Virus record (IMG/VR): IMGVR_UViG_2974784677_000001
From: Thalassavirus gary
Taxonomy: Duplodnaviria; Heunggongvirae; Uroviricota; Caudoviricetes; Demerecviridae
Strand: one strand, 5' to 3'
Length of the DNA stretch: 18,290 bases
Part shown: positions 1 through 18,290 of the stretch, piece after piece
Layout of the letters: each line of letters opens with the position of its first letter
How positions within the stretch are numbered: position 1 is the first letter of the stretch
The notes under the pieces: generated by a model
Told to the model about the DNA's origin: nothing
Seen by the model: the letters and a program-made list of their open reading frames with translations, nothing else
Databases searched by the model: none
Made by a program: the position numbers and the translations under genes

Positions 1-186
1 AAGTCTGCTAAAGGCTTGCTGATGGTCGTAGAAGACGGCGATAGCTATCGTCTAGTAGCAGACGTTACTCCAGAGCAGGAAGCTTCGGAAGAAAACTGCC
101 TGAAAACTATCTTCAAAGACGGTGAGTTCGTTAAACGTACATCACTTGCTGAAGTCCGTGCTCGAATTGACTCTCATTTCGAGTAA
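1..186 (+). CDS. nadV: Nicotinamide phosphoribosyltransferase (NAMPT/NadV), C-terminal fragment; gene starts upstream of the window
   Basis: Frame 1 reads KSAKGLLMVVEDGDSYRLVADVTPEQEASEENCLKTIFKDGEFVKRTSLAEVRARIDSHFE*. This matches the NAMPT C-terminal pattern (K)KSAKGLL...L.T(V/I)F.DG...K...LAE(I/V)R.R. Confidence 0.85.
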   Translation, partial: KSAKGLLMVVEDGDSYRLVADVTPEQEASEENCLKTIFKDGEFVKRTSLAEVRARIDSHFE

Positions 187-198
187 ATAAATGAAAAT

Positions 199-222
199 AA
201 GGGTTGCTTCGGCAACCCTTTT
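199..222 (+). terminator. Intrinsic terminator after nadV, overlapping the -35 of the next promoter
   Basis: AAGGGTTGC-TTCG-GCAACCCTT-TT: 9-bp stem with cUUCGg tetraloop and short U tract. Confidence 0.8.
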
Positions 223-258
223 AACGTATAATAGTTACATAAAGTTGAGAAACGGAGA
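204..258 (+). promoter_or_regulatory. Early sigma70 promoter/leader/RBS cassette, type A copy 1
   Basis: TTGCTT(204-209)-17 bp-TATAAT(227-232), then AGTTACATAAAGTTGAGAAACGGAGA. Confidence 0.9.
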
Positions 259-264
259 TTGAAT

Positions 265-561
265 ATGAAAGTAACCATGAATACTATGTTTGAAAGTAAT
301 GGTAACTACTGGATTTCAGTATACCTGTGTAACAGTATGTGTAAGAACTCACTAGATACAGACAACTATGTAGAATTTAACTGTGGCAAAGGTATTCGTT
401 CAGCCGTAGACAAGACTGCAAAAATGCGTAAAGTTCTAGGTACAGGTCAAACACTAATAGATGAAGACGAACTTTGGATTCTAGTAGAACGTGGGGTGGT
501 TACTCCTGAAGAGCTAAAAGAAGCATACGCAGACGTGGAGATTATGTATGAGCGATACTAA
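265..561 (+). CDS. Hypothetical protein
   Basis: ORF track starts at TTG 259; ATG 265 lies 6 nt after GGAGA and is preferred. Confidence 0.8.
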   Translation: MKVTMNTMFESNGNYWISVYLCNSMCKNSLDTDNYVEFNCGKGIRSAVDKTAKMRKVLGTGQTLIDEDELWILVERGVVTPEELKEAYADVEIMYERY

Positions 562-931
562 AATGGAAGCATACGAAGTAAATCTACAAACAGAACCTGT
601 GGTTGTATTCTGTGACCCAGAGAAGGCACAATTCTTCTTTATCGACGACCCAGACGATAGAGCTTGGAGTAAATTCTTCTGGAGTGTCACAAGCCTAGGT
701 AAACTAGCAGAGATGCTGGCTAAAATGTTTTACCACCAAAAGGATTGTTGGGGCGACCCATTCCTAGAAGGGTTTGGTGTGGTTAAATACAATGAGGGTA
801 ACGATACTTACTTCATTGAAGGTAAAGAGTTCGGTAAAATTATTATCGAAATGGAAGACCTAGACCACCATTGGGATTACGTTAACGTGACCAAAAAACT
901 TGATAAAGAGCTTGCTCGTTTAGTTGAATAG
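548..931 (+). CDS. Hypothetical protein (acidic)
   Basis: 127-aa ORF with GGAG RBS, overlapping the upstream gene end; its last codons contain the -35 of cassette A2. Confidence 0.8.
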   Translation: MSDTKMEAYEVNLQTEPVVVFCDPEKAQFFFIDDPDDRAWSKFFWSVTSLGKLAEMLAKMFYHQKDCWGDPFLEGFGVVKYNEGNDTYFIEGKEFGKIIIEMEDLDHHWDYVNVTKKLDKELARLVE

Positions 932-966
932 GCGTATAATAGTTACATAAAGTTGAGAAACGGAGA
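912..966 (+). promoter_or_regulatory. Early sigma70 promoter/leader/RBS cassette, type A copy 2
   Basis: TTGCTC(912-917)-17 bp-TATAAT(935-940); 933-968 is identical to 225-260. Confidence 0.85.
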
Positions 967-971
967 TTGTC

Positions 972-1493
972 ATGGAAAATACAGAAAAGAAAGTTTGGGT
1001 TTACACAACTGGTCGCGGTCGTCTATGGCATACGCCTAGTCCTTCTAGTTTTAGTCTGATGGACAAGGGTGAGCCAATGACCCATGAAGATGCTCAAGAA
1101 CGTTTATGGGAAGAACGTGAGACTCGTGCCGATGGACACGAAGAATACGAAATGTGCATGGAATGTCAGGGCGACGGTTGCGAGAACTGTGACTACGAAG
1201 GTGGCTGGTACGAAGACTGGTCTGAAACAGTAGAGCGTACTACTTATTGCTACCTAGAAGAATATAACCCTGAAGTACACTACGTTGTTAAGTCTAACTT
1301 CCCTGAGCACCTACTGTGGAAGGCGAGTAACACGGTAGATATTCACGCTAGACGCGTTGAGTCTTTGAAAGGTAAAATAGAGCGTATATCTAAAGAGCTT
1401 AAAGAGGCACTAACACAGATAGGTCTAGAGAGAACACAGCTAGCGGCGGCTAAACTAAATCTGCAACAAGTTAAGGAATCACTAAATGATTAA
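972..1493 (+). CDS. Hypothetical protein with CxxCxGxG/CxxC zinc-ribbon-like motif and C-terminal coiled coil
   Basis: CMECQGDGCENCDYEGG motif; heptad-like tail (VESLKGKIERISKELKEAL...). Confidence 0.8.
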   Translation: MENTEKKVWVYTTGRGRLWHTPSPSSFSLMDKGEPMTHEDAQERLWEERETRADGHEEYEMCMECQGDGCENCDYEGGWYEDWSETVERTTYCYLEEYNPEVHYVVKSNFPEHLLWKASNTVDIHARRVESLKGKIERISKELKEALTQIGLERTQLAAAKLNLQQVKESLND

Positions 1494-1881
1494 AGATACA
1501 CTATTTATTCAAGAACTAAGTCTAGTCGCTTTTGCTAACTCACTAGGCTTCTACATGGTACAGAACGAGCGGGGTCTGCGTTTCTTCGCAGATGCTCGTG
1601 ACGTTAAAGTATCAATGACTCGTATGGTCGAGTGGCACAACGGTGTGGTTCGTGGTCGTGGCTTCTGGTGTATGTCACTGGCTAACATTTCTAACTGGAT
1701 TTCTCAAGTAGCATGTCGTCGCATAACAAAAGAAGAACTAGCAAAAGCTTATGATGAGCGTCTTGTGTACGAAATCAAGTACAAATACAGCAAGAAGAAA
1801 GCTCGTTGGATTAAACAATACGATACTGACAATATTGTCAAATACACTGAACGTGGTCGTGCTAACTACGGCATTAAGTAA
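1486..1881 (+). CDS. Hypothetical protein (basic)
   Basis: 131-aa ORF with AAGGA RBS, overlapping the upstream stop. Confidence 0.8.
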   Translation: MIKDTLFIQELSLVAFANSLGFYMVQNERGLRFFADARDVKVSMTRMVEWHNGVVRGRGFWCMSLANISNWISQVACRRITKEELAKAYDERLVYEIKYKYSKKKARWIKQYDTDNIVKYTERGRANYGIK

Positions 1882-1933
1882 ACAGAACCTCAAGCTAACA
1901 AAAATTAATTTAATATAACAGAGAGAAGATATA

Positions 1934-2920
1934 ATGGAAGCAATTAAATACCCAAGCACTGGTCAATTCCGTAACGCAGCTAAATTCCTACAACACAACA
2001 CTCCGGCAGGTTCTCTTGTCGCTGTGGTTGGTACTGTTAAGATTCATGGTACTAACGGCAGTATGGTTATGCTAGAAGATGGTACTATCCACTTTCAGTC
2101 TAAGAGTCGTGTGCTAGATACCCACAACGATAACTCTGGTTTCTGTAACTACATGCTAGAACAGCCTGTAGAAGAACTATTTGATAAGTTCATTACTCAG
2201 TACAAAAAGTATTACGGCAAGCGCCCAGCATTCCCTATCGAAATCGCAGGTGAATGGGCAGGTAAAGGCATCCAGAAAGGTGTGGCTGTCAGTGAAGTAG
2301 ATAAGTTCTTCACTATCTTCGGCTTCCGTGTGGGTTGCGAAGTAGATAATGGCGGTAAGCTAATTGGTTGGCTAACTAACCACAAGTTCAATGATGTGAG
2401 CCTACACGAAAGTCGTATCTACAACGCTTACGATTTTGGTTGCTACCAAATCACTATCAATACTGCAATGCCTCAACTAGCAACTGAGCAGCTACAAGAA
2501 CTAACCCTAGAAGTAGAGAAAGAGTGTCCAGTAGGTAAATGCTTCGGTGTTAAGGGTGTTGGTGAAGGCATCGTATGGACTCCGGTTGACGATGCACTAG
2601 TAGACAACCCTGGTAGTTGGTTCAAGGTTAAAGGTCAGAAGCATAGCGTCAGCAAAGTTACCCAACTAGCGGCTGTAGACCCTGAAAAACTACGCAGTAT
2701 CCAAGAGTTCGTGGATTACGCGGTTACTGAAAACCGTCTAGAGCAAGGTCTACAGGAAGTAGGTCTGGACATGAAACTAACTGGTAAGTTCATCGGTTGG
2801 GTTAACAAAGATATTTACAAAGAAGAACAGGATGTTCTAGAAGCTAATGGACTGACTATGAAGGAAGTTGGCAACCTACTAAGTCAAAAAGCTCGTGAGT
2901 TTTACTTCTCTAAAATGTAA
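1934..2920 (+). CDS. rnl2: RNA ligase, Rnl2 family
   Basis: Nucleotidyltransferase motifs: I KIHGTN, Ia QSKSR, III GEWAG, IV EGIVW, V FKVK. C-terminal VTENRLEQ...DIYKEE resembles the Rnl2 C domain. Confidence 0.85.
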   Translation: MEAIKYPSTGQFRNAAKFLQHNTPAGSLVAVVGTVKIHGTNGSMVMLEDGTIHFQSKSRVLDTHNDNSGFCNYMLEQPVEELFDKFITQYKKYYGKRPAFPIEIAGEWAGKGIQKGVAVSEVDKFFTIFGFRVGCEVDNGGKLIGWLTNHKFNDVSLHESRIYNAYDFGCYQITINTAMPQLATEQLQELTLEVEKECPVGKCFGVKGVGEGIVWTPVDDALVDNPGSWFKVKGQKHSVSKVTQLAAVDPEKLRSIQEFVDYAVTENRLEQGLQEVGLDMKLTGKFIGWVNKDIYKEEQDVLEANGLTMKEVGNLLSQKAREFYFSKM

Positions 2921-2931
2921 ATAAGATAAAT

Positions 2932-2956
2932 AAAGGGTTGCTTCGGCAGCCCTTTT
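2932..2956 (+). terminator. Intrinsic terminator after RNA ligase, overlapping the -35 of the next promoter
   Basis: AAAGGGTTGC-TTCG-GCAGCCCTTT-T; near copy of 199-222 with one G-U pair. Confidence 0.8.
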
Positions 2957-2986
2957 CGCGTATAATAGTTACATAAAGTTGAGAAA
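2938..2986 (+). promoter_or_regulatory. Early sigma70 promoter/leader cassette, type A copy 3
   Basis: TTGCTT(2938-2943)-17 bp-TATAAT(2961-2966); 2959-2986 is identical to 225-252. Confidence 0.9.
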
Positions 2987-2999
2987 GAGAGAAAAGCTT

Positions 3000-3281
3000 A
3001 TGTCAAACATCCAACAGTTTTTTCGTGTACAAATGATGCTAACTAATGACGCTACTCAAGACTATGATACGTTCTACAGCAACTTTGAAAAGGATTCTCA
3101 ATACTCTGCTGCTAAACGTGAGTTCTTTATCGAGTATATGGGCAACGAATGGTGGGTTGATACTTTCTCTAATCATCTATGCTGTGTAACTGAGTTCAAC
3201 TCTTTCGGAGCAGCACAGGAAGCAGAGCAAGAGGGCTATGAACTTCTATCATCATACGGTTACTGGAAAGAGGAAGAATAA
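3000..3281 (+). CDS. Hypothetical protein
   Basis: ORF track starts at 2979 inside the leader; first ATG after the purine-rich RBS is at 3000 (MSNIQQ...). Confidence 0.75.
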   Translation: MSNIQQFFRVQMMLTNDATQDYDTFYSNFEKDSQYSAAKREFFIEYMGNEWWVDTFSNHLCCVTEFNSFGAAQEAEQEGYELLSSYGYWKEEE

Positions 3282-3625
3282 TGAAAAGCTTAGTAGATGA
3301 ACTGCAACTCTTAGTAGAAACGGAAGGTCTAGGTGTCATTAACCGCAAACGCTTTCTACGTATGTGTAAGCGTCATGGTGTTAGTTACCATACTACTACA
3401 GAAATGCTTATTTGGTCAGGTATTCTTCTCCCTAAGACTGACAAGCAATGGCATCCTTGTCTAATTAACTTAAAGCCACGAGAGTGGCATACATACCACG
3501 GCTGGAAGCACAAAGGCTGGCAGGTTATGCGTGGCGAGATGTCAAGTCACATTGTTGGCAAGAATGGGTTTAAACGACCTATGTTTAGTAACTTACAAGT
3601 AAAGTGGATTCCTTATGAAGATTAA
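3281..3625 (+). CDS. Hypothetical protein (basic)
   Basis: TAATG coupling to the upstream gene; GAGG RBS. Confidence 0.8.
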   Translation: MKSLVDELQLLVETEGLGVINRKRFLRMCKRHGVSYHTTTEMLIWSGILLPKTDKQWHPCLINLKPREWHTYHGWKHKGWQVMRGEMSSHIVGKNGFKRPMFSNLQVKWIPYED

Positions 3626-3899
3626 AGAACTATGGCAAGTTAAGTGTGTTAACGGTTGGACTTACCTAGGTGATTGGAGATTCTGGGGCGACCCAGAAGG
3701 TATGATTCTAGTTAAGTTCAGACGCAGCCAGATTAAAGAGCTTCTATCATGTTTGACTAGACGCAATAGAACAGATAACTTCACTTACCTGTACGGCAGC
3801 AACCTGGTGAGAGTGTCTAGTGAAGAACATAACTCTAATATCTACTGCCACGAAGCATACATTCCATCTATTATCAAAACACTGGAGACCTTAAAATGA
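3615..3899 (+). CDS. Hypothetical protein
   Basis: 94-aa ORF overlapping the upstream gene end. Confidence 0.75.
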   Translation: MKIKELWQVKCVNGWTYLGDWRFWGDPEGMILVKFRRSQIKELLSCLTRRNRTDNFTYLYGSNLVRVSSEEHNSNIYCHEAYIPSIIKTLETLK

Positions 3900-4060
3900 A
3901 TAGAAGAGTTATTAAAAAGGATACTAGAAAAAGGACTGGCTTTATGGTTACTAACCGAAAAGGTGTAGTAATCTTACACTCGCCAAGAGGTTCTAATATA
4001 GTAATCAAGCCAGATGAGCTTGCAGGGGTACTGGATCTACTAACTGGAGAAATGAAATGA
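3896..4060 (+). CDS. Small basic hypothetical protein (54 aa; not in ORF track)
   Basis: MNRRVIKKDTRKRTGFMVTNRKGVVILHSPRGSNIVIKPDELAGVLDLLTGEMK*; GGAG RBS and ATGA overlaps at both ends. Confidence 0.75.
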   Translation: MNRRVIKKDTRKRTGFMVTNRKGVVILHSPRGSNIVIKPDELAGVLDLLTGEMK

Positions 4061-4371
4061 ATAAATTAATTATCGCACTAGCACTTATCCCAAGCCTAGC
4101 AATGGCTACTGTTAAATCAGAGCAGGACATTATGCAAATGCTGGCAACAGCTCCAATGGCACGAGTTGTATGTGGTCGCTTAGATTACTCTGACGACTGT
4201 GAGCAGTATGTTGAAGACAGGATTCGTGAAGACATGCTTGACTCAGGCTACACTAAGAAAGAAGCCAATGCATGTGCCACTTCTAGCTTAGAACCGGATG
4301 AAGAAGCTGGAAGAATCTGTACAAAAGCGTTTGGGTTGCTAGAAGAATATGAAGATTTCTTAAATAACTAA
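4057..4371 (+). CDS. Putative exported protein
   Basis: Sec-type signal peptide MNKLIIALALIPSLAMA; four Cys. Confidence 0.8.
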   Translation: MNKLIIALALIPSLAMATVKSEQDIMQMLATAPMARVVCGRLDYSDDCEQYVEDRIREDMLDSGYTKKEANACATSSLEPDEEAGRICTKAFGLLEEYEDFLNN

Positions 4372-4422
4372 TTGTCAAAACATCAAAATCTTTATATAAT
4401 ATATACATAAATTGAAACGGAG
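4372..4422 (+). promoter_or_regulatory. Early sigma70 promoter/leader/RBS cassette, type B copy 1
   Basis: TTGTCA(4372-4377)-17 bp-TATAAT(4395-4400)-ATATACATAAATTGAAACGGAGA. Confidence 0.9.
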
Positions 4423-4431
4423 ATTGTCTTT

Positions 4432-4998
4432 ATGAAATTTGATATGTACTGTGATTGGTCGCCTGCTGCTATTGGTGTTGTTGTGGTTGAGCAGGGTCGT
4501 GGTGTTTACTACAACCGCTTCGAGACTGAATGGCATAACCACAAAAACTCTTGCCAAGGTGAGCTAGAAGCAGTAAATATCTGTTTCAATATTGTAGACG
4601 AGCTAGGTCTTGAAAACGTTACTATTCACACTGACCATGAACCGCTAGTGTTAGCAATTGAACGCAATGCTGTTCCTAAGTGTCGTGGTACTAAAAGCAA
4701 AACTAGTCGTGCCAATAAGATTGAAGTATACCGCAACACAATCCAACGCTTCCTAGATCGTAAAGACGTTAAAGCTGTACATTGTAAATCTCACGCCAAT
4801 AATGTCTTTAACTGTGCTGCTGATGTTCTAGCTCGTAAACAGTCAGAGGATGCAATCATGGGTGACTGGGAGCAGCGTCTTAGGGCAAACAACAAGTTTC
4901 ACACAGCAGCAAAACGTGCAACTGTCACAAACCCAACACTTTGGGACGTGGCACAAGCTTGGTTCATTAATATGGTATATGGAGTGGTAGTATGCTAA
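4432..4998 (+). CDS. rnh: RNase H type 1-like protein
   Basis: Catalytic pattern: YCD (D), GELEAV (E), IHTD (D), KSH..NVFNCAADVLA (H/N/D). Confidence 0.75.
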   Translation: MKFDMYCDWSPAAIGVVVVEQGRGVYYNRFETEWHNHKNSCQGELEAVNICFNIVDELGLENVTIHTDHEPLVLAIERNAVPKCRGTKSKTSRANKIEVYRNTIQRFLDRKDVKAVHCKSHANNVFNCAADVLARKQSEDAIMGDWEQRLRANNKFHTAAKRATVTNPTLWDVAQAWFINMVYGVVVC

Positions 4999-5162
4999 AT
5001 TTTGAAGTATTAGTTAAGTTTGCAATGTTTATGTCTGTAGATATTTTTATTACCCTTTTATCTGGTAGCAATATCATCGGTACTTGTATGGCAGTTATAA
5101 TCTATACTGCTGCGGTCAAGGCACCTTTGGTTGGTAAAGGCGGGTTATTTTCTAAAAAATAG
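4992..5162 (+). CDS. Small membrane protein (56 aa; not in ORF track)
   Basis: MLNFEVLVKFAMFMSVDIFITLLSGSNIIGTCMAVIIYTAAVKAPLVGKGGLFSKK*; GGAG RBS; two hydrophobic stretches. Confidence 0.65.
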   Translation: MLNFEVLVKFAMFMSVDIFITLLSGSNIIGTCMAVIIYTAAVKAPLVGKGGLFSKK

Positions 5163-5164
5163 CG

Positions 5165-5222
5165 TTGCTTAACTAACTAAATTCTTATATAATATATGTA
5201 TAAATTGAAACGGAGATAGTCT
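5165..5222 (+). promoter_or_regulatory. Early sigma70 promoter/leader/RBS cassette, type B copy 2
   Basis: TTGCTT(5165-5170)-17 bp-TATAAT(5188-5193); 58 bp identical to 5654-5711. Confidence 0.9.
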
Positions 5223-5645
5223 ATGAACTTTGAAAAACGCCTAGATGCCCTAGTAGCTCAAATGAACGACCTTAAAGATGATTTTCGTACTGCTATTGCA
5301 GACACACAACGTTACTCACTTCGTGAGCGTTGGGAAATGTTTGAAAAAGCACCTTATGAACTAGTTAGTGGTTGTAGCTGCTCTAGTGTTGTTGGGGAAG
5401 ACCTAATAAAAGAACTTCTAGAAATTGAAGGTTCGCTATGTATACACAGCGACTTGTATGTTGATCGTTACCAGACTGTTAATATGCTTAGTGTTGTGGA
5501 GACTATTGTAGAGCACCACGCTGAAAAGAAAGGAGACTACGACTTCGACTTAGCGTTCGAAGAGCTAATGGTTAACCCTACATTTGGTGAGTTCTTAGAA
5601 GAAATTTTAGAGAGTGGTATTCGTGAGTTCCAATTCGATTGGTAA
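5223..5645 (+). CDS. Hypothetical protein (acidic)
   Basis: 140-aa ORF directly behind cassette B2; ends EEILESGIREFQFDW. Confidence 0.85.
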   Translation: MNFEKRLDALVAQMNDLKDDFRTAIADTQRYSLRERWEMFEKAPYELVSGCSCSSVVGEDLIKELLEIEGSLCIHSDLYVDRYQTVNMLSVVETIVEHHAEKKGDYDFDLAFEELMVNPTFGEFLEEILESGIREFQFDW

Positions 5646-5653
5646 ATCTAGAA

Positions 5654-5711
5654 TTGCTTAACTAACTAAATTCTTATATAATATATGTATAAATTGAAAC
5701 GGAGATAGTCT
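5654..5711 (+). promoter_or_regulatory. Early sigma70 promoter/leader/RBS cassette, type B copy 3
   Basis: TTGCTT(5654-5659)-17 bp-TATAAT(5677-5682); identical to 5165-5222. Confidence 0.9.
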
Positions 5712-5713
5712 TT

Positions 5714-6052
5714 ATGAGAAAATACCTTTACGTAGTTCGCATGGATGGTGACATTTGTGGTATCGAGCAACACGACCTAGTGGCGTTCGAAACAGATACA
5801 CCAGCAGAGCTTAGTCAGTTCTACCAATGTATCGAGGAGATGGCTCGTGACCACGTTTCTATGTACCTAGACGAAGATGAGTACGAAGAAGAAACTGGTA
5901 CGGAAATGGAAGTAGAGTCTGCAATCTTCCACTACACTCCTGAGCAATGGGGTGATTGGTACACATGTGCAGAAGGTCAATGGCATGACCGTGAAGGCTA
6001 CCACAACATTGCTCAAGACGAAAATGGTTACTGGTATGTCGTTGCCGAATAA
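5714..6052 (+). CDS. Highly acidic hypothetical protein
   Basis: About 28 D/E versus 5 K/R in 112 aa (manual count); directly behind cassette B3. Confidence 0.85.
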   Translation: MRKYLYVVRMDGDICGIEQHDLVAFETDTPAELSQFYQCIEEMARDHVSMYLDEDEYEEETGTEMEVESAIFHYTPEQWGDWYTCAEGQWHDREGYHNIAQDENGYWYVVAE

Positions 6053-6275
6053 GTATTACATAGAGCAAGCGCTACAGGAGGTAGCGTATAGCTTCCCTAG
6101 TGTATTTCACGTCATGTTAAGTACCGATACTGACAATAACTATACCGCTAGAGTCTGCTATGAAGGGCATAAGCCTTTCACTGTTACAAAGAAAATCTGG
6201 GAATACGACGAACTAATACTAGAAGTTGAACAGCGATTATTGGAGATAAGTAATGCTAGTACACACACTGCCTGA
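6036..6275 (+). CDS. Hypothetical protein
   Basis: ORF track frame 5952-6275; ATG 6036 (MSLPNKYY...) gives a short overlap typical of this operon. Start uncertain. Confidence 0.65.
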   Translation: MSLPNKYYIEQALQEVAYSFPSVFHVMLSTDTDNNYTARVCYEGHKPFTVTKKIWEYDELILEVEQRLLEISNASTHTA

Positions 6276-6579
6276 CGGTATCACGGTTAAAATCAACGAA
6301 AAAGGTGAGCTGTTCGCCGAAGGCTTCAACTGCGACATTAGTGAAGCCTTCGGTTGGCGTATGAATAACGCTGACCTAAAAGACAAGTTGCTAAAGTACG
6401 TCGAGGATCTAAGATACCCAGGACTATACAGTGACCATGACCCAGACGAGCCTAGCAACATTCGTTACTTGATGGTTGACAATATCGAAGTAACGGAAGT
6501 GACTCGTATTGACAAGCTGATTGATGCAGTACACAAAGATAAGTTTATCTTTTGTTTGATCGAAGAGTGCTATGCTTAG
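6253..6579 (+). CDS. Hypothetical protein
   Basis: 108-aa ORF with GGAGA RBS at 6242-6246. Confidence 0.8.
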   Translation: MLVHTLPDGITVKINEKGELFAEGFNCDISEAFGWRMNNADLKDKLLKYVEDLRYPGLYSDHDPDEPSNIRYLMVDNIEVTEVTRIDKLIDAVHKDKFIFCLIEECYA

Positions 6580-6580
6580 A

Positions 6581-6642
6581 AAATCTAGAATTGCTTAACT
6601 AATCAAAATCTCATATAATATATACATAAATTGAAACGGAGA
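6581..6642 (+). promoter_or_regulatory. Early sigma70 promoter/leader/RBS cassette, type B copy 4
   Basis: TTGCTT(6591-6596)-17 bp-TATAAT(6614-6619); 62 bp identical to 7226-7287. Confidence 0.9.
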
Positions 6643-6650
6643 TAGTCTTT

Positions 6651-7031
6651 ATGAAATTTGTAATTGGCAACCCAGTAGCACCTAAATATACTAACGCATT
6701 CGTTCTAGTAACGGAGTGGATGCATGGTGATGCAGATGCATACACCAAGGAAAGCACGGTATTTGATAGCAATACTCCTTGCACCAAAGAGCTAGAAGAG
6801 AAAATTTACATGCTGGGTATCCTTAGTGCAATGTTCAAACATGGTATGGGTGGTTGTGATACCTATGCTCAGGAAGCCAACAGTCTAGGTATTGTACTAC
6901 CAGACGAGTTCTTTGATAGCATCCCACGTAACCAATTCTCATGCGAAGGTGATGCTTACTATGAAGGTTTCAAACTTTGGTGGTATGATAACGAAGGCGT
7001 TCAACATCCAGTAACTATTGAGGATTACTAA
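6651..7031 (+). CDS. Hypothetical protein
   Basis: 126-aa ORF directly behind cassette B4. Confidence 0.85.
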   Translation: MKFVIGNPVAPKYTNAFVLVTEWMHGDADAYTKESTVFDSNTPCTKELEEKIYMLGILSAMFKHGMGGCDTYAQEANSLGIVLPDEFFDSIPRNQFSCEGDAYYEGFKLWWYDNEGVQHPVTIEDY

Positions 7032-7032
7032 G

Positions 7033-7227
7033 ATGTATAAACCACTTAAAGCATCACCTGAATTTATCCGTGATAATCAATACAACGACAAGTACATTGT
7101 GGTTAAGGAGGAGTCCATAGCTAAGTTTAACTTACACTTCCTAACCTGTGTTAAAACATATGGGGCTGAGTATATTATGCAATACCCGTCAGGCTTACGT
7201 TGTTTTATTATAGAGAAGATTCAATAA
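7033..7227 (+). CDS. Hypothetical protein
   Basis: ORF track frame 7018-7227; ATG 7033 follows GAGGA and the upstream stop. Confidence 0.7.
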   Translation: MYKPLKASPEFIRDNQYNDKYIVVKEESIAKFNLHFLTCVKTYGAEYIMQYPSGLRCFIIEKIQ

Positions 7228-7287
7228 ATCTAGAATTGCTTAACTAATCAAAATCTCATATAATATATACATAAATTGAAACGGAGA
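7226..7287 (+). promoter_or_regulatory. Early sigma70 promoter/leader/RBS cassette, type B copy 5
   Basis: TTGCTT(7236-7241)-17 bp-TATAAT(7259-7264); identical to 6581-6642. Confidence 0.9.
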
Positions 7288-7294
7288 ACAGAAG

Positions 7295-7615
7295 ATGGTT
7301 AAAGTTATTATTACTTTTGGTTGCTACCTAGAAACATGTCACGAAATGGTTCTTGTTACTAACCGTGACACTCTTACCGAAGCAGAACATGACAAGATTA
7401 ACAGTGAAGTTGTGTACCCGATGGCCATTGAGACTACAGATGGTTGGGTAGGCTCTAACGGCTTCTGTGAAGACCTAGACGATGCTGAAGACATTGAAGA
7501 GGCAGTAGAAGATGAAGCGTTCTACTACTCAGAAGTCTACGACCCTGAGAAACATGATGGGTTCTTGATGGGTTGTCAAGATGAATGGCAAATTATTGAA
7601 GAAATTGAATTATAA
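7295..7615 (+). CDS. Highly acidic hypothetical protein
   Basis: About 29 D/E versus 4 K/R in 106 aa (manual count); directly behind cassette B5. Confidence 0.85.
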   Translation: MVKVIITFGCYLETCHEMVLVTNRDTLTEAEHDKINSEVVYPMAIETTDGWVGSNGFCEDLDDAEDIEEAVEDEAFYYSEVYDPEKHDGFLMGCQDEWQIIEEIEL

Positions 7616-7629
7616 TAGGAGATAGTCAC

Positions 7630-8004
7630 ATGTCACACATTGAAGCAAAGAAAGCATCATTCGTAACTACAGCAGTCCTAGCAATGGCAGCTAAAGAACG
7701 TGACCTATACGAAGCAATCACTCGTGAATGGCGTCACTCTCAAGTTATTTATATTGGCGTTAACGAACGCAGCCTGTTGGTTAGTAATGCAAAGCCTCGC
7801 AAGTCTAAAGGTACTGACCTAGGAGCTATGCATGGTAAGACTTACTTTACCATTAAGAACTACGGCATTGACGGTATGTATATTCCAGCTAGTAAGTTTA
7901 TTAGCCCGTATGCACTACGCAGCTTTAAGTTCACAGAAGGTCAGCTATATGAAGTAAGCCGCAGTGAGTTTCTATCGAGACTAGCTATGGAGTTACACAT
8001 CTAA
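7630..8004 (+). CDS. Hypothetical protein
   Basis: 124-aa ORF; RBS context GGAGATAGTC matches the cassette leaders. Confidence 0.8.
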   Translation: MSHIEAKKASFVTTAVLAMAAKERDLYEAITREWRHSQVIYIGVNERSLLVSNAKPRKSKGTDLGAMHGKTYFTIKNYGIDGMYIPASKFISPYALRSFKFTEGQLYEVSRSEFLSRLAMELHI

Positions 8005-8264
8005 TGACAGACGTAGCAGACCGGTACAGAGTCAAAAAGATTCTAGACCGAGTTAGAATGAAGTACGAGACGGAACTCGTATCTGATTATGATAATAGCA
8101 GGGAGTTACACATTTACTGTTGCAAACATCGTTGTAACAGAGTAAACATCGTCGTGTGGAAGCGTGACCAGACATTTGGTATTTACGGCGATGATGACAG
8201 TCTACAGGGCAAAGAAAGCATTCCTCTTGATAAGCTAGAGGATTTATTGGAGATTATATTATGA
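8004..8264 (+). CDS. Hypothetical protein
   Basis: TAATG coupling; GGAG RBS. Confidence 0.75.
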   Translation: MTDVADRYRVKKILDRVRMKYETELVSDYDNSRELHIYCCKHRCNRVNIVVWKRDQTFGIYGDDDSLQGKESIPLDKLEDLLEIIL

Positions 8265-8500
8265 AATCTAAGTTTTGGCTAACAATCGCATCTATCCTTG
8301 CATCATTTACTGCTCAAGCAGCTATTGAGGTAAATCCTCAAGAACACTGGATGGTAAAGATTCGCAATACAATGTATGATGTGCAAGTTGTTGAAGTACA
8401 CGGTAATACAGTTCGTATCCAGTACGAAGACGGCATGATTGGCATGGCTAACAAAGAGGACATTACATGGCTTACAAAACTATCCTCAGACTTCATCTAA
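8261..8500 (+). CDS. Putative exported small protein
   Basis: Signal-peptide-like MKSKFWLTIASILASFTAQA; beta-rich mature part; ATGA overlap. Confidence 0.75.
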   Translation: MKSKFWLTIASILASFTAQAAIEVNPQEHWMVKIRNTMYDVQVVEVHGNTVRIQYEDGMIGMANKEDITWLTKLSSDFI

Positions 8501-8601
8501 GAGTATTGAAATGGCTACGCTCCATTGCCATTGATGAAGAAGATCAACTAGCTATCGAGCATGAGATAGCAGACACATTAAGAACCTTAGCCTCCTTGTG
8601 A
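8467..8601 (+). CDS. Small hypothetical protein (44 aa; not in ORF track)
   Basis: MAYKTILRLHLRVLKWLRSIAIDEEDQLAIEHEIADTLRTLASL*; GAGGA RBS 6 nt upstream; fills the 8500-8627 gap. Confidence 0.55.
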   Translation: MAYKTILRLHLRVLKWLRSIAIDEEDQLAIEHEIADTLRTLASL

Positions 8602-8609
8602 GGCTATTT
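8588..8609 (+). terminator. Possible weak intrinsic terminator
   Basis: TAGCCTC-CTTGT-GAGGCTA-TTT. Confidence 0.45.
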
Positions 8610-8626
8610 CTCGTGGAGAGACAACA

Positions 8627-8887
8627 ATGAAAACAGTAAAAATAACTAAAGGACATGAGTATGTTACAGGAGGTGGCAGTGTAGTCAAAGTTGTACGTTT
8701 GTACACAGACTTTGCTATTGTAATGCTACCTAAAGGTATAAAAGAATGGCGAGTAGAGCTAGACGAGTTCGAGCACTATACTTGCATTACAGCCAGAAAG
8801 CAGGTAGAGTCTATTATACATGAGATTCCAGAAGAACCTGTACCAGAACCAGAAAAACCACAAGACACTAGCTACGAGCTAGATTAA
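8627..8887 (+). CDS. Hypothetical protein
   Basis: 86-aa ORF with GGAGA RBS; Pro/Glu-rich tail. Confidence 0.8.
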   Translation: MKTVKITKGHEYVTGGGSVVKVVRLYTDFAIVMLPKGIKEWRVELDEFEHYTCITARKQVESIIHEIPEEPVPEPEKPQDTSYELD

Positions 8888-8896
8888 GGAGACAAC

Positions 8897-9466
8897 ATGA
8901 AAATTACGAGACAAACAATTGCAAGTCCTAAAGAAGTATTACGATTCCTAGCATTATATGCAGGCAAAACACTACCTAACGACCCTTGGACACTAGCAGC
9001 CATTTCAGTATACCTGAAGCCTTTAAAGAATATGCTAGTATTGGATTACGATGGTATAGAAGCTACATTTGGTATTGATAAAGCTTGGATTTGTAAGAAC
9101 TATGAGAAGCGTTCATGGCTACCCCCAGTTGTCCATGAAAAGAAAGCAGACCCTGCTATCACTCATTTCCTAGAGAATAATTTGACAAAAGAGCATGTCA
9201 TTGAGAAGAAACAAGGCTTTAAATATAACTATACTAAGATCGCACTAGATTGCATACAGCAACTAAGCAAAGTTGTTACTCGAACATATATTCGTGATGC
9301 CAACAAGCCTAGAGCATCTGATTTGGCATTTGGGAATGGTTCTCAGCGTGTCCAATATATTACAGAGCTGTTTCTAGAGCTAGACTATGCTGCGCAGCAG
9401 GAACTACTTGCCAAACTTCAGCAAGCTTCACAAGCACCCGCTGAAATTCCTGACACATTAGAATAG
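8897..9466 (+). CDS. Conserved T5-like hypothetical protein bordering the terminal repeat (T5.018-like)
   Basis: MKI..QTIAS..EV.RFL..YA.K.LP.DP and YTKIAL..I.QLSK.VT.TYIR...PR.SDL.FG.G.QRVQ.ITELFLELDY.AQQEL match my recollection of the T5-like ORF next to the terminal repeat; AGGAG RBS. Confidence 0.75.
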   Translation: MKITRQTIASPKEVLRFLALYAGKTLPNDPWTLAAISVYLKPLKNMLVLDYDGIEATFGIDKAWICKNYEKRSWLPPVVHEKKADPAITHFLENNLTKEHVIEKKQGFKYNYTKIALDCIQQLSKVVTRTYIRDANKPRASDLAFGNGSQRVQYITELFLELDYAAQQELLAKLQQASQAPAEIPDTLE

Positions 9467-9490
9467 CCGAGTAAAAAATACAAGCTTTAC

Positions 9491-9519
9491 TTGAAATTTT
9501 CATAGATTCATGATACAAT
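9491..9519 (+). promoter_or_regulatory. sigma70-type promoter with no convincing downstream ORF
   Basis: TTGAAA(9491-9496)-17 bp-TACAAT(9514-9519), with an A-rich upstream tract. Confidence 0.6.
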
Positions 9520-9581
9520 AACTGCATAGCTAGAGAGTTATGAACAACTCACGCTAGCAGAGATAAATCTTATGAATTTTA

Positions 9582-9693
9582 GAGCGTTACAGGGATAGAA
9601 AGAAAATCTAGCAAAGACATTTTCGAGTAACAGCGAAACGAAGTGAAGTCGTAACGAGGTCTTGAATAAGATTCTTTCACAACCCTGTAGCTC
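9582..9693 (+). ncRNA. Candidate structured non-coding RNA
   Basis: Three nested stems: 9582-9594/9683-9693, 9598-9609/9669-9678, 9612-9618/9659-9664; lies downstream of the 9491 promoter. Confidence 0.4.
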
Positions 9694-9858
9694 ACCACTC
9701 ATGATTACGAGGGGGTTCTATTAACTACAGAAAATTACCCCATATGGAAGAACAGATAACGCCCCGCTATCACTCTAGCCTCCTATAGAAACAACTCTAG
9801 TCATTCAAGTTATTACCCTAGCATAGTCTAGGGTTTTATTATATCTATATCCTATCAA

Positions 9859-10366
9859 ATTTGCACCACCTCACGTTAGTGTATCCTCGGCATATCTAGG
9901 ATTAACATTTGCAAAGCAAATGATTCTCCATGTCTTGCCGGAATTGGGGGAAGGACAAAGGGTACAATAGGTTCTATCATTAATAGTAGAAGTCGGATTT
10001 GCACCTGTTCAAGGAGCGACCCCCGAAAAGTCAATTGGTTTTTCCAAATTTCTACCCAAATCCCCCAAAATCTTTAAATCCTGTCTGTTTTGCACCTAGA
10101 CCACCATATAATCCCATATATCTCTTAAAAACTCCATATATCGCATTCGCACCTAGATTTCGCACCCACCCCAATCCTGGCCATGCCTTGCTGCACGCAG
10201 CTGGACTCGGCCAAATTTTTGGAGCAATCGGATTCGCACCTGCAGGCGCCTGACCAAATAGCAGAAAATATAAAACTCAAAATGCATCGAATCGGCACCT
10301 AATTTATAATAGAATTTGCACCTACTGCCATGTAATCATCGAATTTGCACTTGTCGGATTTGCACC
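9859..10366 (+). repeat. Dispersed same-orientation repeats, consensus (G)(G/A)ATT(T/C)GCACC(T), 10 copies
   Basis: GCAC(C/T) cores start at 9863, 10001, 10092, 10149, 10162, 10236, 10295, 10318, 10347, 10362; TCGGATT(T/C)GCACC at 9993, 10228, 10354. Confidence 0.85.
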
Positions 10367-10392
10367 CAGGCGCAGGAGGGACGTCCGGAGCT

Positions 10393-10480
10393 CTATACGT
10401 CTATCCTTCCAGACTTCTATCCATCCAGACTTCTAGCCATCTATCCTTCTATCCATCTAGCCGTCTAGACTTCTATCCTT
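10393..10480 (+). repeat. Tandem array of 11 degenerate 8-mers (CYAKMCDT)
   Basis: ctatacgt ctatcctt ccagactt ctatccat ccagactt ctagccat ctatcctt ctatccat ctagccgt ctagactt ctatcctt. Confidence 0.9.
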
Positions 10481-10556
10481 CCGTATGCCCTACTGTAAAG
10501 GTTTACAGTACACCATTCTGTATAAAATTTTACCTTATGCCGTCCCGTATAAAATA

Positions 10557-10572
10557 TGGCACGATTCTTGCT
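10557..10572 (+). promoter_or_regulatory. sigma54 (RpoN) -24/-12 consensus site
   Basis: TGGCACG-ATTC-TTGCT, exact match to TGGCACG-N4-TTGCW. Confidence 0.65.
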
Positions 10573-10582
10573 TATTAAAAAG

Positions 10583-10653
10583 TTATCCACAACTGTATAT
10601 TTATACATCGCTCTAAAACGCTCTATACAGAGTTATCCACAACCTTATCCACC
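10583..10653 (+). promoter_or_regulatory. DnaA boxes
   Basis: TTATCCACA at 10583-10591 and 10633-10641; TTATCCACC (8/9) at 10645-10653. Confidence 0.75.
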
Positions 10654-10662
10654 GCAAAACCA

Positions 10663-10678
10663 CTGTATATTTATACAG
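10663..10678. promoter_or_regulatory. LexA (SOS) box-like palindrome
   Basis: CTGTATATTTATACAG, 15/16 to CTGTATATATATACAG; a variant ending in T lies at 10593-10608. Confidence 0.6.
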
Positions 10679-10870
10679 GGCTTATGTCGCAGCATATTAT
10701 TTCGAATACCGTTTCTAGCGCCTCCTAGCCTCACCACGACGTTTTAAGCCTTTTAGGGTACTATGGCCTACCCTATCCTACACGCCCATAGCGCCATGTA
10801 ACACTAGCACGACTTTTACGTGCTGCCGGAGCGGCGCGGTTTTACAGAATGGTGTACGGTAAACGGGTAA

Positions 10871-10901
10871 ACAAAACGGCGTCACTTTTCGGTGACGCTG
10901 T
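10871..10901 (-). terminator. Intrinsic terminator of the minus-strand pre-early operon
   Basis: ACGGCGTCAC-TTTTCG-GTGACGCTGT stem (10876-10901), followed on the minus strand by TTTTGTTT; 7 nt past the last stop. Confidence 0.75.
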
Positions 10902-10907
10902 AACAGT

Positions 10908-11144
10908 TTAATTTATTTGGTATTTGGCACGCTCTAGGATCGAAATTGCGTCATCAATTAGATTGCTTGCCGCTTCAGTATCGTGCTCAAACGGGGCGGT
11001 ATTACTGACAGTTAAGTAAATAAACTGTATGGCCGCCGCACTATCAGGATCTTGCTCTAGAGTAGGATCACTCGCTCTAGCTTCATGTAGCAGCCATTTA
11101 ACATGCTCGAAAAAATCCGAATCGACCAAATATTGTTTATCCAT
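10908..11144 (-). CDS. Pre-early hypothetical protein
   Basis: 78-aa ORF, last gene of the minus-strand operon; GGTGG RBS. Confidence 0.75.
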   Translation of the reverse strand: MDKQYLVDSDFFEHVKWLLHEARASDPTLEQDPDSAAAIQFIYLTVSNTAPFEHDTEAASNLIDDAISILERAKYQIN

Positions 11145-11145
11145 T

Positions 11146-11202
11146 TTACACCACCCAAATCATTGCAATTAAAAGTACGATGTCCAGTAAATCAATTTTC
11201 AT
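11146..11202 (-). CDS. Putative 18-aa hydrophobic micropeptide
   Basis: MKIDLLDIVLLIAMIWVV*; ATGA overlap with the upstream stop; stop 1 nt before the next ATG. Confidence 0.5.
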   Translation of the reverse strand: MKIDLLDIVLLIAMIWVV

Positions 11203-11423
11203 CGTGGTTCAAAGTCCCGTACTATTTCTAGAAATTCACGGATTGTAATTCCATCACACCGAATTTCCTCATCGGAGTGTTGAGTATGACGTACTGTAAA
11301 CTTGTCATACTCTACTTGCTCGATTTCATCTACTAGCACACCTTTATAGTATAAACCACGTTGTTTGTGTGCCTCATACACTTGTTGCAAAAATGATACT
11401 AACATTTCACTAGGTCTTAACAT
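11199..11423 (-). CDS. Pre-early hypothetical protein
   Basis: 74-aa ORF with GGAGG RBS. Confidence 0.75.
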   Translation of the reverse strand: MLRPSEMLVSFLQQVYEAHKQRGLYYKGVLVDEIEQVEYDKFTVRHTQHSDEEIRCDGITIREFLEIVRDFEPR

Positions 11424-11425
11424 GG

Positions 11426-11602
11426 TTAAACCTCCACCGGATAAAGTTTGTTTACTACAGCGTACGCCGTACCGTTTTCATCTTGCCACACTTGACCAAA
11501 TTCATTAGTTTCTACATGCTTCAAAATCATAGGCACAATATGACCATTATGCATAATATTGCACATCCAAGTTTGTCCTAGTGTCATAACGTGAACGCTC
11601 AT
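11426..11602 (-). CDS. Pre-early hypothetical protein (58 aa; not in ORF track)
   Basis: MSVHVMTLGQTWMCNIMHNGHIVPMILKHVETNEFGQVWQDENGTAYAVVNKLYPVEV*; GGTGA RBS; ATGA overlap. Confidence 0.7.
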   Translation of the reverse strand: MSVHVMTLGQTWMCNIMHNGHIVPMILKHVETNEFGQVWQDENGTAYAVVNKLYPVEV

Positions 11603-11706
11603 TTTAAAATCACCAAAATTTTATTATAGTCCATACGTACCGTAAAAAACGGTTTGCCGTTTCTAGCAGCCCATAGCAAAGCAGTTGCATAGTTATCAAA
11701 TTCCAT
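11599..11706 (-). CDS. Pre-early small protein (35 aa; not in ORF track)
   Basis: MEFDNYATALLWAARNGKPFFTVRMDYNKILVILK*; starts 1 nt after the upstream stop. Confidence 0.55.
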   Translation of the reverse strand: MEFDNYATALLWAARNGKPFFTVRMDYNKILVILK

Positions 11707-11707
11707 A

Positions 11708-11938
11708 CTAATAATGTGTCGGTAGGTTAAGTCTTAACAATCCATTGCGAACACCAAAACATAGGTGCTTAGATTCTACAGGTTCAAGCTCGCAAGGGTA
11801 GCACATAAAAGACTCACCGCAAAAAACATACGGGGATACTACAGAAATATAACTCCCGTCAATGGCTACAATAACACCACATTTGCCGTTAGTATCTTTG
11901 CAGCGACCTTTTACTTTTACAATTTGGTTAACTTTCAT
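11708..11938 (-). CDS. Pre-early hypothetical protein (KOW/SH3-like N-terminus possible)
   Basis: MKVNQIVKVKGRCKDTNGKCGVIVAIDG resembles a KOW-type beta motif; GGAG RBS. Confidence 0.7.
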   Translation of the reverse strand: MKVNQIVKVKGRCKDTNGKCGVIVAIDGSYISVVSPYVFCGESFMCYPCELEPVESKHLCFGVRNGLLRLNLPTHY

Positions 11939-12009
11939 TTAAGGGTACTCCGTAGGGTAAAGGGTACGTATGCCGTACCCTAAAGCCGTTAACACAATGA
12001 TTACACTAA

Positions 12010-12312
12010 TCATGCCAATTCTCGAATCATATCACGTAATAAATCGGCGTCCGCATCATTGCAGTATATAAACCCGTAACCGTTACCACCGTCATGTGGG
12101 GCAACTTCTTTTAATACTTGAGATACAGTATGGTGTTTTGCTAGTATGCCTGTTTTTATACAGTGTAGCGTTCGCTTCCCTAGCAAGTCACCAGATTTTT
12201 GTAGTGTGATTTCTCCATCACTCCATAACTGGTACACCATACCGTTTCGTGCTGCTAGGTCGTCGTTGTTAGCAGATACAAATTTTTCTGTTAATTCTGT
12301 AATAGTAATCAT
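12010..12312 (-). CDS. Pre-early hypothetical protein
   Basis: 100-aa ORF with GAGG RBS. Confidence 0.8.
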   Translation of the reverse strand: MITITELTEKFVSANNDDLAARNGMVYQLWSDGEITLQKSGDLLGKRTLHCIKTGILAKHHTVSQVLKEVAPHDGGNGYGFIYCNDADADLLRDMIRELA

Positions 12313-12327
12313 CGCTAATACCTCGTA

Positions 12328-12648
12328 TTATATCCCTAGCCAGCCGTTTTCGAATCGTGCGCCCTCAAAAATAGCCCACCATGTTAACAAGTCAGCCCTA
12401 GCGTATTGGTACAGCATACCGCCATTAGTCGCGCCATTAGCAAAAGCTATAGCATACGCTAAAACTTTAGCTTTTAACACGTCCTCGACATCATTAAAAA
12501 GGCTGATATTTCGAGTAATTTCGAAATGGTATTCTTTGTTGCTCAAAAAGCATTGAGCCATTTCTAGACGTTTACTCATTGGAGTATCTGCGTTCAGTTG
12601 GTACGCTGTACTGATTTTTGGTTGTTCTAAAAATTGTTGGTATGACAT
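12328..12648 (-). CDS. Pre-early hypothetical protein
   Basis: 106-aa ORF with GAGG RBS, first gene behind the 12692-12720 promoter. Confidence 0.8.
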   Translation of the reverse strand: MSYQQFLEQPKISTAYQLNADTPMSKRLEMAQCFLSNKEYHFEITRNISLFNDVEDVLKAKVLAYAIAFANGATNGGMLYQYARADLLTWWAIFEGARFENGWLGI

Positions 12649-12691
12649 TTTGTTGCCCTCGCTTAAAGCGGTAATTATTGTCTAGGTCTTA

Positions 12692-12720
12692 ATAATACCA
12701 AAACCTAGACATGGTGTAAA
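12692..12720 (-). promoter_or_regulatory. Pre-early sigma70 promoter
   Basis: Minus strand TTTACA-17 bp-TATTAT. Confidence 0.7.
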
Positions 12721-12738
12721 GTGATTTAGGTCACACTT
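12717..12738. promoter_or_regulatory. CRP-like site overlapping the -35
   Basis: TAAAGTGATTTAGGTCACACTT, 17/22 to AAATGTGATCTAGATCACATTT. Confidence 0.45.
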
Positions 12739-13047
12739 TTAAACGGGGTTATAATCAATTTGATCGATACCAATTTCACGCCATACCATAGACTTATCAT
12801 CATAGCCCCAACCGTCTAGAAGCTCAAGAATTGCGCTACGTTCACGGCGGTCATATAAACCCAAGATATGCATCTCATCGTTATAGATAGTTACACCATA
12901 GGCAGGATGAACAACCATAATGATAGATTCATCATTATCAAGATACCATAGAGTTTCACTAGGATCTTCAACTATATTATTTAGCGGTAGGGCGTCCAGT
13001 ATAGTATCTAGACTGAGTAACAAAGTTTTTTCTTTTAGGTTAAACAT
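12739..13047 (-). CDS. Pre-early hypothetical protein (acidic)
   Basis: ORF track frame 12739-13068; ATG 13047 (MFNLK...) follows GGAGG. Confidence 0.75.
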   Translation of the reverse strand: MFNLKEKTLLLSLDTILDALPLNNIVEDPSETLWYLDNDESIIMVVHPAYGVTIYNDEMHILGLYDRRERSAILELLDGWGYDDKSMVWREIGIDQIDYNPV

Positions 13048-13336
13048 TTTTAACAACCTCCGCAACAACTACTTTCACGGGTACTACTTGAGTGCTACTA
13101 TCAATATAGTGGTCGTGGCGTACGTCACCATATTCCGGTAACACCATATTAGTTGTTTTGGGTACTAGTGGCACGAAAAAGATGTCGTTGTCATCTTCAC
13201 TATATACACACACCGCAACTAGAACATTTTTAATATCTAGTTCATCGCCATACCTAACAAAAGCATCCCCAAATTTTAACGTATCCGCTTGGATGCACTC
13301 ATGCTCACTTTTATGATTCTCAACAGTTACAAACAT
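13040..13336 (-). CDS. Pre-early hypothetical protein
   Basis: 98-aa ORF with GGAGA RBS. Confidence 0.8.
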   Translation of the reverse strand: MFVTVENHKSEHECIQADTLKFGDAFVRYGDELDIKNVLVAVCVYSEDDNDIFFVPLVPKTTNMVLPEYGDVRHDHYIDSSTQVVPVKVVVAEVVKNV

Positions 13337-13411
13337 TTAACATCTCCAGTAAGGGTAAAAACCAACCAATAGGGCTAAACAAAACGCTACACTGCAAACT
13401 AGTTCAAGCAT
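13337..13411 (-). CDS. Putative 24-aa hydrophobic micropeptide
   Basis: MLELVCSVAFCLALLVGFYPYWRC*; AGGT RBS; stop abuts the next ATG. Confidence 0.45.
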   Translation of the reverse strand: MLELVCSVAFCLALLVGFYPYWRC

Positions 13412-13521
13412 GTTATACCTACCTTATTAAGTAGTTTATCAAGTGTCGCAGCACTAGCAACAAATTCGCCAGTTTCAATACTGACACACCACCAAATAAC
13501 ATCAAAAAACATACGGTACAT
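13399..13521 (-). CDS. Pre-early small protein (40 aa; not in ORF track)
   Basis: MYRMFFDVIWWCVSIETGEFVASAATLDKLLNKVGITCLN*; GGAGG RBS; first ORF behind the 13551-13579 promoter. Confidence 0.65.
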   Translation of the reverse strand: MYRMFFDVIWWCVSIETGEFVASAATLDKLLNKVGITCLN

Positions 13522-13550
13522 TGTTTCGCCCTCCTATTGGGTAGGACTTA

Positions 13551-13579
13551 ATCATACTAAATCTAGGCCAAAAGTCTAA
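13551..13579 (-). promoter_or_regulatory. Pre-early sigma70 promoter
   Basis: Minus strand TTAGAC-TTTTGGCCTAGATTTAG-TATGAT; homologous to the 14223 and 12692 promoters. Confidence 0.6.
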
Positions 13580-13684
13580 TAACATTTAGCTATATCCACC
13601 AGCAAAACGATGCCCAGGCGTTATAAGCGCTGTAAGCCGTTATAAGAGGTTCTAGCAAAAAGCCTTGTTTTAGTATGCCTTACT

Positions 13685-13851
13685 TGTGTATAACCACTCA
13701 CAACGGATTCTAGAGCCTAGGAACGCCATTCTATATCGGATAAGCTGTGATTTAGTGTAGATAAGATCCGTTTTCCTGTTAGTATGTTGTGGATAACCAG
13801 TAGATATACAGTATTATTAGAACTTGCTAATGTGCATAAGTCTGTGTATAA
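13685..13851 (-). promoter_or_regulatory. Cluster of DnaA boxes (all on the minus strand)
   Basis: TTWTNCACA matches at 13685-13693 (TTATACACA), 13788-13796 (TTATCCACA), 13831-13839 (TTATGCACA), 13843-13851 (TTATACACA); 8/9 match at 13756-13764. Confidence 0.7.
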
Positions 13852-14057
13852 AAAGTTGGCACGAAAATTTCCTAATATATAAATCAAGAAATATTTTGCT
13901 ATATAATATAACTAGAAATTCTTTGACAAGCTCAAAAATCTATGAATCGAGCTATGCACAAAAGTGACTAAATATGCAGTTTTTTAACTAAAAGTGCATA
14001 AACGATTTAAATGAACTCGACTACAGGGTAGGGCTAAAATTGCTTAGAATCGCATAC

Positions 14058-14090
14058 AGAGCGTTTTAGAGCTATGTATAAATATACAGT
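14058..14090 (-). repeat. 33-bp inverted copy of 10592-10624 (32/33 identity), containing a LexA-like box
   Basis: Reverse complement ACTGTATATTTATACATAGCTCTAAAACGCTCT versus ACTGTATATTTATACATCGCTCTAAAACGCTCT. Confidence 0.9.
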
Positions 14091-14101
14091 GGTTTTCAAG
14101 T

Positions 14102-14117
14102 TGGCATGGTTATTGCT
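14102..14117 (+). promoter_or_regulatory. sigma54 (RpoN) -24/-12 consensus site
   Basis: TGGCATG-GTTA-TTGCT with correct GG-N10-GC spacing; a -24-only variant TGGCACG-AAAA-TTTCC lies at 13857-13872. Confidence 0.6.
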
Positions 14118-14222
14118 ACGTGCGCGTTTCTATTTATATTTATAGCCCTAGGTTATATTAGTAATTACTATATTAGAAACGCCTCGATTAATAAAATTTA
14201 TCGTCACGATAAAAACGTTTTG

Positions 14223-14251
14223 TTAGACTATAATCCTAGATTCGCTATTAT
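14223..14251 (+). promoter_or_regulatory. Pre-early promoter P1 of the A2-A1-dmp operon
   Basis: TTAGAC-TATAATCCTAGATTCGC-TATTAT; same family as 13551-13579. Confidence 0.6.
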
Positions 14252-14301
14252 ATACCCATACCGCAACAACACGGCGGGACAGAAAAGCTGAAAAGCTTCT
14301 C

Positions 14302-14351
14302 GAAAAAAGTTGAAAAAAGTTGTTGACACACTAAGCGGCTTTTGAGATACT
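14302..14351 (+). promoter_or_regulatory. Strong pre-early promoter P2 with UP element
   Basis: (GAAAAAAGTT)x2-G-TTGACA(14323-14328)-17 bp-GATACT(14346-14351). Confidence 0.85.
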
Positions 14352-14357
14352 AACAAC

Positions 14358-14382
14358 GTCCCCAAGGGGGCACGCTCTTTAA
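14358..14382 (+). promoter_or_regulatory. boxB-like hairpin plus boxA antitermination-like element
   Basis: GTCCC-CAAG-GGGGC hairpin, then CGCTCTTTAA (14373-14382); rrn boxA is TGCTCTTTAACA and lambda boxA is CGCTCTTA. Confidence 0.5.
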
Positions 14383-14557
14383 GGCAGTAAGACGGAATGC
14401 AGTGATGCATCGAATGCCTAGACAATTTGGAAAATGCGATTTGACCCATTGCTTACTTGATTGGATTGTTTGAGTATTAACCGTTAGCCGATTCATAGCG
14501 AGTCGGTTAACTGAGAAATACTCTCATTTAAAACTAACCTATTAAGAGGAAAATATC

Positions 14558-14995
14558 ATGGCTAAGAAATGGACAGAAGAAATGGCGGAAAAAGCAGCAA
14601 CTCTTTACACTGCTAAACTTGAAGCTGAAGGTAAAGAAGCGGCAGCACATACCGATTTTCTTGATACCATTGCGGTAGAAGTCGAGGCTGTATCAGGTAA
14701 AGCGGTTCGCTCAAAACTAACTGTTATGGGTGTTTACCAAAAACCGGACGCCGTTGCAAGTGTAGCTAAAACGAACACTGTACGTAAAGAACACTATGTA
14801 CGTGCTCTAGCTCATACGCTTGGTTTAGATGCTGATGATTTAGACAGCTTGAAAAACGCTAAAATGTCAGCCCTAGCCGATTTAGCTCAAGCGATTGGTA
14901 TCACTGACATTCAAGCAGCAAGCGCAAAAAATTACGAACCGGATTTAGAAAAGGTTTGTGAAGCTTTCGAAAATGCCCGTGGTCTAGACCTATAA
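14558..14995 (+). CDS. A2: T5-like A2 protein (DNA-binding, second-step transfer)
   Basis: W.EE..., AVRSKLT...YQK, RKEHYVR, DDLDSLKNAK match T5 A2 motifs; position next to A1. Confidence 0.9.
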   Translation: MAKKWTEEMAEKAATLYTAKLEAEGKEAAAHTDFLDTIAVEVEAVSGKAVRSKLTVMGVYQKPDAVASVAKTNTVRKEHYVRALAHTLGLDADDLDSLKNAKMSALADLAQAIGITDIQAASAKNYEPDLEKVCEAFENARGLDL

Positions 14996-15094
14996 CCAAC
15001 GCCTAAACAATTAGGGGGAATTATCCCCCTAATTTACAGTGTAAATTTAAACAAGTTTACACTGTAAATTAACCCATAAATGGAGAGTAAAACA

Positions 15095-15448
15095 ATGGCT
15101 AAGATTAGTATTAAATCACTGTTAAACAACGGCAGCGCAAAACAAGAACTACAAAACAAAGTTGAAAAACTAACAGGTGTTAGTTTTAATTGGCGTCCAA
15201 ATAGCCGTATTTCTGGGCGTACACTTCAAGCCGTCATTGATTTAGCGGAGTATAGAACACCGCTATTCAATGAAAGTGAAATTAATTCACTACGCTATGA
15301 AAACAAAGCAGCAAAAACAGTAGTTATGGGGATGTTGTGTGAAGCTCTAGAAATCAGCGACCTAGAACAACGTAAAGCAATTATGACGATTGCGAGTTGT
15401 TCAAGTGCAGATGATTTTGTTACTAAAGTTCTATTCATGTTTGTATAA
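15095..15448 (+). CDS. Pre-early hypothetical protein between A2 and A1
   Basis: ORF track starts at 15080; ATG 15095 follows GGAGA. Confidence 0.8.
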   Translation: MAKISIKSLLNNGSAKQELQNKVEKLTGVSFNWRPNSRISGRTLQAVIDLAEYRTPLFNESEINSLRYENKAAKTVVMGMLCEALEISDLEQRKAIMTIASCSSADDFVTKVLFMFV

Positions 15449-15522
15449 CGGGACAAAATATTCTAGGGCATTCTAGCGAGTGCCTTAGTTAATATTTTTA
15501 ACCGCAAAAGCGAGTATATACA

Positions 15523-17187
15523 ATGAAACAAGTTAACGAAGTAATCACAGCAAACGCAACGGCAATCATTAAAGCTGCAAAAGGTCTTAATTTTTGGGGC
15601 AAACGCCTAGACTCAAAACGCCGTGAAATTGCTATTGCAATTCGTGATTCTCTTAAAATCACTATCCATTCTAGCGAGCTTATTGATTGGCTAGACGAAA
15701 ACAAGCCAGTCAAACCAGTAAAAGCAAAAAGTCACTCGCAGCAAGCAAAAGCTGACATTGAACCTACTTTTGCAGGTTCTATCAATGGTCGAGATTTTGA
15801 CAACCTAGACGACGGTTTGTATATCTTGACGGCAGGACAGAACAACACAAAACCGCATCCAGTCTTAAATACTCTATTAGCAATTGCTAATGAGCGTGAT
15901 GCAGAGTTCGGAGTTATGCCGATTAAATATACAACCGTGCTACAGGGACGTGAACGCAAAGAGCCTAAATATCACGCAGATATTAAAAAGCATATTCTAG
16001 AGCCTGTAGATACTTGGTTAGGTGGTGAAGGTAACGTGCTACTAGCTAACAGTGCTCAGATTCTCCCAACTGCAAAACAGCCAATTAACGCAGCCGAGCG
16101 ACTAAATACAGGTGAATCATTAACTATTGTTGCTAGTCCTCGTCGCCAGACTAAAACCCTACCACGTCAAAAGAATGGGGCTTTCCGTTGGGTTTATACA
16201 ACAGGTGTTTGTACTCAAATGCATTACACTGACAGCCGAGCAGGGGCAGAAGCAGAAGCAGAACACTGTTTTGGTGGTGTGTTAATTGAAGTTCGAGACG
16301 GGCTAATCAATCACCGCCGTTTAGTAGCTGACGAAAACGGTGTTATTATTGATAACGGTTCGGTGTACTTCCCTGACGGCACTATCAAAGCTTACAATGA
16401 TGTTTTTGAGCAAAAGCCTGTTATCGTGCTAGGTGATTTGCATTGTGAGAAAATGTGCGAAGACTCATTTAACAGAGCATTACGCCAGATTCACAACGAA
16501 AACCCGTCATTGGTAGTTGTTCATGATGCGCTTGATTTTATGAGCCGTAACCACCACAACCGCGAGGACTGGACATTCTTATACCAAATGCAAGACCGTG
16601 CAGTAATCGACGATTTAACCGATGTAATCAATCACCTAAACCAGATTGCAGAATACGCGCCCGTTTTCATTGTTGAATCAAACCATGATTTAGCTCTAGA
16701 TTCTTGGGTACGTGATAATAAATTCGATGTACGCAAAGACCCTAAAAACGCCCGTACATATCACGCTCTAATGCTTGCTTACATTGAAGCGATGGACAAC
16801 GGCGAATTAAACGACCTTGCAAAAATGGATTTAGCATTCAGAGCACTAGCTGACAAGCTACCAGAGTTAAGCGATGATATCGAGTTCGGTAAAATCGACT
16901 CACAACGTCTAGTATTTGGTTATGATGTTTCTATGCATGGTCATGTTGGTACAGGTGGAGCGCGTGGCTCAGCAGTATCATTCAAAAAGATGCGCATTAA
17001 AACTGTAACAGGTCACACACATTCACCTTTTGAAGATAACAATAATATTGTTGTTGGTGTAACTGGCTCTATGGAGATGGGTTATAACAAAGGTGGTACA
17101 ACTTGGGACAGAGCAAACGCAGTTATTTACCCTAACTCAACTCACCAACTACTACCAACCTACCTAATCGGTGAAGCTCAATACTAA
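15523..17187 (+). CDS. A1: T5-like A1 protein (host DNA degradation and second-step transfer; metallophosphoesterase-fold nuclease)
   Basis: 554 aa; NFWGKRL, DWLDENKPVKP, QNNT.PH, GDLH, HDALDFMSRNHHNR, VESNHDLAL, MHGH, GHTHS match T5 A1. Confidence 0.93.
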   Translation: MKQVNEVITANATAIIKAAKGLNFWGKRLDSKRREIAIAIRDSLKITIHSSELIDWLDENKPVKPVKAKSHSQQAKADIEPTFAGSINGRDFDNLDDGLYILTAGQNNTKPHPVLNTLLAIANERDAEFGVMPIKYTTVLQGRERKEPKYHADIKKHILEPVDTWLGGEGNVLLANSAQILPTAKQPINAAERLNTGESLTIVASPRRQTKTLPRQKNGAFRWVYTTGVCTQMHYTDSRAGAEAEAEHCFGGVLIEVRDGLINHRRLVADENGVIIDNGSVYFPDGTIKAYNDVFEQKPVIVLGDLHCEKMCEDSFNRALRQIHNENPSLVVVHDALDFMSRNHHNREDWTFLYQMQDRAVIDDLTDVINHLNQIAEYAPVFIVESNHDLALDSWVRDNKFDVRKDPKNARTYHALMLAYIEAMDNGELNDLAKMDLAFRALADKLPELSDDIEFGKIDSQRLVFGYDVSMHGHVGTGGARGSAVSFKKMRIKTVTGHTHSPFEDNNNIVVGVTGSMEMGYNKGGTTWDRANAVIYPNSTHQLLPTYLIGEAQY

Positions 17188-17252
17188 TTAGTGTTTTATT
17201 AATAGGCTATCAATTGATAGCCTATTGCTGAACCCATTAAGAGAGAAAAGCC

Positions 17253-17474
17253 ATGAAAAGCACACAAATTAAACTCGCAAATGTACTAGCTAGCTACTAC
17301 GGCATGAAAACACAGAACCCTGCCAAAGCTAAAAAACATCTAGTACAGTTTATGAAAAAGCATGAACTAACTATGCTAGACGTACAGAATGCAATGCCTT
17401 TTGCCCGTGTCATTATTCAAAAACGTACTGATGCATTTATGAACGGCAGCACTACAGCACGATTGAACGATTAA
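17253..17474 (+). CDS. Pre-early hypothetical protein (basic)
   Basis: 73-aa ORF with GAGAG RBS, between A1 and dmp. Confidence 0.8.
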   Translation: MKSTQIKLANVLASYYGMKTQNPAKAKKHLVQFMKKHELTMLDVQNAMPFARVIIQKRTDAFMNGSTTARLND

Positions 17475-17559
17475 CATTCACTAGCACATAAACCACGTGG
17501 CGGGCGCAAATGTGATGCCCGTCACACTTTTACTTAACCGCATAAGCGAGTATTTACCA

Positions 17560-18198
17560 ATGAAAAAAGCATACATATTTGACCTAGACGGCACAACAAT
17601 TGATTCTTTTCACCGTGTTGAGCCATGCCTAGATTCACAGGGTAACTTGAATCTAGATAAATATATCAAAGAGGCTTGCACGCCTGAAAAGGTAGCCAAT
17701 GACAAACTGTTGCCACTTGCCGGATACATGCAACAACTAATCAAACAGGGTGAACTTGTTATCATCCTAACAGCTCGTTACATGCTTAATCATGATTATG
17801 TTTACCTACGCCGTAATCAATTGAGAACGCCTATCATTTGCAGCCGTGACCAATTGAGCCGTGTATTTGGTGAAGGTAATGCAGCCCGTATCAGTGCAAT
17901 GTCAGATGCACCATACAAACAACAATGGTTTGAACATCTATTTGCTAGTATGCCACAAGTTACAGAATGGTGTTTCTTTGACGACCACGACGGTATATTA
18001 GAAATGGCTAATTCATTAAAAGGTGTAACAGCTACCGACGCTAAATTGATGAATCAACTGTTAGAAATGCAATGGGCTGACATTTACCGCCAAGGCGAAC
18101 AAGACACCGCCGAGTTGATACAAGACCTAATTGTTGAATGTTCACATCAAGACGTGATTATCAAACCGGAGTGGATTGATGAGCTTTTAGCTGAATAA
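17560..18198 (+). CDS. dmp: Deoxyribonucleoside-5'-monophosphatase (HAD family)
   Basis: FDLDGT.IDSFHRV.PC.DS.GNL, LTARYM, FFDDH match T5 Dmp. The track's GTG 17497 lies in a hairpin, so ATG 17560 is preferred. Confidence 0.9.
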   Translation: MKKAYIFDLDGTTIDSFHRVEPCLDSQGNLNLDKYIKEACTPEKVANDKLLPLAGYMQQLIKQGELVIILTARYMLNHDYVYLRRNQLRTPIICSRDQLSRVFGEGNAARISAMSDAPYKQQWFEHLFASMPQVTEWCFFDDHDGILEMANSLKGVTATDAKLMNQLLEMQWADIYRQGEQDTAELIQDLIVECSHQDVIIKPEWIDELLAE

Positions 18199-18290
18199 TT
18201 AAAGAAAAGCTGTACAGATGAGAATGATTACCGTCCTCAATAAGGGGGGCGGTAATGAGACTTGTTCTCATCTACGGTGGGGTCTACACC

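Follow-up and report, generated by a model that had tools for sequence, protein, structure and literature searches.

The window, i.e., the whole stretch of 18,290 nt analyzed here, contains the terminal repeat of a T5-type, Thalassavirus-like Vibrio phage and runs in reverse relative to the T5 map. Its layout is syntenic with T5: dmp-A1-A2 is followed by a promoter/repeat region, opposite-strand small ORFs, a terminator, approximately 1 kb of non-coding repeats and the end of the terminal repeat (Table 1). In the relatives VF16 and phi3 dmp is located at the physical genome end, and the content of small pre-early ORFs is mosaic across the relatives. The inner boundary of the terminal repeat is predicted at about 10017 from the repeat end of VF16, which was determined with PhageTerm and maps approximately 540 bp beyond pad 1. 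Two motif clusters, pad 1 (10557–10682) and pad 2 (13685–14118), enclose the small ORFs. All sigma54-, DnaA- and LexA-type motifs listed for both pads in the initial annotation were found in their places, clustered far above chance.

Table 1. Features of the terminal repeat and of its two motif pads (positions in the window)
Feature	Position	Strand	Remarks
Direct-repeat field	9992..10366	-	13–15-nt units, GTGCAAATCCGAC on minus strand; straddles predicted boundary
Array, 8-bp period	10392..10490		between direct-repeat field and pad 1
Sigma54-type -24/-12 element	10557..10571	+	perfect TGGCACG-N4-TTGC; points into pad 1
Consensus DnaA box	10583..10591	+	TTATCCACA; corresponds to T5 IRC' box
Inverted-repeat arm, pad 1	10589..10627		holds palindrome copy 1 and GCTCTAAAACGCTCT tail
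Palindrome copy 1	10593–10608		CTGT-N8-ACAT; one arm mutated
DnaA box pair	10633..10653	+	TTATCCACA at 10633, TTATCCACC at 10645, 3 bp apart; 50 bp after first box
Palindrome copy 2	10663..10678		perfect CTGT-N8-ACAG; 16-bp core identical to T5 "palindrome D"; SOS-operator (LexA box) sequence
Intrinsic terminator	10879..10898	-	closes minus-strand small-gene block
Nine small pre-early ORFs	10908..13521	-	function unknown; between pads; counterpart of T5 ORF011-017
DnaA-box cluster	13685..13851	-	TTATNCACA at 13685, 13788 and pair 13831/13843 (3 bp apart); TTATCTACA at 13756 (1 mismatch)
AT-rich part of divergent intergenic region	13852..14054		29.6% G+C; sigma70-like elements
Sigma54-like site	13857..13871	+	TGGCACG....TTTC; -24 perfect, TTTC replaces TTGC
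Inverted-repeat arm, pad 2	14055..14118		palindrome copy 3 and sigma54-like site
Palindrome copy 3	14074–14089		ATGT-N8-ACAG; one arm mutated
Sigma54-like site	14102–14116	+	TGGCAT-N5-TTGC; one mismatch; points at A2 operon
A2	14558..14995	+	42% identity to T5 A2
A1	15523..17187	+	31% identity to T5 A1
dmp (deoxynucleoside-5'-monophosphatase)	17497..18198	+	window end ~90 bp away

The pads share an inverted repeat, 10589–10627 matching 14055–14093 at 36 of 39 bases; the 33 bp first described as shared hold one internal mismatch, and the longest exact inverted word common to the two pads is 22 nt. The consensus box TTATCCACA was found 3 times against 0.20 expected and TTATNCACA 6 times against 1.26 (none of 200 shuffles reached 6), and the sigma54 pattern with up to one mismatch had 4 matches against 1.06; the pad-2 site at 14102 is one of the mismatched type. 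The loose CTGT-N8-ACAG pattern with up to one mismatch was not enriched (6 found, 8.2 expected): what distinguishes the palindrome is a single 16-mer repeated three times. Of these three copies, proposed as LexA-like, only copy 2 has both arms, the other two being arm-mutated (ACAT/ATGT).

The pads are almost certainly homologous to the inverted-repeat modules found in T5 on either side of the small pre-early genes. The counterpart of pad 1 is T5 Repeat Region 3 (IRD'-spacer-IRC'), the non-coding injection-stop region at the inner repeat end, and that of pad 2 is Repeat Region 2 (IRC-spacer-IRD) in the divergent promoter region; as in T5, the two form an inverted pair around the small ORFs, at matching places within the dmp-A1-A2 terminal repeat. 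In blastn searches pad 1 matched the left terminal repeats of T5-like phages of E. coli, Salmonella, Klebsiella and Pectobacterium. Its 10633/10645 pair aligned with the IRD and IRD' box pairs of T5 in the same succession of box, 3 bp, box and palindrome. The 16-bp palindrome core and the unit GTGCAAATCCGAC, identical to the T5 "direct repeat D" (DRD, 13–14 nt), are unchanged despite identities of 42% for A2 and 31% for A1, and in T5, too, the DRD unit spans the repeat boundary and the non-coding DNA is better conserved than the adjacent genes. With up to two mismatches, the DRD unit occurs 5 times in the window and 9 times each in T5, My1 and phi3. The differences from T5 include the host, Vibrio, and the subfamily, Ermolyevavirinae; an additional half-mutated palindrome behind the first box of pad 1; approximately 200 bp of promoter DNA splitting the pad-2 box cluster from the repeat arm; and the 8-bp-period array in place of the DRC/DRE repeats, with comparable arrays in Ceto, VF16, pVp-1 and PVo5.

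The T5 repeats, including palindrome D and direct repeat D, are annotated in GenBank AY587007. Davison (2020; bioRxiv 10.1101/866236) cited a 1987 report of DnaA boxes in them, compared the repeats across 25 phages and proposed a DnaA-based injection stop with a knot joining the two repeats. Since the DnaA pairs, the palindrome D core and the DRD repeat all match T5, the twin DnaA-box inverted repeats, initially presented as an undescribed system, are the IRC-spacer-IRD and IRD'-spacer-IRC' modules already described (AY587007; Davison, 2020), and the accompanying proposals of a host-loaded brake on injection and of looping between the pads come close to Davison's stop and knot. What is new is confined to the sigma54 component and the Vibrio lineage. 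Homology with T5 also supports the placement of the pads within first-step-transfer DNA. Pad 1 is not near the entering tip; it occupies the injection-stop position, where the terminal repeat has its inner end.

That the pads are homologous and maintained was borne out by comparison of alignment columns in six distant relatives, with motifs 87–97% identical against 36–64% for the flanks; within the sigma54 element the spacer was 67% identical, against 94% for the -24 and 96% for the -12 part. Pad 1 stayed at 92–98% identity in phages in which the 4 kb around it aligned over just 21–28%, at 82–84% identity. Of 14 aligned relatives, 12 retain the 10557 site (phi3 has an altered spacer, River4 and Hades read TGGCAT). 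In several complete genomes (for example Pontus, Thalassa, Ceto and AG74) it is the sole perfect sigma54 site. The 13857 site, weak when taken alone, is conserved among close relatives. River4 and Hades have 60 bp between the first box and the pair, in place of the 50 bp kept in 11 relatives; three pad-2 boxes are perfect TTATCCACA in Thalassa, Pylo, River4 and Hades; and the GCTCTAAAACGCTCT tail of the pad-1 arm recurs in Pectobacterium phage My1. AG74, a viable isolate, is without pad 2 altogether, resembling the "Type 4" phages of T5 kind with the Region-3 module only, and pad 1 of River4 and Hades no longer has either palindrome; the palindromes and the twin arrangement are therefore non-essential. 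The DnaA boxes and the palindrome are common to T5 as well. Sigma54-type sites are missing there: no perfect site was found in five non-Vibrio (enterobacterial or Pectobacterium) T5-likes, namely T5, DT57C, Kenya-K36, a Klebsiella T5-like and DU_PP_V.

In 14 Vibrio-phage records 25 distinct perfect -24/-12 sites were detected, every one within the approximately 3-kb pad zone, with none outside this zone in 2.34 Mb from 20 genomes; the reverse-read motif used as control gave 4 matches. The resemblance to RpoN promoters (GG-N10-GC) extends to positions outside the search pattern, conforming to YTGGCACG-N4-TTGCW: of 17 distinct sites, 16 have G after TGGCAC and 15 have A or T after TTGC, and among the 11 distinct sites off the outer edge of pad 1, 10 have T or C ahead of the motif. 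Such confinement and consensus, together with the consensus DnaA boxes and the authentic SOS-operator sequence, uphold the likeness of the pads to host-protein sites. The sigma54-type sites are very probably a selected feature, and the chance that sigma54 holoenzyme actually binds them is about even. The holoenzyme can sit stably as a closed complex without an activator, and non-promoter sigma54 binding sites have been reported in bacterial genomes. In the literature searched no report of sigma54 sites in a virulent phage was found.

Judged by its sequence, one pad palindrome is a genuine SOS (LexA) operator: LexA of Gamma- and Betaproteobacteria recognizes CTGT-N8-ACAG (PMC3323433), and copy 2 combines both arms with an AT-rich spacer. 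The 18-mer from pad 1 of the relatives matched more than 120 bacterial contigs, 77 of 80 among the matches listed belonging to Gamma- or Betaproteobacteria, and preceded dinB, dinI, yebG and umuC-type genes by 3–97 bp and a radical-SAM gene by 27 bp, which identifies it by sequence as a natural SOS box, a verbatim bacterial operator. In five whole genomes searched the palindrome was confined to the terminal repeats. Unlike LexA operators, the pad-1 palindrome does not overlie a promoter, and it is carried by a lytic phage without known use of SOS control. The T of the ACAT type is retained in such copies of the Vibrio relatives having them and in most My1 copies, and its persistence, with two of three copies mutated, would not be expected from selection for LexA binding alone. 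LexA binding to the perfect palindrome is rated at slightly below even odds. DnaA probably binds the pads in vivo. Like the oriC and datA clusters, the pads have multiple consensus boxes in defined phase, and pad 2 has an AT-rich neighbor.

Taken together, the pads may best be explained (probability roughly 0.55) as T5-type cis modules loading host proteins, with a part in the pause and restart of transfer and/or in insulation. As cis-acting DNA without a coding role, they would be bound on entry by host proteins with no need for new synthesis: DnaA on the phased boxes (pairs 3 bp apart, 50 or 60 bp between sub-modules), a dimer, most simply LexA, on the perfect palindrome and, in the Vibrio phages, sigma54-RNA polymerase at the -24/-12 sites, where it would form a silent closed complex. 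The resulting nucleoprotein complex could have a part in pausing genome transfer and in its A1/A2-dependent resumption, in insulating pre-early transcription, or in both. T5 DNA transfer does pause at the injection-stop region, Repeat Region 3, yet control of the pause by such a complex is doubtful. Enterobacterial T5-likes pause without any sigma54 site, and a protein on DNA already inside the cell is not an obvious stop for the DNA behind it.

The initial suggestion of a sponge titrating host regulators is quantitatively implausible, because each entering genome brings approximately 8 boxes, 1–3 LexA-type and 1–3 sigma54 sites, too few to titrate regulators such as DnaA and LexA, of which a cell contains about 100 to 2000 copies. 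Such a datA-like role of pad 2, or its use as a DnaA-dependent origin, is very improbable: five DnaA-type boxes do lie beside a 200-bp stretch of 29.6% G+C, but AG74 dispenses with them, and the T5 origins are near the genome middle, with the replication genes outside first-step DNA (Davison, 2020). On another reading the pads serve ordinary transcription control and play no part in DNA transfer: the sigma54 sites would be activator-dependent promoters for the small-gene block and the A2-A1-dmp operon, with repressor or roadblock roles for LexA and DnaA, and host state would govern pre-early expression. This is unlikely, even if several sites run in the direction of a downstream gene. The 14102 site aims at A2 440 bp away; VCPH has a perfect co-oriented site, TGGCACGATTCTTGC, comparably placed and adjoining the palindrome, with sites aimed at A2 and at small ORFs; the pad-2 sites of VF16, pVp-1 and phi3 face the small-gene block; within this block VspSw_1 and SJ1 carry a perfect site, located on the gene strand in a 273-bp gap; and pad 2 is flanked by divergent sigma70-like promoters. 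Against this, strong sigma70 promoters already drive both operons, and pad 1 lies beyond the small-gene terminator, where operators control nothing. The best-conserved site, at 10557, has no downstream gene on the plus strand, and the frame of the ORF starting inside it is not preserved among relatives. Many sigma54 sites, moreover, form convergent pairs 4–25 bp apart, on which two holoenzymes could hardly fit together, and a search for a LuxO-type enhancer site was negative, with no activator site evident.

Rather improbable, too, is recognition of the palindromes, and perhaps of the TGGCAC-type motifs, by phage proteins (the A2 DNA-binding dimer and A1, a predicted nuclease), which would make the likeness to host operators incidental and assign to the pads A1/A2-dependent cleavage or release at restart, circularization or terminal-repeat processing, comparable to Davison's restriction-type model. 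A2, which in T5 binds DNA and is required for second-step transfer, and A1 are the sole known trans-acting factors of this step; the ACAT version of the palindrome, which is asymmetric, has been conserved; and the elements belong to both terminal repeats and are thus present at both genome ends. The 16-bp core, however, has stayed identical through the divergence of A1 and A2, the same sequence serves as a working SOS operator in bacteria, the sigma54 likeness reaches consensus positions beyond the search pattern, and in T5 the first-step stop is established to precede any phage protein synthesis.

The motifs attributed to the two non-coding pads, pad 1 (the counterpart of T5 Repeat Region 3, IRD'-spacer-IRC') and pad 2 (Repeat Region 2, IRC-spacer-IRD), were all present at the positions proposed by the initial annotation. 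The word TTATCCACA occurred three times in the window against 0.2 expected and TTATNCACA six times against 1.26 expected, with all six copies inside the two pads. In both pads, a pair of DnaA boxes with a 3-bp separation accompanied a palindrome, a single 16-mer present in three copies. The 33-bp repeat said to be shared by the pads was found in inverted orientation with 36 of 39 bases matching, but its longest exact inverted word was only 22 nt. A loose SOS pattern was not enriched in the window.

Features of the window discussed in the text
Feature	Position	Remark
Direct repeat D field	9992-10366	unit GTGCAAATCCGAC
Terminal-repeat inner boundary	~10017	predicted, mapped from the VF16 repeat end
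8-bp array	10392-10490	CTAG-rich units
Pad 1	10557-10682	
Sigma54 pattern, pad 1	10557-10571	perfect
Long inverted repeat	10589-10627 / 14055-14093	36/39
Palindrome copy 1	10593-10608	one arm off consensus (ACAT/ATGT)
DnaA box pair, pad 1	10633/10645	3-bp separation
Third DnaA box, pad 1	10645	exactly 3 bp past the second box; one mismatch
Palindrome copy 2	10663-10678	perfect CTGT-N8-ACAG, AT-rich spacer
Small-gene block	10908-13521 (-)	nine small ORFs
Pad 2	13685-14118	
Fifth DnaA box, pad 2	13756	one mismatch
DnaA box pair, pad 2	13831/13843	3-bp separation
Sigma54-like site	13857	one mismatch
Palindrome copy 3	14074-14089	one arm off consensus (ACAT/ATGT)
Sigma54-like site	14102	one mismatch
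A2	14558-14995	annotated at the homologous place in relatives
Small ORF	15080-15448	annotated at the homologous place in relatives
A1	15523-17187	annotated at the homologous place in relatives
dmp	17497-18198	annotated at the homologous place in relatives

Megablast placed the window among the Vibrio phages of the T5 family (Demerecviridae, Ermolyevavirinae, Thalassavirus) with 91-96% identity to Pontus, Luma, AG74 and Brizo and without an identical record. In VF16 (termini determined by PhageTerm) and phi3 (terminal repeat taken from the annotation), ~100-130 bp separate dmp from the physical genome end, and the terminal repeats of 7.4-7.8 kb include the pad homologues and end 420-460 bp past the pad-1 homologue. 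The window runs from unique genes through the inner terminal-repeat boundary to the physical end, i.e., in reverse of the T5 map, and, therefore, within the presumed first-step DNA pad 1 occupies the far, inner end. The location of the pads in the first-entering DNA, as claimed initially, can be retained by analogy with T5, according to which the dmp-side end would enter first in the Vibrio phages as well, but pad 1 is situated away from the entering tip. The long inverted repeat flanks the small-gene block, a layout in agreement with the T5 annotation; six of the nine small ORFs matched PHROGs families of unknown function and none had a Pfam match. This block is a mosaic among the relatives, with genes exchanged and both pads nearly constant.

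To assess conservation, 15 Vibrio phages were aligned and six distant ones among them compared with the window. Pad 1 was present in all 15. In the six distant phages the DnaA boxes were 87-96% identical to those of the window, the perfect palindrome 97%, the -24 and -12 elements of the sigma54 site 94 and 96%, respectively, and its five-base spacer 67%, while the flanks were only 36-64% identical. The pad 1 of Ceto, pVp-1, VF16 and VPT02 was 92-98% identical, whereas their surrounding 4 kb aligned over just 21-28%, at 82-84% identity. The motifs are, hence, better conserved than their flanks across distant relatives, and the view of the pads as homologous and maintained was upheld. The distance from the first DnaA box of pad 1 to the box pair, start to start, measured 50 bp in the window as well as in eleven relatives, and 60 bp in River4 and Hades, where the intervening sequence was replaced; both spacings are whole numbers of helical turns.

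The same two phages, River4 (L008 586-700) and Hades (L009 529-640), had both pad-1 palindromes replaced by unrelated sequence; all three DnaA boxes remained, as did a sigma54 site of the TGGCAT type. AG74 proved to be a natural single-pad phage: its intergenic region (L005 2816-3396, compared with window 13555-14290) comprised 581 bp instead of ~1 kb and was devoid of every pad-2 element, including DnaA boxes, palindrome and sigma54-like sites. AG74 lacking pad 2, and River4 and Hades lacking the pad-1 palindromes, represent ready natural controls.

The layout was the same as that annotated for T5 (AY587007): one strand carries dmp, A1 and A2; next comes a promoter region containing inverted repeats C and D, then small ORFs on the opposite strand and terminators, and finally 1.2 kb of non-coding DNA that holds palindrome D, inverted repeats D' and C' and further repeats, as well as nine copies of direct repeat D spanning the terminal-repeat end. 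The core CTGTATAAATATACAG of T5 palindrome D and of the inner end of repeat D is identical to the window palindrome on the other strand (16/16), a DnaA box pair with a 3-bp separation adjoins this core and aligns in IRD and IRD' with the window pairs, and the T5 direct repeat D is the unit of the window repeat field. The blastn matches of pad 1 fell into left terminal repeats of T5-like phages of E. coli, Salmonella, Klebsiella and Pectobacterium, reaching 79-84% identity over 47-58 bp in DT57C, chee24, and Salmonella and Klebsiella phages. Thus, a terminal repeat with dmp, A1 and A2, an inverted pair around small ORFs, paired boxes by a palindrome, and similarity at the DNA level were all found. 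Since layout, cores and box pairs are the same as in the T5 modules, the pads belong to an already described class, and the best-supported reading of the sequences is that they are T5-type cis elements, which are here found in Vibrio phages and supplemented by a sigma54 component. The predicted boundary falls inside the direct repeat D field, as in T5, which suggests that this field serves to form or recognize the terminal-repeat end. My1 and phi3 each possess nine copies of the unit of this field (up to two mismatches).

The proposal of an undescribed system, therefore, could not be maintained: the repeats are annotated in the T5 record AY587007 and treated, with their DnaA boxes, in Davison 2020 (bioRxiv 10.1101/866236). 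The latter described the modules in 25 T5-like phages, with a fixed spacer and eight DnaA boxes that form pairs separated by 3 bp, reported that they are better conserved than neighboring genes and that the Region-3 copy occurs alone in some phages, and proposed that membrane-bound DnaA halts the entering DNA, possibly knotted with the second copy. The suggested host-protein brake on injection and the looping of the two pads thus have near versions in print (the DnaA-based stop and the knot joining the repeats), whose mechanism, according to later papers, is untested. Neither Vibrio nor LexA, SOS or sigma factors are mentioned in the Davison 2020 text, and full-text literature searches revealed no paper connecting T5-like repeats with LexA or sigma54. 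The injection-stop architecture reaches across the T5-family subfamilies into Vibrio phages, with paired DnaA boxes, palindrome D and direct repeat D in common. The halt of T5 transfer after 8% of the genome, and its restart, is a question about 60 years old, and papers from 2023-2026 still call the mechanism unknown; by analogy, an in-cis halt of DNA transfer after the first step is a candidate role of the pads.

The sigma54 sites are the new part in comparison with the described T5 modules. A search of 20 complete Demerecviridae records (2.34 Mb) with the perfect pattern TGGCAC-N5-TTGC yielded 25 distinct sites in 14 Vibrio-phage records (0 to 5 each; all five of VCPH inside 3 kb), every one within the stretch from the A2 gene to the outer edge of pad 1, with none in the remaining ~110 kb of any of the genomes. 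A reverse-read control pattern gave four matches in total in the same records. No perfect site was present in T5, DT57C, Salmonella Kenya-K36, a Klebsiella T5-like phage or Pectobacterium DU_PP_V; Pectobacterium My1 had one, in its Region-2 repeats, within a context (AAGTTGGCACG...TTGCTTAT) resembling that of the window. At positions outside the search pattern the sites followed the extended consensus YTGGCACG-N4-TTGCW: of 17 distinct sites, 16 had G directly after TGGCAC (the background G content being 0.21) and 15 had A or T after TTGC. In phi3, both elements were retained and the spacer was changed. We conclude from these patterns that the sites are probably selected sigma54-type sequences. 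A composite pattern (sigma54 site, 5-20 nt, TTATCCACA) occurred in IMG/VR with the 11-nt spacing in known Vibrio phages only; the other matches had scattered spacings and a number close to the estimated chance level.

The arrangement of the sites around pad 1 was variable. VCPH had no site at the window position and one on the opposite side of pad 1, KIT04 had perfect sites flanking pad 1 on both sides and facing each other, and in Ceto, VF16, pVp-1 and PVo5 the outer site was paired with a one-mismatch inner site. Nearly palindromic convergent pairs, 3-25 bp apart, were found in VCPH (L038 4660-4713 and 4858-4891) and SJ1 (L012 2753-2785), and convergent pairs at the same distances also in VspSw_1. 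One pair in VCPH directly abuts a palindrome copy.

Gamma- and Betaproteobacteria have CTGT-N8-ACAG as their LexA motif, which was validated for comparative analysis in Vibrionaceae (PMC3323433). An 18-mer from pad 1 of close relatives, differing from the window copy in one flanking base, was searched in bacteria at one genome per species and matched more than 120 contigs; 77 of the 80 matches listed belonged to Gamma- or Betaproteobacteria. At five of ten loci examined the nearest gene was of the SOS-type set: a dinB-type polymerase at 3 bp, yebG at 16 bp, dinI at 21 bp, a radical-SAM gene at 27 bp and a umuC-type polymerase at 97 bp, all of which we take to be SOS-regulated. The radical-SAM gene is possibly of the splB type, predicted to be LexA-regulated in PMC3323433. 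The palindrome is, therefore, an authentic SOS-operator sequence by its natural use in front of SOS genes, which makes LexA a cheaply testable candidate ligand. In five whole phage genomes the 16-mer (up to one mismatch) was confined to the terminal repeats. As to its position, copy 2 was not overlapped by a promoter, as a LexA operator should be, beyond one weak 9/12 match, and pad 1 lies past the operon terminator. Within the long inverted repeat the palindrome had the ACAT arm in those Vibrio relatives that possess it, and in most copies of Pectobacterium My1; this conserved change suggests another or additional ligand, against a simple LexA story. Another CTGT-N8-ACAG, at 10493-10508, was rejected as a LexA-type site since most relatives have CTGC arms there.

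Altogether, the observation underlying the initial annotation was confirmed and its interpretation partly supported. There are moderate odds that host DnaA, LexA and sigma54 holoenzyme would load on the pads and that the loaded complex would take part in the transfer pause, in restart, or in insulation of pre-early transcription. The sigma54 holoenzyme forms a silent closed complex, which needs an activator to open, and such a complex would fit a docking role. The fuller reading, that three pre-existing host proteins (sigma54-RNA polymerase closed complex, DnaA and LexA) on the first-injected DNA gate the pause and restart or the pre-early program according to host state, is tentative, with a probability of about 0.2; in that case, the Vibrio lineage would have added the sigma54 sites to an ancient DnaA/LexA module common to the whole T5 family. 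The sigma54 holoenzyme is a cheaply testable candidate in the Vibrio phages; its sites occur nowhere else in the genomes. The interest of the finding lies in these sites and in cheap direct tests of an old open question with natural variants as controls; if DnaA, LexA and sigma54 holoenzyme all fail to bind, it would be a new member of a described repeat family only.

Among other explanations, ordinary transcription control by the pad sites is doubtful. Several sites do point to the A2 operon or the small-gene block, and that at 14102 in pad 2 points to A2, but the best-conserved site appears to have nothing to transcribe: downstream of the pad-1 site neither a conserved ORF nor an Rfam family was found, and a non-coding RNA in the following 323 nt is doubtful, with a fold z of -2.6 only. 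The LuxO-type enhancer, the sole activator pattern tried, occurred at chance level and not near the pads, and the convergent sigma54 pairs are hard to reconcile with promoter function. Recognition of the pads by a phage protein appears improbable: the palindrome core and boxes are identical to those of T5 despite identities to the T5 proteins of only 42% for A2 and 31% for A1, which argues for a conserved ligand and would favor a host one, A2 being compatible too. The sponge for titration of host regulators, part of the initial interpretation, is implausible on numbers. A replication origin in pad 2, which contains a DnaA-box cluster and an AT-rich stretch, is unlikely: AG74, a viable phage, lacks the whole pad, and the T5 origins are reported mid-genome (Davison 2020, bioRxiv 10.1101/866236).

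Several coding, RNA and structural candidates around the pads were discarded. A 63-aa ORF (10556-10747) starts inside the sigma54 motif and its frame is broken by indels in relatives. A 61-aa ORF (14106-14291, + strand) with a hydrophobic N-terminus, starting inside the sigma54-like site at 14102, is probably not a gene: in Luma its frame ends after ~12 codons, and the remaining relatives aligned at this place have diverged in sequence. The inverted repeat 10501-10525 / 10840-10864 around pad 1 is not a conserved structure, its right arm being non-complementary in Pontus and Hades. The Rfam search of 9400-14600 gave nothing relevant, the single hit being a chance-level plant microRNA model. 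Among the sequencing runs listed for the window none was of RNA, and one DNA run had a 0.05 share of the sampled words. Palindromes of the type AAATGAGA...TCATT, typical of the T5 DRC/palindrome G-I repeats, had no match in the window and were located beside pad 1 in VF16 (L002 9314-9333) and VCPH (L038 7210-7230). The strictly 8-bp-periodic array that separates the repeat field from pad 1 had comparable counterparts in Ceto, VF16, pVp-1 and PVo5, and VCPH carried a 14-nt tandem repeat of the ACAACTGTTGCGGT type at this position (L038:7600-7750).

Follow-up and report, generated by a model that had tools for sequence, protein, structure and literature searches.

Sigma-54-type promoter motifs beside the putative injection-stop repeats of Thalassavirus gary and other Vibrio and Aeromonas T5-like phages

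The pre-early DNA of Thalassavirus gary carries two exact sigma-54 (RpoN) -24/-12 motifs, each at the outer edge of one copy of an inverted repeat made up of DnaA boxes and palindromes, and both within the terminal repeat. From sequence comparison we consider it probable that both are genuine, selectively maintained sites for the RpoN holoenzyme of the host. That both serve as cores of enhancer-dependent sigma-54 promoters is the reading which we prefer, tentatively. Two-step DNA injection has its textbook example in the T5-type phages, and we know of no host factor that reads their stop region. The sigma-54 RNA polymerase docks stably and awaits an ATPase.

The motifs and the repeat module

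The window, which is the whole stretch of DNA analyzed, is 18,290 nucleotides long (18.3 kb). The features to which we refer are as follows.

10016 to the right end of the window, no strand: terminal repeat, from its approximate inner boundary
10557..10572, plus strand: site A, TGGCACGATTCTTGCT, which is TGGCACG-ATTC-TTGCT, an exact sigma-54 -24/-12 motif
10583..10682, plus strand: module copy at the injection-stop end, with two DnaA boxes (10583 and 10633) and, at 10645, a variant box, TTATCCACC
10879..10898, minus strand: intrinsic terminator closing the small-gene pre-early operon of the minus strand; site A faces it from 307 nt away
13685..13851, minus strand: four DnaA boxes of the divergent control region (13685, 13788, 13831 and 13843), placed just upstream of site C
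13857..13872, plus strand: remnant of site C, with the -24 half TGGCACG kept and the -12 half lost (TTTCC)
14055..14093, minus strand: inverted module arm (I2) of the divergent control region; its palindrome occupies 14074-14089
14102..14117, plus strand: site B, TGGCATGGTTATTGCT, which is TGGCATG-GTTA-TTGCT, an exact sigma-54 motif
14113..14140, plus strand: sigma-70-like promoter, TTGCTA-16-TATATT, in which the -12 box of site B doubles as -35 hexamer
14323..14351, plus strand: best sigma-70-like promoter for A2-A1-dmp, TTGACA-17-GATACT, with extended TG
14558..18198, plus strand: pre-early operon of A2 (14558-14995), a 122-aa ORF, A1 (15523-17187), a 73-aa ORF and dmp (ending at 18198)

The motif TGGCAYG-N4-TTGCW occurs exactly twice in the window, at 10557 and 14102 and both times on the plus strand, as an earlier note on this DNA had reported. 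Each copy agrees with 12/12 specified consensus bases and has the exact spacing between the -24 GG and the -12 GC. Dinucleotide-preserving shuffles gave a mean of 0.01 matches per window, and 0/200 contained two. Two exact matches against this figure argue for promoter cores. No further site with up to two mismatches and the GG and GC kept was found in the 18.3-kb window. The third copy at 13857, described earlier as a -24 half only, is present and is the decayed homolog of a complete site; it aligns, with a shared AAAAAGT prefix, with complete or near-complete sites in River4 (L008 3956, intact), VF16 and pVp-1.

Site A lies within the terminal repeat, 541 bp from its inner edge. Its GC at 10570-10571 puts the predicted +1 at about 10583, the first base of the DnaA box TTATCCACA, which is where the earlier note had expected it. 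Both sites are non-coding in the window. The description of this region as first-injected DNA holds by homology, with A2, A1 and dmp at 14558-18198 and the terminal-repeat edge at about 10016, mapped from the PhageTerm annotation of VF16 and the starts of the Thalassa, Ceto and River4 records. No demonstration of two-step transfer in Vibrio T5-like phages was found in the literature.

The long-range inverted-repeat arms are located at 10589-10682 and 14055-14118, and include I2, an inverted repeat of 39 nt with 92% complementarity (10589-10627 and 14055-14093). One copy starts 16 nt after site A and the other ends 8 nt before site B, which begins 28 nt past the start of the palindrome at 14074. 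The earlier note had described a 33-bp repeat within 12-20 bp of both sites. Module copy 10583..10682 contains CTGT-N8-ACAG palindromes at 10593 (one mismatch) and 10663 (perfect), and is nearly identical over ~100 bp from Thalassavirus through V. cholerae phage phi3. DnaA boxes together with such palindromes are found in the window, in T5 and in Klebsiella and Pantoea phages.

By its long-range arms, DnaA boxes and palindromes, the module of the window has the layout of an injection-stop inverted repeat of the T5 type. The T5 repeats, IRD'-spacer-IRC' and IRC-spacer-IRD, have paired DnaA boxes (Davison, bioRxiv 10.1101/866236). In both systems two inverted copies lie ~3.2–3.4 kb apart, both copies possess DnaA boxes and the palindrome CTGTATAAATATACAG (in T5 at L014 6213 and 9411), and one copy is at the non-coding inner end of the terminal repeat, with the other in the divergent pre-early control region. 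Window 10583..10682 has the IRD'-spacer-IRC' layout, and 14055..14093 corresponds to IRC-spacer-IRD. The two systems differ in that T5 and seven enterobacterial relatives lack the sigma-54 motif, whereas the Vibrio and Aeromonas phages have one at the edge of each copy. Davison's preprint, which covers 25 phages, makes no mention of sigma factors or Vibrio phages (bioRxiv 10.1101/866236).

Distribution, conservation and turnover

Ten Vibrio and one Aeromonas T5-like genomes together contain 27 distinct exact matches (2–4 per genome), all located in the pre-early region, 0.9–5.6 kb upstream of A1. No exact motif was present in the remaining ~105–120 kb of each of these 11 genomes, or anywhere in eight enterobacterial T5-like genomes, including T5, and the reversed-pattern control gave 0 matches in all whole-genome scans; these scans covered the whole records of the relatives, and the window itself was scanned over its 18.3 kb. 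The confinement of the sites, with the empty control and the empty enterobacterial genomes, again argues for promoter cores, and since the Vibrio and Aeromonas relatives keep the sites only in pre-early DNA, the sites appear to be under selection. They are kept across at least six phage lineages, which together with their absence elsewhere in the relatives' genomes supports the presence of real, selected sigma-54 sites beside the DnaA-box/palindrome repeats. Two of the outcomes that the earlier note had named as refuting its finding, a lack of conservation and similar hits throughout the genome, were looked for in the relatives and did not occur. On this genomic comparison, the motifs were added specifically in the lineages of the Vibrio and Aeromonas T5-like phages. 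Site B is missing from AG74, and the divergent region of Ceto contains neither B nor C, so that some lineages can dispense with these sites.

In 16 phages, among them Aeromonas phage AhP_Mru1, the homologous place is occupied by site A. Across these 16, substitutions were observed at 0/9 positions in TGGCA and TTGC, 4/4 in the spacer and 11/12 in the flanks (Fisher 5e-6); in site B, 1/9 core positions vary versus 9/16 others. This distribution fits purifying selection on the bases which sigma-54 would read, with the spacer free. An invariant core with variable spacer and flanks is what a sigma-54 reading predicts, and we count it in favor of promoter cores, as we do the apparent turnover of sites while one complete site stays. 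In VspSw_1 and PG07, for example, the ancestral site A is without its GC and a new exact site adjoins it. The 28-nt offset between palindrome and site B is repeated in the distant Vibrio phage D239 (L032 6899/6927). Further sites in relatives, C' in VF16, pVp-1, PG07 and VspSw_1 and one at 8930 in phi3, lie in the divergent control region and are aimed at the small-gene operon. Pairs of sites are situated face to face in VF16, pVp-1 and D239, and a T-rich run precedes the GC in several sites.

We regard it as highly improbable that the motifs are functionless, either conserved through the surrounding repeat or derived from cassettes of ribosome site and start codon on the opposite strand. VspSw_1 sites L021 5149 and 5373 are indeed the reverse complement of GGAGCAATAATC-ATG-CCA gene starts, and these extra matches may be by-products of translation-start cassettes, which also weakens the promoter reading; moreover, site A lies within a ~140-bp block that is conserved as a whole. 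However, inside this block its core is invariant while spacer and flanks vary, River4 and Hades have replaced the palindromes but retained site A, independent sites occur at non-homologous places and always in the pre-early region, and sites A and B of the window do not overlap genes. The composite of a sigma-54 site and a DnaA box, furthermore, was found in just 7/185,579 bacterial genomes. None of the seven is Vibrio or Aeromonas, and mimicry of a host element was rejected.

It is also improbable, if less so, that another DNA-binding protein, such as phage A2 or another host factor, reads the motif and that its likeness to sigma-54 sites is incidental. The sites are embedded in a module of other protein-binding motifs, the PHROG family to which A2 belongs is annotated as DNA-binding protein, GCA-N7-TGC within the motif is partly palindromic, and there are face-to-face pairs. 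Against this, many non-homologous sites agree with the canonical sigma-54 consensus at all 12 specified positions, invariance falls on exactly the bases critical for sigma-54, with exact GG-N10-GC spacing, the motif is asymmetric with a definable orientation, and enterobacterial relatives that encode A2 too lack the motif.

Conditional promoters or docked polymerase

According to the reading as promoter cores, the RpoN holoenzyme would form a closed complex on the DNA as it enters and be fired by an enhancer-binding ATPase of the host, making the sites conditional promoters. From upstream of the sigma-70 promoters, site B, and C and C' in the relatives, would give the two divergent pre-early operons an enhancer-dependent input. 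Transcription from site A would be non-coding and cross the DnaA-box/palindrome module at the injection-stop end, and the face-to-face pairs would send divergent transcripts out of one compact element. The orientation of site B toward A2-A1-dmp and of C' toward the small-gene operon favors such promoters, as do the precedent of Pseudomonas phage YuA (PMC10914365) and the occupancy of sigma-54 promoters in vivo before activation (PMC4591121).

The statement that neither site leads into a credible ORF strictly holds for site A only, since A2-A1-dmp lies 456 nt downstream of site B and is co-oriented with it. No credible ORF was located downstream of site A. A 63-aa ORF starting inside it (10556-10747) was rejected as not conserved, River4 and Hades having ATG GCA TGA there. 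A non-coding RNA 3' of site A is likewise unsupported, with no Rfam match and no conserved structure; the consensus fold of 13 phages is weak (-12 kcal/mol over 399 columns, with a positive covariation term). The predicted transcript of site A runs head-on into the end of the small-gene operon, whose proteins gave no Pfam match and, among PHROGs, matched families of unknown function only. That the most widely conserved site heads no ORF and shows neither a conserved structure nor an Rfam match weakens the case for promoters. So do the sigma-70-like promoters between site B and A2, which are closer to the genes, and the 456-nt distance of site B from A2. The aligned Thalassavirus relatives also have, as we read the alignment, a -10-like element (TATATA/TATATT) after site B.

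A further weakness concerns the activator. No LuxO (TTGCA-N3-TGCAA), NtrC or IHF consensus was located within 9400-14700, and a phage-encoded activator was rejected, no PF00158 match in the genomes of five relatives being above the cut-off (best 14 bits vs a 20.2-bit cut-off). No transcriptome of a Vibrio T5-like phage was found in the literature.

These findings bear on an alternative which takes up the clamp and roadblock reading of the earlier note and which we rate as less likely but live, namely that the holoenzyme binds without transcribing and that a nucleoprotein complex of closed complexes, DnaA and a palindrome-binding protein assembles on both module copies. Such a complex could help to halt the first step of transfer, tether the DNA as it enters or keep transcription of the small-gene operon from reading through into the stop region, and at site B could occlude the overlapping sigma-70 promoter, whose -35 hexamer coincides with the -12 box. 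Site A is non-genic and universally conserved, has a DnaA box at +1 and faces the terminator of a converging operon, and neither an activator site nor a phage activator gene was located. Both sites are on the same edge of the inverted-repeat unit although site B is flipped relative to it, so the feature which they share is their position beside the module. The members of a face-to-face pair cannot be occupied simultaneously, which is unusual for ordinary promoters, and occupancy by inactive holoenzyme is normal for sigma-54 (PMC4591121). On the other hand, a protein inside the cell has no obvious means of halting DNA entry, no known transcript is blocked by site B, and enterobacterial T5-like phages, which have no such sites, achieve transfer in two steps. 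The orientation of sites B and C' is that of promoters for the two operons, the published sigma-54-like promoter of YuA has a mapped start site, and AG74 does without site B, as Ceto does without B and C.

The more specific proposal, that sigma-54 closed complexes beside DnaA and a palindrome-binding protein on both module copies are a structural or latch part of the injection stop or second-step gate in Vibrio and Aeromonas T5-like phages, is doubtful. Titration of sigma-54 by the sites as decoys was rejected as unlikely at the single-copy, first-step stage, there being only 2–4 sites per genome. The rpoN dependence of a Salmonella T5-like phage has been put down to indirect RpoS and glutamine effects (PMC8744999); given this attribution, and the lack of the motif in enterobacterial relatives, we do not take it as evidence here.

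Comparison with known sigma-54 sites and significance

The preferred reading, as promoter cores, agrees with bacterial sigma-54 promoters such as glnAp2 and pspA (TGGCACG-N4-TTGCW) in the exact bipartite match, the GG-N10-GC spacing and the conservation profile. It departs from them in that no activator gene was identified, nor an upstream site for an activator or a site for IHF, that no gene follows site A, and that the phage sites are embedded in the DnaA-box/palindrome repeats of a terminal repeat. Sigma-54 promoters are already known in phage: in one of YuA's sigma-54-like promoter regions, ONT-cappable-seq has mapped a start site (PMC10914365), which agrees with a previous assay by promoter trap (Ceyssens et al. 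2008, as cited in PMC10914365). Like the phages described here, YuA is virulent, lacks its own sigma-54 or activator, and carries promoter sequences of the host sigma-54 type. It is, however, an unrelated siphovirus without two-step injection, whereas the present phages carry their sites on first-step-transfer DNA only, and the most conserved of these sites is non-genic. Among T5-like phages we, like the earlier note, found no report of such sites.

The sites also resemble the intragenic or orphan sigma-54 sites of E. coli, consensus sites in which only the critical bases are conserved (Bonocora et al. 2015, PMC4591121). Many of these have no obvious gene to drive and are bound by transcriptionally inactive holoenzyme, which sits on promoters in vivo before activation (PMC4591121). 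The E. coli sites are chromosomal and mostly intragenic, whereas those of the phages are intergenic and clustered in ~4 kb of pre-early DNA.

Phage use of sigma-54 has so far been studied mainly in YuA, and Vibrio campbellii BB120 with its Thalassavirus phages offers a cultivable pair for such work. An rpoN host, activator mutants and 2-bp site mutants are handles on the dependence of pre-early expression, or of the stop and restart of injection, on host factors. If closed complexes did act as a latch, the host polymerase would here be an ATPase-releasable DNA clamp and not a maker of RNA. The Vibrio and Aeromonas branch of the T5-like phages appears to have added a third recognizable host-protein site to the stop region, and to have placed its sigma-54 sites only on DNA that is present in the cell before any phage protein exists.

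Layout of the pre-early region and its sigma-54 motifs

Sequence searches with positions 10300–14300 of the window matched exclusively Vibrio phages, the closest being the Thalassavirus phages Pontus, Luma, Brizo and Achelous (92–96% identity), members of the subfamily Ermolyevavirinae of the Demerecviridae. The features considered here are as follows.

14558–18198, plus strand: A2, a small ORF, A1 and dmp (deoxynucleoside-5'-monophosphatase), from the annotation of relatives
13521 to 10908, minus strand: run of small genes, function unknown
10898–10879, minus strand: predicted intrinsic terminator closing the small-gene run
10557–10572, plus strand: site A, exact sigma-54 (RpoN) motif
14102–14117, plus strand: site B, exact sigma-54 motif
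10583–10682: copy of the DnaA-box/palindrome module, at the injection-stop end
13685–14093: inverted copy of the module, in the divergent control region
14113–14140: sigma-70-like promoter TTGCTA-16-TATATT, its -35 hexamer being the -12 box of site B

The A2 ORF was assigned to a DNA-binding family by PHROGs. Read in reverse complement, the arrangement is that of the left terminal repeat of T5, in which the dmp-A1-A2 operon is followed by a divergent control region, the small-gene operon and the non-coding injection-stop region; gene order in phage VF16, whose terminal repeat of 7427 bp was set with PhageTerm, is the same as in the window. The end of the VF16 repeat and the starts of the Thalassa, Ceto and River4 records all fall at 9996–10016, which places the terminal repeat between about 10016 and the window's right end. 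By homology with T5, sites A and B are both predicted to lie within the first-entering DNA.

About ten same-strand ATT(T/C)GCACC repeats (9859–10366) span the mapped boundary near 10016; they are kept in all aligned Vibrio relatives and are candidate recognition elements for terminase or the repeat end. An array of 8-bp period (10392–10490; units TCTATCC, TCTAGCC and CCAGACT) has its place taken by an unrelated ATTAG-containing array in seven relatives (Brizo, AG74, River4, Hades, Ceto, VF16 and pVp-1) and by a TTAG-containing one in phi3, with flanks that remain homologous (compared with the phage loci L003, L005 and L008–L012).

Scanning for TGGCAYG-N4-TTGCW returned the two exact matches described in the earlier note, one at 10557 and one at 14102; both are non-coding and on the plus strand, and the window has no others. 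Allowing up to two mismatches with the core GG and GC kept added no further site. The rarity claimed for them was also borne out (mean of 0.01 matches in shuffled sequence; two matches in 0 of 200 shuffles). The repeat reported beside them adjoins both. It measures 39 nt (33 bp in the earlier note), and its inverted, 92% complementary arms (10589–10627 and 14055–14093) start 16 nt after site A and end 8 nt before site B. As had been proposed, the predicted +1 of site A coincides with the DnaA box at 10583. The isolated TGGCACG at 13857 (site C) was likewise found. It shares an AAAAAGT prefix with the River4, VF16 and pVp-1 sites to which it aligns, which are complete or nearly so, and is therefore a decayed third site.

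Distribution and conservation among T5-like phages

Whole records of ten Vibrio phages and one Aeromonas phage were scanned for the motif.

Distinct exact sigma-54 sites per phage
Pontus: 2
Thalassa: 2
Ceto: 2
VF16: 3
phi3: 1
VspSw_1: 4
PG07: 2
pVp-1: 3
River4: 3
D239: 4
Aeromonas AhP_Mru1: 1

All 27 distinct sites lie 0.9–5.6 kb upstream of A1, and records containing both repeat copies have them in both. The remaining ~105–120 kb of each of these genomes contained zero exact sites, and a reversed-pattern control gave zero matches throughout. Eight enterobacterial T5-like genomes (T5, HdH2, chee24, S124, vaffelhjerte, two Klebsiella phages and Pantoea AAS21) were without any match, and the T5 repeat has no sequence within one mismatch of the motif. 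On this whole-record distribution the motif is specific to the Vibrio and Aeromonas branch, and there to pre-early DNA. The earlier note had named similar hits throughout the genome, and lack of conservation, as outcomes that would count against it; in the relatives' records the matches were confined to the pre-early region, and site A was found across lineages, in 16 phages. The observation thus withstood both checks.

Two plus-strand matches in VspSw_1 (5149–5164 and 5373–5388 of its locus, L021) are the reverse complement of GGAGCAATAATC-ATG-CCA-AAA, the ribosome-site/start-codon cassette of two minus-strand small genes, so functionality is not required of every match in every relative. A third copy, at 4677, is flanked by a stop codon on one side and a terminator on the other. 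The 139-kb Shewanella phage 1/40 (NC_025470) has one exact motif at 138010–138025, roughly 1 kb short of the end of its record; an A1-like gene is present and the T5 pre-early layout is absent.

Site A occupies the homologous place in every fetched Vibrio T5-like phage with sequence covering it, a survey spanning Thalassavirus, Cetovirus, Vipunavirus, VF16, the VspSw_1/PG07 group and V. cholerae phage phi3, and is also carried by Aeromonas phage AhP_Mru1. Its strand is constant and it always adjoins a DnaA box, located 3' of the site in all but VspSw_1 and PG07, which have the box directly before it. Across the 16 phages the nine bases of TGGCA and TTGC are invariant, while 4 of 4 spacer and 11 of 12 flanking positions vary (Fisher 5e-6); site B tends the same way (1 of 9 core positions variable versus 9 of 16 others). 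VspSw_1 and PG07 retain the ancestral site A minus its GC, with a new exact site directly abutting it, indicating turnover. In River4 and Hades the palindromes are replaced, and site A and the DnaA boxes are retained. Site B is also found in D239, a phage with just 39% identity in its A1 protein; as in the window, it starts there 28 nt after the palindrome start and ~440 nt upstream of A2. Judged from these sequences, sites A and B are probably true RpoN-holoenzyme sites under selection. That a different protein reads the motif is decidedly improbable, and that the motif is a by-product hardly credible.

The DnaA-box/palindrome module

Sites A and B each lie at the edge of a module made up of DnaA boxes and CTGT-N8-ACAG palindromes. 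In T5 the perfect palindrome CTGTATAAATATACAG occurs with DnaA boxes twice (6213 and 9411 of the T5 locus, L014), inside or immediately next to the IRC-spacer-IRD and IRD'-spacer-IRC' repeats proposed by Davison (bioRxiv 10.1101/866236) as the T5 injection stop signal; the same palindrome is present in Klebsiella and Pantoea phages. Because this layout extends to these phages, the module is family-wide and the sigma-54 site a lineage-specific addition. The preprint, which compared 25 phages, mentions neither sigma factors, nor Vibrio phages, nor LexA.

Among 185,579 bacterial genomes, the composite of a sigma-54 site with a DnaA box 6–12 nt later turned up only seven times, and in no Vibrio or Aeromonas genome; the phage composite is no copy of a host locus.

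The palindromes at 10593–10608, 10663–10678 and 14074–14089 fit the gamma-proteobacterial LexA (SOS) box, and such palindromes are kept in both module copies from T5, Klebsiella and Pantoea phages through to Vibrio phages. A 25-nt inverted repeat (10501–10525 and 10840–10864; 92% complementary, ~315 bp between arms) encloses site A, DnaA boxes and palindromes.

Promoter or docking site

Further sites in relatives bear on orientation. The C' sites of VF16, pVp-1, PG07 and VspSw_1, on the minus strand of the divergent region, are aimed at the small-gene operon, as is the phi3 site at 8930. The A' sites of Ceto, VF16 and pVp-1 lie ~250 bp from site A and face back to it. Face-to-face pairs, with -12 boxes 1–6 nt apart, occur in two distant Vibrio phage lineages.

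VF16 (locus L011), 7462–7499: face-to-face pair
pVp-1 (locus L012), 5255–5292: face-to-face pair
D239 (locus L032), 3055–3087: face-to-face pair

Their predicted transcripts are divergent, without overlap. Two polymerases could not bind such a pair simultaneously, and its arrangement would suit a bidirectional control element.

The sites may be conditionally fired sigma-54 promoters, the likeliest reading but one we hold tentatively. It is favoured by sites B, C and C', which face the two pre-early operons, and by Pseudomonas phage YuA, in which a sigma-54-like promoter region has a mapped start site (PMC10914365). The earlier note instead viewed the sites as clamps, roadblocks or decoys rather than productive promoters. 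Its statement that neither leads into a credible ORF holds for site A, which heads no ORF, but not for site B, which is oriented toward the pre-early operon. A 63-aa frame starting inside site A was rejected, as it is disrupted in River4 and Hades. Docking without productive transcription is viable because sigma-54 holoenzyme can occupy sites while inactive (PMC4591121). Firing is disfavoured by the missing ORF at site A, by the lack of any Rfam family or conserved RNA fold 3' of site A, of LuxO, NtrC or IHF consensus near the sites, and of an activator domain among the genes searched in relatives' genomes, and by sigma-70-like promoters nearer A2 than site B. Overall, docking appears less likely than conditional firing.

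Literature searches, like the earlier note, turned up no published account of sigma-54 sites for T5-like phages, sigma-54 promoters in phages being already known from YuA (PMC10914365). What is new here is the restriction of putative host sigma-54 sites to first-step-transfer DNA and their fusion to the injection-stop module, which offers a way to test the part of the host in T5-type two-step injection.
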